In this document: piece by piece, positions 1-64,000 of the stretch
Layout of the letters: every line of letters starts with the position of its first letter
How positions within the stretch are numbered: position 1 is the first letter of the stretch
The notes under the pieces: generated by a model
What the model was told of the DNA's origin: nothing
Database searches by the model: none
What the model saw: only the letters and a program-made list of their open reading frames with translations
Translations under genes and position numbers: made by a program
Source: an uncultured delta proteobacterium
GTDB lineage: Bacteria; Desulfobacterota; Binatia; UBA9968
Assembly: GCA_963816145.1 (NCBI GenBank)
Contig: CAWFJP010000030.1
Coordinates: 512,001 to 576,000, forward strand
DNA length: 64,000 nucleotides
Direction: 5' to 3'

Positions 1-12
1 GCGCGATTTTTG

Positions 13-1056
13 TCAGTCCGGAATCTCCAGCACAACTTTGCCGAACTGCTGCGCTGCTTCGAGATAGCGCTGCGCCGCCGCGGCTTCGGCGAGCGGAAAG
101 ACCCTGTCGATGATCGGTTTGATCTTGCTCGCATTGAGAAAGCTGATGAGCTGAAAGAACTCCCGGCGGCTTCCCAAGGTCGAACCGTAGATCTTTAACT
201 GTTTGTTAACGATCGCCGCGATATCGTCCTGGGGCTGGCCGCCCGCCGTGGCGCCGCAGGTCACCAAACGGCCGCCGCGGGCGAGCGACGCGAGACTCTG
301 CCGCCAAACCTCGCCACCGACGCAATCAAGCACAACATCGACACCGCGTTTGTCGGTCAGCGATTGAACCGCCGCGGCAAAATTTTCTCCCTGATGATTG
401 ACGCCATAGTCGGCGCCGAGTTCCTTCGCCCGGTCGAGCTTGGCATCGCTGCCTGAGGTGACGATTACTCGCGCGCCGATTTGTTTGGCGACCTGCAATG
501 CCGCACTCGCCACGCCGCCGCCGATGCCGATAATTAGCATCGTCTCGCCCGGCTGGAGCGCGGCATTGGTGATCACCATGCGCCACACCGTGACGAACAC
601 CAACGGGAATGCTGCGGCTTGGTGAAATGAATAATCGGCGGGGATCGGAAAACAGTTTTGCGCCGGCAGCTTCACATACTGGGCGTAAGTTCCTTCCAAC
701 CGCTCGCCCAGCACACGCAGCCGGATACACATGAAATCCCGTTCGGTACGGCAAAATTCACACTGCCCACAGCCGGTCGGAGGATAGAGACAAACAGCGT
801 CGCCCACCTTGACGTTTTCAACCTTAGCGCCGGCCTCGGCCACCACCCCGGCACCGTCGGCGCCGAGAATATGCGGCATCGCCACGACCATGCCGGTGGC
901 GCCTATACGGTTCCAGATATCGATGTGATTAACCGATGCCGCTTTGAGTTTGACGATGACTTCGTCGGGCTCGGTGATTTTCGGCGGCTCGCAGCTTTCG
1001 TAGAAGAGTTGCTCCGTGCCGCCGTACCCATGCATGCGAACTGCTTTCAATTCCAC
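13..1056 (-). CDS. Zinc-binding alcohol dehydrogenase / quinone oxidoreductase (MDR family)
   Basis: 347 aa; structural-Zn cysteines CGQCEFC...C; Rossmann GIGGGVA; typical MDR C-terminus FGKVVL. Confidence 0.9.
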   Translation of the reverse strand: MELKAVRMHGYGGTEQLFYESCEPPKITEPDEVIVKLKAASVNHIDIWNRIGATGMVVAMPHILGADGAGVVAEAGAKVENVKVGDAVCLYPPTGCGQCEFCRTERDFMCIRLRVLGERLEGTYAQYVKLPAQNCFPIPADYSFHQAAAFPLVFVTVWRMVITNAALQPGETMLIIGIGGGVASAALQVAKQIGARVIVTSGSDAKLDRAKELGADYGVNHQGENFAAAVQSLTDKRGVDVVLDCVGGEVWRQSLASLARGGRLVTCGATAGGQPQDDIAAIVNKQLKIYGSTLGSRREFFQLISFLNASKIKPIIDRVFPLAEAAAAQRYLEAAQQFGKVVLEIPD

Positions 1057-1209
1057 TCTCCAAAGACATCATTGGTTAACAAGGCGAAACTTTGAAGTCA
1101 ATTTGATTGTCGAAAAACCGGCGCTATATCCACAGTTAAAGCGACAGCAGATGCACGGCCAGCTTGGTGCAATCGAAACGAACTTGAGATCTGCGAGATT
1201 TTTTGAGGA

Positions 1210-1236
1210 AGGGTGTCCCCTTGTCGGGGACACCCT
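1210..1236. other. Perfect 11-bp GC-rich hairpin (terminator-like or sRNA end)
   Basis: AGGGTGTCCCC-TTGTC-GGGGACACCCT; no good U-tract on either strand; about 90 nt downstream of the zinc-finger gene. Confidence 0.5.
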
Positions 1237-1326
1237 GGGGGTGATACCGCAAACGTGAACCGAGGAGGGAGTCCACGCCTGCGCCTGGGAACACCGGTTG
1301 CCGGCCAGAGCCGGCGAGATCGAAAA

Positions 1327-1536
1327 CTAGCGCATTCGATTCATTGCGTACTGAAGCTTCTTGAGTTCGCTTTCAAGGAACATGTCTTTTAGTTGATGGC
1401 GGTCCATATGGGCTTCGAGCAATTCCGCCGGGAACATCTTCGCGCCGCAGCGGTGACAAACCGCCGCCCTGAAGGTCGCGTTCTCGTAGTGAATATCGTA
1501 AACTTCACTGACTTCGTTGGTGACCACAGCTTCCAT
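1327..1536 (-). CDS. Small (69 aa) C2H2 zinc-finger protein
   Basis: CHRC-x12-HMDRH = C-x2-C-x12-H-x3-H; ATG 1536 preceded by GAGAGGG RBS; probable C-terminal helix/coiled coil. Confidence 0.75.
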   Translation of the reverse strand: MEAVVTNEVSEVYDIHYENATFRAAVCHRCGAKMFPAELLEAHMDRHQLKDMFLESELKKLQYAMNRMR

Positions 1537-1580
1537 GTTGTCCCTCTCTGTCATAAAATTACAGCTCGATTCCTCTGTGG

Positions 1581-1596
1581 AGCAATCGATATGCCA
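1581..1596 (-). promoter_or_regulatory. Sigma-54 (-24/-12) promoter
   Basis: Minus strand TGGCATATCGATTGCT matches TGGCAC-N5-TTGCW with exact GG-N10-GC spacing, 45 nt upstream of ATG 1536. Confidence 0.7.
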
Positions 1597-1756
1597 TCTG
1601 GTTGCGCTGCCAGTGACTGCGGCAAGTCGTTGAATTTCCATCAATTTGCGATACCGTGTCGAGGACGACCCGGTACAGAATAGGACACAAAAGATGAACG
1701 CGGAGGGAATTGTCTAACATTTTTGTTCTGCGTTACCTTCCCGAGAGTAAGCCGCC

Positions 1757-2890
1757 ATGACTGAGCTAGCCGCGACGAGCGCCGCCATTTTGTTCACCGA
1801 GCAGAAAACCCCAACCGGCACCATCGGACTGATCGAGCTCAATAATCACCGGGCACTCAATGCCCTGACCCTGGAGATGTTCCAAGCCGTGGAACTGAAA
1901 CTGTTGGAATGGCGCCAACACAGCGACATCGTCTGCGTGATATTGCACGCGGCATCGGAGAAGTCTTTTTGTGCCGGCGGCGATGTCAAAGCCCTGGTGA
2001 CGCAACTGAACGCCAGTGCCGGCATCGAAGTCGCCGCCAATTTCTTCGCGCACGAATATTTCGTCGATTATCTAATTCACTGTTATCCGAAACCGCTGCT
2101 TTGTTGGGCCGACGGCATCACCATGGGCGGCGGCATCGGCGTCATGAACGGCGCCGCTTGCCGCGTCGTCACCGAGCGCACACAGATGGCCATGCCCGAG
2201 ATCGCTATCGGCTTGTACCCCGATGTCGGCGGCAGTTATTTCTTGAATCGCATGCCGGAGGGCGTGGGCATGTTCTTGGGGCTCACCTCGGCGCGCTTCG
2301 ACGGCACCGACGCCGTCAGCATCGGCATGGCGGATGTGCTCATCCGCGCCGAGCGCAAGCGCGCGGTTTTCGACGGCCTGGCAGAGTTGCTATGGACCAC
2401 GGACATGGCAAAGGACCGAGAACTTCTGCGCCGCTATTTGGTTTCATACGCGGAGTACATTGAACTGGGTCAATCCACGGTCATGAAACACCAATCCACC
2501 ATTGCTGCGTTGGCCGTCCAGCCAAACATCGCCGCCATCGACGTCGCCATGCGCCAGTGGCGGGGTGACGACGAATGGCTGAACAACGCCGTACATGGTT
2601 ATCTCGCGGGTTCACCGACCTCGGCGCGCGCAATCTTCGAACAGATCACCGGCGGCCGCGGATTATCGCTGAAAGAAGTCTTTCTGCGCGAATGGGACAT
2701 GTCTCTCAACTTCTGCGCCAAATCCGATTTCCGCGAAGGCGTGCGCGCGCGTTTGATCGACAAGGATCAACAACCGCGCTGGAATCCGCCGACACTCGCC
2801 GCTGTGGAGGATAAGGAAATCGCCCGTCTCTTCTCCAAACAGCACGGCCAGCCGGACCGCTTGCGCGAGAAGTTCGATAGATTACTCTAA
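1757..2890 (+). CDS. Enoyl-CoA hydratase/isomerase family, 3-hydroxyisobutyryl-CoA hydrolase-like
   Basis: [48 protein letters not shown] motifs. Confidence 0.9.
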
Positions 2891-2923
2891 AAAAATTCTA
2901 TTACCGCAATCCGGTTTCTGACC

Positions 2924-2952
2924 TTGAACCATTGAACTTTTGAACCTTGAAC
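2924..2952 (+). repeat. Short-period TTGAAC tandem repeat (family B)
   Basis: TTGAACCA TTGAACTT TTGAACC TTGAAC. Confidence 0.75.
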
Positions 2953-3009
2953 GGGCATTCCGATGCCCGCTTGACATCAGCAATCCGTTCGCGCAATGGA
3001 TAAAGCACT

Positions 3010-3984
3010 ATGAGCGCAAGTGAAGTGATAAAAGTCGAATTTCCGGTGATGCGCTACGACATCACCATGCCGCTGCTCGAAGGCCGCGTGCCCATCGAGG
3101 GCGTCGTCCTAAAACCAGTCAAATCGTCGTCGATGATCAACAAAGAAGATCCGAAGCTCAAAGCCGGCGACTTCGGTCTGATGGATTTGAACATCGGCTA
3201 CTTCCTGCCGGCCATTGAAGCGGGCTGGGAAATCATCGGCTTGCCGGTTTTTTCCAAGCGCAAACCGGCCTACCAATTGATCTTCTGCCACGTCGACGCC
3301 GGTATTCGCTCACCCAAAGATCTCGCCGGCAAGCGCATCGGCTCGCGCACCTATCGCACGGCGTTGACCGTGTGGGCGCGCGGCCTGTTGCGCGAACGCT
3401 ATGGGGTAGACTTTGCCAATGTCACCTGGGTGCTCCAAGCCAAAGAACTCTTTCCGGTTCACGACGCCAAGCTGAAAATTGATTATGTCGACGAAACCAA
3501 GAACATGGCGCAGCGCCTGATCGCCGGCGAACTCGACGCGATGATCACCGACATTTCGGACACGAAAATGTTCGAGAGTCTGGAACATCATCCAAAGATC
3601 AAACGTCTCTTCCCCGACTACGTCCAGGAAGATCTCGATCTCTACAACGACACCGGCATCTTCACGCCGGTCCATATGATCGTCATGAGCCGCAAACTCG
3701 ACCGCGAACGACCGGATCTCGCCGGCAAATTTTACGCCGCTTTCGAAAAAGCCAAGGCCTTGGCCTACGACGACACTTTGAGCGACCGCGGCGGCTTTTC
3801 GGTCGTCTACCTGCGCGAGCAACTCAAAGAGCAAATGGCCAAGTGGGGCGACCCGTGGAAATACGGCATCAAAGCCAACCAGACGACCATCGACGCATTC
3901 ATTAAATACAATGTCGAACAAGGCATGATCCGCCAAGCCCCAAGTTATTCGGACATTTTCGCCGCCGGCACCCTGGACACTTGA
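3010..3984 (+). CDS. 4,5-dihydroxyphthalate decarboxylase-like protein (periplasmic-binding-protein fold, no signal peptide)
   Basis: YDITMPLLEGRV, LPVF, DLAGKRIG, VWARGLL, TGIFTPVHMIV, GDPWKYGI resemble the PhtD/OphC family. Confidence 0.7.
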   Translation: MSASEVIKVEFPVMRYDITMPLLEGRVPIEGVVLKPVKSSSMINKEDPKLKAGDFGLMDLNIGYFLPAIEAGWEIIGLPVFSKRKPAYQLIFCHVDAGIRSPKDLAGKRIGSRTYRTALTVWARGLLRERYGVDFANVTWVLQAKELFPVHDAKLKIDYVDETKNMAQRLIAGELDAMITDISDTKMFESLEHHPKIKRLFPDYVQEDLDLYNDTGIFTPVHMIVMSRKLDRERPDLAGKFYAAFEKAKALAYDDTLSDRGGFSVVYLREQLKEQMAKWGDPWKYGIKANQTTIDAFIKYNVEQGMIRQAPSYSDIFAAGTLDT

Positions 3985-3990
3985 CCGGAA

Positions 3991-4020
3991 AGGATAAAGG
4001 CGGAGGGATGAAGGATGAAA
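3991..4020 (+). repeat. GATGAAG heptamer repeat (family C)
   Basis: AGGATAAAGGCGGAGGGATGAAGGATGAAA; near reverse complement at about 47784-47811. Confidence 0.6.
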
Positions 4021-4049
4021 ATAGCTGCGGCGAGATCGTAGCGAACATA

Positions 4050-4148
4050 TTGAACAGCTGGGACAGTTGGAACCTTTGGAACATCTGGAACCATTGGAAC
4101 ATCTCGATCGATTGAACCTTTGAACTTTTGAGCCTTGAACCCTTGAAC
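4050..4148 (+). repeat. TGGAAC/TTGAAC 7-9 bp tandem array (family B)
   Basis: About 11 units such as TTGGAACCT TTGGAACAT CTGGAACCA TTGGAAC then TTGAACCT TTGAACTT. Confidence 0.85.
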
Positions 4149-4168
4149 GAATCTTTGAGGAGCGAAGA

Positions 4169-5452
4169 ATGTTATCGCGCGAGGATAATGAATTAATCAC
4201 CCGAACCAACCCCGGCACGCCGATGGGCAATCTCATCCGGCGCTACTGGGTTCCCGCCCTGTTGTCCGAGGAGATTCCGCGCAACGACTGTCCGCCGGCG
4301 CGGGTGAAATTGCTCGGCGAGGAGCTGGTGGCGTTTCGGGACAGCCAAGGCCGCATTGGCCTCGTCGGCGAACACTGCGCCCACCGCGGCACCTCGCTAT
4401 TCTTCGGCCGCAACGAAGAGTGCGGCCTGCGCTGCGTTTATCATGGCTGGAAGTTCGACGTCGACGGCAACGTCTTGGAAACCCCGGCGGAGCCCAGCGG
4501 CAGCGACTTCGCCAAGAAGCTCCATCACACCGCTTATCCAACCCACGAAGCCAACGGCGTCATCTACGCGTACCTTGGCGCAAAAGAGAAAGCGCCGTTG
4601 TTTCCCAATTATGAATGGACCCAGGTGCCGTTGGAATATTCCTACGTCACGAAATGTCTGTTGGAATGCAATTATCTCCAGGGTCTCGAGGGCGAATGCG
4701 ATTCGTCGCATTTGTCGTTTCTGCATCGCAGCTTCACCAACGAGAGCAACCAACCGCTCTACAAGGGCGACCCCACTCCGGCCTATGACACCGAAGATAC
4801 CGACTTTGGCGTGCGCTTGATCGCCACGCGGAATTTCGCGGATCAGCACTATGTCCGCTTCTCGGCGTTCGTCATGCCGGTCTACGGCTGTGTGCCGGCG
4901 GGGCGCAAGACCAACGAGCTTGAGGGCTATGAGATCCACACCTATGTGCCGGCCGACGATACCCACTGCTGGCGTTACGATATCGGCTTTCACCGCGGCC
5001 GCGTCGTCCAGCCGGAAGAAGTGCACCGGCGCAAACAGATCAATCCCGACTACACCAAAGTGCGCAACGCGCGAAATAATTATCTGCAGGATCGGCAGAA
5101 ACAGAGGACGGTGAATTTTACCGGCATCGACGATTTTTTGAATCACGACGGCTGCGCCACCGAAAGCATGGGCGCGATCTTCGATCGCACCAAAGAACAT
5201 CTCGGCGTCAGCGACAAGGCGGTCATCGCCGTGCGCCGATTCCTGCTTACCACCGCCAAGGAGTTGCAGGCCGGCAAAGAACCGCCCCATCTGGTGCGCG
5301 ATCCGGCGCACAACTGGTTCCCGCATATCGATTGCTTCGCCCATCTGGTGCCGCGCCATCTGCCGTGGCAAAAGAAGTTCGACTTCTTGACCGCTACCGC
5401 GCAAAAAGAAAATCCCATGTCCTACGCCGCGCGCAAGAAGGCCGCATCGTAA
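4169..5452 (+). CDS. Rieske non-heme iron oxygenase alpha subunit (phthalate 4,5-dioxygenase/LigX-like)
   Basis: CAH...CVYH Rieske motif; DSSHLSFLH mononuclear Fe motif; EHLGVSD C-terminal motif. Confidence 0.9.
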   Translation: MLSREDNELITRTNPGTPMGNLIRRYWVPALLSEEIPRNDCPPARVKLLGEELVAFRDSQGRIGLVGEHCAHRGTSLFFGRNEECGLRCVYHGWKFDVDGNVLETPAEPSGSDFAKKLHHTAYPTHEANGVIYAYLGAKEKAPLFPNYEWTQVPLEYSYVTKCLLECNYLQGLEGECDSSHLSFLHRSFTNESNQPLYKGDPTPAYDTEDTDFGVRLIATRNFADQHYVRFSAFVMPVYGCVPAGRKTNELEGYEIHTYVPADDTHCWRYDIGFHRGRVVQPEEVHRRKQINPDYTKVRNARNNYLQDRQKQRTVNFTGIDDFLNHDGCATESMGAIFDRTKEHLGVSDKAVIAVRRFLLTTAKELQAGKEPPHLVRDPAHNWFPHIDCFAHLVPRHLPWQKKFDFLTATAQKENPMSYAARKKAAS

Positions 5453-5484
5453 TAGCCAACTCGATCGACAACTGGGAGTGTTCA

Positions 5485-6234
5485 ATGACAGCAATCAAGA
5501 AAATACCAACTCGCACCCTGATCAAAACGGCCGAAGCAGAACTGCGCATCGCCTGTAAAATCCTCGAGTGGGAGATCGGTGATATTTGGGGCCATGTCGG
5601 CGTGCGCCTGCCCGACAACAAGGGCATCGCGGTGCAAATGTTTCGTCCCGCAGAGGAGAGCAAAAAGGATTGGCTCGTCCATTTCGATTACGGGCTTAGA
5701 AAACTTGCCGGGGTCGGCAACCCGCCGCGGGAATCGGTCATCTACACGGAAATCTTCAAGGCGCGTCCCGATGTCAACGCCGTGGTGCATTGTCACGCGT
5801 CGACCTGCGTCGCCTTGAGTCTTGCCGACACCCCGGTCTCCTGCGTGCATGTGCAATCGGGGCGATTCGGCCGCGGCGTGCCGATCTATCCCCGACCCAT
5901 TTACATCCTGGATGAAGATGAAGGCGCGGACCTGGCGCGCACTCTGGGCGACGCCAAAGGCATGATGATCAAAGGCCACGGCATCGTCGCCGTCGGCGCA
6001 TCCATCGACGAAGCTTGCCTGAACGCAGTCTACATGGAGCGCACGGCGAAAATTATGGCTGACGCGAGGCGCTTCGGCTTCACGGGCGTGCCGGATGATT
6101 TCATCGAGACGCTGGCCGGCAGCAAGGAGAAATTGCTCACGCGCGGCACGCGCATGCACCACTCCTCCGAGTGGAAGTATTACGCCGAAAAAATCAGGCA
6201 GGGCAAAACCTGGACCCGCGGTGGCGGCGCATAG
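5485..6234 (+). CDS. Class II aldolase/adducin family protein
   Basis: WGHVGVR, ARPDVNAVVHCH, KGHGIVAVG; start moved to ATG 5485 (GGGAG RBS). Confidence 0.85.
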   Translation: MTAIKKIPTRTLIKTAEAELRIACKILEWEIGDIWGHVGVRLPDNKGIAVQMFRPAEESKKDWLVHFDYGLRKLAGVGNPPRESVIYTEIFKARPDVNAVVHCHASTCVALSLADTPVSCVHVQSGRFGRGVPIYPRPIYILDEDEGADLARTLGDAKGMMIKGHGIVAVGASIDEACLNAVYMERTAKIMADARRFGFTGVPDDFIETLAGSKEKLLTRGTRMHHSSEWKYYAEKIRQGKTWTRGGGA

Positions 6235-6360
6235 GGTTAGGCGAGAGCCTCGGTATCGCCATGAGTTCCAAATCGCATCTGTAACGGATATTTTTAAAGG
6301 GGCGGTCAGGTCATCCGCCCTTGTTGTTACACGCAACCGCTTCATTGTAGGAGAGAGGCC

Positions 6361-7344
6361 ATGTTCAAAAAAACCTTGATCCTTTGGATTCTCGGACTCC
6401 TTCTCCCCGCCGCGCTGCGCGCCCAAGAAAACAACCTGGTCGCCTACGCCGGTTTCGCCGGCTTTCAAGCGCCGGTCTGGGCGCCCAAAGACTTGGGGTT
6501 GTTCAGCAAATACGGCTTTAACGGCGATGCGGTGTTTATTTCCGGTTCAGTGCGGCAGATTCAGGCGATTCTCGGCAACAGCATCCAATTCGCCCAAGCC
6601 GACGCCGCCACGGCGCTCAACGCGATCAACAATGGCGCCGATTTGGTGATCCTGTCCGGCTCGCTCAACAGCTTCCCGTATAGCTTTGTGACCTCCAAGG
6701 ACATTCGCAAACCCGAAGATTTAAGCGGCAAAAAAATTGGCATCCTCGCCGTCGGCGGCGCCACCGAGACCGCGACCTTTCTCGCCTTGAAGGCGTGGAA
6801 CCTGCCGCGCCAGTCGGTGACGATCTTTCCGGCCGGCGATTCGGCTGCGCGAATTATTGCGCTCACGGCCAAAGCGATCGACGGCACCATGCTTTCCTAC
6901 CCCGATATCAACGAAGCGTTGCGCCTCGGCTTGCACGAGTTCGCCAAGATGAGCGATGTCAAAGGCTCGTCGTTTCCGATGAACGTCATGGTCGCCCGCC
7001 GCAGTTGGGCGGAAAAAAATCGCGACACGGTTAAGCGCTTCCAGCAAGCCTACGCCGAAGGCGTCTATCAGTTCATGAACAACAAGGAACGAGGCATCGC
7101 TGTGCTCGCCAAGCGGTTGCGCTACAAAAACCCCAAGGCCGTCGAAGAGACTTATCAATACTTCGCCAAAAGCTTCTCCTTTCCCACGCGAGTTTCCCAC
7201 GAAGGCTTGCGCAACACCTTGGAGATCATCGCCCAGCGCAATCCCGCGGTCAAAGTGGATATGAATCTGGCCAAGTATCTCGACGAAAGCACGCTCGACG
7301 AACTGGAACGCGAAGGCTTTTTCAAACGATTCGGCGGAAAATAG
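6361..7344 (+). CDS. ABC transporter substrate-binding protein, NitT/TauT (SsuA/THI5-like)
   Basis: Signal peptide; DLGLFSKYG; DLSGKKIG; C-terminal ELEREGFF. Confidence 0.85.
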   Translation: MFKKTLILWILGLLLPAALRAQENNLVAYAGFAGFQAPVWAPKDLGLFSKYGFNGDAVFISGSVRQIQAILGNSIQFAQADAATALNAINNGADLVILSGSLNSFPYSFVTSKDIRKPEDLSGKKIGILAVGGATETATFLALKAWNLPRQSVTIFPAGDSAARIIALTAKAIDGTMLSYPDINEALRLGLHEFAKMSDVKGSSFPMNVMVARRSWAEKNRDTVKRFQQAYAEGVYQFMNNKERGIAVLAKRLRYKNPKAVEETYQYFAKSFSFPTRVSHEGLRNTLEIIAQRNPAVKVDMNLAKYLDESTLDELEREGFFKRFGGK

Positions 7345-7442
7345 AGATCGTCGATCAGCGCCTCGTCCGCCGAGTCGTCGAAAGCGGCTTCATCGACGCA
7401 CTCGACGATCAGAAGAACCACCAACGAATTCCTTTATCCCGT

Positions 7443-7465
7443 GTAGGGGCGACCGGCGGTCGCCC
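7443..7465 (+). repeat. GTAG-type REP palindrome
   Basis: GTAG-GGGCGACC-GGC-GGTCGCCC. Confidence 0.7.
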
Positions 7466-7500
7466 AATTCATTGGCCGCGCGCCTCGCGACTTCTTCGCC

Positions 7501-7530
7501 TTGACTCCAACGCAAGCCTTACCATATAAA
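7501..7530 (+). promoter_or_regulatory. Possible sigma-70 promoter
   Basis: TTGACT-N18-TATAAA, 60 nt upstream of ATG 7591. Confidence 0.4.
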
Positions 7531-7590
7531 ATAAGTCGCGCCGAAAATCTAAAGATCGAGACGACCAATCGCTAGAAAGGAATCCTGTCC

Positions 7591-8599
7591 ATGCGAAAGA
7601 TCTCGCTTCTATTGATCGGATGGTTCTTGCTGACAAACAGTCAAAGTGCCCACGCCCAGTCGGCGCAGGCCGTCGCCGCAGCGAAAAAAGAAGGCGGCAA
7701 AGTCATCGTTTACACGTCGATGGAAACCTTCACCGCCGACGCCTTGAAAGCCGCCTTCGAGAAAAAAACCGGCATTCAGATGGAATACTGGCGCGGCGGG
7801 TCGACGGAAGTGCTCGACCGCGTCCTGAGCGAACATCGAGTCGGCAAACCGGGCTTCGACGTGGTCGCCATCACCGGCGATCATATGCGCCTGATGGCCA
7901 ACGAAGGAGCCATTGGCAAGTACGACTCGCCCTCGCTCAAAGCCTTCGCCAAAGAAGCCATCGATCCTGTGCTCGGCGCGCGCTACCGCAACATCATGTA
8001 CGGGGTGATTTATAACAAGGCGATGCTCAAGGCCGGCGAATATCCCAAGACCCTCGAGGACATCGTCAAGCCGGAGTATCGCGGCAAACTGGTCATGCCG
8101 CACCCCACCGGACACACCTTGACCACGCAGTGGCTCGCCAGCTTGGATAAAATAATGCCGAAGCAACGCGTCGAAAAATTCATCCGCGATCTGGCCGCGG
8201 CCAAACCGGTATTCGCCGAGTCGATCGTGCCGGCGGCCGATAAAGTCGGCAGCGGCGAAGTGCCCATCGGCATCACCTTCGCGCGCTTCGTTTTGACCTA
8301 CAACAAACAAGGGCGCCAATCTCGACTATATCCGCGACTACAACATGTTGGGCGACGGCCAGTACATCAACATCGGCGCGAAACCGGCCCGGCCGGCGGC
8401 CGGCAAAGCGTTTATCGACTTCTTTCTCGACGAAGAGAGCATGAAGATCCAGGCCGACACCGGTGAATTCGTCAACCGCAAAGGCGTCTACCCGCCGCTC
8501 CAGGACGCCGACAAGATCAAGTTCGTGCAAATGTACCAGTTCACCAAAGAAGACTTCGAGATCAAGAAGAAAGAATATCAAAAGATTTTCTTCCAGTGA
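7591..8599 (+). CDS. Extracellular solute-binding protein (Fe3+/polyamine ABC type), split by a +1 frameshift
   Basis: AAKKEGGKVIVYTSM N-terminus; removing one G at 8311-8313 (CAA GGG CGCC) joins ORFs 7591-8466 and 8345-8599 as ...KQGANLDYIRDYNMLGDG... Confidence 0.8.
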
Positions 8600-8628
8600 C
8601 TTGAAGGAACAATTCGGAAGGGGATATC

Positions 8629-8714
8629 TCACCACGAAGACACGAAGATCACGAAGGTAAGAAAAGAAGTAAAACATTTTCCCGAACTTCGTGTCCTTCG
8701 TGCCTTCGTGGTGA
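8629..8714. repeat. Palindromic element with CACGAAG tandem arms (family A)
   Basis: TCACCACGAAGACACGAAGATCACGAAG ... CTTCGTGTCCTTCGTGCCTTCGTGGTGA. Confidence 0.9.
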
Positions 8715-8767
8715 ACAGGCTTTTTCGACTTACACCACAGCTTAGAAAACCTTAGGAGATACCGACA

Positions 8768-9841
8768 ATGGCAGAATTCATCATCGACGCAGACGGCCAT
8801 ATCATGGAAGACCACAAAGACATCTTCGCCCACATCAAAGGCAACTTTGCCGAGATGAACTGGCACTCCACCTGGCCGATGTTCGACGCCGACGGTTGGC
8901 AGCGCGGCTTGGCGCGCAAGGGCAAGCGCGAAGACCCCGACGCCGAGCGCTGGATCAACTTTCAAAACGAGCATGGCATCGACATGGCCGTGCTCTATCC
9001 GACATCGGCGCTCGCCTTGGGCATGATCCAACTACCCGCCTGGGCTTCCGCCCTGGCGCAGGGCTACAACGACTGGCTCTACGATCGTTTCATGACCCAG
9101 TCGCCGCGCTTGAAAGGCGTCGCCCTGCTGGCGCCGCAAGATCCCAAGGCCGCCGCCGCCGAACTGCGGCGCTGTGTCAAAGATCTAGGCTTTGTCGCCG
9201 GCCTGTTGCCGTCAGCGACGAATAATCGTACGCCGCTCTACGGCTCGCCGATGTTTCACGAAATTTACGACGAAGCCCAGAGATTAGACGTGCCGCTGAC
9301 GATCCACGGCGGCGTCAGCCAGAATCTCGGCCTCGACCGCGTCGCCAGTTTTCTCGAAGCGCATATGTTGGAACATCCGGTCGGCCTGTTTCTCCACATC
9401 ACCAACATGATGTTCCAGGGCGTGTTTCAGGAGTTTCCCAAACTGCGCGTCGCTTATCTCGAAGCCGGCGCCGGTTGGGTGCCGTTCATGATGGACCGCA
9501 TGGAAGAAGACTACGAAAAATTCGCCGCCCGCCTGGCGCCAAACTTGAAGCATCCGCCGAGCCACTTCTTTGAAAGCGGCAACATCTTCGTCACCATGGA
9601 AGTCGAAGAACGCACCGCCCCCTACGTCGTCAAACTGCTGCGCGACGACGTTATCATGTGGGCCTCCGACTTCCCCCACGAACGCGAGCGCGACCAATTC
9701 GGCGGCGACCTGCCGACGTTAAAAGCGCGCAAAGACCTGACCGATGAGTTCAGAAAGAAAATGCTCTGCGACAACCCGGTAAGATTCTATCGCTTGAGCG
9801 AAGGCGATATCGCCGCCGCAAGGAAGGCGAAGGGAAACTAA
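8768..9841 (+). CDS. Amidohydrolase family protein (Amidohydro_2; decarboxylase/hydratase-like)
   Basis: IIDADGH, LTIHGG, AYLEAGAGWVP, WASDFPH. Confidence 0.9.
   Translation: MAEFIIDADGHIMEDHKDIFAHIKGNFAEMNWHSTWPMFDADGWQRGLARKGKREDPDAERWINFQNEHGIDMAVLYPTSALALGMIQLPAWASALAQGYNDWLYDRFMTQSPRLKGVALLAPQDPKAAAAELRRCVKDLGFVAGLLPSATNNRTPLYGSPMFHEIYDEAQRLDVPLTIHGGVSQNLGLDRVASFLEAHMLEHPVGLFLHITNMMFQGVFQEFPKLRVAYLEAGAGWVPFMMDRMEEDYEKFAARLAPNLKHPPSHFFESGNIFVTMEVEERTAPYVVKLLRDDVIMWASDFPHERERDQFGGDLPTLKARKDLTDEFRKKMLCDNPVRFYRLSEGDIAAARKAKGN
9693..9792 (+). repeat. 100-bp direct repeat, copy 1 (3' part of the amidohydrolase gene)
   Basis: Matches 10658-10757 with 4 mismatches. Confidence 0.95.
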
Positions 9842-9866
9842 TTCTTAACGTCAATTCGATAATGCG

Positions 9867-9903
9867 ACAAAAAGGCGTCGTGGTTTACACGACGCCTTTT
9901 TGT
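9867..9903. terminator. Bidirectional rho-independent terminator
   Basis: ACAAAAAGGCGTCGTG-GTTTA-CACGACGCCTTTTTGT between convergent genes. Confidence 0.9.
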
Positions 9904-9980
9904 TTGGCTAACCGTACAATCGAGTTTCGAGCGAGGTATGGAAACTGCACACCCATGCGGGCGGGCTAGGCCCGGCTGAG

Positions 9981-10277
9981 CTACCCCAACGATAGCTCCA
10001 ATATCCGTCTCAGACGCTTCCCAATGGCTCGTTCAGCGAGCTTACGGTCGTAATCTCCCTGAAGATTGAGCCAATACTGCGGCGATTGTCCAAATGCGCG
10101 CCCAAATAACAATGCTAATTCGGCCGTCACCGGCCTCGTCCCCTTGACGATATGCGACACGCGCATCGGCGCCACGCCGATGACGCGAGCAAATTGCGCC
10201 TGAGACATTCCACGCTCCTCGAGGATCTCGCGCAAAAACTCGCCTGGATGAACCGGGGGCAAACCATTTTTAATCAT
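9981..10277 (-). CDS. higA: HigA family antitoxin (HTH-XRE)
   Basis: PPVHPGEFLRE...VTAELALLFGRAFGQSPQYWLNLQ; ATG 10277 with GGGAG RBS. Confidence 0.9.
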   Translation of the reverse strand: MIKNGLPPVHPGEFLREILEERGMSQAQFARVIGVAPMRVSHIVKGTRPVTAELALLFGRAFGQSPQYWLNLQGDYDRKLAERAIGKRLRRILELSLG

Positions 10278-10290
10278 AAAAAACTCCCGT

Positions 10291-10574
10291 TTAGTGATAG
10301 TCGACAATCGCTACATCGAAGGCATCCCCGTTCGCAAAGCGAAAGCAGACTCTCCATTGATCGTTGATTCGGATACTCCACTGTCCCTTCCGATCGCCTC
10401 TCAATGCCGCCAAGTGGTTAGATCGTGGCAATCTTAGATCGTCAACCCGAGTCACAGCGTTCAGTTGTGTAAGACGCATGCCGGCTCTTCAAAGGATATT
10501 TCCGGAGGAAAGCGACGAGAACGCCCCGTCGAATAGAATCTCTCAGTCTCCGAATCGGCAAACGACTGGATTAT
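10291..10574 (-). pseudogene. higB: HigB (RelE/ParE-family killer) toxin pseudogene
   Basis: N-part IQSFADSETERFY and C-part LRLPRSNHLAALRGDRKGQWSIRINDQWRVCFRF...VDYH lie in different frames; start position reads ATA; frameshift and TGA near 10490-10500. Confidence 0.85.
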
Positions 10575-10581
10575 TGCAAGT

Positions 10582-10610
10582 AGGATAAAAAGCCTGTTTA
10601 TGCCGGTCAA
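10582..10610 (-). promoter_or_regulatory. Sigma-70 promoter of higBA (leaderless)
   Basis: TTGACC-N17-TATCCT, 7 nt before the ATA at 10574. Confidence 0.7.
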
Positions 10611-10657
10611 GAAGGGCGCCCGAAAAACCTTTTCGGTGGGCGACATTAGAAATCTCT

Positions 10658-10757
10658 ACCAATTCGGCGGCGACCTGCCGACGTTGAAAGCGCGCAAAGA
10701 CCTGACCGATGAGTTCAGAAAACAAATGCTCTGCGACAACCCGGTAAGGTTCTATCG
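10658..10757 (+). repeat. 100-bp direct repeat, copy 2 (amidohydrolase fragment)
   Basis: Encodes QFGGDLPTLKARKDLTDEFRKQMLCDNPVRFYR, matching the C-terminus of 8768-9841. Confidence 0.95.
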
Positions 10758-10801
10758 TCTAAGGCTCCGTGTTCACAGTAGACCCTCATCATAAATCTAA
10801 A

Positions 10802-10861
10802 ACCTAACGTTTTGGGTGAGAGGCGCGGTCCGCCGCGTCCTTCTCCACTCATTGGTTAGGT
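10802..10861 (-). mobile_element. attC site (60 bp) closing the brnTA cassette
   Basis: ACCTAAC-CAATG-AGTGGAGA...TCTCACC-CAAAAC-GTTAGGT; R and L boxes with an extra G in L''; starts 4 nt after the brnA stop. Confidence 0.85.
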
Positions 10862-10865
10862 TTGT

Positions 10866-11141
10866 CTACCGCGTTTTGCTAAGACGATCAGCCATGCGCG
10901 ACTGCCAACCTGGTCCGGTTGACTTCCAACGCGCAATGACATCCACAGGAAGACGAATCGTGATGAGCTTGCGCGGGTTGGCGGATACAGGGCGACCGCC
11001 CTTCTTCAAGGTTGCACGCGAGAGCATTGCCGAAGTCAGCTCTGGCAATTCCACGTACTCCTTAGCTTTTATGATATGCGCGTCGACTCGCGTCAGGTCA
11101 GATTTTAAAGAGCGGCGCGATGCGCGTTTTTTCACGGCCAT
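10866..11141 (-). CDS. brnA: BrnA antitoxin family protein
   Basis: ELPELT...GGRP...ITIRLPVDVIARWKSTGPGWQSRM. Confidence 0.9.
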   Translation of the reverse strand: MAVKKRASRRSLKSDLTRVDAHIIKAKEYVELPELTSAMLSRATLKKGGRPVSANPRKLITIRLPVDVIARWKSTGPGWQSRMADRLSKTR

Positions 11142-11373
11142 TGGCTTTCCTCATGCTAAATATGTGTCGATCCTCGCCTCTCGGTGTGTACCCAATGACC
11201 ACCACTCGACCTTTCAAGAGTCCATAGCAAATGATCCGGGTCTCGCCATAGTCTTTGCGCGTGTCCTCAACTTCCAACGTCACGCCCTCAAAGACAATTG
11301 CCGCATCCTCAAAATCCAGGCCGCGAGTTGCAAAGGTCTTTTCGCGCTTGGCCGGATCGTAGGTAATGCGCAT
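11098..11373 (-). CDS. brnT: BrnT family ribonuclease toxin
   Basis: YDPAKRE...RGLDFEDA...DTRKDYGETR...IFSMRKANGRE. Confidence 0.9.
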   Translation of the reverse strand: MRITYDPAKREKTFATRGLDFEDAAIVFEGVTLEVEDTRKDYGETRIICYGLLKGRVVVIGYTPRGEDRHIFSMRKANGREKTRIAPLFKI

Positions 11374-11379
11374 TGAGTT

Positions 11380-11408
11380 ATTGTAACTACAACAACTGGC
11401 GTCGGCAA
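11380..11408 (-). promoter_or_regulatory. Cassette-internal sigma-70 promoter of brnTA (leaderless) with TTGTA-GT-TACAA operator-like palindrome
   Basis: TTGCCG-N17-TACAAT, 6 nt before ATG 11373. Confidence 0.75.
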
Positions 11409-11432
11409 GTGCTGTCTTTCACGTCGACAGCA

Positions 11433-11544
11433 ACCTAACGGGTCGGCGGGTGAACCGTGGCCCGCAGGGCCATCGGTTCCATCCGCTGGTTCGACCGCCG
11501 CAGGCGATCGCAACCAGCGTGGCTCACCCGCGGACCCGTTCGCA
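11433..11544 (-). mobile_element. Composite attC (long outer hairpin containing an inner attC 11433-11495 and an inverted, internally deleted copy 11508-11544)
   Basis: Outer GCGAACGGGTC...GACCCGTTAGG; inner GTCGAAC-CAGCG-GATGGAAC...GTTCACC...GTTAGGT. Confidence 0.65.
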
Positions 11545-11560
11545 CGACCGTCTGCGGTCG

Positions 11561-11619
11561 GGCGAACGCTTTGGGTGAGAGGCGCATTTGTCAGCGTCCT
11601 TTCAACCCATTGGTTAGGC
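11561..11619 (-). mobile_element. attC site (59 bp) closing the HExxH-protein cassette
   Basis: GCCTAAC-CAATG-GGTTGAAA...TCTCACC-CAAAGC-GTTCGCC; TAA stop of the upstream ORF lies inside the inverse core; similar to attC 10802-10861. Confidence 0.85.
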
Positions 11620-12246
11620 AAACCGCCTTTCGATCAAGTACTTAAAAAGTCTCTCAACCCAACCACTAATCTCATATTGCTTGAGCGCGTCAAGCCAACG
11701 AGTTTTCTGGAATTCGGGAGCCCAAAACGCATCCGGTTGTTGGAGATAGTCTTTCGCGCGTTCGCACACAGCCTCACTGCCAATCCTCTTCCCAAACCAC
11801 ACCTCCCTACGATGACAGAGTTTCTCGATTCGGACGTGCCGTGAGGAGGGATAACCAATTCCGAGGGCGTAGAGATGCGCGTGTGCGGTCTCGTGAACCA
11901 GTGTTGAGGCGATCTCCTCTACAAGAGTCGACTCCTTGCTGACATGCTTCTCGTCAAGACAACATAGTTTCAATGGCGGAAAAAATTCCCCCACTGCGGT
12001 GCCGAGCGGCATAATCAGGATACCGCGGACATGCAGCCGTAGCCGTTTGAGGCATTGGGGAGAAGCTGATGCCAAAAGATCCAGGGCATGGGAAAGTTTC
12101 TCTTGTATGGCCGCCCTCGATTCACAAAAGAGAAACCCGACCGGTACTTCGAGATACTCCTGCCTTGGCGCAAGCCGCCAAGCTACCCCCATGGCAACAT
12201 TGTAAATGGGATGACCGCTCGACTCCTGGGATTTATGCTGGCTCAA
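11614..12246 (-). CDS. Cassette-borne hypothetical protein with HExxH zinc-metallopeptidase motif
   Basis: 210 aa; IASTLVHETAHAHL with downstream E; fills the space between GTTAGGC at 12272 and the attC; TTG start, exact start uncertain. Confidence 0.7.
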   Translation of the reverse strand: MSQHKSQESSGHPIYNVAMGVAWRLAPRQEYLEVPVGFLFCESRAAIQEKLSHALDLLASASPQCLKRLRLHVRGILIMPLGTAVGEFFPPLKLCCLDEKHVSKESTLVEEIASTLVHETAHAHLYALGIGYPSSRHVRIEKLCHRREVWFGKRIGSEAVCERAKDYLQQPDAFWAPEFQKTRWLDALKQYEISGWVERLFKYLIERRFA

Positions 12247-12265
12247 ACAGATGCTCTCTCGTTTT

Positions 12266-12320
12266 GCCTAACCAATAGTATCTGGTTCCGTATAGAACTT
12301 CATAACTTCTGTATAGCACG
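12266..12320 (-). mobile_element. Putative attI site
   Basis: GTTAGGC core with no attC hairpin upstream; preceded by imperfect direct repeats CTATACAGAAG / CTATACGGAAC in AT-rich DNA. Confidence 0.5.
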
Positions 12321-12563
12321 ACTCAAGAAAAATGAGCCGGACATTTTTGGCGAAAGTACAAAACCTTATCACACTAAAGCAACTTATGAACGCGACAAAT
12401 GCCGAAAGGTCTTTCAGTATATTGAGACGCGCAGGCTAAGATTCGACCAGTATGATCCCCACGCTACCGGCCGGGCTACGTAGACTAGATCCCGGCAAAC
12501 AAAGGGTCTACTTTGATTACTATCTCGACTACTTCTTTCTCATCGCTCCGCAACCCACCCAGC

Positions 12564-13583
12564 CTACTTCAAACTCACCCCCTGCGCCGCGTAAGCCCGG
12601 TCAATGAAGCCGGATTCATCGAGCTTGCGCATGATGCGCGCGTCGATCACTTCTTCGGTTTTGATCTCGCCGATCTTCGGATTGCGGGTTTTGAGCATTC
12701 TCTGCACATTACGCAAACCATCCAAAGACGGGAACGGTTTGCGGTCGACGCCGTTTAATAAATCTTGATAACCTTCCTCCGCGTTGTTGGCGTTGGCCTT
12801 GAGTCTTTTCATAATCGTTTTTATCACCGTGGCTTTGTTCTTCGGCGCGACGGCAAAGGCTAATGCTTCGATCTCCGCCTTGAGATACGCCTCTACTACG
12901 TCGGGGCGTTGGCTGAGAAAGGTTTGCGGCACGACCATCGCCTGGCCGACGGTGCGCTGGGCGAGGTTGGCGGATTCGCCGAGAACCGTGAAGCCCTTTT
13001 GCCTGAGGATTTTGCTGAACACGCCGTCGAGCGCGGCGGCGTCGGCGATGCCGGTCTCGACGGCTTGCATCATGATCGGTTGATCGCCGAGCACCTGCAT
13101 GTTGATCTGATCGCGGGTTTGATCGAGGCCCAAATGTTCGAGCCAAAAGAGCACACCCATCCAGCCGGTGCCGCCGATACTATTCAACGCAATTTTTTTA
13201 CCGCGCAAATCTTCCGGCCGTTTGATGTTCGGCCGGGCGATGAGGTCATAGCTGTTGCGGCTGGAAAAAGTCGCGACGATCTTGAAGTCATGGCCCGCGC
13301 CGACCGCCGCCAGCGTCGCGCTGCCGCCGCTGCGGCCGAATTGGATGTCTCCCGATGCCATGCCGGCGACGAGCAGCGGCGCGCCGCGGACATAAACTTG
13401 GTCGACCAGGAGGCCGTTTCTGGCGAGAAATCCCTGCTCATCGGCAATCCACAAGGGCGCCACGCGGCCATTCATCGCAGCGTAGCCGACCACGACCTTA
13501 GTCAATGCCGTTGCGGCGAAAACGGAGCAGACTGAAATCAACCAGATCAAGACCGCATAAGCAAAAATTCTGCTGTGCAACAT
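12564..13583 (-). CDS. ABC transporter substrate-binding protein, NitT/TauT
   Basis: Signal peptide from ATG 13583; PLWIADEQGF; DLRGKKIA; KLDESGFID. Confidence 0.85.
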   Translation of the reverse strand: MLHSRIFAYAVLIWLISVCSVFAATALTKVVVGYAAMNGRVAPLWIADEQGFLARNGLLVDQVYVRGAPLLVAGMASGDIQFGRSGGSATLAAVGAGHDFKIVATFSSRNSYDLIARPNIKRPEDLRGKKIALNSIGGTGWMGVLFWLEHLGLDQTRDQINMQVLGDQPIMMQAVETGIADAAALDGVFSKILRQKGFTVLGESANLAQRTVGQAMVVPQTFLSQRPDVVEAYLKAEIEALAFAVAPKNKATVIKTIMKRLKANANNAEEGYQDLLNGVDRKPFPSLDGLRNVQRMLKTRNPKIGEIKTEEVIDARIMRKLDESGFIDRAYAAQGVSLK

Positions 13584-13624
13584 AGTCAGACCCCCATTGG
13601 ATAACGGCAGAGAGATCTTGCCGC

Positions 13625-14674
13625 TTACAGGATTCGGTTGAACCATAGGAGCGAGAGCAGCGCGGAGAGCAGCACGATGATTGCCGCTGCGGCGGCGAAG
13701 AGGGCGGTGATTTCCATGTCCTTCTTTTCCAATAAAAATTTGGAGTTGAGGGAGTCGTAGACTTTTTTAAGATCGGTAGCTGTGCCGGCGTAAAAATATT
13801 GGCCGCGGGTCAAGTCGGCGATCGCTTTGAGCGTTTCCTCGTCGAGGCGCACACGCATGGACCAACCTTCGAAGCCAATGGTCTCGCCGGCTTTCGTGCC
13901 GAATCCGACGGTGAAGACGCGCACGCCGCGGTCGGCGGCCATCCGCGCCGCTTCCATGGAGTCCGGGCCTGTGGTCCTCTGGCCATCGGTAAGCAAAATG
14001 ATCGCGGCAGAGGCGTAGGAGCCGGGCGCTACCGGTTTGAAGTCTTGCTTTTCCGCTTTGCCGGTCTGGTCGAGCGGCATGCCGCGTGGCGTGTAACGCC
14101 CGGAGCCGTAAATCAACGAGCTCACGTCAATACCAGCATCGGGAAAAATGGTCGCAAGTGAAACGATGATGCCGCTGCCGATGGCGGTGCCCCGTTGCAG
14201 TTGGAAGCGATCGATGGCGCCGATGATGTCTTCGCGATTATGCGTGGGTACCTGCACCACCGCCGCCGTTCCGGCGAAGGACACCACGCCGATGCGTACG
14301 TTGGAGGGTTGGTCGGCGACGAAGGCCTTGGCCGCGGCCTGAGCTGCGGTAATGCGATTGGGCTGGACGTCGACGGCGCGCATGCTGCCGGAAACGTCCA
14401 TGGCGAGGATGATGGTTTGGTATTGCGACGGCAGGGTGATCACGGCGGCCGGACGGGCGACGGCGACAAGCATTGCGATCAGTGCCAGCAAAAACAGCAG
14501 CGGCGGGATGTGGCGGCGAAATCTCTGGCCCGCGCCGATCGCTTCTTTCACCATGCTCAAACTCGCATATTTGAGCGCGCTCTGCTGCTTGCGGCGCAAT
14601 AGATAGAAATAGCCGGCCACCAGCGCCGGCACGACCAGCAGCAGCCAGAGCATCTCAGGCCAGAGGAACTTCAT
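13625..14674 (-). CDS. VWA domain membrane protein (BatA-like)
   Basis: N-terminal TM segments; MIDAS DVSGSM, TAIG, LLTDG; C-terminal TM. Confidence 0.9.
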   Translation of the reverse strand: MKFLWPEMLWLLLVVPALVAGYFYLLRRKQQSALKYASLSMVKEAIGAGQRFRRHIPPLLFLLALIAMLVAVARPAAVITLPSQYQTIILAMDVSGSMRAVDVQPNRITAAQAAAKAFVADQPSNVRIGVVSFAGTAAVVQVPTHNREDIIGAIDRFQLQRGTAIGSGIIVSLATIFPDAGIDVSSLIYGSGRYTPRGMPLDQTGKAEKQDFKPVAPGSYASAAIILLTDGQRTTGPDSMEAARMAADRGVRVFTVGFGTKAGETIGFEGWSMRVRLDEETLKAIADLTRGQYFYAGTATDLKKVYDSLNSKFLLEKKDMEITALFAAAAAIIVLLSALLSLLWFNRIL

Positions 14675-15617
14675 GGCTCCCTCTTAAGTGCTGCGGCAGG
14701 CCGCCGCCGGCCAACTGGCTGCGCCGCTTGCGCAAATCGGCGAAGCGGAGAATCGCATTTGCCAAATCATCGTCGGTCGATAACTCCAGCGCGTCGACGC
14801 CGGCCTGGGTGAACGCCGAACGCAGCTCCTGCTCGCGGCGCTCGGCCAAGGCCGCGAAGCGCTTGCGGAAGGTGCGATCGTGGGTGTCGACGAATAATTG
14901 TTCGCCGGTCTCGGCGTCGCGCATCGTGATCAGTCCGAGGTCGGGCAACTCCATCTCCAATGGGTCGTAGAGCCGCACGGCGATGATCTCGTGGCGCTGC
15001 GCGAGATTCGCCAGCGGGTTGGCCCAGCCGGGCGTGCTGATGAAATCGGAGACGACGAAAACCAGCGAGCGTCTTGGCATGACGCGCAGAGCGGTCTGGA
15101 GAAAATCGCCCAAATTGGTCGCCGCCGAGCGCGAAGGCTCGGGCCGGGAAAGGATTCTGTGCAAAATATGCAGCGCGTGGCGCCGGCCGCTGCGCGCCGG
15201 AATCACCGTATCCACGCTGTCGCCGTAGAAGAGCGCGCCGACGCGATTGCCGTGACGGGTCAGGAGCCGCGCCAGCACGGTGACGAATTCAGTCGAGACA
15301 GAACGCTTCTTCACGCGGGCGCCAAAGTCCACCGACGGGCTCAAGTCCAGCAGGAACCAGGCCATCACTTCCCGGTCTTCGTTGTAGACCCTCACGTAAG
15401 GTGTCTGGAGACGAGCGGTGACGTTCCAATCGATGTAGCGAACGTCGTCGTAATACTGATACTCGCGCAGATCGGCTAGGTCGAGCCCGAAACCGCGAAA
15501 CAGGGTCTGATAGTTGCCATGCAGCAGCCCGTCCAGGCGTCGAAGCACCGTCCACTCGAGATGGCGCAGGATGTTCTCGGCGCCGGCCGTATGCACAGAT
15601 TCTTGGACAGGACTCAT
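14655..15617 (-). CDS. DUF58 domain protein
   Basis: LREYQYYDDVRYIDWNVTAR; VVSDF. Confidence 0.9.
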   Translation of the reverse strand: MSPVQESVHTAGAENILRHLEWTVLRRLDGLLHGNYQTLFRGFGLDLADLREYQYYDDVRYIDWNVTARLQTPYVRVYNEDREVMAWFLLDLSPSVDFGARVKKRSVSTEFVTVLARLLTRHGNRVGALFYGDSVDTVIPARSGRRHALHILHRILSRPEPSRSAATNLGDFLQTALRVMPRRSLVFVVSDFISTPGWANPLANLAQRHEIIAVRLYDPLEMELPDLGLITMRDAETGEQLFVDTHDRTFRKRFAALAERREQELRSAFTQAGVDALELSTDDDLANAILRFADLRKRRSQLAGGGLPQHLRGSHEVPLA

Positions 15618-15707
15618 CGGCTGATTGCTCCAAGCATGAAAAAAAGCGGCAAACCGTGCAAAAACTCACGCCGTTGAAAAGCATCTCCGTTGGCTCAAGG
15701 CAGATTC

Positions 15708-15788
15708 TTGGACTACTGGACTCGCCGAGTTATGAGGAGATGGATGGGAGCCTAGCACTCCAATATTCCAGTACTCCAACACGCCAAT
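15708..15788. repeat. TGGAGTA/TACTCCA-type octamer repeat (family D, degenerate)
   Basis: TGGACTACTGGACT ... CACTCCAATATTCCAGTACTCCAACACGCCA. Confidence 0.55.
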
Positions 15789-15789
15789 T

Positions 15790-16803
15790 TTACAAGCTTG
15801 CGCCAACTCTAACATGGGTCTCCAACGGCTTTTCGGGAGCCGGTATATGCTCCATGATACGGCGGATCAAGTGATCCGGCGTCATGCCATCGGCCAGCGC
15901 TTCATAGGTCAGCACTAGCCGATGGCGAAATACATCGAGAACTAGATCTGTGACGTCTTCCGACAAAACATAGGTGCGCCCGCGCAGAAACGCCAGCGCC
16001 CGCGCGCCCTCGATAAGATGAATCGAGGCGCGCGGGCTGACGCCGAAAGATACGTACTTGGCCACTTCGGCAACCCCAAAGCGATCGGGGTCGCGCGTCG
16101 CCGAGGCGAGCCGCACCGCATATTGCTTGAGCGCCGGATCGACGTAGACACGCTGACACTCGCGCTGTAGCGCGCTCAGTTGCTCAGGGGTGGCCAGCGG
16201 CACGACGTCGTTGGCAGTGCCGGTGACTCGGTCGACGATGACGAACTCTTCTTCTTCGGTGGGATAACCGACGAGCACCTTCATCATGAACCGGTCCACT
16301 TGCGCCTCGGGCAGCGGATAGGTTCCTTCGGTTTCGATCGGGTTCTGCGTCGCCATCACCAAGAACGGTTCGGTCACACGATGGCTCTCACCGGCGATGG
16401 TAACCTGGCGTTCTTGCATCACTTCGAGCAGCGCGCTTTGCACTTTCGCCGGCGCCCGGTTGATCTCATCGGCCAGCAGCAGATTGGTAAAAACCGGTCC
16501 CAATGCAGTGGTAAATTCGCCGGTCTTCTGATTGTAGATGCGCGTGCCCACCAGATCCGCCGGCACGAGATCCGGAGTGAATTGAATTCGTTTGAACGAG
16601 CCGCGAATGGTTCTGGCAAGTGTCTTGACCGTCAGCGTCTTGGCGAGACCCGGCACGCCCTCGACGAGCAGATGCCCCTGCGCCAGTACCGCCACCAGCA
16701 CGCGCTCGAGAAAACGATCCTGGCCAACGATGACCTTCTTCACCTCGTAGAGGATGCGCTCCATGAGCGAAGCAACTTCTTTGTGGTTTGTTTCTCTGTC
16801 CAT
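15790..16803 (-). CDS. moxR: MoxR family AAA+ ATPase
   Basis: Walker A EGVPGLAKT; RIQFTPDL; LLADEINRA; ATQNPIE; start ATG 16803. Confidence 0.95.
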   Translation of the reverse strand: MDRETNHKEVASLMERILYEVKKVIVGQDRFLERVLVAVLAQGHLLVEGVPGLAKTLTVKTLARTIRGSFKRIQFTPDLVPADLVGTRIYNQKTGEFTTALGPVFTNLLLADEINRAPAKVQSALLEVMQERQVTIAGESHRVTEPFLVMATQNPIETEGTYPLPEAQVDRFMMKVLVGYPTEEEEFVIVDRVTGTANDVVPLATPEQLSALQRECQRVYVDPALKQYAVRLASATRDPDRFGVAEVAKYVSFGVSPRASIHLIEGARALAFLRGRTYVLSEDVTDLVLDVFRHRLVLTYEALADGMTPDHLIRRIMEHIPAPEKPLETHVRVGASL

Positions 16804-16834
16804 AAGCCCCTTTTTGCTGGCCCTTGCGATTACC

Positions 16835-17776
16835 CTAGAACGGCGGCACGCCGACAGCGGTTGCAGCATTTTCAATGGGCACCGCAAAGCCAATGCCGAC
16901 AAAAAAACGCTGGTTCGTCGGATTAAGAATCGCGGTAACGATGCCGACAACCTCCCCCCGGGCGGTTACCAGCGGACCGCCGGAGCTGCCGGGATTGGCC
17001 GCAGCATCGAACTGAATGAGATTGGTCAGCAAGCGTTTCCCATTCGGGGAGAAAAACTCGCGGCGCAATCCGGAGACTACTCCAGCGCTCGCCGAAGGAC
17101 CTATACCAAAAGGATATCCCACCGCGACGACCTGATCGCCTATGGCAAGGTCCGCGGTGGAGCGCATAGTGGCCGCGACCAAATCGTCGGGAATCTTATG
17201 CGCCTGCAGCACGGCTAAATCATTCTCAGGCTGCGTACCGGTCACCGTGGCGTCGGATTCGAGCCCGTCAGCAAACACGACTTGCACCCGCTTGGCGCCG
17301 AACACCACATGAAGATTGGTCAAGATCACGCCCTTGTCGACGATCACGACGCCGGTGCCGACGCCCTTTTCGCTCTCTTCGCCGTTCTTGTTCGGTTCCA
17401 TGCGACGCACCCGGACGATCGACGGTCGAATGATCTCGTACGCTTTCGCCGCCGCGGACGGCAGAACATTGGTCTCGAGCGTGTGCAGCACCGCGGCGTT
17501 AATATCTTCCTGAGTGACCGGACGCGGCGCCGGCGCAAATACCCCGTGGGTCAAAACCACCAGTAGCGAGAGCAGCACGGCGGCTGCCAGCCAAAGCGGG
17601 CGTTCGTGGCGCGCGCAAAAGTTTCGCCAGCGCGCGCGGGGTTTTTGACTTGGAACTTTCGCCGAAGAACTGTCGTCGGATTGATCGGGCCTTGCGGGAA
17701 GATGCAGATCGGCCGTCGGCGCTGACCGGCGGGCAACCGATGAACGGCTGGAACTGTAAAGCGTAACTCTCTTCAT
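16835..17776 (-). CDS. Membrane-anchored trypsin-like serine protease (HtrA-like, no PDZ)
   Basis: TM anchor; triad TNLHVV, ENDLA, NPGSSGGPL. Confidence 0.9.
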   Translation of the reverse strand: MKRVTLYSSSRSSVARRSAPTADLHLPARPDQSDDSSSAKVPSQKPRARWRNFCARHERPLWLAAAVLLSLLVVLTHGVFAPAPRPVTQEDINAAVLHTLETNVLPSAAAKAYEIIRPSIVRVRRMEPNKNGEESEKGVGTGVVIVDKGVILTNLHVVFGAKRVQVVFADGLESDATVTGTQPENDLAVLQAHKIPDDLVAATMRSTADLAIGDQVVAVGYPFGIGPSASAGVVSGLRREFFSPNGKRLLTNLIQFDAAANPGSSGGPLVTARGEVVGIVTAILNPTNQRFFVGIGFAVPIENAATAVGVPPF

Positions 17777-18005
17777 GTGCGGCCCTGTCAATTGACCCGC
17801 GCCCACCGGCCTTCCGTCGAAGCAAACCCAACAACCTGAACTTTTATCTATCGCACGGCTAGCCGAAATTAAAGCCCGCTAGCCGCACTATGGCTAGGAG
17901 GTAGAGCCGCAACGAATCTTTTCAGATGCCGTTGCTCGCATGCCGCCGACATGCGGGTCCAGCGCGGCCTGGGCTTCACGACTGCGGAGTCAGTCGAAGT
18001 GACAC

Positions 18006-18993
18006 CTACCGCCCCATCAACTTCTGCACGAAGCCCTCTTCCTCTAACTTCTTCAAATAGCGGTCGCTGACGAAGTTCTTGGCGTCGAGCTTGGCCAATT
18101 TCGGTTCCGCTGGCGACCAGCGGGTCGACCACCGCCTGCATGGCGCTCACCGATGGATATGGGATGTCGGGGATCTTGTTTTTGTTGTACTCGTAGGCTT
18201 CTTTCAACAACTCCTGATCGTTGACCCGGCTAAACTGCGCCAGCGCTTTCATCGTGTATTCCGGTTCGGTTTTGAAGATCTTGATCGCCTCTACATAGGC
18301 GCGCAGAAAGTTGAGGATACGCCCCTCGTTTTTCTGAATCAGCTTTGCGCTACCGCACATGCCCGTGTTGAAATAGGGTATGCCCAACGCCGTGGCGTCG
18401 GCAACGACATTGAAGTTGAATTTCTTGGCAAATGCGCCAAAGGGCGCGTTAAAAACCGAGCCGTCGATGCTGCCGGAGCGCAGTGCGGCCAACCGCTCGG
18501 ACTCGTTGCCGATCTGCAGGATCGTCACCTCTTTCGGATCGACACCCACCGTTTTGAGCATCGTGCGCAAGCCAAAATCCGACGACGACGCGAAGCGGCT
18601 GATGGCGAACTTTTTGCCTTTGAGATCACCGGCGCTTTTGATGTCGGAACGCGTAACCAACTGGTAGCCCATCTTATCGTCGGTCATGGCGATGTAGAGA
18701 ATGTCGGCGCCGCGCATATTCGCCGCCACGCCGGGCGGTCCGGTGAGCTGCCCCAAGTCGACGTCGCCGGACAGCATTGCTTGAATCACCGTACTGCCCC
18801 CGGGAATGTAAACTACCACCGAGGACAATCCATACTTGGCGTAAAGCCCGCGCTTCTCGGCCAACGACACCAGCAGCGCGTGCGGATTGACCGAACTGTA
18901 AGCGATCCGAATGGTATCGGCGGCGTGAGTTAAATCAGCCCAGGCCGCGCAGAGTAGAGTTAGCGAAACAATTTTGGCGAATTTCATGGTCAT
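18006..18993 (-). CDS. ABC transporter substrate-binding protein, NitT/TauT, with a +1 frameshift near the 3' end
   Basis: Removing the base at 18111 restores ...AEPKLAKLDAKNFVSDRYLKKLEEEGFVQKLMGR-stop, the C-terminus seen in the paralogs. Confidence 0.8.
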
Positions 18994-19048
18994 CTAAAAA
19001 TCTTTCCTTTGCGTCTTTGCGCCTTCGCGAGAGAAATATCCGAACGAC

Positions 19049-20092
19049 TTATAGCGAAAACAACTCTTTGGCATTCTTATACAAAATCTTCTCCTTGGTC
19101 TCGTTCGACAGCTGTTTGTGATTGCGCAAATCGATCAGGTTGTGCGGGAACTCGTTATCCCAGTGGGGTATGTCGGAGGCGTAGAGAAAATGCTCGGCGC
19201 CGACGTAGTCGACGGTGTGGGTCAACTGCGATTCGCCGGGCTCGACGCTGAAGTAAAGCTTCGCCTCGCGCACGATCTCGCTTGGTTTCTTTTTCAAGAG
19301 CGGCATTTCGATCTCGGCGCGTTTTTCCCAGTGCTCGTCGAGCCGGTCCAAGTAATACGGCAGCCAGGTGGCGCCGATTTCCAGAAACGCCAATTTCAAT
19401 TTCGGGAAGCGCACCGGCAACCCCTGGCAGACGATGCTGGTAAACTGGAGGAGGATACCGACCGGGAACGCGTAGGAATGGACCTCGGCAAAGGTCGACA
19501 ATCCGGAGGTGCCGAGCTCGCGCGATGTGTTGCGCGTGCCATGGATGCCGAGCACGATGTTGAGCCTCTCCGCTTCTTCATAGATCGGATCGTAGAATGG
19601 ATCGCCCAGTGCCAGCGGCAGACCGGTCGGCAAGATTTCAAAACCTTTGAGGCCTAACTCGGTCACTGCTCGGCGCAGCTCCTCGGCGGCGGCTTTGGGC
19701 GAGCGCATCGGCAAACAGCCGACGCAGAACAGCCGGTCGGAGCGCGCATTGTACTCTTTGGCAAACTGCGTGTTGGCGGCGCGTGACACGGCGATTTGAT
19801 ACGGCACTTCCTGATTCTTGGCGATATTGCCGGAGCCGGTGGGAAAGCAGACCGCTTTCTCGATGTCGTACTCGTCCATGATCTTATGCCAGTTGTCGAC
19901 CTGTTGCGCCGCGCTCAGCCCCTTCCACGTCCGCGCCATCTCGAACCCGTCCATCATGTCGTTGTCCCAGGGCTGATCGCCCGGCCACAAACCGGTGGGC
20001 CGCTTGATCCAGGGTTCTTCGAGATATTTGCGAATGTCCGATTGCCGTTCGAGCACATGACCGTCGGTATCGATAACCGGAAAGTTTGCCAT
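19049..20092 (-). CDS. Amidohydrolase family protein (Amidohydro_2)
   Basis: VIDTDGH, LGIHG, FLEIGATWLP, YASDIPHWD. Confidence 0.9.
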   Translation of the reverse strand: MANFPVIDTDGHVLERQSDIRKYLEEPWIKRPTGLWPGDQPWDNDMMDGFEMARTWKGLSAAQQVDNWHKIMDEYDIEKAVCFPTGSGNIAKNQEVPYQIAVSRAANTQFAKEYNARSDRLFCVGCLPMRSPKAAAEELRRAVTELGLKGFEILPTGLPLALGDPFYDPIYEEAERLNIVLGIHGTRNTSRELGTSGLSTFAEVHSYAFPVGILLQFTSIVCQGLPVRFPKLKLAFLEIGATWLPYYLDRLDEHWEKRAEIEMPLLKKKPSEIVREAKLYFSVEPGESQLTHTVDYVGAEHFLYASDIPHWDNEFPHNLIDLRNHKQLSNETKEKILYKNAKELFSL

Positions 20093-20176
20093 GGGAATAC
20101 CCTCCTACATGAGTTCAGACTTAGTTCTTCTAGTCTGGTACGAACGTGGCTGTCAATGCGCGAGCGGAACTAGAAT

Positions 20177-20266
20177 TGGAGTGGTGGAGTAATGGAGCGA
20201 TGGCAAAACAATCAAGAGCGACTCACTCATCGTCCGATAGCCATTACTCCAACCCTCCATTACTCG
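20177..20266. repeat. Inverted TGGAGTAA octamer repeat element (family D)
   Basis: TGGAGTGGTGGAGTAATGGAGCGATGG ... CCATTACTCCAACCCTCCATTACTC. Confidence 0.75.
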
Positions 20267-20268
20267 AA

Positions 20269-21123
20269 TCATCCACACCCCACATACTCCGCCAACGCGG
20301 CGCGCCAATCGCGCATGGGCGGCAAACCGAGCTGTTCCGACAGCACGCAGCGCAGCGGCGTGTAGCGCGGCCGGGCGGCGACGCGTTTCATGTCGCGCTC
20401 ATGGGTAATTTCAATGAGGGAATCGATTCGGTCGCGCGCCAACCCAAGCAAGCGCCCGGCTTCGAGGGCGAATTCGTAATACGTGCAGACACCTTCGTTA
20501 ACGACGTGATAGGTGCCGTACCGGCCGATAGCGCGAATCGCCATCATCCGCTCGATCAGGTCATCAACAAAGGTCGTGCTCGACCAGATATCGTCGATGG
20601 CGCGCACCGTCCTGCCCGCTTTGAGATCGTTGGCAACCGTGCAGAGAAAGCTGTTCTTGCCGCTGCCATAGACCCAGGACGTGCGCACGATGAAGCTGCG
20701 CGCGCACGCAGCCCGCACCGCCGCCTCACCGGCAACTTTTGTCCTGCCGTAATTGTTGACGGGTCGCGGGGCGTCTTCAATCGTATAAGGCAAACGCCTC
20801 ACCGGCTCGCCGTCGAACGCATACTGCGTGCTAAAATGAACCATCTCAGCGCCCACTTCGTTCGCCGCTTCGGCCACGAAGCCCGGACCGTCGACATTTA
20901 CCGCTTGAGCCCTTGCCGGTTCCTGCTCCGACTCGTCTACTTGGAGCACCGCGCAATTGATAATCAGCGCCGGCTTGGCATCGGCGACGCAACGCCGCAC
21001 AGCAGCGCCATCCGTAATATCGAGGTCGCCATGCGTGAGCGCTAGCACCTCATGCTCGCGCGCCATCCGCCGCGCCAAGTGACTGCCGACCAGCCCAGCC
21101 ACGCCGGAAATAAGAATTCTCAT
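20269..21123 (-). CDS. rfbD: dTDP-4-dehydrorhamnose reductase
   Basis: GVAGLVG, LDITD, YGRTK (YxxxK), RTSWVYG, AARPRY. Confidence 0.85.
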   Translation of the reverse strand: MRILISGVAGLVGSHLARRMAREHEVLALTHGDLDITDGAAVRRCVADAKPALIINCAVLQVDESEQEPARAQAVNVDGPGFVAEAANEVGAEMVHFSTQYAFDGEPVRRLPYTIEDAPRPVNNYGRTKVAGEAAVRAACARSFIVRTSWVYGSGKNSFLCTVANDLKAGRTVRAIDDIWSSTTFVDDLIERMMAIRAIGRYGTYHVVNEGVCTYYEFALEAGRLLGLARDRIDSLIEITHERDMKRVAARPRYTPLRCVLSEQLGLPPMRDWRAALAEYVGCG

Positions 21124-21219
21124 CGCGTCAGACTGTAAAACGAGATACGTAACTCAGCAAGCGAAGCAAACGGGTTTGAAACCCACCCCATAGTTCCGAA
21201 TTCCGGCTTTGAGTTTATT

Positions 21220-21325
21220 TTGCGCCCTTTGCGCTCTCTGCGGTGGAATCTCCCCCTCCTCTTTCCTCCCCCGCGTGCGGGGGAGGATGAAGGTGGGGGT
21301 GATCGCCGTGAACTCTGCGGTGAAT
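21220..21325. repeat. Stacked repeats: TTTGCG 9-mers (family F) around a CCTCCCCCGC/GCGGGGGAGG palindrome (family G)
   Basis: Family G copy nearly identical to 38570-38621. Confidence 0.75.
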
Positions 21326-21337
21326 TTTTAACGGCAA

Positions 21338-22333
21338 TCAGAGCGCGTAGCTCTTGAAGAACTCCCACATCTCCCGGTTGGCGTCGATGATATCGGTCGA
21401 CGGTCCGAGGATGCGCTCCAAGACTTTCTGCTTGCCGCCGGGCCAAACATGGCCGGCGCCGGTGAGTTTCCAGAGCACGACTGACGCGCCGTCGCGGCAG
21501 TTAGGATAAACATATTTGGTTGCGCTATGGCCGCGCGGGGTGCGATCGGTGCGCCGCTCGGCGACCGTCGGTTCGGCCTCGCAACCGTTATGATCAGCCC
21601 AGCGCTTGATCATCTCGTCGATGTTGGGATGAAACACTTGGCTTTTGGTTAATGGGAACGGCGGTCCGAGGCCGCCAGGGTAAAGAGCGCGCGGATCGTC
21701 GGTGCTGTGAATATGCAACACCGGCACGGCGCGTGCCGTTTTGATGACCGGTAGCACCATGCCACCGGCCACCGGCGCCACCGCAGCGATCACATCGCTC
21801 GCCTCCGCCGCCAAACGGTGCGCCATCATGCCGCCGTTGGACATGCCGGTGGCGTAGATGCGGCGCCGGTCGATGGGAAATTTCTCGGCGAGTTTGTCGA
21901 TCAGCGCCCGCACGAAACCGACATCGTCGACTTTGTTGATCACTGAGTAAGCGCAACAGGTGCCGGCGTTCCAGGTGAGCAGCCGCCCGGACAAGCGGCC
22001 GGTGCCGTTGGGATAGACCGTGATAAAATTTTCACTCTCCGCCAAGGCGTCGAGGAGCGAGTATTCTTTTTGATTGGCGCCATGGCCGCCGCCGCCGTGG
22101 AAATTGACGACAACAGGCAACACCTGACGCTCCGCCGCGCGCCGTGGCACATGAACGATGGCGCTGCGCTCGCGCCCGCCATGTTGCAGCGTCACGCTAT
22201 GATCGCCGGGGATGAGCGTCGGAGAAACAGCCAAAGCCGATGCAGCGCCAAGAAGGAGCATCGGCACCAACAAGAACATCGACGCGGCCACGATTTTCCA
22301 TTCTACGCCGATTTTGTCACGGCTTAGCATCAT
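21338..22333 (-). CDS. Secreted alpha/beta-hydrolase, PHB depolymerase/LpqP-like esterase
   Basis: FHGGGG, WNAGTCC, VDDVGF, nucleophile GMSNGG, GHVWPG. Confidence 0.85.
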   Translation of the reverse strand: MMLSRDKIGVEWKIVAASMFLLVPMLLLGAASALAVSPTLIPGDHSVTLQHGGRERSAIVHVPRRAAERQVLPVVVNFHGGGGHGANQKEYSLLDALAESENFITVYPNGTGRLSGRLLTWNAGTCCAYSVINKVDDVGFVRALIDKLAEKFPIDRRRIYATGMSNGGMMAHRLAAEASDVIAAVAPVAGGMVLPVIKTARAVPVLHIHSTDDPRALYPGGLGPPFPLTKSQVFHPNIDEMIKRWADHNGCEAEPTVAERRTDRTPRGHSATKYVYPNCRDGASVVLWKLTGAGHVWPGGKQKVLERILGPSTDIIDANREMWEFFKSYAL

Positions 22334-22396
22334 GTCCCAGAAATTGAACGGGGAGCCAAAGCCCCCCGTTTGTAAAATTCTAGTAAATTTATGCGA

Positions 22397-22738
22397 TTAA
22401 TATTCGCGCCGCTGTTTGAGCTGTTCAAGCTCCTGGCGTTGGCGCAAGATTTCCTGTTCGTTGCGCTGGATCGCCTGATCCTGTTCATTGCCCTGGATTT
22501 CCCGACCTTGCAAGCCGTCGCCGATCAAACCGCCGGCGCCGGCGCCGAGCACCGTGCCGATCATCGCGCCCGCCAAAGGCTTGCGCACCGCGGTGCCGAT
22601 CAAACCGCCGGCGGTCGCCCCGCCCAAGGCGCCAATGCCGATGCCCTTTTCACGCGTGGTGATCGCACCGCCCGCGCAGCCCGCTGCCAAGGTGGCCACC
22701 AGCGCCAAACTTGCCAACGATTTGATAGTGTTTTTCAT
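22397..22738 (-). CDS. Glycine-zipper lipoprotein
   Basis: Lipobox LAAGC; GxxxG repeats; C-terminal coiled coil; GAGG RBS. Confidence 0.85.
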   Translation of the reverse strand: MKNTIKSLASLALVATLAAGCAGGAITTREKGIGIGALGGATAGGLIGTAVRKPLAGAMIGTVLGAGAGGLIGDGLQGREIQGNEQDQAIQRNEQEILRQRQELEQLKQRREY

Positions 22739-22799
22739 GGTCCCCGCCTCCTAGCTGGGTTAGACGGATGACTCGCGGAAATGTTTACTGCCCCGCATA

Positions 22800-22931
22800 G
22801 AGGCTGTGTTGTAATGCTCACATGCCCCGCATCTGTCATCCCGAAAGCAGCGAGGGATCTCGTCTTTTCAGCCACATACGAAGAAGGGATTCCTCGGCTT
22901 CACCTCGGAATGACAGTTGCGACACAGTCTC
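22800..22931. mobile_element. MITE-like element with 15-bp imperfect terminal inverted repeats, enclosing a TGTCAT...ATGACA palindrome (family H)
   Basis: GAGGCTGTGTTGTAA ... TTGCGACACAGTCTC (12/15 complementary). Confidence 0.55.
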
Positions 22932-23059
22932 AGAGCCTGGAATATGAATTACTTTCCGGCTAGAGCGAGAGTCAAAAATGTTCTGACCGGTTGCCCGCTT
23001 GTGCTGGCGTTTCCAACTCGGGTGTTCTGATCTCCAGCAAAAGAATCGTGAGCGTGCGC

Positions 23060-23824
23060 CTAACGCAGCCGTTGAATCATCGCGATCCGGTCATCGAGCC
23101 CGGGGTGGGTAGATAGGAAGCCGCCCCCTTTGTCGCCGGATATGCGGCGAATCCAACTGAGAGAGTCGACCATGACATCTTTGGAATATCCGGCACGGAG
23201 CAGGATATCGACGCCATGATTATCGGCGTTGAACTCTTCGTTTCGGCCGTAACTGCGCGTTGCCAGTTCGCCGGCGATGGGCGCCACGGCTCCGGCGAGC
23301 GGAGATAGTTGCTGCAATCCCGCGCTCAAGGCGTTGATCGTCGCACCGAGCACTTGCGCCTTAGCCACATGTCCCAAGTCTTGATGCGCCAGCTCATGAG
23401 CCAGCACACCGCGCAATTGGTCATCCGAGGCGCGCCGCAAGAGTCCCATGGTCAGGTAAAATTGGCAGTTGCCGGCATTGGCGGCGTTGATCTCGTTCTG
23501 ATTGATGATGCCGACCTTGACTTGATCGAGCCGGCAAGGTTTGTCCATGGCCTGGACCAAAGGCACCATCACGCGGCGCAAACGCGCGGCGTCGTTGGTA
23601 TCGACGCTGCGCGAACTGTAGCTTTGCAACCGCGGTTGCGGGTGGTCTTGCGGCACGCGCTGGCTCGGCGGCACAGCCGTGGTGAAACAAGCTGAGAAAG
23701 CCAATGGCGCCAAGCACAGCATCGCCAGTGCAGCACGTTGAGAGCGGCAGAATTTTGCCGTCCACCGGCTAGCGCCAACGGACAACTTTCTCGTCTTCAT
23801 ATGAACACCATTGATCAACATCAA
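23060..23824 (-). CDS. M48 family metallopeptidase, probable lipoprotein
   Basis: INAAN, HELAH, YGRNEEFNAD, FLSTHP; start uncertain. Confidence 0.88.
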   Translation of the reverse strand: MMLINGVHMKTRKLSVGASRWTAKFCRSQRAALAMLCLAPLAFSACFTTAVPPSQRVPQDHPQPRLQSYSSRSVDTNDAARLRRVMVPLVQAMDKPCRLDQVKVGIINQNEINAANAGNCQFYLTMGLLRRASDDQLRGVLAHELAHQDLGHVAKAQVLGATINALSAGLQQLSPLAGAVAPIAGELATRSYGRNEEFNADNHGVDILLRAGYSKDVMVDSLSWIRRISGDKGGGFLSTHPGLDDRIAMIQRLR

Positions 23825-23826
23825 TC

Positions 23827-24687
23827 CTAGGACGCCGGCTGTTCACCATTAGCCGCTGTGGCCTGGATGCCCCGTTTGTCTTCCATCAGATCGAGCTGCA
23901 CGCTGCCGAACAAGATTTTGCTGCTCAGCTTGACCGGCAGACGCCGTTCATCGGTGGAGATCCAGACCGCCGCCTCGCGCAATCTGTTGGCGTAGCCGGA
24001 CTTCTTCAAATTCTGCACGCTCGGCACGATTTTGTAGGCTTCGACAGTCTTACCGGAAGGCAACTCCACCGGCTCTTTCTTTTCGATGAACAATTCGAGG
24101 AGATAATGATAACGGCCGCCGAAGATCTTGAAGTAAAGCTTGTCGCCGACCTTGAAGTCGACGCTGCGAGCCAAATAGACCGCCGTGACCGGATCGAAGG
24201 TGTTCTGCGAGTCGAACTGATAGATCTTGGTGCGCTTGCCATTCTGCTGGCGAGTGACCGCCCAACGCTTGGCGGTCAAATCGAGCTTGGCTTCGGTGTC
24301 GATGATCCGGGAGTTTTCCCGCTGGTTAAAAAGATAATGGTTCGGCGACAGAGACTTGGCATCAAATGTCGAGCTGATGGTATCACGCATCTTCCAGATC
24401 AAATCGAGAGCCTTGGCGGTCTTGGCGTCGACTCGAACTTGATAAACCCGCTTGCCGTCGACCATGCTCGATGTCGTCGTCACCTCCGCCGTCGCTACCG
24501 AGAACAGGCCGTTCCAGGTCGCGCGGTACACTCCTTTCTCTCCCCTGTCGAAGGGATAGAATTTGGGAGTGTATACCGGGAGGTTGTCCGCTTTGATGGT
24601 CGCTTCACCGGCTTGAGAGACCGAGCCGGCAAGCAAACCGAAGACGCTTAGTGTCGCGAACAGCCAGTTGAGTTTAGGTACTTCCAT
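23827..24687 (-). CDS. Exported DUF3108-like protein
   Basis: Signal peptide; beta-rich; FDPVTAVY; VWISTDERRLPVKL...FGSV. Confidence 0.75.
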   Translation of the reverse strand: MEVPKLNWLFATLSVFGLLAGSVSQAGEATIKADNLPVYTPKFYPFDRGEKGVYRATWNGLFSVATAEVTTTSSMVDGKRVYQVRVDAKTAKALDLIWKMRDTISSTFDAKSLSPNHYLFNQRENSRIIDTEAKLDLTAKRWAVTRQQNGKRTKIYQFDSQNTFDPVTAVYLARSVDFKVGDKLYFKIFGGRYHYLLELFIEKKEPVELPSGKTVEAYKIVPSVQNLKKSGYANRLREAAVWISTDERRLPVKLSSKILFGSVQLDLMEDKRGIQATAANGEQPAS

Positions 24688-24863
24688 GTCAGTCCTTTAG
24701 ACGCCCCGCAGCAAAAAAAGTTTAAACTTAATATACCATATTAGGCGCTTCACCCCAGCCCAACTAGGACCGACCCCCGCTGCAAGAAAAGGCGTTAAGT
24801 AGCTGAAAATATTGCAGCCAACCGGCGCTTGGGCTACATTCGAGGTGATTCTACGGATCACCT

Positions 24864-26018
24864 ATGAAAATGCCACGAACGGTTTTGCTGTCTGTTCTTA
24901 TGAGTCTGCTCAGCGCCGCGCTGCTGTCGGCTCAGGAAGTCCGTCGATCGAGCGTCGCTAGCGAGAGCGCGCTGCCGTCGCTCGCTGCCATTAAAGACTG
25001 CCTTAACCAGCCCAACAGCCCGGAATGTCTCGACAAGCTGTTTCGCGATGCGCTGAAAAATCACACCACTCTCGAAGCCCTCCAATTGATTCAGCGCTAT
25101 GAAAAAGACGATGCCGACCTACGGCGCGACTGCCATCCGGTGGTCCATGCCATCGGCCGGGAAACCTATCGGGTGAAGGGCACGATCCACGATTCGTTTA
25201 CCGCCTGCGACCAGACCTGTCATTCAGGCTGCTACCACGGCTCGGTAGAGCGCTTTCTGCGCGGCGAAGATATTTACAACCAGGCCAACCGGCACCCGAG
25301 CGCTGCCGAGTTGAAGCAAAAAGCTGTGCTCGCCTGCGACCCCAAGCTCGCCGACCGCTTTCGCTTTCAATGTTTTCACGGATTGGGCCACGCGCTGCTT
25401 TTCTTCACCGGTTATAAGCTTGTGCCATCTTTGGATGCCTGCGACGTGCTGCCCAACGGCTGGAGCCAATCGTCTTGCTACGGCGGCGTGTTTATGGAGA
25501 ATGTCTTCAACGCCACGCCCGAACTGCGCGACCTGAGCGCCACCGACTATCACTACCCGTGCAATAAATTAGCCGCCAAGTACCGCAGCGAATGTTACGT
25601 CATGCAGACCTCGCGCATGAGCGAAATGGGCCTGACGACGGAAAGAATCTTTCAAGAATGCGACAAGAGCGGCGAGTACCGTTATCAATGCGCCCTTTCG
25701 GCGGGACGCGACCTGTCGAACTACGTGCGCCTTGGACAGGTCGAGCCGACCGCGCAAAAGTGTCAGGCCGCCGGCGGCGACTCCAAGCGCGCCTGCATCC
25801 GCGGCGTGGTCTACGCTCTCATCGATAACACTTGGGACGGCCGCTATGCCATGCCGTTCTGCGCCGCTCTCGCCGACGGCAGCGATCAAAGCGACTGTTA
25901 CCGCGAAAGCATCGCCTATCTCAAGGACACTTTTGAAAAATCCGCCGCGGACATCGTCAAAGAATGCCGCCAACTTGCGAATCCATCCGAGCGCTGCGCC
26001 GAACTCGCCGCCCGGTAG
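24864..26018 (+). CDS. Secreted Cys/His-rich helical-repeat hypothetical protein
   Basis: Signal peptide; 20 Cys; CHPVVH, CDQTCHSGCYHG, CFHGLGH, CYGGVFME. Confidence 0.8.
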   Translation: MKMPRTVLLSVLMSLLSAALLSAQEVRRSSVASESALPSLAAIKDCLNQPNSPECLDKLFRDALKNHTTLEALQLIQRYEKDDADLRRDCHPVVHAIGRETYRVKGTIHDSFTACDQTCHSGCYHGSVERFLRGEDIYNQANRHPSAAELKQKAVLACDPKLADRFRFQCFHGLGHALLFFTGYKLVPSLDACDVLPNGWSQSSCYGGVFMENVFNATPELRDLSATDYHYPCNKLAAKYRSECYVMQTSRMSEMGLTTERIFQECDKSGEYRYQCALSAGRDLSNYVRLGQVEPTAQKCQAAGGDSKRACIRGVVYALIDNTWDGRYAMPFCAALADGSDQSDCYRESIAYLKDTFEKSAADIVKECRQLANPSERCAELAAR

Positions 26019-26205
26019 CCCATGGCACAAGTTCCGCTGATTTATTTCCACCACACCGTAAATTTTGTTGCGCGACTAATGCCGCGAAGCCGGCGTTTTT
26101 TAATGTCGTTTTCACAGGGAAATTTTGTCGTGCTGCGCTTGCGTGCAGCGGTCGTAAGTGCAAAAGTATGCGCCACCAAGCCGGAGATCTTTTGCCAGAC
26201 TAGCC

Positions 26206-26598
26206 ATGGAACCACCACTCTTAATGCTCATCGACGACGAGTTCGGTGTGCGCGAGTCGCTCAAGATGGTCTTCTCCAAAGATTACCGCGTTATCGACAC
26301 CGACTCGCTCGCCGCGGCGATTCCCAAGATCGAGGCGTTCCGGCCGAGCGTCGTCCTGCTTGACGTGCTCATGCCGAAAACCGACGGTCTCGCCGCATTG
26401 CAGCAGATCAAACAGATCCATCCCAACTGTGAGGTCATCATACTCACCGGCATCAATTCCCAACAGCTCGCCGCCAAGGCGATCGAGCTCGGTGCCTGCG
26501 ATTTCGTCGGCAAGCCCTTCGACATCGTCGTCCTGCGGCAAAAAGTCAGCCGTGCGCTGGAAAAATTGGCGCAACGATCGGCGCCGCCTGCATCCTAA
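26206..26598 (+). CDS. Single-domain response regulator receiver
   Basis: LIDDE, LLDVLMP, IILTG, VGKPF. Confidence 0.9.
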   Translation: MEPPLLMLIDDEFGVRESLKMVFSKDYRVIDTDSLAAAIPKIEAFRPSVVLLDVLMPKTDGLAALQQIKQIHPNCEVIILTGINSQQLAAKAIELGACDFVGKPFDIVVLRQKVSRALEKLAQRSAPPAS

Positions 26599-26634
26599 CC
26601 ACGAAAACCGCCAACCAAAAAGCAAGCATGCTTT

Positions 26635-26950
26635 TCACCACGAAGGACACGAAGAGCACGAAGTTCGGACAGAAAATCGTCCGAATTCTTTCTGTTCGTA
26701 TTGCTATCGCTCACAATTTGCGCCGCAGGCGCAAATGATCTCGAATTTGAACACACTCGGATTCGGAAACTTTTCCCGCCAAGGCGTAAATACGGCAAGT
26801 TCGGATTCGATGTCATTTCGACCGAAGAGAGAAATCTTTCTTAGATCCCTCGCGGTCACTCCGGAGGACGAGCATCAGCCCGTCACCTTTGCGGCCTTGG
26901 CGTCTTTGCGGGAGATATTGCGAGTTTCGGTTGCGGCTCCGCCGTGCTGT
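26635..26950. repeat. Mosaic of intergenic repeats (half family A; family F arms enclosing family H)
   Basis: TCACCACGAAGGACACGAAGAGCACGAAG; TCCCGCCAAGGCG ... CGTCTTTGCGGGA; TGTCATTTCGACCGAAG. Confidence 0.7.
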
Positions 26951-26981
26951 GCTCCGCGCGGTCAAGAAGCATAACTCTAAA

Positions 26982-27605
26982 ATGGTCAGCAATCGCCATA
27001 AGACAGTCTACCTTTTCGTCCTTCTCTGCTGTCTACTTGCAAGCTGCAGCAAGCTCAAGCAATGGGCCTACCAAGGCATCGACCGCGACCAATGGCAGCA
27101 GCCGGACAAAGTGATCGCGGCGCTGCAAATCCGCGAGGGCGAGCAGATCGCCGATCTTGGCGCCGGCGGCGGCTATTTTACTTTCTATCTCGCCAAGGCG
27201 GCCGGCCCCAACGGCAAGGTCTACGCCGTCGATATCGACAAAGGCACCAACGATTTGATCGCTGAGCGTGCCAAAAAGGATGGGATCGCTAACGTCGCAA
27301 CCATCCTTGCGAACTCAAATGACCCGCTGCTGCCCCAATCCGGCGTCGACCTGATCTTCACCAGCAACACCTACCATCACTTCGACAACCGGGTTGTCTA
27401 CTTTTCCAACCTGCGCAAATACTTGAAACCCGGCGGCCGCATCGCGATTATCGACTTCGACCGGCGCGCCTGGCTCGAAGGTCTATTACGCCACTACACG
27501 CCGAGCGAATTCATCAAACGGGAAATGGAACAGGCGGGCTACACGCTCCGGCAAGAACCAACCTTCCTCGACCGCCAGTCATTTCTGATTTTCACGCTCG
27601 GTTAA
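26982..27605 (+). CDS. Class I SAM-dependent methyltransferase with lipoprotein-like N-terminus
   Basis: ADLGAGGGYF, VYAVDID, LKPGG; LLASC lipobox. Confidence 0.85.
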   Translation: MVSNRHKTVYLFVLLCCLLASCSKLKQWAYQGIDRDQWQQPDKVIAALQIREGEQIADLGAGGGYFTFYLAKAAGPNGKVYAVDIDKGTNDLIAERAKKDGIANVATILANSNDPLLPQSGVDLIFTSNTYHHFDNRVVYFSNLRKYLKPGGRIAIIDFDRRAWLEGLLRHYTPSEFIKREMEQAGYTLRQEPTFLDRQSFLIFTLG

Positions 27606-27802
27606 AGAGTCAATCGATAAAACTGCGGGGAACCCGTATCGACAAACCAGCAGCGCGAATCGGTATCGAACTATTTCCCGAAAAAGAAACTTTTCGCGAC
27701 GCAATACTGTTGAACTCTTCCACCTAAATCCGGGTTTGTTTTTCTCCGAACGCTTGCCGGTGTGACAGAAAATAGGTACTTTACCCTGCAACCGGAGTTT
27801 CC

Positions 27803-29803
27803 TTGACGACCACTTATATTCTCAAAGACTTAACCGAACCGATCCGCAACAACTCAGGGCTCGACTACCGCAAGGAGTTAAACGAGGCACAGTATGAGGC
27901 GGCGACGGCGATCGAAGGGCCGCTGTTGATCATCGCCGGCGCCGGCACGGGTAAGACCCGCACGCTGGTCTATCGTGTCGCCCATCTGATCGAACAAGGG
28001 ATCGATCCCAGGTCGATCCTGTTGTTGACGTTTACCCGGCGCTCCGCCGAGGAGATGATCCGCCGCGCCAGTTTATTGATGGACGGGCGGTGCAGCCAGA
28101 TCGCCGGCGGGACGTTTCATTCGTTTGCCAATTTGGTACTGCGCATTCACGGCCGCCATGTCAACCTCGCCCCGTCGTTTACTATCATGGACCGGCCCGA
28201 CAGCGAGGACATCATCCAATTGATCCGCTCCGATATGGGGCTCAATACCAAAGAGAAACGCTTTCCGCGCAAACAGACGGTGGCGGAGATTTTGAGCATG
28301 TCGCTCAACAAAAAGATTCCGCTCAACGACCTGTTGGAACTCGAATATCCCCATCTGGTCGAAGTGAATTTCGAGCTTGGCGAGATCCAGCGCCGCTATA
28401 CCGATTACAAAAGAACCAAATCCCTGATCGACTACGACGATCTCTTGATCAAGGTTCGCGACTTGCTCGCCGATCATCCAGAGATTCGCAGCCGGCTGTC
28501 CGACACTTATCGTTTCATCATGGTCGACGAGTATCAGGACACCAATCACCTCCAGGCGGAGATCGTCCGGCTGTTGGCCGCGACCCATGACAATGTCGCG
28601 GTGGTTGGTGACGATGCTCAGAGCATTTATTCGTTTCGCGGCGCCAACTTTCGCAACATCATGGATTTCCCCAAGCAGTTTCCCGGCGCGCGCCTCATCA
28701 AGCTGGAAGAGAACTATCGCAGCACCCAGCCGATCTTGAACCTGACCAACGAAATCATCAGCCGCGCCAAAGAGGGCTACGAAAAGCGCTTGTTCACGCG
28801 CAAAAGCGTCGGCACCCGGCCCAAGCTGGTCCAGGCGGGCAATGAACAGATGCAATCGCAGTTCGTCTGTCAAAAGGTTTTGGAACTCCGCGAGCAAGGC
28901 GTGCCGCTGTGGGATATCGCCGTGCTGTTCCGTTCGAGCTTTCATTCCTTCGACCTAGAAATCGAGCTGGCGCGCCACAACATTCCATTCGTCAAACGGG
29001 GCGGTTTTCAATTCATGGAAGCGGCTCATGTCAAAGATCTGCTGGCTCATTTGCGCATCATGGCCAATCCGCAAGACGCGGTGTCGTGGAACCGAGTCTT
29101 GATGCTGCTCGAAGGCATCGGCCCCGGCGCCAGCCAGAAAATTATCAAGTGGCTGCTAGAAGGCGGCAGCGCTATCGAACGGCTGCGCAGCTACAACGCC
29201 AAGGGCAAGATCGCCCAAGGGCTGCGCACTCTCGCGCAGGTACTGGAGGAAGCGGCCAAAGCCGAACTGCCGTCCGAACAGGCGCAGTATTTGATGCAGT
29301 ATTATCTGCCGATCCTGAAACAGAACTATCCCGACGATCATCCCAAGCGTCTGCGCGACATGGAACATTTCCAGGGAATGACCGAACGCTATCGCAGCCT
29401 GGAACGGTTGTTGAGCGACATGGCGTTGGAACCGCCCAACGATAGCATCGGCGGCGTCCTGGCGGTGGATCCCGACGAAGGGCCGCTGATCCTATCGACG
29501 ATTCACTCGGCCAAGGGGTTGGAGTTTCACTCGGTGTTTATCATCTGGGCTCTTGAAGGCCGCTTCCCGTCGCTCTACAACACCAACTCCCAAGAAGACC
29601 TGGAAGAAGAGCGCCGCTTGCTCTACGTCGCCGCCACCCGGGCGAAACAGAATCTGTTTATCTCCTATCCGACGCGGGTTTTCGACAAAACTCTGCGAAT
29701 GGTCTTGTCTCAACCTTCGCAGTTCATCGACGGCATGTCGTCGCGCATGCTCGAGCCGGTCGCCCTCGTGCCCGAGGGATCCTATTGGAATTGGGAGAGT
29801 TGA
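27803..29803 (+). CDS. UvrD/PcrA/Rep family ATP-dependent DNA helicase
   Basis: AGAGTGKT, VDEYQD, VGDDAQSIYSFRGA, ENYRS, TIHSAKGLEF, EERRLLYVAATRA. Confidence 0.95.
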   Translation: MTTTYILKDLTEPIRNNSGLDYRKELNEAQYEAATAIEGPLLIIAGAGTGKTRTLVYRVAHLIEQGIDPRSILLLTFTRRSAEEMIRRASLLMDGRCSQIAGGTFHSFANLVLRIHGRHVNLAPSFTIMDRPDSEDIIQLIRSDMGLNTKEKRFPRKQTVAEILSMSLNKKIPLNDLLELEYPHLVEVNFELGEIQRRYTDYKRTKSLIDYDDLLIKVRDLLADHPEIRSRLSDTYRFIMVDEYQDTNHLQAEIVRLLAATHDNVAVVGDDAQSIYSFRGANFRNIMDFPKQFPGARLIKLEENYRSTQPILNLTNEIISRAKEGYEKRLFTRKSVGTRPKLVQAGNEQMQSQFVCQKVLELREQGVPLWDIAVLFRSSFHSFDLEIELARHNIPFVKRGGFQFMEAAHVKDLLAHLRIMANPQDAVSWNRVLMLLEGIGPGASQKIIKWLLEGGSAIERLRSYNAKGKIAQGLRTLAQVLEEAAKAELPSEQAQYLMQYYLPILKQNYPDDHPKRLRDMEHFQGMTERYRSLERLLSDMALEPPNDSIGGVLAVDPDEGPLILSTIHSAKGLEFHSVFIIWALEGRFPSLYNTNSQEDLEEERRLLYVAATRAKQNLFISYPTRVFDKTLRMVLSQPSQFIDGMSSRMLEPVALVPEGSYWNWES

Positions 29804-31323
29804 TGATGGTGCAGCTCCTGCATTATGTGGTGGTATTCGTCAGCGGCGCTGTATTAATGGCGCTGGAGATCGCCGGCAGCCGGATCTTGGCGCCCAACTT
29901 CGGCAGCTCGATCTTTGTCTGGGGCAGCTTGATCTCGGTGGTGATGACCGCGCTCAGCATCGGCTATTACTGGGGCGGTTGGATGTCAGCGCGCGCGCCG
30001 TCTTATGGCAGGCTCGCCACCCTGCTGGTGATTCCCGGGATCGTGATTTTTTTCCTGCCCTTCGTCTATCCGGCTATCAATGACTGGATCGCCAGCATCG
30101 ACCTCGGCAATCGCTTGAGCCCGCTCGTCGCCTGTAGCGCTTTGTTCCTCCTGCCGGGTGTATTTCTCGGCACCGTCTCTCCCTATGTCATTCGTTTGGC
30201 GGCGACCAAGTTACATACCGTCGGCAGCACCGCCGGCACGCTTTACGCGGTCTCTACCGCCGGCAGCATTTTCGGCACGCTGCTTACCGCTTTTTATTTG
30301 ATTCCTGTTTTGGGCGTTAGCAATATTATTCATTCTTTGGGGGTAACGCTGGTGGTTCTATCGTTAATTGTAGTACCTTTGATGCGATTTCAACGCGCGG
30401 CCGTCACGCGCGCCGTCACGGCGGGCTGGCTATTTCTAGGCTCATTCGGCTGTTTCAGTTTGGCGTCGGCGCCGCTGGTATGGGCGAAAACCTTGTTGCA
30501 AAAAGACACATTCTATCATCGCATCCGGGTCGAGGAGGACGAAGATGCGCGCTACATGTACTTCGATCGCACGCTGCAGAGCGCCATGACCCTAAAAGAC
30601 CCGACGGCGCTGCGGCTGGTCTATTCGCGCTACACCTCGATCGGCATGACGTTCCGCCCCGATGCCAAACGCATGCTGCTGATCGGCCTTGGCGGCGGGT
30701 CGATTCCGAAAAAGCTCAATAAGGAGTTCCCGAATCTCGTGATCGATGCCATCGACCTCGACCCGGAGGTGATCCGGATCGCCAAAGATCACTTCAACGT
30801 CGTTGAACATAAAAATCTTCAACTCACCGCTCAGGACGGCCGGTTATTTTTAGCGCGGACCCAGCACCAATACGACATCATCTTGCTCGACGCCTACTTC
30901 ACCGACTCGATGCCGTTTCATCTGGCCACCAGACAGTTCTTCGAACTGGCCCAGAAAAAACTCGCCCCCAACGGCATCGTGGTGGCTAATCTCATTAGCG
31001 CGGTCACCGGCCCTTCCGGTAAGATCGCGCGTTCTTTCGTCCGCACCCAACGGCAGGTTTTTCCGCAGACCTATGTTTTTGCCACGCGCCGGCCCGACAA
31101 CGTGAGCCTGGACACGATTCAGAACGTTATCGTCATCGCCACCAGGGACAAGCAGCGAGTCGATATCAAGGAAATCGTCAAACGCGCCACCACGCTTGAT
31201 AAAGGTCTCTTTCCCGACCCAGTCCAAGACATCGCCGTCGCTTACTTTGACCGCCCGTTACCCGAAGACACACCGATCCTAACCGATGATTTCGCGCCGA
31301 CAGACAATTTGCTCAATCCTTAG
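29803..31323 (+). CDS. Fused membrane domain / spermidine synthase-like protein
   Basis: N-terminal TM helices; IGLGGG; IDLDPEV; QDGR; ILLDAY; LTDDFAP. Confidence 0.88.
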   Translation: MMVQLLHYVVVFVSGAVLMALEIAGSRILAPNFGSSIFVWGSLISVVMTALSIGYYWGGWMSARAPSYGRLATLLVIPGIVIFFLPFVYPAINDWIASIDLGNRLSPLVACSALFLLPGVFLGTVSPYVIRLAATKLHTVGSTAGTLYAVSTAGSIFGTLLTAFYLIPVLGVSNIIHSLGVTLVVLSLIVVPLMRFQRAAVTRAVTAGWLFLGSFGCFSLASAPLVWAKTLLQKDTFYHRIRVEEDEDARYMYFDRTLQSAMTLKDPTALRLVYSRYTSIGMTFRPDAKRMLLIGLGGGSIPKKLNKEFPNLVIDAIDLDPEVIRIAKDHFNVVEHKNLQLTAQDGRLFLARTQHQYDIILLDAYFTDSMPFHLATRQFFELAQKKLAPNGIVVANLISAVTGPSGKIARSFVRTQRQVFPQTYVFATRRPDNVSLDTIQNVIVIATRDKQRVDIKEIVKRATTLDKGLFPDPVQDIAVAYFDRPLPEDTPILTDDFAPTDNLLNP

Positions 31324-31942
31324 CGCGCTGTTATTGGCCGGCTGCTCGACCTTCCAAGTCTCGGCACCCGAGCGCGTCGTTCGGGTCAAGGCGCTGGCGG
31401 ATCCGCAGTTCAGATCGAGAAATCCCGGCTGGGCTCAAGAGGCTCGCGGCTTGATCGAAGCGGCGTCCGACTATTACGAAGAAGAGTTTGGCATTCGGCT
31501 GATCACGGCGAGCGTTGCCCCATGGCCCGAAGATGAAAGAGTGCCTTCCACGCCGACCTTGCTGGCGCGCTTGCAGAAACAATTCCCGGTGGCTTCGGCA
31601 GACGGCAGCTATGACATCGTGATCGCTTTCACCGGCGAGAATGTCAGCCGCATCCTCACCGCCGGCCGGCCGCGCGTCGACCGCATCGGCAACTGCAGTC
31701 AAGGCCTGGCTCGATATATCGTCTTGCCAACAAATAAACTTTTTCGCTACACCGGGCTGACCACGACGGATCTAGACCCCGATGTCCTCACATTGGTGCA
31801 CGAGATCGGCCATGTGTTCGGCGCCGAACATGTCGAAGACGTCAACTCAATCATGAATGAAAACTTCGACTACCGTGGCCAATTCGACGCCAAGAACCGC
31901 AAGATCATCCAAAACAACCGATCCTGCCCGTTTGCCAAATAA
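31286..31942 (+). CDS. Metzincin (M12-like) zinc metalloprotease, lipoprotein
   Basis: LAGC lipobox; HEIGHVFGAEH; Met-turn SIM. Confidence 0.85.
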   Translation: MISRRQTICSILSALLLAGCSTFQVSAPERVVRVKALADPQFRSRNPGWAQEARGLIEAASDYYEEEFGIRLITASVAPWPEDERVPSTPTLLARLQKQFPVASADGSYDIVIAFTGENVSRILTAGRPRVDRIGNCSQGLARYIVLPTNKLFRYTGLTTTDLDPDVLTLVHEIGHVFGAEHVEDVNSIMNENFDYRGQFDAKNRKIIQNNRSCPFAK

Positions 31943-31974
31943 CTCGCACGGCGATAGTTCTGTCGAGCGACAAC

Positions 31975-32055
31975 CTGGAACGATTGGAACACCTGGAACC
32001 ATTGGAACCGAACACCGAATGAGTTCCAGACGTTCCAAATGTTCCAGAGGTTCCA
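31975..32055. repeat. Inverted TGGAAC 9-mer arrays (family B)
   Basis: 4x TGGAAC followed by 4x GTTCCA. Confidence 0.85.
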
Positions 32056-32067
32056 TCCAATCAACCC

Positions 32068-32826
32068 ATGCTGAGTAACATCCGAGTCATAATGGTTCGT
32101 CCGCGCGGCTCGGGCAATATCGGCTCGGTGGCGCGGGCGATGAAAAACTTCGGCGGCGCCGAGTTGGCCATTGTCGGCACCGCGCGCATCCAGAGTTTTT
32201 GGGCCAAGGCGATGGCCGTGCACGGCCGCGACGTGCTCAGCGAAGCCAAATGCTACGATACCATCCGCGCCGCCATCGCCGACTGCACGCTCGTCGTCGG
32301 CACCACTTGCCGCGCCGGCCTCTATCGCGCCCATAGCCAATCGCCCCGCGAAGTCGCACCCAGCGTCGCCGCTGCCGCCAAGCAGGGCAAAGTCGCGCTC
32401 CTCTTAGGTCCCGAGGACCATGGCCTCAGCAACAAAGATCTCGAGCACTGCCAGCTTTTGGTCGATATTCCGTCCCATCCTGCCTACCGATCGCTCAACG
32501 TCGCCCAGGCCGCGGTGGTTTGCTTGTATGAATTCTACGTCGGCACGTTAGCGAACTCGGCTGATGACGCGATCCAGCGCGCCGAGGCCGAGACCATCGA
32601 GCGCCTGTTCGACATCATGCGCCATGCACTGCTGAAAATCGGCTTTCTCGATTCGGAAAATCCCGAACACATGCTGCTCGCCTTCCGGCGCATCTTCGGC
32701 CGCGCCGGCCTCGAAGAAAAAGACGTGAGAATCCTGACCGGCATGTTCCGCCAGATCGAATGGTACGCCAATCAAGGCTGGAAAGTGGTAGCGGAAAAAG
32801 AGAAGCACGGGCTCAAGATCAGATAA
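32068..32826 (+). CDS. trmJ: tRNA/rRNA methyltransferase, TrmJ/LasT (SPOUT)
   Basis: GNIGSVARAMKNFG; GPEDHGLSN; SLNVAQA. Confidence 0.88.
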   Translation: MLSNIRVIMVRPRGSGNIGSVARAMKNFGGAELAIVGTARIQSFWAKAMAVHGRDVLSEAKCYDTIRAAIADCTLVVGTTCRAGLYRAHSQSPREVAPSVAAAAKQGKVALLLGPEDHGLSNKDLEHCQLLVDIPSHPAYRSLNVAQAAVVCLYEFYVGTLANSADDAIQRAEAETIERLFDIMRHALLKIGFLDSENPEHMLLAFRRIFGRAGLEEKDVRILTGMFRQIEWYANQGWKVVAEKEKHGLKIR

Positions 32827-32874
32827 CTTTAACGCAGCCTAGTGATGCTATAGGCGAAGAATCAAAGATTCCCT

Positions 32875-32947
32875 TCACCACGAAGGACACGAAGAGCACG
32901 AAGTTCGGAATCTTGTCTTTCCTAAACCTTCGTGATCTTCGTGGTGA
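32875..32947. repeat. Family A palindromic element
   Basis: TCACCACGAAGGACACGAAGAGCACGAAG ... CTTCGTGATCTTCGTGGTGA. Confidence 0.9.
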
Positions 32948-33051
32948 AAGAGATTTTCCGTCCGGCGGTGCTTGACCACAGATCTGGACCGCCTGTTCAA
33001 GCCGCGCTAGAGTGCGGCAAATCAAAGTAGATAGGTACTCCAGGAGGACAA

Positions 33052-33690
33052 ATGAACGTCAGCGATTTCAATCTCAAGAAAACCGCCCTGCTGTTTTTCG
33101 ACATTCTCAACGGCTACGTTCCCGAGCCGGCGCCGGGCCAGCCGCGGCTGTTGAAACCGTGGATACAGAACGCAGTGAAGCTCAGCAAAGCCGGCCGTGC
33201 CTCCGGTATGCCGCTATTCTTCGCCAAGGGCAACCACCGGCCGGACAACGCAACCACGGCGCTGCTCCTCACCGACACCAACAACTCGCTCACACCTTGG
33301 CCCAACGGCGAAGTCACCAAAACCAAAATGCACGTCATCGCCGGCGACAAAAGCTCGAATGTGCTCGCCGACCTGGGGCCGGAGCCGGACGATTACTTCA
33401 TCGTCAAATACCGCTGGAGCGCTTTCTTCCAGACCTACCTCGATCTCGCCTTGCGCACCCGCGGCATCGACACGCTCATCGTCTCCGGCGGCTCCACCGA
33501 TGTCGGCGTCACCTCGACTTTGTATTCCGCCCGGGACCTGGACTATAACACCATCGTCGTCAGCGACGCCTGCGGCACATCCCACGACCAGCGCGCCCAT
33601 GACATGCTCATGGAGCTGGTCTTCCCGCGCATGTCGCGCGTCCGCACGACGGCGCAAGTGATCGAGATGATCGAGAAAGCTCTGAGATAA
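33052..33690 (+). CDS. Isochorismatase/cysteine hydrolase family protein
   Basis: TALLFFD; KYRWSAF; GGSTDVGV; SDAC; AGGAGG RBS. Confidence 0.88.
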   Translation: MNVSDFNLKKTALLFFDILNGYVPEPAPGQPRLLKPWIQNAVKLSKAGRASGMPLFFAKGNHRPDNATTALLLTDTNNSLTPWPNGEVTKTKMHVIAGDKSSNVLADLGPEPDDYFIVKYRWSAFFQTYLDLALRTRGIDTLIVSGGSTDVGVTSTLYSARDLDYNTIVVSDACGTSHDQRAHDMLMELVFPRMSRVRTTAQVIEMIEKALR

Positions 33691-33705
33691 TGCGCAATAA
33701 TTTTT

Positions 33706-33785
33706 TCACCACGAAGACACGAAGAGCACGAAGGTTTCGTAAAATTAAGATTCCGGACTTCGTGTCCTTCGTGCCTTCGTGGTGA
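33706..33785. repeat. Family A palindromic element
   Basis: Three CACGAAG units on each arm. Confidence 0.9.
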
Positions 33786-33839
33786 GATAGAATTTCCGTT
33801 CAACCAACAACGACAACAATTTGATAGAAGGAGTCACCC

Positions 33840-34976
33840 ATGGCATCGGAAGTTACTGCCCCCGTCGGCATCAGCAAGAGCATCAAACAGATCGGCCGCA
33901 TGGATCTGCCCGGCGGCGGCTCGGTGGTGGTCGAGAACGGCTATGCCTACGTCGGCCACATGGACCCGCCGCACGGCACCTCGATCATCGACGTCAAGGA
34001 TCCCAAGAATCCCAAAGTCGTGTCGCATATCGAAATCCCCGAAGGGCTGCACTCGCACAAGGTGCGCGTCAGCGGCGATATCATGCTGGTCAACTACGAG
34101 CGCTACAAAGCCAAGCAGGAGCTGCAATCGGGGCTCAAGGTATTCGACATATCGAATCGATCGAAGCCGCGCGAGATCGCCATGTACAAGACGCCCGGCA
34201 AAGGCGTGCATCGCTTTACCTACGATGGCCGCTACGCCTACATCTCGCCGACCGTCGAGGGCTATCAAGGCAATATCGCCATGATGCTCGACATGAAGAA
34301 CCCCGAGCGGCCCGAAGAAGTCATGCGCTGGTGGATGCCCGGACAATGGGTCGCCGGCGGCGAGACGCCGAATTTCAAAGGCGCCGACACCCGCTGCCAT
34401 CACCCGATCCGCCGCGGCGACCGGCTCTACATCAGCTACTGGCATGGCGGCTTCGCCATCGTCGACATCTCCGACCTGAGCAATCCGCGCACCGTCAGCA
34501 CGCTCGACTGGAGCCCGCCTTACCCCTGCCCGACCCATACGACATTACCGTTGTTGAACAAAGTTATGGAGCGCGACTGGCTGATCGTCACCGACGAAGA
34601 GGTCGGCGAAAAGCTGAACGAAACTCACAACGCCTTTCTCTGGGTTGTCGACATCACCAAGGAAGATCTGCCGCTGCCGGTTGCCACATTCATCGTCCCG
34701 TTCGAGGGAAAATCGACGAGCCATAGCCGCTTCGGCGCGCACCAACCCGCCGAACAAGTTTACGGCAACACTCTCTACGTCACCTGGTTCGCCGGCGGCC
34801 TGCGCGCCGTGGATTTCACCAACCCGTATCAGCCCAAAGAAGTCGGCTACTACGTCCCCAACCCCGGCAAAGGGCATGACGTCGTCATGAGCAATGATGT
34901 CTTCCATGACAAAGACGGCAAGCTCTACTTAATGGACCGCTATGACGGCCTGGAAATATTGGAAAGCCAAGTCTGA
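33840..34976 (+). CDS. LVIVD-repeat beta-propeller protein
   Basis: Repeats SIIDVKDP, KVFDISN, AIVDISD, WVVDIT, RAVDFTNP; several conserved-looking His. Confidence 0.85.
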   Translation: MASEVTAPVGISKSIKQIGRMDLPGGGSVVVENGYAYVGHMDPPHGTSIIDVKDPKNPKVVSHIEIPEGLHSHKVRVSGDIMLVNYERYKAKQELQSGLKVFDISNRSKPREIAMYKTPGKGVHRFTYDGRYAYISPTVEGYQGNIAMMLDMKNPERPEEVMRWWMPGQWVAGGETPNFKGADTRCHHPIRRGDRLYISYWHGGFAIVDISDLSNPRTVSTLDWSPPYPCPTHTTLPLLNKVMERDWLIVTDEEVGEKLNETHNAFLWVVDITKEDLPLPVATFIVPFEGKSTSHSRFGAHQPAEQVYGNTLYVTWFAGGLRAVDFTNPYQPKEVGYYVPNPGKGHDVVMSNDVFHDKDGKLYLMDRYDGLEILESQV

Positions 34977-34986
34977 AACGGCGGGT

Positions 34987-35100
34987 TTCAATGGTTCCAG
35001 CAGTTCCAATAGTTCCAAAGTGTAAGATCGGCCAGACCCGTCGCACGCTTCGCTCGGGATAACGACTGGAACAATTGGAACCTTTGGAACAGCTGGAACG
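34987..35100. repeat. Inverted GTTCCA/TGGAAC 9-mer arrays (family B)
   Basis: 3-4x GTTCCA then 4x TGGAAC. Confidence 0.85.
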
Positions 35101-35109
35101 TTATCGTTT

Positions 35110-35712
35110 ATGAAGCTTTACAACGTCGCCTACTCGGGAAATTCCTACAAGGTGCGATTACTGCTGGCTCAGTTGGGAATCTCCTGCGATATCATCGAAG
35201 TCGATATCTTGAAAGGTGAAAGCCGCACAGCTGAGTTTCTCAAGATCAATCCCAACGGCCGCACACCGGTGCTCGACGATGACGGCTTTATCCTAGCCGA
35301 GTCCAACGCCATCCTCGCCTATCTCGCTAGAGGGACTAAGTATCTCCCGGACGATCGCAAAAAATTTGGTCAGGTATTTCAATGGCTGTTCTTCGAGCAG
35401 TACAGCCACGAGCCGTTCATCGCTACCTCACGCTTCTGGCTCCAGCACCGACCCGACTCACCGGAAAAAACCGCCCTCTTAGCCTCCAAACGCGACGGCG
35501 GTTGGGCGGCGCTTAAAATCATGGAAGATCATCTGCAGAAGCACGATTTCTTCGTCGGCGACTATTCCATCGCCGACATCGCGCTATTTGCTTACACCCA
35601 TGTCGCTGACGAAGGTGGGTTTCCGCTCGCTGAATTTCCGAAGATTCGCGGATGGTTAAAGCGCGTCGAAGAGCAGCCTAAATTTATACCGATGTCCTCT
35701 CGTAATCTCTAG
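35110..35712 (+). CDS. Glutathione S-transferase family protein
   Basis: SGNSYKV; INPNGRTPVL; ESNAI; YSIADIA. Confidence 0.92.
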   Translation: MKLYNVAYSGNSYKVRLLLAQLGISCDIIEVDILKGESRTAEFLKINPNGRTPVLDDDGFILAESNAILAYLARGTKYLPDDRKKFGQVFQWLFFEQYSHEPFIATSRFWLQHRPDSPEKTALLASKRDGGWAALKIMEDHLQKHDFFVGDYSIADIALFAYTHVADEGGFPLAEFPKIRGWLKRVEEQPKFIPMSSRNL

Positions 35713-37418
35713 CTCACCGATTCGGCTTCAGCCGCATAGCGATCCAGCACGTATTGGCTCATATTCCGCGCCAGTTCGCCTTCGCCGAGAAAGATTTTCC
35801 CGGCATTTTCCTTTGCCAGCAACTGCGCTTCTTCCTCGCTATGCGTGCGCACGACGGTTTCGATGCGCGGGTTGACTGTCCGGGCGATCTCGATCATCCG
35901 TCGAACGTCCAAAGTATCCGGCGTGGCAATGACCAACATGCGCGCGCGCTGGATATGCGCCTGCACCAACGTCATGGGCTCGGAAGCATCTCCGGAGACC
36001 GCCGCAAGTCCCTTCTCCCGCGCCGCTTCAATGATCTCGCGATTTTCCTCAGCCAGCACGAACGAGATACCATGCGCCGCTAATTCATCACCAATGCGCC
36101 GCCCAACGCGGCCAAAACCAACGAGAACGACATGGCCAGTGAGTCGCTTGAGGTCGATCGTCATGGGCAGCGTCGCAAGCGGATCGTCGGGGCTCTCGAA
36201 AAGTAGGGCGCGCTTCGACTTGGCGCGGATCCACGCTTGCAGAGGCTCGATGGCGCGAAAAACCAGCGGGTTGACGGCGATCGAGAGAATCCCCCCGGCG
36301 AGAATTAGACTGCGGGCCTCTCCCGGCAATATGCCAAGAGACAGCCCCAATTGGCCAAGGATGAAGGAAAATTCACCGATCTGGGCTAACCCGGCGGAGA
36401 CCGTGAGGGCGGTGTTGAGCGGATAGCGAAAGAGCAGGACCAGAAGAAAAGCGGCAAGGGATTTGCCGATAACGATGATCCCCACAACCGCTAGGACGTG
36501 ATACGGCTCTTGGACCAGCACCTGGGGATCGAAGAGCATGCCGACCGAAACGAAAAACAGCACGGAGAAGGCATCCCTGAAAGGCAGCGACTCTTCCGCA
36601 GCCCGGTGACTCAACGGCGACTCCCGCATGACCATTCCCGCGAAGAATGCGCCGAGAGCAAACGAGACTCCGAAGAGCACTGCAGCGCCGTAGGCGATCC
36701 CAACTGCTACCGCAATGACGCACAACGTAAAAAGCTCGCGCGGTCCAACGCGCGCGATATGCCAGGTGATCCAGGGGATAATACGTCGGCCACCGATCAC
36801 CATAAGGCCGACAAAAAGCGCAACTTTGCCGAAAGTCATTGCGAGAATGGTCACCAAGCCTTGACCGCCGACTTGATCGCCCCCGGAACCGCCGAGCCAC
36901 AAAGAAAACGGCGGCAACAGCACCAAAACGAGCACCGTGACCAAATCCTCGACCACCAGCCAACCCACCGCGATGTGTCCGTTGACCGTTTCTAGAACGC
37001 CCCTGCTTTCGAGAGCTCTGAGCAGCACAACCGTACTCGCTACCGACAGCGACAGTCCGAACACGAGCCCCGCCGCGAGATTCCAGCCCCAAAGATTGGT
37101 AACGGCGATGCCGAGCGATGTCGCAACGGCGATCTGCACGATCGCCCCGGGAATAGCGATCTTGCGCACCGCGAGCAGCTCGTCGATGGAAAAATGCAGT
37201 CCGACACCGAACATCAGCAACATAACTCCGATCTCGGCGAGCTGAGCCGACAGATCGAGATCAGCGACGAAACCGGGAGTAGAGGGACCGATGATTATGC
37301 CGGCGGCGAGATAGCCGATCAGCACCGGCAGCTTGAGCCGCGCCGCCAGAAAGCCCAGGGCCAAGGCCCCGCCAAGCGCGGCGACAATCGTGGTTATCAG
37401 GGCAACGTTATGCGGCAT
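35709..37418 (-). CDS. ybaL: CPA2 cation:proton antiporter with C-terminal TrkA-N (YbaL-like)
   Basis: Multiple TMs; LAEIGVMLLMFGVGLHFS; LAQIGEFSF; VGFGRVG. Confidence 0.88.
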   Translation of the reverse strand: MPHNVALITTIVAALGGALALGFLAARLKLPVLIGYLAAGIIIGPSTPGFVADLDLSAQLAEIGVMLLMFGVGLHFSIDELLAVRKIAIPGAIVQIAVATSLGIAVTNLWGWNLAAGLVFGLSLSVASTVVLLRALESRGVLETVNGHIAVGWLVVEDLVTVLVLVLLPPFSLWLGGSGGDQVGGQGLVTILAMTFGKVALFVGLMVIGGRRIIPWITWHIARVGPRELFTLCVIAVAVGIAYGAAVLFGVSFALGAFFAGMVMRESPLSHRAAEESLPFRDAFSVLFFVSVGMLFDPQVLVQEPYHVLAVVGIIVIGKSLAAFLLVLLFRYPLNTALTVSAGLAQIGEFSFILGQLGLSLGILPGEARSLILAGGILSIAVNPLVFRAIEPLQAWIRAKSKRALLFESPDDPLATLPMTIDLKRLTGHVVLVGFGRVGRRIGDELAAHGISFVLAEENREIIEAAREKGLAAVSGDASEPMTLVQAHIQRARMLVIATPDTLDVRRMIEIARTVNPRIETVVRTHSEEEAQLLAKENAGKIFLGEGELARNMSQYVLDRYAAEAESVS

Positions 37419-37572
37419 GGAAAGGCACTCGGTCTTGGAGCATCGCGGTCACACTTCTCCGCAGCCTTGACCGGCGCTTATCTTCGTATGAACGCATGCC
37501 AAAACATACGACATTGTCGAGCTAGTGCAACCACAGTGCGGCAAAATCAGGAAGGGATGTTGCCGCTGCAAC

Positions 37573-38475
37573 CTAGGAAAGCTTTCTCCCCTCCTCCATC
37601 TCCTCCAAGGTCCGCGGCCAATCGTCTTTGAGCAAGCGTGACAGGCTGCGGTCGGCGAGCAATTTGCCGCCGGTCTGACATTTCGCGCAGTAGTTGGTTT
37701 CGTTCTCGGCGTAGACAATGCGCTGCACCGGCGCGCCGCAGACGGGACAGGGCTTGCGATACTTGCCGTGGACCGCCATGTCGTCGCGGAATGCCGTCAC
37801 TCGCTCGGGGAATTCGTTGCCGGTGTCTTTGCGAAGATCGATCGATCCACTCCGCATGCACTCGCGTGTCGCCTGAAAGAGGCTTACGATTTCGTCGTCG
37901 CTCAACTGCTTGGTCTGCTTTATTGGCGACAGCTTGGCGCGATGAAGAATTTCGTCCGAGTAGGCGTTACCGATCCCGCTGAACACATAGGGATCGGTCA
38001 AGGTTCGCTTCAGCGTGTGATTCTCGCGCGTCAGTGCGGCGCGAAACGACACCAGCTCGGCATCGAAAATCTCCAGCCCACCAGGATCATGCTCTCGGAG
38101 TTGCTCGCGGCCCTGAACGAGATGCAGCGACGCCCGCTTCTTGGTGCCCATCTCGGTCAAGAGCAACGTCGCCATAGGGAAGTCGAAGGCCGCATGGCCG
38201 TACTTGCGCGGCACGGCGATGCCGCGCTTCTTCCAATGAAACCGGCCGGTGATCATGAGGTGAAAAACCAGGAACAGCTCGTCTTCGAGCTCGAAAACGA
38301 TGCGCTTGCCGATGCGCTGGAAGCCGACAATCTTCTTGCCTTCCGCCGCCCGAATCGGCGGCTCGAAGGTGCGCAAGAGAAACGGATTGCCGAGACGAAT
38401 TTTTTCCAGAGGCTGATTTAATAAACGTGCCTGCAGGGCTTCGATGTAAATAGTGATGTCGGGAAGTTCCGGCAT
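37573..38475 (-). CDS. mutM: Fpg/Nei family DNA glycosylase/AP lyase
   Basis: N-terminal MPELP; RIGK; HLM; GIGNAYSDEIL (H2TH); CPVC...CAKCQ zinc finger; start ATG 38475. Confidence 0.88.
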   Translation of the reverse strand: MPELPDITIYIEALQARLLNQPLEKIRLGNPFLLRTFEPPIRAAEGKKIVGFQRIGKRIVFELEDELFLVFHLMITGRFHWKKRGIAVPRKYGHAAFDFPMATLLLTEMGTKKRASLHLVQGREQLREHDPGGLEIFDAELVSFRAALTRENHTLKRTLTDPYVFSGIGNAYSDEILHRAKLSPIKQTKQLSDDEIVSLFQATRECMRSGSIDLRKDTGNEFPERVTAFRDDMAVHGKYRKPCPVCGAPVQRIVYAENETNYCAKCQTGGKLLADRSLSRLLKDDWPRTLEEMEEGRKLS

Positions 38476-38484
38476 GGATGAATT

Positions 38485-38645
38485 AATGGAATAATGGAAA
38501 ATGGATAATTGAGAATGGCAGATCGTGGACTCAAATTTATCCGCGTTTGCTTCGCTGCATACAAGTTCCTCCCACCTTCCCATTTCCTCCCCCGCGCCGC
38601 GGGGGAGGATGAAGGAGGGGGCTTGAACGATTTGAACGTGTTAAA
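38485..38645. repeat. Stacked repeats: AATGGA heptamers (family E), family G palindrome, TTGAAC units
   Basis: AATGGAATAATGGAAAATGGATAATTGAGAATGG; CCTCCCCCGCGCCGCGGGGGAGG; TTGAACGATTTGAAC. Confidence 0.75.
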
Positions 38646-40059
38646 TCCGAGCACTCTCCCTTGCCGTCAAGAACTCCTTGGCCTGCATCGGGAACAACAC
38701 GCCCAACAGCAAATCCTCATCGCATTTCGCCAGCGGCCCGAGATCCTTGACCGCCTTATCCCAATCCGCCGGATCGGCCATCTCGCCGGAACGGATCGAG
38801 TAGTCGGGCTGTTTGTCTTTCATGATTTTCTTGATCAAGTCCGGGTTCACCGCTCCCGGCGGCCGGCCGTATTTGCCTTTGACATAATCTTGGGTCTCTT
38901 TGGTGACGATCTTGTAGCGCTCGCCGGCGAGGACGTTGAGCACCGCTTGCACGCCGACGATCTGGCTGGTTGGCGTCAGCAGCGGCGGATGGCCCAAATC
39001 TTTTTCCACGCTCGGGGTTTCTTTCAGCGCCGCGTCCATCAAGTCCATACGCTTGGCTTCCTTCAACTGCGCCACCATGTTGGAGATCATGCCGCCGGGA
39101 ACTTTGTGGATGAAAACTTCGGCGCTGACGCCGGTGTAACCGGTTTCGTATTTTTCATACTTCTCTTTGATCTGGCGGGTGATCAGCGATGGCTCTTCGA
39201 GCGCCTTCAAGTCGATGCCGGTGTCGAATGGCGTGCCGGCGAGCGACGCGACCATAGTTTCAGTCGCCGGGTGGGCAGACCCGAAAGACAACGGCGACAG
39301 CACCGTATCGATCATGTCGACGCCGGCGAGCACCGCCATCAAATGACACATGCTCGACGTCCCGCCCATGTCGTGGCAATGCAGCAACACTGGGAGCTTG
39401 CCCTTGGCGCGATCTTTGATGCCTTTGATGATCCGGTACGCATTGAAGGGCGTGAGAATTCCGGTGGCATCCTTGAGCGACAGCCAATCGGCGCCTACAT
39501 CGATCAATTGCTCGGCATACTCCAGCCATTTCGCCAGCGTGTGCACCGGGCTCACCGTGTAATTGACTTCCACATGGGCTTCGCCGCCGAACTCTTTGAC
39601 CGCCTTGGTCGCCGTCTCGATGTTGCGAAAGTCGTTGGTCGCTTCGAAGACGCGAAATACATTGATGCCGTTAGCCACCGCGCGCTCGACGAACTTGTAA
39701 ACGATCTTGTCGGTGTACGGCCGGTAGGCAAGAATATGCTGGCCGCGCAGAAGCATCTGCAGTTTGGTCTTGGGCATCACGGCTTTGATGCGCCGGAGCC
39801 GATCCCACGGGTCTTCGTTCAAGTAGCGCATGCAGACATCGAAGGTCGCGCCGCCCCAAACTTCGACGGCGTAAAAGCCGCAGTTGTCGATGGAGGCGCA
39901 TAACGGCAAGAGATCGTCGGTGGTGACCCGGGTGGCGAGTTTGCACTGCTGGCCGTCGCGCGGTGTCAAGTCCGTGATCTTGACCCTGCGGCTGCCCGCC
40001 GGCTCGGTGAGCAGTTTGTTCATGTCGGCAGCCAATTGGTTCAATACTTCGTCGCTCAT
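38641..40059 (-). CDS. Pyruvate/oxaloacetate carboxyltransferase (pyruvate carboxylase B / OadA / transcarboxylase 5S-like), no biotinyl domain
   Basis: RDGQQ; EVWGGATFD; QMLLRG; LKD; HCH; PGGMISN; TPTSQIVG. Confidence 0.9.
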   Translation of the reverse strand: MSDEVLNQLAADMNKLLTEPAGSRRVKITDLTPRDGQQCKLATRVTTDDLLPLCASIDNCGFYAVEVWGGATFDVCMRYLNEDPWDRLRRIKAVMPKTKLQMLLRGQHILAYRPYTDKIVYKFVERAVANGINVFRVFEATNDFRNIETATKAVKEFGGEAHVEVNYTVSPVHTLAKWLEYAEQLIDVGADWLSLKDATGILTPFNAYRIIKGIKDRAKGKLPVLLHCHDMGGTSSMCHLMAVLAGVDMIDTVLSPLSFGSAHPATETMVASLAGTPFDTGIDLKALEEPSLITRQIKEKYEKYETGYTGVSAEVFIHKVPGGMISNMVAQLKEAKRMDLMDAALKETPSVEKDLGHPPLLTPTSQIVGVQAVLNVLAGERYKIVTKETQDYVKGKYGRPPGAVNPDLIKKIMKDKQPDYSIRSGEMADPADWDKAVKDLGPLAKCDEDLLLGVLFPMQAKEFLTARESARI

Positions 40060-40159
40060 GGAAATTCTCCTCTAGTTTCACGGTGGATCGGACAGCCTCC
40101 GCGTTGGCACCGTTTATAGGCCATTTCATGTAGCGACAGCAAAGACCTGAACATCCTCG

Positions 40160-40239
40160 TCACCACGAAGGCACGAAGAGCACGAAGTTCGGAATAATAA
40201 ATTCCCAAAACCTTCGTGTCCTTCGTGCCTTCGTGGTGA
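40160..40239. repeat. Family A palindromic element
   Basis: TCACCACGAAGGCACGAAGAGCACGAAG ... CTTCGTGTCCTTCGTGCCTTCGTGGTGA. Confidence 0.9.
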
Positions 40240-40322
40240 AAACTCTTTCCCAATTGGACGCAATAGTCCAGTCCAAGTTTTGCGCCTTGCATTTCCGAAC
40301 TTATTCTCCTACAAACCGGCAA

Positions 40323-40670
40323 ATGAAGATCGTCCGACTTTACACCGGCGCCGATAGCGAATCGCACTTCGAAGACATCGAGGTTGAAATGAATCCGCAA
40401 GGTGTCGATTTGGTTTCGGCGCTGCATCCGGCCCATGGCATCATGTTCCGTACGGCGACGCCGAGCCATCAGAGCGGCTATCATACCGTGCCGAGACGAC
40501 AATATGTCATCACGCTCGCCGGCCAAGTCGAGATTGAGACCGGTGACGGCACCGTGCGCCACTTCGGACCAGGAGACGTGATGCTCGCCGAGGACACCAC
40601 CGGGCGCGGCCATATGACCCGCGTGGTCGGCGACCAGCCGCGCCACTATGTCTTCATCCCGTTGAAATAG
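40323..40670 (+). CDS. Small cupin-domain protein
   Basis: YTGADSESHFED; HTVPRRQYVITLAG; FGPGD; EDTTGRGH. Confidence 0.85.
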   Translation: MKIVRLYTGADSESHFEDIEVEMNPQGVDLVSALHPAHGIMFRTATPSHQSGYHTVPRRQYVITLAGQVEIETGDGTVRHFGPGDVMLAEDTTGRGHMTRVVGDQPRHYVFIPLK

Positions 40671-40745
40671 GAAAAGCTAATCGACTCACAACCCGTTTCG
40701 CTCCGACGGGACCGTTTCTCCGTCGCTATCGTCCCCTGCTCGAAC

Positions 40746-41855
40746 TTGATGCCATCCATGATGGTCGCGACGCTGGGCATCGCCTTGCCGGAGATCCGTC
40801 TGACATTTTCGCTAACCGCACTTCAAGCCGGCAGTCTCTTTTCCGTCATGATGCTCATCGCCGCGGTCACCAGCGGCGTCGCCGGCCGCCTGGCGGATAG
40901 AATCGGCCGCAAAACCGTGCTCATCACCGGTCTGAGCCTGCTCGCTTCCGGATTCGGCCTTGCCGGGATCAGCGGTCATCCGCGGTTCTTCTTCCTGCTC
41001 CTCGCCGTCACCGGCATCGGCTACGGCTTCACGCCGCCGTCGCTCTACGCCATCATGTCAGACCTCTTGCCCAACCGCCGCGGTTTGGGGGCGAGCCTAG
41101 TCTCCGTGACCTATGGAATCGGCGGCGCCATCGGCGCCGTGCTGGCGAGCCGGATAACCGCTGCCTTCGGCTGGCGCGCTGCGTTCGTCACCGTCGGCGC
41201 CATCGCCGCCGCTGACATGTTGCTGCAACTTTGTTGGATTCACGACCGCCATCCAAGACGGACGGCGGCAGAATCAGGCTCGTTCCGTGACGCGCTGTCC
41301 TTGTCGATTTTGATTCTTGCCCTCGCGGAGTTCATCGGCGGCTCGGTGTTCTGGGCTTCGGCGGCCTGGACGCCGACGCTGCTGCGCACCGCCAAGCATC
41401 TCAGTTTACAAGAAGCGGGTTGGATCATGGGCATCTTGAGCGTCGCCAACATGCTCGGCTCGTTTACTCTGGGCAACCTTTCCGATATCTTCGGCCGCAA
41501 GCGCGTCATCGCGCTCAGCGCGTTTCCCGCCGCGGCGGCGGCCTTCGTCCTGTTCTACTGGCTGCAAACCCCGCTGTCTCTCGCCATCGGCATCGCCGTT
41601 TTCGGCCTCATCAAAGCTTCGGTGCCAGCGTTGGTCGTCGCACTGGCCCAAGAGGCCGCGCCGCCCGGCAATGCCGGCACCGCCAGCGGCATCATCATGG
41701 CGCTCCACTACTTCGCCGGCGTCATCGCCCCGCTGATCGCCGCCCAAATCATCGTCGACACCGGCGACATTGTCCTGGCGATGATCCTGACGACCGCGTT
41801 GCCCTTGGTACTCTACGGCTGCCTGATCGGCGCAGTCCGCGAGCGAAACCGATAA
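40746..41855 (+). CDS. MFS transporter (start uncertain)
   Basis: Motif A GRLADRIGRK and GNLSDIFGRK; multiple TMs; frame open from 40671. Confidence 0.88.
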   Translation: MMPSMMVATLGIALPEIRLTFSLTALQAGSLFSVMMLIAAVTSGVAGRLADRIGRKTVLITGLSLLASGFGLAGISGHPRFFFLLLAVTGIGYGFTPPSLYAIMSDLLPNRRGLGASLVSVTYGIGGAIGAVLASRITAAFGWRAAFVTVGAIAAADMLLQLCWIHDRHPRRTAAESGSFRDALSLSILILALAEFIGGSVFWASAAWTPTLLRTAKHLSLQEAGWIMGILSVANMLGSFTLGNLSDIFGRKRVIALSAFPAAAAAFVLFYWLQTPLSLAIGIAVFGLIKASVPALVVALAQEAAPPGNAGTASGIIMALHYFAGVIAPLIAAQIIVDTGDIVLAMILTTALPLVLYGCLIGAVRERNR

Positions 41856-41862
41856 ATCCCAT

Positions 41863-41942
41863 TCACCACGAAGGCACGAAGGACACGAAGGTTCCGGAAA
41901 ATATTATTCCGAACTTCGTGATCTTCGTGTACTTCGTGGTGA
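41863..41942. repeat. Family A palindromic element
   Basis: Three CACGAAG units per arm, between convergent genes. Confidence 0.9.
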
Positions 41943-41970
41943 GAATCATCGCCGCATTGAACCTGAAAAT

Positions 41971-42291
41971 TCACCGCAACCAGGAAAACAGAAGCACCAG
42001 CACCATCCCAACCAGCATGCCGATGACGGCGCTTTTAGTTTTGTAAGCGATGGCGACGGTCACAGCCAAGGCGACGGCGCGATACGGCGCGGCTTGCGCA
42101 TCGAAGCGCGGGCCGGACATGAACAGCGTGATCGAGATCAAGCCGCACAGTAGCGCGTAGGACAGATAGCGCAGCAGACGGTCCCAGGTATCGGGGAAAC
42201 TCTTGCCGACGAGAAACAACTGCGGCAGGGCGCGCAGGACCAACGCCGACAATCCGAGAATGAAAATAAGCTCTAAACGCGAGAAAGCCAT
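41971..42291 (-). CDS. azlD: AzlD-like branched-chain amino acid exporter small subunit
   Basis: 106 aa, hydrophobic, LRALP motif, overlaps the azlC stop. Confidence 0.75.
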   Translation of the reverse strand: MAFSRLELIFILGLSALVLRALPQLFLVGKSFPDTWDRLLRYLSYALLCGLISITLFMSGPRFDAQAAPYRAVALAVTVAIAYKTKSAVIGMLVGMVLVLLFSWLR

Positions 42292-42998
42292 TTTTCCAAA
42301 GTCCAACCCAAGAAAGCGATCAGCGCCGCCGTCACCAGCCAGCCCCAGCCGGGATTGAATAGCGCGCCGGGAATCGCCGTAACAATGCTCGCCAGACAAA
42401 TGAGCGGCATGGTCTTGCCCTTCATCTCCGCCACCAGCAGGCCAGCGAAATAACCCGGCAGAATGAATTTCAAAGCCTCTTCGAACCCCGCCGGGAAACT
42501 CAGCGCCACGCCAAACCCGGCGGCGGTGCCGGCTACCCAGACGGTGAACGCGGTGGCGCCGATGCCGGCGAAGAATCCCAGGTTGCCGTAACCATCGGCA
42601 ACGGAACTGCCGCCGCTGACCTCGCGTTCTTTTTGAAATTGTAAATACGGCACGATGAAGCTACTGGCGCTGACGACATGGGACGCGAGCACCAGCGGCA
42701 AGCGCCTGACGTCGCGAAAGAACGGCGCCAACGCCGTGCTCATCGGCAGGAAGCGCAGGTTCATCAGCAAGCCGGCGACCAATACCGTCGCCGCCGACTT
42801 GCCTTCAGCGAGCGGCACGAGCACTGCGAATTGAGCGGGACCCGAGTAAACCCAAGCCGACATGAGCACGACCTCCTCAAGCGTCAGCCCATGGGCCTGC
42901 GCCGCAATCCCCCAGGCAACCGACGACGGCACGAAGGCGATCCAGATCGGAATCGCCGCCTTCATCCCCTGGCGAAATCGCGGCGCAAAAGACATCAC
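42273..42998 (-). CDS. azlC: AzlC family transporter permease
   Basis: MSAWVYSGPAQF; NLRFLPMS; WVAGTAAG. Confidence 0.88.
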   Translation of the reverse strand: MMSFAPRFRQGMKAAIPIWIAFVPSSVAWGIAAQAHGLTLEEVVLMSAWVYSGPAQFAVLVPLAEGKSAATVLVAGLLMNLRFLPMSTALAPFFRDVRRLPLVLASHVVSASSFIVPYLQFQKEREVSGGSSVADGYGNLGFFAGIGATAFTVWVAGTAAGFGVALSFPAGFEEALKFILPGYFAGLLVAEMKGKTMPLICLASIVTAIPGALFNPGWGWLVTAALIAFLGWTLEKWLSRV

Positions 42999-43152
42999 CC
43001 TCGCTTAACGGAGAAATCGACAAATAACATTGGAAAGAATGAAAGGTGAGGGACTTGCTTTCGCCACGAAGTGTTCATGATCTTCTGGTCGTCTACAGAG
43101 TATAAAATTGCATCTCTCCCCCCCCGGCGCCACATGGTTCCTCTCTTGATTG

Positions 43153-43473
43153 GTCATGCCGGCGAAGGCCGGCATCCAAGGGAGGAACGGGGATGGATAC
43201 CGGCTTTCGCCGGTATGACGGAAGAGTCAACCCAATTCGTCGCCCAGATCGTACCTGTACGTGTATTTTCTAAGGAGAGCACTCACGACATTGCCGTCAG
43301 AAGTCTCACTCTCACTTATATCGCTGACCTTTCCAAGAATCCCACCCCCAGCGCACCACCGGGCGTATGCCATACGCCCTACCCAAGATTTGCGCCGATA
43401 CTCTGCGGTTTCTGCGCCTTTTGCGGATCATTATCCGAATCCGAAAGCTGTGAGTCCTTTGCGTTCTTTGCGG
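43153..43473. repeat. Mosaic: family H palindrome (43153-43219), GTAG REP (43361-43382, minus), family F 9-mers
   Basis: GTCATGCCGGCGAAGGCCGGCATCCA...TGGATACCGGCTTTCGCCGGTATGAC; GGGCGTATG-C-CATACGCCC-TAC; CTCTGCGGTTTCTGCGCCTTTTGCGG. Confidence 0.8.
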
Positions 43474-43525
43474 CAACGTCCCGATCCGATCTCGTGACTC
43501 ACGCCTCTAGCCTCGCGCCTTCTGC

Positions 43526-45268
43526 CTAACCCGATCCCGCCACTTGCTGCTGCTTGCGCGCGTAAATCCAAAAGCTCGTCACCACCGGCGACATCACCGC
43601 GATCATCATGATCGCGATGGCCGCGGCATCGCCCAGCCCGCCGCCATGCCACTGTCCCCAGATGTACGTCGACAGCACCTGGCTTTTCGGCGACGATAAG
43701 AATACCGCCATGGTCAACTCGCGGTAGGCCGACAGTGAAGTCCAAATCCAGGTGTAAACCAGCCCCGGCTTGATTAGCGGCACGATGATTTTGGCGAGGA
43801 TCTTGAACGACGACGCGCCGCCCACCTGCGCCGCTTCCTCCAACTCGCGATGCACTTGGATCATGCTGTTGTTCAACACCCGCGTACCGAAGCTGATCCA
43901 GCAGATTACATAGACAGCCATGATGACGAAGATCGTGCCATAGAGCGGCACGACGTTGGACACTAGCAACGCCACATACGCGATCGCCAAGGCGAACAGC
44001 AAGTTCGGCACGGGATGGGGCAGAAAGGCGACGGCATCCAAGGCCACCCGCCAGCGCAATTTCGAGCGCGTAACGATCCACGACACCGCCGCGCAGATCA
44101 AGACAATCAATGTCGGCACCGCGACCATCAGGAGCACCGTATTCATCGCCGCTCCCAAGATCGCGCTGTCGAAGGCCGCCGCGGTGTAGCGCTCGAAGGT
44201 CAACGTCGACAGCGCCTGCCAAGTTGGCGCTTGGACGTAGGGCAGCAGCGATACCCAGAAGATCGCCAAGAGCGGCAACACGAACGCCAGCGTGAAATAA
44301 AGTCCGAGCAACCCCCACGCGATCCAGCGCCAGCGGCCCAACTCCACCGGCCGCGGCTGATAGGCCTTGCCGGAAATGATCTGATACTTATGGCTATGCT
44401 TAAGCGCAATGAAGTACGGGATCATCAAGATCAACGACAACCCGACCATGATCGTGCCGTAAGCACCGCTCAAACCGTAGCGCGGCAAGCCCTCGTTGGG
44501 ATTGATCATGAAGTAGATCGCCGTACTGAAGGTAAAAATGTTATTGGCCATACCGATCACGCCGGGCACGTCGAAGGCGGCGATCGCCACGGTGAACATC
44601 CAGATAACTGCCGAGAACAACGCCGGCCAAATCAACGGCAGCTCGATGCGCACCAGCGTGCGCCATTGGCTCACGCCATGGACGCTGGCCGCTTCGACGA
44701 GAGCCGGGTTCATACTTTTCAGCGCGGCGGAGATCATCACGTAAGCCAACGGCGTCAAGGTCAATCCCTGCACCCAGCCGATACCGGTCAACGTCGCGAT
44801 GTTGAGCGGCGCGTTGGTCAGGCCTAACAGCTGCATGAGAAAAATATTGATCACGCCGATGCGCGGGTGCAGCAAAAACACCCAACCCATCGCCTTGAGA
44901 AAGGTCGGAAACAAGATACCGATGCTAAGCAAACTCATCGCCAGCGCTTTGTAGGGCATGTCGGTGCGCTCGACCAACCAGGCGAAGATAAACCCTAGCG
45001 GCACCGCCACCGCGATGGTCACCGCGGAAAAATAGAGAGTCGTCCACATTACCTTGTAGGTGTAAGGATCGGCGAGGATCGCCGCATAGTTCCTGAGCGA
45101 ATAATCCGACGCCTGCCCCGGCACGCCGGTGCGCAGGCTCATCCAGATGATCATCCCCAAAAGCAGCAGAATGGAAAGCGCCGCAACCCCCGCGACCGCT
45201 ACCAGCGACAACTGCGACCAGTTGATATTCGTGCCGCGGGGCTCGGGCATGAGGACTTGAGTGGACAT
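43526..45268 (-). CDS. ABC transporter permease, FbpB/iron(III)-type (two EAA loops)
   Basis: LVEAASVHG and LEEAAQVGG; about 12 TMs. Confidence 0.92.
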   Translation of the reverse strand: MSTQVLMPEPRGTNINWSQLSLVAVAGVAALSILLLLGMIIWMSLRTGVPGQASDYSLRNYAAILADPYTYKVMWTTLYFSAVTIAVAVPLGFIFAWLVERTDMPYKALAMSLLSIGILFPTFLKAMGWVFLLHPRIGVINIFLMQLLGLTNAPLNIATLTGIGWVQGLTLTPLAYVMISAALKSMNPALVEAASVHGVSQWRTLVRIELPLIWPALFSAVIWMFTVAIAAFDVPGVIGMANNIFTFSTAIYFMINPNEGLPRYGLSGAYGTIMVGLSLILMIPYFIALKHSHKYQIISGKAYQPRPVELGRWRWIAWGLLGLYFTLAFVLPLLAIFWVSLLPYVQAPTWQALSTLTFERYTAAAFDSAILGAAMNTVLLMVAVPTLIVLICAAVSWIVTRSKLRWRVALDAVAFLPHPVPNLLFALAIAYVALLVSNVVPLYGTIFVIMAVYVICWISFGTRVLNNSMIQVHRELEEAAQVGGASSFKILAKIIVPLIKPGLVYTWIWTSLSAYRELTMAVFLSSPKSQVLSTYIWGQWHGGGLGDAAAIAIMMIAVMSPVVTSFWIYARKQQQVAGSG

Positions 45269-45306
45269 GAAGACCTTGTTTTTTCGCTAAGGAGAAATTT
45301 GCTCTC

Positions 45307-45373
45307 GTCATTCCCGCGAAAGCGGGGAATCCAGGCTTCGCAACGGATGGATACCGGTTCTCACCGGTATGAC
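45307..45373. repeat. Family H palindromic REP-like element
   Basis: GTCATTCCCGCGAAAGCGGGGAATCCA...TGGATACCGGTTCTCACCGGTATGAC. Confidence 0.8.
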
Positions 45374-45431
45374 GGATCAATGGAATGGCAACTGCCAGTC
45401 GACTCAAAGCGCATTCGTGACCGACACTCCA

Positions 45432-46475
45432 TCACTTCAACATGATCTTGTTTAGCTCTTCCTCGAGCCCGGCATCGGCCTTGAGAAACACCTCGCTCAA
45501 TTGTTTGGGATCCTGCAGCTTGATCTTGTTGGTCTTGACGTATTTCGCCAAAATCGTCCCCTCGACCAGATGGGAGCTGCGATAGTCCTGCTTCTCCAGC
45601 ACGCTTTGCGCCTCGCGGGTGGTCATAAAAGCAATGAAAAGTTTGGCCATGTTGGGATGCACGGAGTTCTTCGGCACGCCCAGCTGATAATAGGATGAAG
45701 TCGCAGGAGATGAACCCGCCAAGCCGACCAGCGGCGCGTTTTTGGCTTGCCATTTCCACATCGCCTCCAGCGGCCCGCCGGTGCTCGCCATGATCGGAAA
45801 CTCGCCGCTGACGATGCGCTCTTCTTCACCCTGGCGCAGCCGGCCGCCCGCAAGCGGCGCCAATTTACGTGCGAAGTTGAGCACTTTCTCCTTGCCCCAC
45901 ATCGGCGTCAGACGGATCAACCAGTGAATATACGCCGGAATCGCCATTTTCCCGGCCCAAGCCGGCGATAGCGCCGGATCGATCAAATCTTCGTAGCCTT
46001 TCGGCGCTTTATCTTTGGCAATCGCATTGGAGTTATAAATGATGCCGTGAAACGACGAATACACCAGCAACGACTCCTGCGGGGTAATTTCCATCTCCTT
46101 GGTCACCCAGGGAAAGATTGCCGCCCAATTGATCTTCTCCAGCGCCTTCTCCTCTTGCATATCCGCAAACGTGCCGTCGGAGCCGAGATACATATCGGTG
46201 GACGATTTCGAACCCGCCTTCTGCTCGGTGATAATCCGCGCCGCCATCTGCGGAAAGCTGGGCCCGCCGCTCAAATTCAGTTTGGCCTTGAAGCCATAGC
46301 GCTTGGCGAACAGCGCTTCGAGTTCGGCAAAACCCTTCTTGCCGCCGAAGGTCGACGTGCTCGCGACCAGCGTGACCTCGCCTTCCTTCTTCGCCTCGGC
46401 GACGATCTGCTCGAGCTTCTGCGCCTGCGCGAGCGGCGGTAAAAGTAACAAAATAGCAAGTATGAGTTTCAGCAC
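45432..46475 (-). CDS. Extracellular solute-binding protein (Fe/polyamine type)
   Basis: GTG start after AGGAG; signal peptide; AKKEGEV; APKGYEDL; HPNMAKLF. Confidence 0.85.
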   Translation of the reverse strand: MLKLILAILLLLPPLAQAQKLEQIVAEAKKEGEVTLVASTSTFGGKKGFAELEALFAKRYGFKAKLNLSGGPSFPQMAARIITEQKAGSKSSTDMYLGSDGTFADMQEEKALEKINWAAIFPWVTKEMEITPQESLLVYSSFHGIIYNSNAIAKDKAPKGYEDLIDPALSPAWAGKMAIPAYIHWLIRLTPMWGKEKVLNFARKLAPLAGGRLRQGEEERIVSGEFPIMASTGGPLEAMWKWQAKNAPLVGLAGSSPATSSYYQLGVPKNSVHPNMAKLFIAFMTTREAQSVLEKQDYRSSHLVEGTILAKYVKTNKIKLQDPKQLSEVFLKADAGLEEELNKIMLK

Positions 46476-46512
46476 AGCATGACTCCTTCTGGAGTGAGAC
46501 GATAAAGGTCGA

Positions 46513-46585
46513 GAATGGAAGATAGAGCATGGCAAGACACAAGAACGATCCGTCATTTTCAATTCTCCATTATCCATTATCAATT
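46513..46585. repeat. Family E heptamer inverted repeat
   Basis: GAATGGAAGATAGAGCATGG ... CATTTTCAATTCTCCATTATCCATTATCAATT. Confidence 0.65.
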
Positions 46586-47711
46586 AGTTGAGCGCTTCCA
46601 CCGCATCGCGACTCGAATCGAATGTAATTGCACCGTCGGCATGGCGCATCACGCCGACCGGGTCTTTGCCTTGCGCCACCGCGTCGATGGAGTCGCGGAT
46701 CATTTTGCGCAGCATAAGAATCCCTTGGTCGGAGCTCGCCAGATGCTCTTTGGTCCGGTCGGCGATCACACCCTGGGTTTCCTGGGCGACCCGATCCTGC
46801 TCGCGATTGGGTAGATTCCACCAGCTGTCCTGCACCCTTGTGTACACGCCCGGTTCGCTCTTGCGAAAGCCTTTCACCCGCAGCGGCTCAGGCCGCGTCG
46901 GCTTGCCGTCCTTGTGTGGGTAGAAGTCGATATAGAAAGTATTGGTCGTGTAATCGTCCTTGGGCACACGGAAGCGGATCACCTGGCGCGGTTGCTCATC
47001 GACGCGCGCAGCTGAGTGGCGCACATGGGAGGGAAATACGAAATGCGAGATGCGCGGCTTGGCGACACCCTCGACCCAGGTGGTTTCCTTGAGGCCGAAG
47101 GGCGTCGGCTCCCATTTGATCGTCGGCCGCTTCATCGCCATGTTGGGATAGCCGGCGGCATGGAGCGCGATCGAGTGCGCGCCGTCCGCGGAGTTCTCGG
47201 CGCGCTGCAGCCAATTGCAGAACTCCTCGCCGCCGCCGACCACCCGGCTGCCGTCGTCGCGCACCAGCAAATCGTACGGTGGCAACAACGGCGCCGGTTC
47301 GGGGCCGATGTAAGCGAAGATCAAGCCGCCGGCGTCCTGGGCATGGTAGGCTGGATGCTTCACGCGCTCTTTGAACCTGCTATCGGCCGGCTCGGCGGGT
47401 TGATCCAGGCAGTTGCCGCGCGCATCCCAAAGCCAGCCGTGATAGCAGCAACGGATGCCGTTGTCCTCGACTCTGCCGTACTCCAACGACGTGCCGCGAT
47501 GCGAGCAGTGCAGCGCCACCAAGCCCAGCCTGCCGCTGCCATCGCGAAATAAGACAAAATCTTCGGCCAGCAACGTCACCTTGGTCGGCGCCGCCTTCGC
47601 CTGCACCTGATCCGAAAACGCCACCGGCCACCAATAACAGCGCAACATCTCCCCCGCCGGCTTCCCTGGGCCGACGCGGGTCATGAGTTCATTTTCTTCA
47701 GCAGTCAACAT
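46584..47711 (-). CDS. Rieske non-heme iron oxygenase alpha subunit
   Basis: CSH...CCYH; ENSADGAHSIALH; EHLASSD. Confidence 0.9.
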   Translation of the reverse strand: MLTAEENELMTRVGPGKPAGEMLRCYWWPVAFSDQVQAKAAPTKVTLLAEDFVLFRDGSGRLGLVALHCSHRGTSLEYGRVEDNGIRCCYHGWLWDARGNCLDQPAEPADSRFKERVKHPAYHAQDAGGLIFAYIGPEPAPLLPPYDLLVRDDGSRVVGGGEEFCNWLQRAENSADGAHSIALHAAGYPNMAMKRPTIKWEPTPFGLKETTWVEGVAKPRISHFVFPSHVRHSAARVDEQPRQVIRFRVPKDDYTTNTFYIDFYPHKDGKPTRPEPLRVKGFRKSEPGVYTRVQDSWWNLPNREQDRVAQETQGVIADRTKEHLASSDQGILMLRKMIRDSIDAVAQGKDPVGVMRHADGAITFDSSRDAVEALN

Positions 47712-47729
47712 ATCAATGATCCTTCAAGG

Positions 47730-47811
47730 TTGAAGTATGAAGGATAAGGGCTGAAGTAAGAACGAAAACCATCGGAATCTTATTTCATCCTTCATCCTTC
47801 CGCCTTCATCC
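47730..47811. repeat. Family C heptamer inverted repeat
   Basis: TGAAGTATGAAGGATAAGG ... TTCATCCTTCATCCTTCCGCCTTCATCC. Confidence 0.75.
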
Positions 47812-48879
47812 CTATTGCTTTAGCATCTTCGTCAACTCTTCTTTAAATTCCAAGCCGCTATCCTCGCCTTGCAGGTAGAAATTGATCGAATCCTGCGCAT
47901 CCTGCAATTGCAAGCGATTCTGCTTCAAATACTTGTTCATGATCGTGCCTTCAACCAGATGCGAAGTGCGGAAATCTTGTTTTTCCAGGATCGCCTGGGC
48001 CTCTTTCGACGCCATGAAGCCGGTGAACAGCTTCGCCAAATTTGGATGCGCCGAGTTGCGCGGCACTGCCAGCTGGAAATAGGACGGCAGCACCGGCGTC
48101 GAGCCCATCACCGCCACCAGCGGCGCGCCCTTGGCCTGCCACTGCCACATCTGTTCGGTGGCGCCGCCCATGTTCGCCGCGATGGGAAATTCGCCGCTGA
48201 CCACCCGCTCCTCTTCGCTGTAGCGCAGCCGGCCGCCGCTCAGCGCAACGAGTTTCTTGGTAAAGCTTTTGACCTTGTCCTCACTCCAGATCATCGACAA
48301 CTCGACCAACCAGGATACATAGGGCGGGATCGCCAGCTTGCCCGCCCAAGCCGGGCTCAACTTCGGATCGACCAGATCTTCGTAACTCTTCGGCGCTTTA
48401 TCCTTGGGGATCACTTTCGAGTTGTAAATCATCCCGCGCAACGAAGTGAAAATTAGGACACCTTCATTGGGAAAAATCTCCATCGGCTTGGTGATCCACG
48501 GAAATATCCCGGAGTAATTGACCTGCTCCAGCGCCTTTTCCTTGTGCAAGAGCGACACATGCGACTGCGACCCGTGATAAATATCGCTCGACGCCTTGCT
48601 GCCGTTTTTCAGTTCAGTTATCGTCCGCGCCGCCATCGAGTTCATCTCGGGTCCCGCGGCAAAACGGATCTTCATATTGAGACCGAAGCGCTTGTTGAAC
48701 GCCGCTTCGAGCAGATTCAAAGTCTTCTGCCCGCCAAACGTCTGCGCCCCGGCAATGAAAGTCAGCTCCGACTCCTTCTTCGCCCCCGCGATCAACTGCT
48801 CCAAAGTCTCCGCCGCGACGGCCGAATGAACTGAAAGCAGCACCACCAAGCCAACGATAATTTTGGCACAAACTCTCAT
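47812..48879 (-). CDS. Extracellular solute-binding protein, paralog of 45432-46475
   Basis: True start ATG 48879 (GGGAGAG RBS); shared APKxYEDL.DP.LSPAWAGK.AIP and LxGGRLR..EEER.VSGEFPI. Confidence 0.88.
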   Translation of the reverse strand: MRVCAKIIVGLVVLLSVHSAVAAETLEQLIAGAKKESELTFIAGAQTFGGQKTLNLLEAAFNKRFGLNMKIRFAAGPEMNSMAARTITELKNGSKASSDIYHGSQSHVSLLHKEKALEQVNYSGIFPWITKPMEIFPNEGVLIFTSLRGMIYNSKVIPKDKAPKSYEDLVDPKLSPAWAGKLAIPPYVSWLVELSMIWSEDKVKSFTKKLVALSGGRLRYSEEERVVSGEFPIAANMGGATEQMWQWQAKGAPLVAVMGSTPVLPSYFQLAVPRNSAHPNLAKLFTGFMASKEAQAILEKQDFRTSHLVEGTIMNKYLKQNRLQLQDAQDSINFYLQGEDSGLEFKEELTKMLKQ

Positions 48880-48902
48880 CGCACTCTCCCATCCGAGCAA
48901 CG

Positions 48903-48978
48903 TTGAACCTTGAACGCTTGAACCTTTGAACGAATCCGATCCCCTGGAACGTTTGCAACACCTGGAACCCTTGGAACG
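48903..48978 (+). repeat. Family B TTGAAC/TGGAAC arrays
   Basis: 4x TTGAAC then about 4x TGGAAC units. Confidence 0.8.
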
Positions 48979-48983
48979 TTTTA

Positions 48984-50132
48984 TTAGTCCAACAGTTCTT
49001 CCCTCGGCTCCAACCGTATCAGCACATTCTTCGCCGGATCGCGCACGACCGCCAGCGGATCGCGCCCTTGCTTGATCGCCTCCATACCGTCCTTGTAGAT
49101 TTTCCGAAGTAGAATGACGCCTTTGTCCGTCGTGACCAGATGTTCGGTGGTGCGGTCGAAGATCACGCCCTGGCTCTCCTGCGCGGCGCGGTCCTGGTCT
49201 TCGCGGGCGAGCCAGCCGATCTCGTCGTCCCAGCGATACTTTCCGAAAACCGTATCTTGCACGCCTTCCGCCGAGCGGTCTTTCATCAGCTTCGAAGTAA
49301 TCTTGCCGTCGACCTCGTTGGCGAACTCGACGGTGTAATGGATCGTGCTGGTATCGTCCATCGGCACGCGCCAGCGCATGACTTCGCAGGAACTGCTGGC
49401 GCGGTGCTCGGTCGGATGGCCCTCTTCGACGTTGCCGGTCTTGTTGATCGTCGGCATGACGAAAAAATTCACATGCGCCCAATTTTTGCCGGCGACCCGC
49501 CGCGTGTAGGTGTTGAGAACGCCATGCTCGAAGATTTGCGGATTGATTTCGCCTTCTTCCCAGGTCGGCGTTGTCAGGCCGCGGTGCAGCCACTTCAAAT
49601 GGTTTTGATCCACCGAGTTTTCGATCATTTGAAAAAAATTACAGTTGACGATACGCGCGCGCATCGCCCGCTGGCCATCCTGGCGCGCCAGAACATCATA
49701 GCGCGGCAACAACGGCGCCGGCTCCGGTCCCATGTAGACGAACAACACACCGCCCAACTCTTGAACTTTATAAGAAGGCTGCCGCACCCGCTCCTTGAAC
49801 GTGCTCGCCGGCCCTTCGCCAGGCGTCTCCAGCACCTTGCCTTCGACGTCAAACAGCCAGCCGTGGTAACAACAACGCAACCCGCCGCTCTCGATATGGC
49901 CGAACTCAAGTGAAGTGCCGCGATGCATGCAGCGCAGCGCCAGCACGCCAAACTTGCCAAACTCGTCCTTGAACAACACCACATCCTCGCCAAGAACCCG
50001 CTTCTTCTTCGGCTTGCCCTGCAACTCATTGGCAAACCCGATCGGCTGCCAATAGCGTCGCAACAACTCCCCCGCAGGCTTGCCCGGCCCTACCTGCGTG
50101 TACATGTCGTTTTCTTCTTTACTCAGTGCCAT
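48984..50132 (-). CDS. Rieske non-heme iron oxygenase alpha subunit
   Basis: CMH...CCYH; ENSVDQNHLKWLH; EHLVTTD. Confidence 0.9.
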   Translation of the reverse strand: MALSKEENDMYTQVGPGKPAGELLRRYWQPIGFANELQGKPKKKRVLGEDVVLFKDEFGKFGVLALRCMHRGTSLEFGHIESGGLRCCYHGWLFDVEGKVLETPGEGPASTFKERVRQPSYKVQELGGVLFVYMGPEPAPLLPRYDVLARQDGQRAMRARIVNCNFFQMIENSVDQNHLKWLHRGLTTPTWEEGEINPQIFEHGVLNTYTRRVAGKNWAHVNFFVMPTINKTGNVEEGHPTEHRASSSCEVMRWRVPMDDTSTIHYTVEFANEVDGKITSKLMKDRSAEGVQDTVFGKYRWDDEIGWLAREDQDRAAQESQGVIFDRTTEHLVTTDKGVILLRKIYKDGMEAIKQGRDPLAVVRDPAKNVLIRLEPREELLD

Positions 50133-50467
50133 AACCCTGTCCTTATGTTATTAGAATCATTCGCGTTTGTTTCATCACGAATATCCGAGTCGCAGCGAAG
50201 GTGTCAAGCAAAGCATTGCCGCCGGATCGCTCGAAGCAGGATCGCTTCGGAAAGATGTTTAGTTTTCCGCTATTTCTTTTCTAGGCTTTTATGGGCGAAC
50301 TGTCGACGAGATTTCGGTTCGAAGTGTCATTTAACCCATTGCTAGTGCCAAGAATTCTTATGGTCCTCCGCCATCACCTTGTGACTCACCACTCCGCGGC
50401 ATCAAGCTAGACAACGCTAAGTTCCAAGTTGAATTCGCACCCACCCTGTGCAAATCTTTGATTACTC

Positions 50468-51853
50468 ATGGCCGACCAAACCGCGACATTATTGCGTGAG
50501 CTTCCATCCATCGATCGCCTGCTCAATCATGCGCGCTGCGCTGCGCTGCTGACGCGATACAATCGCGATTACGTGACGCAGAAGTGCCGCGGGGCGTTGG
50601 ATCACCTGCGCGCGAATATCCGCCAAGGCAAAGGCCAACTCCTGAGTGACGACACCATCCTCGACCAAATCGAGGCGCAGATCGAACTGGAAAGCCGGCC
50701 CGGCCATATCCGCGTCGTCAACGCCACCGGAACCATCCTGCATACCAATCTCGGTCGCGCCCTGCTGTCGCAGGCGGCCATCGACGCCATGGTCGCGGTA
50801 GCCGGCACGCCGATCAATTTGGAATACGATCTCGCCGCCGGCAAACGCGGCAAACGCGAAGAAACCTTAGAGCAATTGCTGGTCGATCTCACCGGCGCAG
50901 AAGCAGCGACCGTGGTCAATAACAACGCCGCCGCCGTGCTATTGGCGCTGAATTCATTGGCCCAAGGCAAGGAAGTCATCGTCTCGCGCGGCGAACTGAT
51001 CGAAATCGGCGGCGCATTTAGAATTCCCGAGATCATGGCCAAGAGCGGTGCGATTCTGCGCGAGGTCGGCGCGACCAACAGAACCCATCCGGCGGATTAC
51101 GAAAACGCCATCAACGAAAACACCGCCCTGCTGCTCAAAGTCCACACCAGCAACTACAAGGTCGTCGGCTTCACCGCCGACGTGGCGCTCGAGCAAATGG
51201 TCGCAATCGGCAGGAAACATAATCTGCCGGTGATGGAAGACTTGGGCAGCGGCGCGTTGATCGACCTGAGCAAATTCGGCCTGCCCAAAGAGCCGCTGGT
51301 CGGCGAAAGAATCGCCGCCGGCGCCGATGTCGTCACTTTCAGCGGCGACAAGATTCTCGGCGGCCCGCAAGCGGGATTGATAGTCGGCAAAAAAGATCTT
51401 ATCGGCAAGATGAGCAAGAATCATCTGCAACGCGCGCTCCGCTGCGGCAAGTTGACGCTCGCCGCTTTGGAAGCGACGCTGCGCCGCTATCGCCAATCGC
51501 CGAACATCGTCGAAGAAATTCCAACCCTGCGAGCGTTCACCCGGTCGGTAGAAGAAGTCCGGGCAATGGGCCAGTCATTGCTACCGCAACTAGAAATCGC
51601 ACTCGGCAAAGATTTTCTCCTATCGCTGCAAGACTCGACCTCGCAGATCGGCAGCGGCGCCATGCCAACTGAAGAACTGCCGACGGTCGTGATCACCATC
51701 GAAAACTCAAAACTAAGCGCCAACGCCATCGCAAAACGATTTAGACAAGCGAATCCGCCAATCATCGGCAGAATCAAAGACGACCAATTTCTCTTAGACC
51801 TAAGAACGATCTTCGACGCCGAAGACCTAGTGCCAAACCTCCGATCCGAATAA
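50468..51853 (+). CDS. selA: L-seryl-tRNA(Sec) selenium transferase
   Basis: VVNATGTILHTNLGRA; VNNNAAA; SRGELIEIGG; PLP Lys FSGDKILGGPQAG. Confidence 0.97.
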   Translation: MADQTATLLRELPSIDRLLNHARCAALLTRYNRDYVTQKCRGALDHLRANIRQGKGQLLSDDTILDQIEAQIELESRPGHIRVVNATGTILHTNLGRALLSQAAIDAMVAVAGTPINLEYDLAAGKRGKREETLEQLLVDLTGAEAATVVNNNAAAVLLALNSLAQGKEVIVSRGELIEIGGAFRIPEIMAKSGAILREVGATNRTHPADYENAINENTALLLKVHTSNYKVVGFTADVALEQMVAIGRKHNLPVMEDLGSGALIDLSKFGLPKEPLVGERIAAGADVVTFSGDKILGGPQAGLIVGKKDLIGKMSKNHLQRALRCGKLTLAALEATLRRYRQSPNIVEEIPTLRAFTRSVEEVRAMGQSLLPQLEIALGKDFLLSLQDSTSQIGSGAMPTEELPTVVITIENSKLSANAIAKRFRQANPPIIGRIKDDQFLLDLRTIFDAEDLVPNLRSE

Positions 51854-51886
51854 TTTTCCATTCTCCATTATCAATTAATTAACCCC

Positions 51887-53815
51887 ATGCCCTACATCAT
51901 CGGCACCGCCGGCCACATCGACCATGGCAAAACCAGCCTGATCAAAGCGCTCACCGGCACCGACACCGACAGATTGAAGGAAGAAAAAGAGCGCGGCATC
52001 TCCATCGATCTAGGCTTCGCCCATCTCGACCTGCCGGATGGTACTTCGGCTGGCATCGTCGACGTTCCCGGCCACGAGCGCTTTATCAAAAACATGCTCG
52101 CCGGCGCCCACGGCATCGATCTGGTGCTATTCACCGTCGCCGCCGACGACGGCGTCATGCCGCAGACCGAAGAGCATCTCGACATCGTTCATTTGCTCGG
52201 CATCAAGATGGCGATCTTCGTCATCACCAAGGCCGATCTCGCGCCGGCGCGCATCGCCGACGTCGAAGAAGAGATCGACATCCTCACCCTCGGCACGAGT
52301 CTCGAAAACTCACCCAAGATCGCGGTGTCATCGGTGACCGGCCAAGGCCTTGAAGAGCTCAAGCAGCTGATCTCCAAGACGTTGAAATCCGCCGATCACG
52401 CCGCGCCGTCCGGCTATTTTCGCCTGCCGGTGGACCGCGCTTTCGTCCTGCAAGGCCATGGTGTCGTGGTCACCGGCACTTCGCTCTCCGGCGAGATCAA
52501 AGTCGGTGAGCAGGTGCGCTGCTTGCCCGGCGACAATTTGTTCCGCGTGCGCAGCTTGCAGGTGCATGGCCAATCGGTTGAGCGCGCTGTCTGGGGCCAG
52601 CGCGTCGCGATGAATTTGACCGGCCCCGAGCGCGCCTCCATCGAGCGCGGCCAGGTCATTTGCCACGAGAAGCTGGCGCTCACTTCGAATCGCTTCGACG
52701 CCTTTTTGGAAGTGCGGCCGGCGGCGGCCAAGGGCATCAAGAACCATCAGCGCCTGCGCATTCACATGGGCGCCGCCGAGCGCCTCGGCAAGATCGTCCT
52801 GCTCGGCGACAAGGACAAGGCCGAGCCCAAAGAGTCGGTGTATTGCCAGATTACCCTCGAAGAACCGCTGCTGGTTCTGCGTGGCGACCGCTTCGTCGCC
52901 CGCGACGAAACGGCACAACGCACCCTCGGCGGCGGCACCGTCATCCACCCCTGGGCCAAACGGCACAAGCGCGGCGAAGCCAACTTGCTCGATCGGCTCA
53001 AAGCGCTCCACACCGGTGATTTCGCGCAATTAGTTGAAGAGTTCTTGAACGACAGCGGCGACTTCGCAATCGCCATCGACGCGATTTATCAGTTCTTGAA
53101 CCTGCGCGAGGAAGAATCCCGGCAAAAAGTCGACGCTTTGAAATCCCTGCGCGCGGTCAACGCAGAGGGCGAAAAAGTCTACACCACCGAGTTGAAATGG
53201 AGCCGGCTCAAGGAGCGGCTGCTCAAGAGCCTCAAGGAATTCCACGCCGCCCATCCGTTGGTCCCGGGCATGGACATGGAGGAGCTGCGCGGCAAGCTCG
53301 GTTACAAGCTTTCGCCGAAAATCTTTCGCGTCGTCGTCGACCTGTTCAGCAAAGAGAAGTTGATCGCCAAAGAAGAAAATCTCTTGCGCTTGGCGAGCCA
53401 CCAGGTCCAGCTCGGCGGCCAAGAAAAAGTCTTGATGGAAAAGATCAAAAAGGTTCTCGGCGAGCAGCCCTTGGCGCCGCCCGATTTGAAGGAAGTCGAA
53501 AAGCAAGCCGGCGTGCCGCGCAATCGTTTGAGCGAAGTCATTCGACTGCTGGAACGCGAAGGCGCGGTCGTGCGCATCACCACCGACATGTATTTCCTCG
53601 CTTCGAGCATCGAACAACTGCGCGCGACCTTGGTGCAATTTTTGACCGACAAGGGCGAGATGAACGCCGCCGCTTTTCGCGATCTGATCGGCTCGAGCCG
53701 CAAGTACACGATTCCTTTGTTGGAATACTTCGACCGCGTCGGCCTGACCATCCGCATCGGCGACATCCGCAAGCTCAAAGTGCCTCTCGCCGCGGTAAAA
53801 TCGCCGCTACGTTGA
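51887..53815 (+). CDS. selB: Selenocysteine-specific elongation factor
   Basis: [11 protein letters not shown]; DVPGHE; TKAD; C-terminal winged helix [13 protein letters not shown]. Confidence 0.97.
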
Positions 53816-53849
53816 ATTCCTCAGACAATCGAATTAAAGTCTCCTGGCT

Positions 53850-54905
53850 ATGATGTTAGGGAAAAAGAAAGCCGTGCGCTTGACGCAAGAGGTCAAAGCC
53901 GCGGGTTGAGCTGCCAAGCTCGGTCCGGGTGACCTGGCGCAAATCTTACACGACTTACCGAAGTTCAACGATCCCAACATGCTGGTCGGCACTGAAACCG
54001 CCGACGACGCAGGGGTGTACCGTTTACGCCCCGACCTGGCAATCGTCAATACCGTGGACTTCTTCACGCCCATCGTCGACGATCCTTACCTGTTCGGGCA
54101 GATTTCCGCGACTAACTCGCTGAGCGACGTCTACGCCATGGGCGGCGATCCCAAGACCTGCATGAACATCGTCTGCTTTCCCAAAGGCAAGATGGATATT
54201 TCCATCCTGGGCGAGATCCTCAAGGGCGGCGCCGATAAGGTCAAAGAGACCGGCGCTGTAATCATCGGCGGCCATAGCATTATCGATGAAGAGATTAAAT
54301 ACGGCATGGCGGTCACCGGAGTCATCCATCCGGACAAAATTTTTCGCAACGTCGGCGTCCAAGAAGGCGACGTATTGATTTTGACCAAACCACTAGGCAC
54401 CGGTATCATCACCACAGCGCTCAAACGCGGTAAGGCATCCGCCGAAAGCATCGCGCAAGCCGTAACCTCGATGACCACCCTCAATGCTGCCGCTTCATTC
54501 GTCGCGCGTAAATTTCCGGTCCACGCGGTTTCCGATGTCACCGGCTTCGGGGTCCTGGGCCATGCCCAGGAGATGGCCAGCGGCAGCGGCGTTACACTGA
54601 TTCTGGAGTCGGCAAAGCTACCGCTGCTCAGAAGCGCCGTGCGGCTCGCCGAAAAGGGCTACATCACCGGCGGCTGCAAGCGCAACAAAGATTATCTCGA
54701 CGATAAAATGGTAATCGAAAAGAGCGTCAGCGAAGGTCTGGCCGAAGTCGCCCTCGACCCTCAGACCTCCGGCGGCCTGCTCATCGCCATCGGTAAGAGA
54801 CATGCCGCCAAATTGATCGACGACCTGCACGCCGCCGGCGTCACCGCCGCCTGCGAAATCGGATACGCGACCTCACAGCAGAAGCCCTGGGTGCGCCTGG
54901 TTTGA
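53850..54905 (+). CDS. selD: Selenide, water dikinase (selenophosphate synthetase), selenoprotein form
   Basis: ATG 53850 in frame with ORF 53979; RLTQEVKAAG-TGA(53907-53909)-AAKLGP corresponds to the conserved GC/UxxK motif; DDAGVY, DFFTP, SDVYAMGG, DPQTSGGLL. Confidence 0.95.
53913..53938 (+). promoter_or_regulatory. Bacterial SECIS hairpin of selD
   Basis: GCCA-agctc-GGTC-CGGGT-GACC-TGGC directly after the UGA, G-containing apical loop. Confidence 0.7.
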
Positions 54906-55067
54906 TAGCCACGGCTGCTCGACTCCGTTAAAATCGAACTTCCATTGGTTACGATTGCTGAACCCGGCGCAGGCAAGTGCGCCGCTCTTCGCGAGAATCT
55001 GGCCGCCAACGGTTGACTACCGAAACAAGTAAATTCACCGGCCATCTGCTAAACTGAGCCCATCCTC

Positions 55068-57170
55068 ATGCTTGTCCCCTTCGCCCTCGACCGCCTCGCG
55101 CGGCTATATAACATTCAACACAGGTATCGTGATGGGCTTGGGCAACTGCGACAAGCGCCGGCGGTAGCGATCTTCCGGGTGTTGCAGGCGCTCGGCGCGC
55201 CGGTGCACCGGATCGAGGAATCGCAAGACGCCTGGCGGCAGCGCCGCCAAGAACTGTGGCAACGGGTCATTGAGCCGGTGGTCGTCGTTTGGGCAAACCA
55301 ACCGGTGATACTGAAGGTTCGTGTACCCGCACAACTAGCGGAAACCTCTGCGAGCTTTCGCATCATTTTTGACAGCGGATCGACCATGGCAGGCGAACTC
55401 GGCGACGATCCCGCCAGCAACCCCGTCACCCGCGCCGTCGAAGGTTCGCGTTATACCACCCGCCGCTTCGTGGGCCCCGGCCCAATCCCACTTGGTTATC
55501 ATCGGCTCTATCTGCGCATCGGCGGTCTCGAAGTCGATAGCTTTTTGTTCTGCGCCCCGCCTCAGGCGTACGCGCCCGCCGAAAATAGCAAGCGCTGGGG
55601 GCTCTTCTGTCCGCTGTACGCGCTCCATTCCGAGCATGGCTGGGGCGCAGGTAATTTTTCCGATCTGAGCCAGTTGGTCGAGTTCACGGCCGGGCTCGGC
55701 GGTCACGCGGTCGCCACTCTGCCCATGCTCTCGAGCTTCTTAGACGAGCCCTTCAATCCGAGCCCTTACTCTCCGGTGAGCCGGCTGTTTTGGAATGAAT
55801 TCTATCTCGACATTGAAAACATCGCCGGGCTTGACGATTGCGCCGCGGCCAAGGCGCTGCTCTCCACCGACTTCAAGGCCGAGTTAAACCGGCTCCATGA
55901 CGCGCCGCTGGTGCCGTACCGTGAGACCATGGCGCGCAAGCGGGAAATCCTAACGGCGCTGCTGCGCGCCATACTCGCTAGTTCTTCTCGACGGCGCGGT
56001 GACTTTGAAAGTTTCATCGCCACCCACCCCACAGCGCATGACTACGCCGAGTTTCGCGCCAAGACCGAGCGCGAACGCAAGAGCTGGTTTGATTGGCCGG
56101 AGGAGAATCGCCAAGGCCAACTTCGAGCACAGGACTACGACGAATTTGCCAAGCTCTATCATCTCTACGTTCAGTGGCTGTGCGCCGAGCAAATTGCTGA
56201 GGTCGCCGCGAGCGCGCACACTCACGGCACCGCGCTCTATCTCGACTTCCCCCTTGGCGTCAACCGTGACGGCTATGATGTCTGGCGCCACCGGGATCTA
56301 TTCGCCCTCGGCATCAACGGCGGTGCTCCCCCCGACGGTTTGTATATCAAGGGCCAAACCTGGGGCTTTCCGCCGCTTCAACCAGAAGCGATCCGCCTGC
56401 AGGGCTACGGCTACTATATCGAATGCCTGCGCCATCACATGGGCCTGGCCGACATGCTGCGCATTGATCATGTGATGGGGCTGCATCGCGCCTTTTGGGT
56501 GCCCGATGGTTTTAGCGCCACTGACGGCGTCTACGTTCACGACCGCGCACCAGAGTTCTACGCGATATTGAATCTCGAATCGCACCGCCATCGGGTGCAG
56601 ATCGTCGGTGAAAATCTCGGCACTGTTCCCGAGTCCGTCAACGCAACCATGGCGCGGCGAAAAATCTACGGCATGCATGTCGGCCAGTTCGGCGTCAGCG
56701 GCGACCCGAGCCGCGCGCTTGACGCTACTCCCGCCGAGGTTGTCGCCAGCTTGAACACCCACGACACGGCGACGTTCATGGGATTCTGGCAGGAGAAAGA
56801 TATCGACGATCGTGTCGCTTTGGGGCTTCTCGATAATGAACAAGCCGATTCTGAGCGTCGCTACCGTACCGCGCAGAGAGACGCGCTAATCGCCTATCTG
56901 CAGGCCCAGGGTTATATCGGCGAGGAAGCTTCTGCAGCCGCCGTGCTGCGCGGCTGGCTGATTTATCTCGCCGGACAGCCGGCCGAGTTCCTTTTGATCA
57001 ACTTGGAAGACCTCTGGCTTGAGCCCACGCCGCAAAACGTCCCCGGCACTTGGCAGGAACGGCCCAACTGGCAGCGCAAGGCCGCTTACTCCATCGAGAA
57101 TATCCGCAGCCAAGCTGCCCTCCACGATCTTTTGCAGACAATCAGCGACATCCGTGCCCGGATAGTTTAG
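55068..57170 (+). CDS. malQ: 4-alpha-glucanotransferase (GH77)
   Basis: [11 protein letters not shown]; YLDFPLG; GAPPD; LRIDHVMG; GENLG; THDTAT; NVPGT. Confidence 0.93.
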
Positions 57171-57180
57171 AATATTGCTC

Positions 57181-59091
57181 ATGTCCGAAGCACCGCCGTT
57201 CAGTCTGCTCACCGCCCATGACAGCTACCTTTTCAATGAAGGCAGCCACTTTCGCCTCTACGACAAATTGGGCGCCCGAACGGTCCATGAGGGTGGAACC
57301 AGCGGCACCTATTTCGCCGTCTGGGCGCCCAATGCCGAGCGGGTTTCGCTCATCGGCGAATTCAACGGCTGGAACCGAACCAGTCACCCACTTAACGCCA
57401 AAGGCCAGACCGGTATCTGGGAAACCTTTCTACCGGGCGTCGGCAAGGGCGCACTCTACAAATTTCACATCGAGTCGCGCTTCAACGGCTACCGCGCCGA
57501 CAAGTCCGATCCATTCTCCCTGTTCAACGAGATTCCGCCCAAAAATGCATCGATCGTTTGGGATCTCGATTATGATTGGAACGATCAGCAATGGCTCGCC
57601 GGCCGCAAGCAGCGTAACGCTCTCGACAAGCCAATGGCGATCTATGAAATGCACCTGGGCTCGTGGCGGCGCGTCGCCGGCGAAGGCAACCGCTCGCTTT
57701 CCTACCGCGAGCTGGCGCCGCTGCTCGCCGACTACGTCGAATATCTCGGCTACACCCATGTCGAACTGTTGCCGGTGATGGACCATCCGTTCTTCGGCTC
57801 CTGGGGTTATCAAATCACCGGGTACTTCGCGCCATCGGGAAATTTCGGCACGCCGCAGGATTTGATGTACCTGATCGACACCCTGCATCAACGCGGCATC
57901 GGCGTCATCCTCGACTGGGTGCCGTCCCACTTCCCGAGCGACGAGCATGGCCTCGGCTACTTCGACGGCACCCATCTCTACGAACATGCCGACCCGCGCC
58001 AGGGTTATCATCCAGACTGGAAGAGCTACATTTTCAACTACGGGCGGCACGAGGTGCAGAGCTTTCTGATCAGCAACGCGCTGTTCTGGCTCGACAAGTA
58101 TCACATCGACAGTTTGCGCGTCGACGCCGTCGCCTCCATGCTCTATCTCGATTACGCGCGCAAGCACGGCGAGTGGATTCCCAATCAATACGGCGGCCGG
58201 GAGAATCTCGAGGCCATCGACTTTCTGCGCCGCTTCAACCATGTGATCTACGAGAATTATCCCGATAGCCAAACCATCGCCGAAGAGTCCACCGACTGGC
58301 CGATGGTGTCGCGGCCGACCCACTTGGGCGGTCTCGGCTTCGGTCTCAAATGGGACATGGGCTGGATGCACGACACGTTGGAATACTTTCGCAAAGATCC
58401 GGTGCACCGGCGCTACCATCAAAGAAATCTCAGCTTTCGCATGCTCTACGCCTTTCACGAAAACTTCGTCCTGCCGCTATCGCACGACGAATCGGTGTAC
58501 GGCAAAGGCTCGCTTTTGGAGAAAATGGCCGGCGACGATTGGCAGAAGTTCGCCAACCTGCGCGCGCTCTACGGTTACATGTATGCCCAGCCGGGCAAGA
58601 AACTGCTGTTCATGGGCGGCGAATTCGCCCAGCGGCGGGAGTGGGTCCATGATTCCAGTCTCGATTGGGAACTGCTCGACTATCCCGCCCACGCCGGCGT
58701 GCAGCGCTGGGTGCGCGACTTGAATCAGCTCTACCGCGAAGAGCCGGCGCTCCATGAACGCGACTGCGACCCCGCGGGGTTCGAATGGATCGATTGCGAT
58801 GACGCGGAGAGCAGTGTCGTGAGCTTGCTGCGCAAGGGTCAATCGACCGCGGCCCTGGTAGTGGCCGTGTGCAACTTCACGCCCGTGCCGCGCTGGGGTT
58901 ATCGCCTCGGTGTGCCGCGCGCCGGCTTCTGGCGCGAGGCCTTGAATAGCGACGCAGTCGAATACGGCGGCAGCGGCGTCGGCAATCTCGGCGGCCTCGA
59001 GACTGAACCGGTGGCGCACCATGGCCGGCCTTGGTCCTTGGTGCTGACCTTGCCGCCATTGTCGGTAATGTTTTTCACCAACATTCTGTAA
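57181..59091 (+). CDS. glgB: 1,4-alpha-glucan branching enzyme (GH13)
   Basis: FAVWAPNA; SWGYQ; [13 protein letters not shown]; IAEEST; LPLSHDE. Confidence 0.96.
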
Positions 59092-59107
59092 TTCATCTTC
59101 GCTAACG

Positions 59108-60547
59108 ATGAAGATCGCCATGATCGCTTCCGAGGCCGGCCCCTTCGCCAAGACCGGCGGCCTGGCCGATGTCCTGGGTACGCTGTCTCCGGCCATCGAG
59201 CGGCTCGGTGACCAAGTCACGGTGATTCTCCCGGCTTACCGCAGCGTGCTCCGGGGCGAGTTTGCACTGCAAGAGACCGGCATGACGCTGTCAGTACCGG
59301 TGTCTGCTCGCCAGGAACAAGCGGCGGTGCTGCGGACGTCCATCGGCAAATCGGTCACCGTCTATCTGGTTCGCGCCGATAAGTATTTCGACCGGGATTT
59401 TCTATATGGCACGCCGACCCAGGACTATACCGACAATGCCGAACGCTTTGTCTTCTTCTGCCGCGCCGCATTGGAAATCCTCGCCGCCGAGCCGGTCGAC
59501 ATCCTCCACGCCCATGACTGGCAAGCCGCTTTGACCCTTGTGTTTTTGAAGACCCAAGCGCCGCGCTATCGCGCCACCGCGGGTGCGAAGACCGTATTCA
59601 CCGTCCATAACCTGGCCTTCCAAGGAATCTTCTCGCCGCTCGATTGGCATCTGTTGAATCTCGAGAGCGCATTTTTCACGCCGCAGTTCTTGGAGTACTA
59701 CGGCAACATTAACTTTCTGAAAGGCGCCCTGGTTTTTGCCGACAAGCTTACGACGGTGAGCCCGACCTACGCCCAGGAGATCATGACGCCGGAACAAGGA
59801 TTCGGACTCGAGGGCGTGCTGCGCCAGCGCGCCGGTGATTTGGTGGGAATCTTGAACGGCATCAACGACAGCCAGTGGAATCCCTGGACCGATCCTCTGA
59901 TCAAGCATCACTACGGTGGGAACAGCTTGACGACCAAGCGCAGATGCAAGACAGCGCTGCGTCAACAGGTCGGCCTGCCGGATAAGCCCGATACCCCCAT
60001 CGTCGCGATGATTTCCCGGCTGACCGCCCAAAAGGGCCTCGATCTGGTTGAAACAGGCTTTCCCGAGCTGATGGAACGGGAACTCCAATTCATTCTACTT
60101 GGCAACGGCGAGCCGCGCTATGAACAGTTTTTTCGCGCTGCCGCGCTCCAGTATCCCGAGCGTGTCGCCGTTCGCATCGGCTTCGACGAACGGTTGGCGC
60201 ACGAGATCGAAGCCGGCGCCGACTTATTCTTGATGCCGTCGCATTTCGAACCCTGCGGTTTGAATCAAATGTTCAGTTTAAAATACGGCACGATTCCCAT
60301 CGTCCGCGCCGTCGGCGGCTTGAAAGACTCCGTCCAGGACTACGATCCGGAAAACAACTCGGGCACCGGATTGGTTTTCACCGACTACAATGCGGCGGCC
60401 ATGCTCGCGGCCATCGATCGCGGCCTCTCGGCCTATGACGACAAGAAGAATTGGACGGCTTTGCGCCGCCGCGCCATGGCGATGGATTTCTCTTGGGAGC
60501 GCTCGGCGCAACTCTACCGGGATCTGTACAGAACACTTGTACCGTAA
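59108..60547 (+). CDS. glgA: Glycogen synthase
   Basis: KTGGLADV; HAHDWQ; FEPCGLNQ; VGGLKD. Confidence 0.96.
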   Translation: MKIAMIASEAGPFAKTGGLADVLGTLSPAIERLGDQVTVILPAYRSVLRGEFALQETGMTLSVPVSARQEQAAVLRTSIGKSVTVYLVRADKYFDRDFLYGTPTQDYTDNAERFVFFCRAALEILAAEPVDILHAHDWQAALTLVFLKTQAPRYRATAGAKTVFTVHNLAFQGIFSPLDWHLLNLESAFFTPQFLEYYGNINFLKGALVFADKLTTVSPTYAQEIMTPEQGFGLEGVLRQRAGDLVGILNGINDSQWNPWTDPLIKHHYGGNSLTTKRRCKTALRQQVGLPDKPDTPIVAMISRLTAQKGLDLVETGFPELMERELQFILLGNGEPRYEQFFRAAALQYPERVAVRIGFDERLAHEIEAGADLFLMPSHFEPCGLNQMFSLKYGTIPIVRAVGGLKDSVQDYDPENNSGTGLVFTDYNAAAMLAAIDRGLSAYDDKKNWTALRRRAMAMDFSWERSAQLYRDLYRTLVP

Positions 60548-60568
60548 CGAAAGGTTGGAGCAAGAAGA

Positions 60569-61819
60569 ATGATGTACGTGCTAGGTGTAGTCATGGCCGG
60601 CGGTCGCGGCGAGCGGCTCTATCCCCTGACCCAGCATCGGGCCAAGCCCGCCGTCCCCTTCGGCGGCCGTTATCGGATTATCGATTTCGTGCTGTCGAAC
60701 TTTGTCAACTCGGGCATCTTATCGATTTACGTCGTTACCCAATTCAAGGCGCAATCGCTCCTCGAACACCTCGACCGCGGCTGGCGGGCGACGGACTTCT
60801 TGGGCGACCATTTCATCACGCCGGTGCCGGCGCAAATGCGCTCGGGCGACGACTGGTACCAGGGCACCGCCGATTCGGTCTATCAGAACCTCTATTTGCT
60901 CGAACGGCACAAACCGACCTTGGTGGCGGTCTTCGGCGCCGACCATATTTATCGCATGAATATCCGGCAAATGATCGACGAGCATAGAAACAAATCGGCC
61001 GAAGTCACCGTCGCGGCGATTCCCGTGAAGCTCCAAGAGGCCTCGCAATTCGGCGTCATCGAAATCGACGCCGATTGGCGCATTGTCGGTTTCGAGGAAA
61101 AGCCCAAAGAACCCAAAGCGATTCCCGGTGAACCCGACTATGCACTGGTGTCGATGGGCAACTATCTTTTCAACAATGAAGTTCTCGTCGATGCCTTGAA
61201 AGCCGACGCCGCCAATCCCGCGAGCAACCATGACTTCGGCCGCGACCTGCTGCCGGGCTTTATCAATAACGGCCGCATGTTCGCCTATGATTTTCGCCAG
61301 AACTACGTGCCCAACCCGTCCAAGGGCGAGGAACACAGCTATTGGCGCGACTTGGGCACCATAGAAGCCTACTACGACGCCAGCATGGACCTTTGCTCCA
61401 TCGATCCGTCGTTCAACTTATACAACCGCGCCTGGCCGCTGCGCACCGTCGGCTACGCCGACCCGCCGGCAAAATTCGTCTTCGATTGGCCCGACCGCAG
61501 AGGCATGGCGGTCGATTCGGTGGTCGCCGAAGGCACGATCATCAGCGGCAGCGATGTCCACAACAGCATTATTGGGCGCAACGTGCGCATCCATAGCTAC
61601 AGCCATATCGAAAATTCGGTCATCATGGACTGGGTGGAGATCGGCCGGAACTGCCGCATACGCAATGCCATCATCGACAAGGCCAACGTGATTCCATCCG
61701 GCACGGAAATCGGCTACGACTTGGAGAAAGATCGCGAACGCCACTTCGTGTCGCCGACCGGCATCGTCGTTCTCGGCCGCGGCCCGCGTAAAACCACCTG
61801 GATCATGAACAACCCCTAG
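60569..61819 (+). CDS. glgC: Glucose-1-phosphate adenylyltransferase
   Basis: AGGRGERL; RAKPAVPFGG; WYQGTADS; FEEKP; SMGNY. Confidence 0.96.
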   Translation: MMYVLGVVMAGGRGERLYPLTQHRAKPAVPFGGRYRIIDFVLSNFVNSGILSIYVVTQFKAQSLLEHLDRGWRATDFLGDHFITPVPAQMRSGDDWYQGTADSVYQNLYLLERHKPTLVAVFGADHIYRMNIRQMIDEHRNKSAEVTVAAIPVKLQEASQFGVIEIDADWRIVGFEEKPKEPKAIPGEPDYALVSMGNYLFNNEVLVDALKADAANPASNHDFGRDLLPGFINNGRMFAYDFRQNYVPNPSKGEEHSYWRDLGTIEAYYDASMDLCSIDPSFNLYNRAWPLRTVGYADPPAKFVFDWPDRRGMAVDSVVAEGTIISGSDVHNSIIGRNVRIHSYSHIENSVIMDWVEIGRNCRIRNAIIDKANVIPSGTEIGYDLEKDRERHFVSPTGIVVLGRGPRKTTWIMNNP

Positions 61820-61875
61820 TCAGAGCCACGCTTCGGCAGAGCGCCATCATGGCATGCCGCCACATGAGTCGAACC

Positions 61876-64000
61876 ATGGAACGCTACATCTGCATACACG
61901 GCCACTTCTACCAACCACCCCGGGAGAATCCCTGGCTTGAAGCCATCGAGCTGCAAGATTCTGCCTACCCCTACCATGACTGGAATGAACGCATCACCGC
62001 GGAATGCTATGCACCCAACTCGGTGGCGCGCATCGTCGATGGCGACAATCGCATCATCAAGCTGATCAACAACTACGCCCGTATCAGTTTTAACTTCGGC
62101 CCGACCTTACTGTCATGGCTCGAGGACAAAGCACCGGAAGTTTATGCGGCAATCCTCGACGCCGACCGTGACAGCCGGCAGCGTTTCTCCGGCCATGGCT
62201 CAGCGCTGGCGCAAGTCTACAATCATATGATCATGCCGCTGGCCAACAGCCGCGACCGCAAGACCCAGATCCGCTGGGGTATCGGCGATTTTACCAAGCG
62301 TTTCCAACGCGCGCCGGAAGGCATGTGGCTGGCGGAAACCGCCGTCGACATCGAAACATTGGAGCTGCTCGCCGAAGCGGATATCCGCTTTGTCATTTTA
62401 GCGCCGCACCAGGCCGCCCGGGTCCGGCCCATCGGCGAGCGCCAATGGCAAGTGATCAACGGCGAAGTCATCGATCCCAGCCGGGCCTATCGCCAGGCGC
62501 TGCCCTCGGGCCGCACCATCGCGCTGTTTTTTTATGACGCGCCGATCGCCCGCGCGGTCGCCTTCGAAGGCGTGTTGTCCCAGGGCGAACGCTTCGTCGA
62601 CAAACTCATGGGCGGCTTTTCCGATGGGCGGGATTGGCCGCAGCTGGTGCATATCGCCACCGATGGTGAGAGCTATGGCCATCATCATAGATTCGGCGAC
62701 ATGACGCTGGCCTACGCCCTAGACCAGATCGAGACCAAACAGCCGGCGCGCCTAACCAACTACGGCGAGTTTCTCGAAAAACATCCACCGGTTTTCGAGG
62801 TCGAAATAGCAGAGAAGACTTCCTGGAGTTGCGCCCACGGCATTGGACGCTGGTGGAGCGACTGCGGTTGCAACTCGGGCGCCAACCCCGGTTGGAACCA
62901 AAAATGGCGCACGCCGCTGCGCAACGCCCTCGACGGCCTGCGCGATGCGGTCCTGCCCCTCTGGCAACAGCGGGCTGCGGAGTTTTTCAAAAACATTTGG
63001 TTCGCCCGGGACTCCTATATCGAGGTCATCCTCGATCGTTCGGCCCGATCCACTAAGCGATTTTTCGACCGCCACGCAGCCCGGCCATTGACCGGCGCGG
63101 AAAAAATTGAAGCCCTCAAGCTGCTCGAGCTGCAGCGCCATTTGTTGCTCATGTACACCAGCTGCGGCTGGTTTTTTGACGATATCACCGGCATCGAGAC
63201 CGTCCAGGTGATACAATTCGCCGGCCGCGCCGTACAACTAGCCGAAGAACTCTTCGGCAACGCTTATGAAGAGCGCTTCATCGAGCGGCTCGCCAGCGCG
63301 CGCAGCAATCTGCCGGATCACGGTCGACGGCAAAGAAATCTACGACAAACTCGTCCGCTCCGCCCGGGTCGACTGGGAGCGGGTCGGCGCGCATTATGCC
63401 GTGAGTTCGTTATTTAATGCGATGCCCGACCACGCCAAAGTTTATTGCTACCGCGCCGAGCGAAAAAATCTGCAGACTTTCGTCGCCGGCAAGGCTAAAC
63501 TAGCGGTGGGCGACGTCTTACTCAGCTCCGAAATCACCGGCGAGACTACCGCGCTCAGTTTCGGCGCCCTTCATTTAGGCGATCACAACGTCAACGGCGG
63601 CGTGCGGCCCTCCCTTGGCGAGGCCATCGAGAGCTACCTCGTCCGCGAATTGGCCGAGCCGTTCATGCGTGCCGATTTCGCCGAAGTCCTTCGGCTCATG
63701 GACCGCCGCTTCGGTGAATCGAACTATTCGCTTGCGCTCGCTGTTCCACGACGAGCAGCGCAAATTGATCGAAAAAATTTTGCAGGCCGCGCTTGCGGAA
63801 ACCGAAACGTTTTACCGGCAGATATACGATCAGCGCGCGCCACTCCTGCGATTTCTCAATAGCTTGAACATGCCGCCACCGAGGGCGCTGCGCGGTCCTG
63901 CCGAATTGGTTATCAATGGCGACCTGCGCCGACCAACTGGAGCAGGACGAGATCGACATCGAGCGGGTAAAACAGTTACTCGCCGCGGCAGCCGCCGAGT
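61876..64000 (+). CDS. Glycoside hydrolase family 57 / DUF3536 protein, three +1 frameshifts, runs off the window end
   Basis: HGHFYQPPRENPW; GMWLAET; ATDGESYGHH; MYTSCGWFFD; removing one base at about 63322, 63732 and 63930 gives a continuous frame. Confidence 0.85.

Follow-up and report, generated by a model that had tools for sequence, protein, structure and literature searches.

An integrase-less gene-cassette array with a recognisable attI site in an uncultured Binatia genome

Introduction

Clusters of attC sites that lack an integron-integrase, known as CALINs, occur frequently and have been described in detail (Cury et al., 2016, Nucleic Acids Res 44:4539, PMC4889954). According to the same source, 15 of 279 CALINs lay near intI pseudogenes, and continued excision of their cassettes through an integrase encoded elsewhere was raised as speculation. 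CALINs are normally defined without an attI site, because the attI search of IntegronFinder covers classes 1-3 only. Here we describe an array of this kind from a 64-kb stretch of DNA (the window, meaning the whole stretch that was analysed) in the genome of an uncultured member of the Binatia. Like the CALINs described in PMC4889954, it has no intI nearby, combines cassettes of little-known function with a toxin-antitoxin cassette, and sits in a genome that also contains complete integrons; its three attC sites fall within 820 nt, where two within 4 kb define a CALIN. A complete integron has an intI gene adjoining both attI and array, and no such gene is found here. Unlike the usual CALIN, the array keeps an attI site that is recognisable by homology, and it has no detectable intI pseudogene. 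A full-text literature search combining 'Binatia' with 'integron' found no paper.

Several other described systems resemble parts of this arrangement. In Treponema integrons, mentioned in PMC4889954 (see also PMC3607928), intI lies on the attC strand and attI lies 3' of the intI stop. The same layout is seen on contig C15 of the present genome, where two intI genes lie on the same strand as their ~24 attC sites, with attI directly 3' of the intI stop. The attI of the window matches this C15/Treponema type, yet its integrase is lacking and its host belongs to an uncultured lineage. Sedentary chromosomal integrons, as described by Richard et al. (2024, PLoS Genet, PMC11023631), share with the array a complete toxin-antitoxin pair carried as one cassette with a promoter-like site; unlike them, the array has three cassettes only, and any stabilising role of its toxin-antitoxin pair would be inferred from the literature. 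The ORF-less integron cassettes reported in PMC6557892 and PMC11014356 are, like the second cassette of the array, devoid of an ORF, bounded by crossover points and mobile, but the second cassette is just 128 nt long and consists of an attC and an inverted partial copy of it. Finally, attC x attG insertion (bioRxiv 10.1101/2022.09.11.507474) has been presented as a route to integrase-less cassettes and would fit a solitary cassette on contig C3 of this genome, whereas the window array begins at a homologous attI and not at an arbitrary genomic site.

The locus thus adds a clean, well-bounded integrase-less array with a still recognisable attI, and it documents integrons (two intI genes, ~24 attC sites and several orphan arrays) in a little-studied soil lineage. 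Annotation pipelines that require intI in cis would overlook the array, although the practical consequence is modest.

Architecture of the array

The array is located 10 kb into the window, in contig C30 (620,955 bases), and is flanked by core genes (Table 1). All but one of the elements listed in an initial annotation of this DNA, including a first cassette whose stop codon falls inside GCCTAAC, are present in their places on the minus strand. The exception is the truncated cassette proposed for the end of the array, which was not borne out: the distal 44 nt (10807-10764) have no match in 31 genomes of the genus, and a truncated cassette there remains a guess.

Table 1. Features of the integron remnant and its borders on the minus strand, in the order substrate-binding-protein gene stop, spacer, attI, cassettes 1-3 and distal 44 nt.
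Feature	Position	Strand	Remarks
Substrate-binding-protein gene stop	12564		
Spacer, 133 nt, from substrate-binding-protein gene stop to attI	12431..12563	-	Expected place of intI 3' end
attI region	12266..12430	-	BLAST homology to sequence 3' of intI1 on C15
attI conserved blocks	12393-12430 and 12265-12325	-	
attI crossover core GTTAGGC	12272-12266	-	Crossover G/TTAGGC (cut after G)
Cassette 1, 705 nt	11567..12271	-	Orphan HExxH protein
HExxH ORF	12192 (or 12246)..11614	-	TAA stop 11616-11614 within GCCTAAC 11619-11613
attC of cassette 1, 59 nt	11561..11619	-	R'' GCCTAAC, R' GTTCGCC; covariance model
Cassette 2, 128 nt	11439..11566	-	ORF-less; GC 0.72
Near-palindromic branched hairpin of cassette 2	11544-11437	-	
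attC of cassette 2, 63 nt	11433..11495	-	R'' GTCGAAC, R' GTTAGGT; covariance model; 3' half of ORF-less unit
Cassette 3, 631 nt	10808..11438	-	brnTA toxin-antitoxin pair (predicted)
brnT	11373..11098	-	PF04365, 1.7e-19
brnA	11141..10866	-	PF14384, 1.9e-12
Promoter-like site of cassette 3	11408-11380	-	TTGCCG-17-TACAAT
attC of cassette 3, 60 nt	10802..10861	-	R'' ACCTAAC, R' GTTAGGT; covariance model
Distal 44 nt	10764..10807	-	No match; possibly start of lost fourth cassette
Duplicated piece of amidohydrolase 3' end	10658-10763		Adjoins distal 44 nt

The attC sites

A covariance model, R1, was trained solely on 10 attC sites beside the two intI genes of contig C15, with the window sequence excluded. 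Searched against the whole 64-kb window, R1 gave exactly three matches at E <= 2.4e-4, each of them within 10802-11619 on the minus strand, and these were the three attC sites that had been proposed: those of cassette 3 (34.2 bits, E 4.6e-6), cassette 1 (32.3 bits, E 1.3e-5) and cassette 2 (27.1 bits, E 2.4e-4). Throughout the remaining ~62 kb, on both strands and with filters off, the best match, fourth overall, reached 16 bits (E 0.1). Since R1 is independent of the window and nothing above 16 bits occurs elsewhere in it, the likeness of the three sites to attC is above chance.

The predicted folds show the expected attC geometry. An RNAalifold consensus of the C15 attC sites comprised a 7-bp R box and an L box of 3+4 bp containing a bulge of one base. 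The window attC sites take the same fold, with an unpaired spacer between the R box and an L box whose 3' arm, on the bottom strand, has additional bases. The bottom strand of the attC of cassette 3 folds at -15.3 kcal/mol (z -4.8; 0 of 200 shuffles as stable). In this fold, an R box of 7 bp is followed by a 4/3-nt bubble and by an L stem whose 3' arm carries three bulged bases. The attC of cassette 2 folds with z -3.3. The attC of cassette 1 alone folds weakly (z -1.9; 6 of 200 shuffles as stable), as is expected because its R box is a hybrid. The bulged bases in the window attC sites are T, T and C; in attCaadA7 the extrahelical bases are T and G.

Read 5' to 3' on the top strand, an attC opens with the core site R'' (RYYYAAC) and closes with its inverted counterpart R' (GTTRRRY). 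The three pairs in the window (Table 1) fit this consensus, with a C in place of R in one R'. Moreover, the rule that the first bases of a cassette (TTRRRY) complement the R'' of its own attC holds at all three junctions. Complementarity is 7/7 for GTTAGGC with GCCTAAC and for GTTAGGT with ACCTAAC, and 6/7 for cassette 2, where GTTCGCC is set against GTCGAAC or TGCGAAC. The same rule is followed by most of the C15 array.

The two short attC sites had been called close relatives, suggestive of a lineage-specific type. They are 81% identical over 37 nt and 88% identical over 17 nt, and sequences 80-100% identical to the 60-nt attC were found in at least 19 other genomes among the 31 searched in the genus, a lower bound obtained with 9 candidates scored per genome, in agreement with a type proper to the lineage. 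The genome-wide search with R1 scored 150 of 5388 candidates, the window sites not being among these, and its yield is thus no census. A heuristic, genome-wide attC finder based on motifs and ViennaRNA folding had returned 194 noisy sites and missed those of the window, and was replaced by the covariance model. At gathering thresholds, Rfam gave no family in the window, which has no bearing on attC.

The attI site and its homologues

The sequence in front of cassette 1 had been described as an attI-like site. The GTTAGGC core is real and in its place, but the description understated the site, which is a homologue of the attI beside intI. By BLAST, window positions 12266-12430 are homologous to the stretch immediately 3' of intI1 in C15, as well as to 8-9 other loci in the genus. 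Identity to the C15 region is 87% over 31 nt and 79% over 38 nt, and the segments 12266-12296 and 12393-12430 occur in the same order and at similar spacing as 3' of the intI1 stop. In all eight attI loci that were aligned, identity stops directly after GTTAGGC. The region contains three direct repeats, TATAC(A/G/T)GAA, which are candidate integrase binding sites. It forms no hairpin (fold z +0.5 and -0.4), which is compatible with IntI acting on attI as duplex DNA.

Ten attI loci were examined in the genus. Two adjoin a full intI, one on C15 of the present genome (G000) and one in G005:C347 (unpublished); two are next to a 21- or 39-aa remnant of the intI 3' end (G037:C59 and G017:C34), and six have no trace of intI. 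In four of seven further loci, attI is followed by attC matches in the same orientation. Copies of attI at several loci are 84-94% identical.

The closest counterpart of the window locus is found in a sister species (G002:C869), which shares the junction of gene, spacer and attI at 91-93% identity (91% in the spacer), there likewise without an integrase. The two genomes are alike up to GTTAGGC in one and GTTATGC in the other, and diverge fully one base later. The first cassette of G002 is unrelated to cassette 1 of the window, encodes an Imm26 protein and has no match in G000; as the contig stops 270 nt beyond attI, this array is known from the start of one cassette. Thus, an attI site as defined by its place beside intI and by a junction with differing first cassettes is found in the window through homology and through comparison with G002. 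The pair of orphan attI sites with different first cassettes offers a testable case for the maintenance of orphan arrays by integrases acting in trans. At the syntenic loci of G003, G017, G007 and G004 there is neither an attI nor an attC match, and therefore the array is not ancestral to the whole genus.

Integrases in the genome

The absence of an integrase from the array extends to the whole contig: none of the genome's 11 TIGR02249 and 12 PF00589 matches places a tyrosine recombinase on C30. A search of the genome for IntI, which the initial annotation had put forward as a check, yielded two full-length genes without stops on C15, which score 468 and 466 bits where the cut-off is 265. Their nearest relatives, at 79-90% identity, come from metagenome-assembled genomes titled Candidatus Binatia, delta proteobacterium, Eisenbacteria, Acidobacteria, Acidiferrales and Verrucomicrobia. 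A remnant of intI beside the window attI was not detected: tblastn with IntI1 on positions 9000-14000 gave at best 15 aa at E 6.6, and local DNA alignment of the spacer gave a score equalled by 24-34 of 500 shuffles. From the attI homology and the partial remnants at other loci, we infer that an intI gene was probably once present here and has been lost.

The assembly comprises 31 contigs, and its estimated contamination is 6.7%. That C15 with the integrases and C30 with the window come from one cell is probable but not proven; the cassettes they have in common and their equal GC (0.565 and 0.560) argue for it.

Cassette contents

The HExxH protein of cassette 1 has no Pfam match, and its 22 homologues include none with an informative name. 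A common C-terminal motif is present in 12 of 12 aligned homologues and ends exactly in RRFA in ten of them. The AlphaFold model (mean pLDDT 77) matched no PDB chain at E <= 0.001; the best match was 8s5f, the HExxH domain of an oxygenase (E 0.29, TM 0.46). Expression of this cassette would depend on read-through from upstream or on a promoter in attI. The orphan HExxH family, with its 22 known members, and the cargo-free cassette that follows are candidates for functional work.

Cassette 2 had been read as an ORF-less cassette with a composite attC. An ORF-less unit with an attC is indeed present, and the whole is better described as a 128-nt mobile cassette, in which an inverted partial copy of the attC stands ahead of the attC itself. 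Its hairpin reaches -46 kcal/mol on both strands (z -8). Four copies, 93-98% identical, are found in the 7.8 Mb genome: one in the window, which differs from the other three by 2-7%, two in the intI-linked arrays of C15, and a solitary one on C3. Among the copies, identity runs from CGTT to CCGTT and breaks at the G/TT crossover points, beyond which the flanks differ. The solitary C3 copy has no other attC within 15 kb, and in a search for the empty site its flanks lay on different contigs in the relatives.

The brnTA pair named in the initial annotation for cassette 3 was confirmed by PF04365 (70.3 bits, cut-off 34.5) and PF14384 (47.8 bits, cut-off 26.1). As adjacent small genes that score above the curated cut-offs, brnT and brnA, which overlap by 44 nt, are predicted to form a type II toxin-antitoxin system. 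The cassette probably has its own promoter; the count of promoter-like sites in its region is not above chance. A 71% homologue in G009:C176 likewise lies between two attC matches.

The junctions at 12272, 11567 and 10808 are spanned by metagenome contigs, which show 0-1 differences and may stem from the assembly's own sample, so that they are not independent support; one contig spans 10448-10832 with 0 differences. As for signs of excision, no contig in four DNA runs skipped a whole cassette, and uncovered parts carry no weight in this. A lone joint that leaves out 77 nt of brnT and has a shorter side of 25 nt was too weak for use.

Origin of the array and alternative explanations

The locus is very probably a decayed chromosomal integron, in which cassettes may have continued to be exchanged in trans after the loss of intI, and it is a CALIN by the IntegronFinder definition, because the integrase gene that would once have stood before attI is gone. 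This reading is based on the attC sites and the junction rule, on the homology of attI, on the recombinase-free contig and on the two intact intI genes on C15. It agrees in all its parts with the earlier proposal of a CALIN with its own attC type, either a relic or serviced in trans. The occurrence of the 128-nt cassette at four loci and the different first cassette of G002 point to an integrase having worked here in trans.

Under this explanation, the junctions would have been made by integron integrases, with attC cut between G and TT on its bottom strand in folded form. After the loss of intI, the C15 integrases or those of incoming elements may have kept exchanging cassettes in trans, and brnTA may help to protect the array from deletion. 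A wider version can be put forward tentatively, at somewhat short of an even chance, because six of the ten attI loci are free of intI traces and two have only a stub. The integron of the genus would then be a distributed system, in which attI platforms and arrays scattered without an integrase of their own are served by one or two integrases elsewhere. The window would be a satellite platform and not a dead relic, and the 128-nt palindrome would be a selfish, cargo-free cassette spreading among platforms and ordinary genomic sites.

That the locus is a true integron relic in which nothing has recombined since intI was lost is unlikely, if far from fanciful. The shared 128-nt cassette and the difference between G000 and G002 would then date from before the loss, or reflect independent losses or homologous recombination between attI or attC copies. 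The metagenome contigs are consistent with such inertness, none in the four runs having skipped or rearranged a cassette, and the divergence of the window copy of the 128-nt cassette indicates that its insertion was not very recent. The attI copies, present at several loci and similar in sequence, could recombine homologously; however, the conserved attI core of ~55 nt is a poor substrate for this, and G000 and G002, with their otherwise closely matching junction, part exactly at the integrase cut point. The two intact intI genes in the genome also speak against inertness.

It is improbable that a distant integrase placed the cassettes into a non-attI site of the attG type and that the locus was never an integron platform. 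Such insertion has been described (bioRxiv 10.1101/2022.09.11.507474), and the solitary cassette on C3 resembles an event of this sort. In the window, however, the 165 nt before cassette 1 are homologous to the attI by intI1 and to about nine loci of the genus, and a random genomic target would not show attI homology.

An assembly or binning artefact, in which the array was misjoined to a chromosomal region, is conceivable for an assembly of this contig number and estimated contamination, and yet very improbable, given that the array lies between core genes well inside a 621-kb contig, that G002 has the same gene-attI junction, and that short metagenome contigs bridge the three junctions. The reading of the locus as small genes with palindromic repeats of a generic, REP- or MITE-like sort, or with inverted repeats that arose by chance, to which the near-perfect palindrome of the multi-copy, REP-like 128-nt unit, its equal fold on both strands and a 14-nt inverted repeat around the region would lend themselves, is refuted in practice by a model from intI-linked attC sites that matches only the array sites in the window, by the junction rule, by the attI homology and by the presence of the unit just four times in 7.8 Mb, with three of the four copies inside attC arrays.

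Minor features of the surrounding sequence

At E <= 10, Rfam gave a single match in 9800-12800, to RefA9 (29 bits, below its cut-off of 49), which is unrelated to the array; this weak match sits on the terminator after the amidohydrolase gene. In G003, the syntenic gap holds a thiamine-pyrophosphate enzyme gene. In the window, the array region is bracketed by the 14-nt inverted repeat.

A CALIN with a recognisable attI

The cassette array is real and well supported, and it belongs to an already known kind of element. Every feature that the initial annotation had listed was found where it had been placed (see table). The hairpin sites were evaluated with a covariance model, R1, derived from a different contig (C15) of the same genome. 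This 7.8-Mb assembly of 31 contigs encodes two full-length integron-integrases (intI) on C15, which contain no stops and score 468 and 466 bits against TIGR02249 (cut-off 265 bits), and attC-like sites that share their strand surround both. Ten of these C15 sites alone made up the training alignment, with the window sequence left out; their RNAalifold consensus combines an R box of 7 bp with an L box of 3+4 bp that has a one-base bulge. A 7-bp R box with a bulged L box is the textbook attC geometry. When the whole window was searched on both strands with filters off, the three array sites were the best R1 matches. On C15, R1 gave 26 matches at E <= 0.05, which reduce to about 24 separate minus-strand sites around the two integrases. 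In bottom-strand folds of the window sites an unpaired spacer separates the R box from the L stem, whose 3' arm carries bulged bases, so the proposed attC identity is borne out by both model matches and R/L geometry.

Features of the array and its flanks, read along the minus strand from 12564 to 10758, followed by neighbouring repeats and modules
Feature	Position	Strand	Remarks
NMT1-type substrate-binding-protein gene	12564..13646		stop at 12564, ahead of the array
Spacer, 133 nt	between substrate-binding-protein stop and conserved block	minus	
Conserved block, 165 nt (attI region)	ends in GTTAGGC, 12272-12266	minus	
HExxH ORF, 192-210 aa (cassette 1)	TAA stop within GCCTAAC, 11619-11613	minus	
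attC1, 59-nt hairpin site	11619-11561	minus	R1, 32.3 bits, E 1.3e-5
ORF-less GC-rich stretch, 128 nt (cassette 2)	between attC1 and brnT	minus	branched hairpin
attC2	11495-11433	minus	R1, 27.1 bits, E 2.4e-4
brnT (cassette 3)		minus	PF04365, 1.7e-19
brnA (cassette 3)		minus	PF14384, 1.9e-12
attC3, 60-nt hairpin site	10861-10802	minus	R1, 34.2 bits, E 4.6e-6
44 nt, origin unassigned	just past attC3	minus	
Duplicated amidohydrolase gene fragment	end of array region, past the 44 nt		copy from the neighbouring gene
Next best R1 match, unrelated	17339-17423	minus	16 bits, E 0.1
Inverted repeat, 14 nt	10773-10786 / 12503-12516		13/14 complementary; encloses attI and entire array
Direct repeats of amidohydrolase 3' end, 100 bp	9693-9792, 10658-10757		96% identity
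higBA module	within 9693-10757		between the direct repeats
higA	9981..10307		
higB	10461..10646 + 10291..10479		split by frameshift
Perfect 16-bp inverted repeat, then T run	9867-9903		just past amidohydrolase stop

The cassette boundaries were compared with the known chemistry of recombination. Integrase cuts between the G and the TT of R', so the first six bases of a cassette should complement its own R'' and not that of the preceding attC. GTTAGGC at junction 12272 is complementary to GCCTAAC at 11619 (7/7), as is GTTAGGT at 11439 to ACCTAAC at 10861 (7/7), and GTTCGCC at 11567 pairs at six of seven positions with either GTCGAAC at 11495 or TGCGAAC at 11544. The weak fold of attC1 alone (z -1.9) follows from this rule, because its R box is hybrid.

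The attC type had been suggested to be lineage-specific, and its distribution agrees: near copies of the 60-nt attC (80-100% identity) occur in at least 19 other genomes among the 31 searched in the genus, a lower bound with nine candidates scored per genome. Several share a contig with intI (e.g., in genomes G012, contig C72, and G018, contig C6). Further copies in the genome under study (G000) lie at integrase-less sites (C5:179657-179716, C14:445516-445575 and C14:207807-207866). They fall within integrase-less attC clusters at C14:443047-445575 (three sites), C14:207807-209747 (two) and C5:179657-179716 (one).

The site ahead of the first cassette is, judging from its conservation, a true attI. 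A genus-wide BLAST search of the island found 12265-12325 again in other genomes, and in pairwise BLAST 12266-12296 and 12393-12430 matched the C15 sequence immediately past the stop codon of intI1, in identical order and with similar spacing; on C15 this attI type is present at intI1 only, not at the second intI. Eight other loci in the genus share the blocks (two of them the core block alone), with 84-94% core identity. In an eight-locus alignment, identity extends through TATACGGAACCAGATAYTATTGGTTAGGC and ends directly after it in all rows, and three direct repeats of TATAC(A/G/T)GAA are kept. The site has no fold, as expected of a duplex attI.

Integrases in the window, the genome and the genus

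No intI remnant is claimed within the window, where the best protein trace is 15 aa (E 6.6) and the score of the best local DNA match was equalled by 24-34 of 500 shuffles. The genome has 11 TIGR02249 and 12 PF00589 matches, all of them outside contig C30, which carries the window. Having no integron-integrase on its contig, the array, as first described, is integrase-less and is therefore a CALIN (cluster of attC sites lacking integron-integrase) by the definition of IntegronFinder (Cury et al., 2016; PMC4889954).

The two C15 integrase genes lie 18 kb apart (184021-185112 and 202184-203359, both minus; loci L017 and L018, region 175000-203400). About 24 minus-strand attC matches are found between and downstream of them, and the integrases have the same orientation as the cassettes, a layout like that described for the 'inverted' integrons of Treponema and others (PMC4889954). 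An intI above the family cut-off is present in nine of the 31 genus genomes. The closest public IntI proteins (79-90% identity) belong to MAGs titled Candidatus Binatia, delta proteobacterium, Eisenbacteria, Acidobacteria, Acidiferrales and Verrucomicrobia, which makes Binatia the probable lineage of the host. A full-text literature search for 'Binatia' with 'integron' returned no paper.

Ten loci of this attI type were examined (the window, L025, L001 and L050-L056). A complete intI lies just upstream at two (C15 and G005:C347, from an unpublished genome), and two retain only its 3' end (the last 39 codons in G017:C34 and the last 21 in G037:C59). The remaining six, including the window and G002:C869, have no significant trace of intI. 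Downstream attC matches in the same orientation were found at four of seven further loci. At integrase-less loci similarity starts at, or a few bases ahead of, the first of the conserved attI repeats; such loci may have arisen by recurrent deletions or by relocations of the attI-array module.

Evidence for cassette movement

Cassette behaviour at this locus points to past integrase activity, which may have been in trans. The 128-nt ORF-less unit, whose folds on the two strands each reach -46 kcal/mol (z about -7 to -8), has four copies in the genome with 93-98% identity: one in the window, two within the C15 arrays and a solitary one on contig C3. In their alignment identity runs from CGTT to CCGTT and every flank differs, the pattern expected when G|TT crossovers move a discrete cassette. 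The 3' half of the unit can be read as one more attC of the type shown by the two short attCs, and the 5' half as part of that attC copied in inverted orientation, so the whole unit would be palindromic. The C3 copy (C3:325613-325745; L022) has no second attC match in 15 kb and may have inserted at a genomic site other than attI; a search of relatives gave no empty site, because the two flanks sit on different contigs in them.

A second line of evidence comes from G002, another genome of the genus, in which the orthologous substrate-binding-protein gene, spacer and attI are conserved at 91-93% identity, with the crossover at GTTATGC. One base past the crossover the sequence is unrelated and encodes an Imm26-family immunity protein (G002:C869, L025, 1-258; PF15428, 1.6e-7), with no match in G000; the G002 contig ends inside this first cassette, 270 nt past attI. 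As intI is already missing from the orthologous junction in both genomes, the simplest reading is that one or more cassettes were inserted or excised at attI after the integrase was lost, although homologous exchange between attI copies could instead account for the difference. Both flanking genes are also present in G003, G017, G007 and G004, but neither attI nor attC lies between these genes or next to them, so the platform at this locus is peculiar to the G000/G002 branch.

Contigs from four metagenome runs, which share 20-39% of sampled words, span junctions 12272, 11567 and 10808 and differ there at 0-1 positions; no contig skips a cassette.

Cassette contents

The HExxH motif is invariant in the family of the cassette 1 protein, whose 22 homologues in a collection of 5.8 billion proteins are all unnamed or annotated 'hypothetical protein'. 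A C-terminal motif is common to all 12 aligned homologues (exactly ...RRFA in 10), which fits a stop codon fixed in R''. The predicted model (pLDDT 77) matched no solved structure at E <= 0.001. A promoter-like site lies just ahead of brnTA; the region holds no more sites of this kind than chance would give. In G009, a brnTA homologue (71%) also lies between two attC matches.

Relation to known elements

CALINs are common: the survey of complete genomes by Cury et al. (2016) counted 279, of which about half lay on replicons also encoding IntI and 15 near intI pseudogenes; mobilisation of their cassettes by an integrase elsewhere was already raised there (PMC4889954). Toxin-antitoxin cassettes (PMC11023631) and ORF-less cassettes (PMC6557892, PMC11014356) have likewise been described. 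The present array adds an orphan attI that remains recognisable, a palindromic cassette without cargo, a new host lineage and a sister-species comparison pointing to turnover after integrase loss.

Flanking repeats and modules

The 14-nt inverted repeat around the array has no visible target-site duplication beside it and may be due to chance, given 38 inverted pairs of at least 12 nt in the 3 kb scanned. The 16-bp inverted repeat past the amidohydrolase stop is likely an intrinsic terminator; an Rfam RefA9 match there (29 bits, cut-off 49) was regarded as spurious. Tandem copies of the amidohydrolase 3' end, like those around higBA, are also found in G036:C192, G006:C251 and G040:C42, and in the first two the ORFs between the copies read as putative RelE/ParE-like and PIN (VapC)-like toxin-antitoxin genes. 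The amidohydrolase 3' end thus looks like a hot spot at which small modules pile up.
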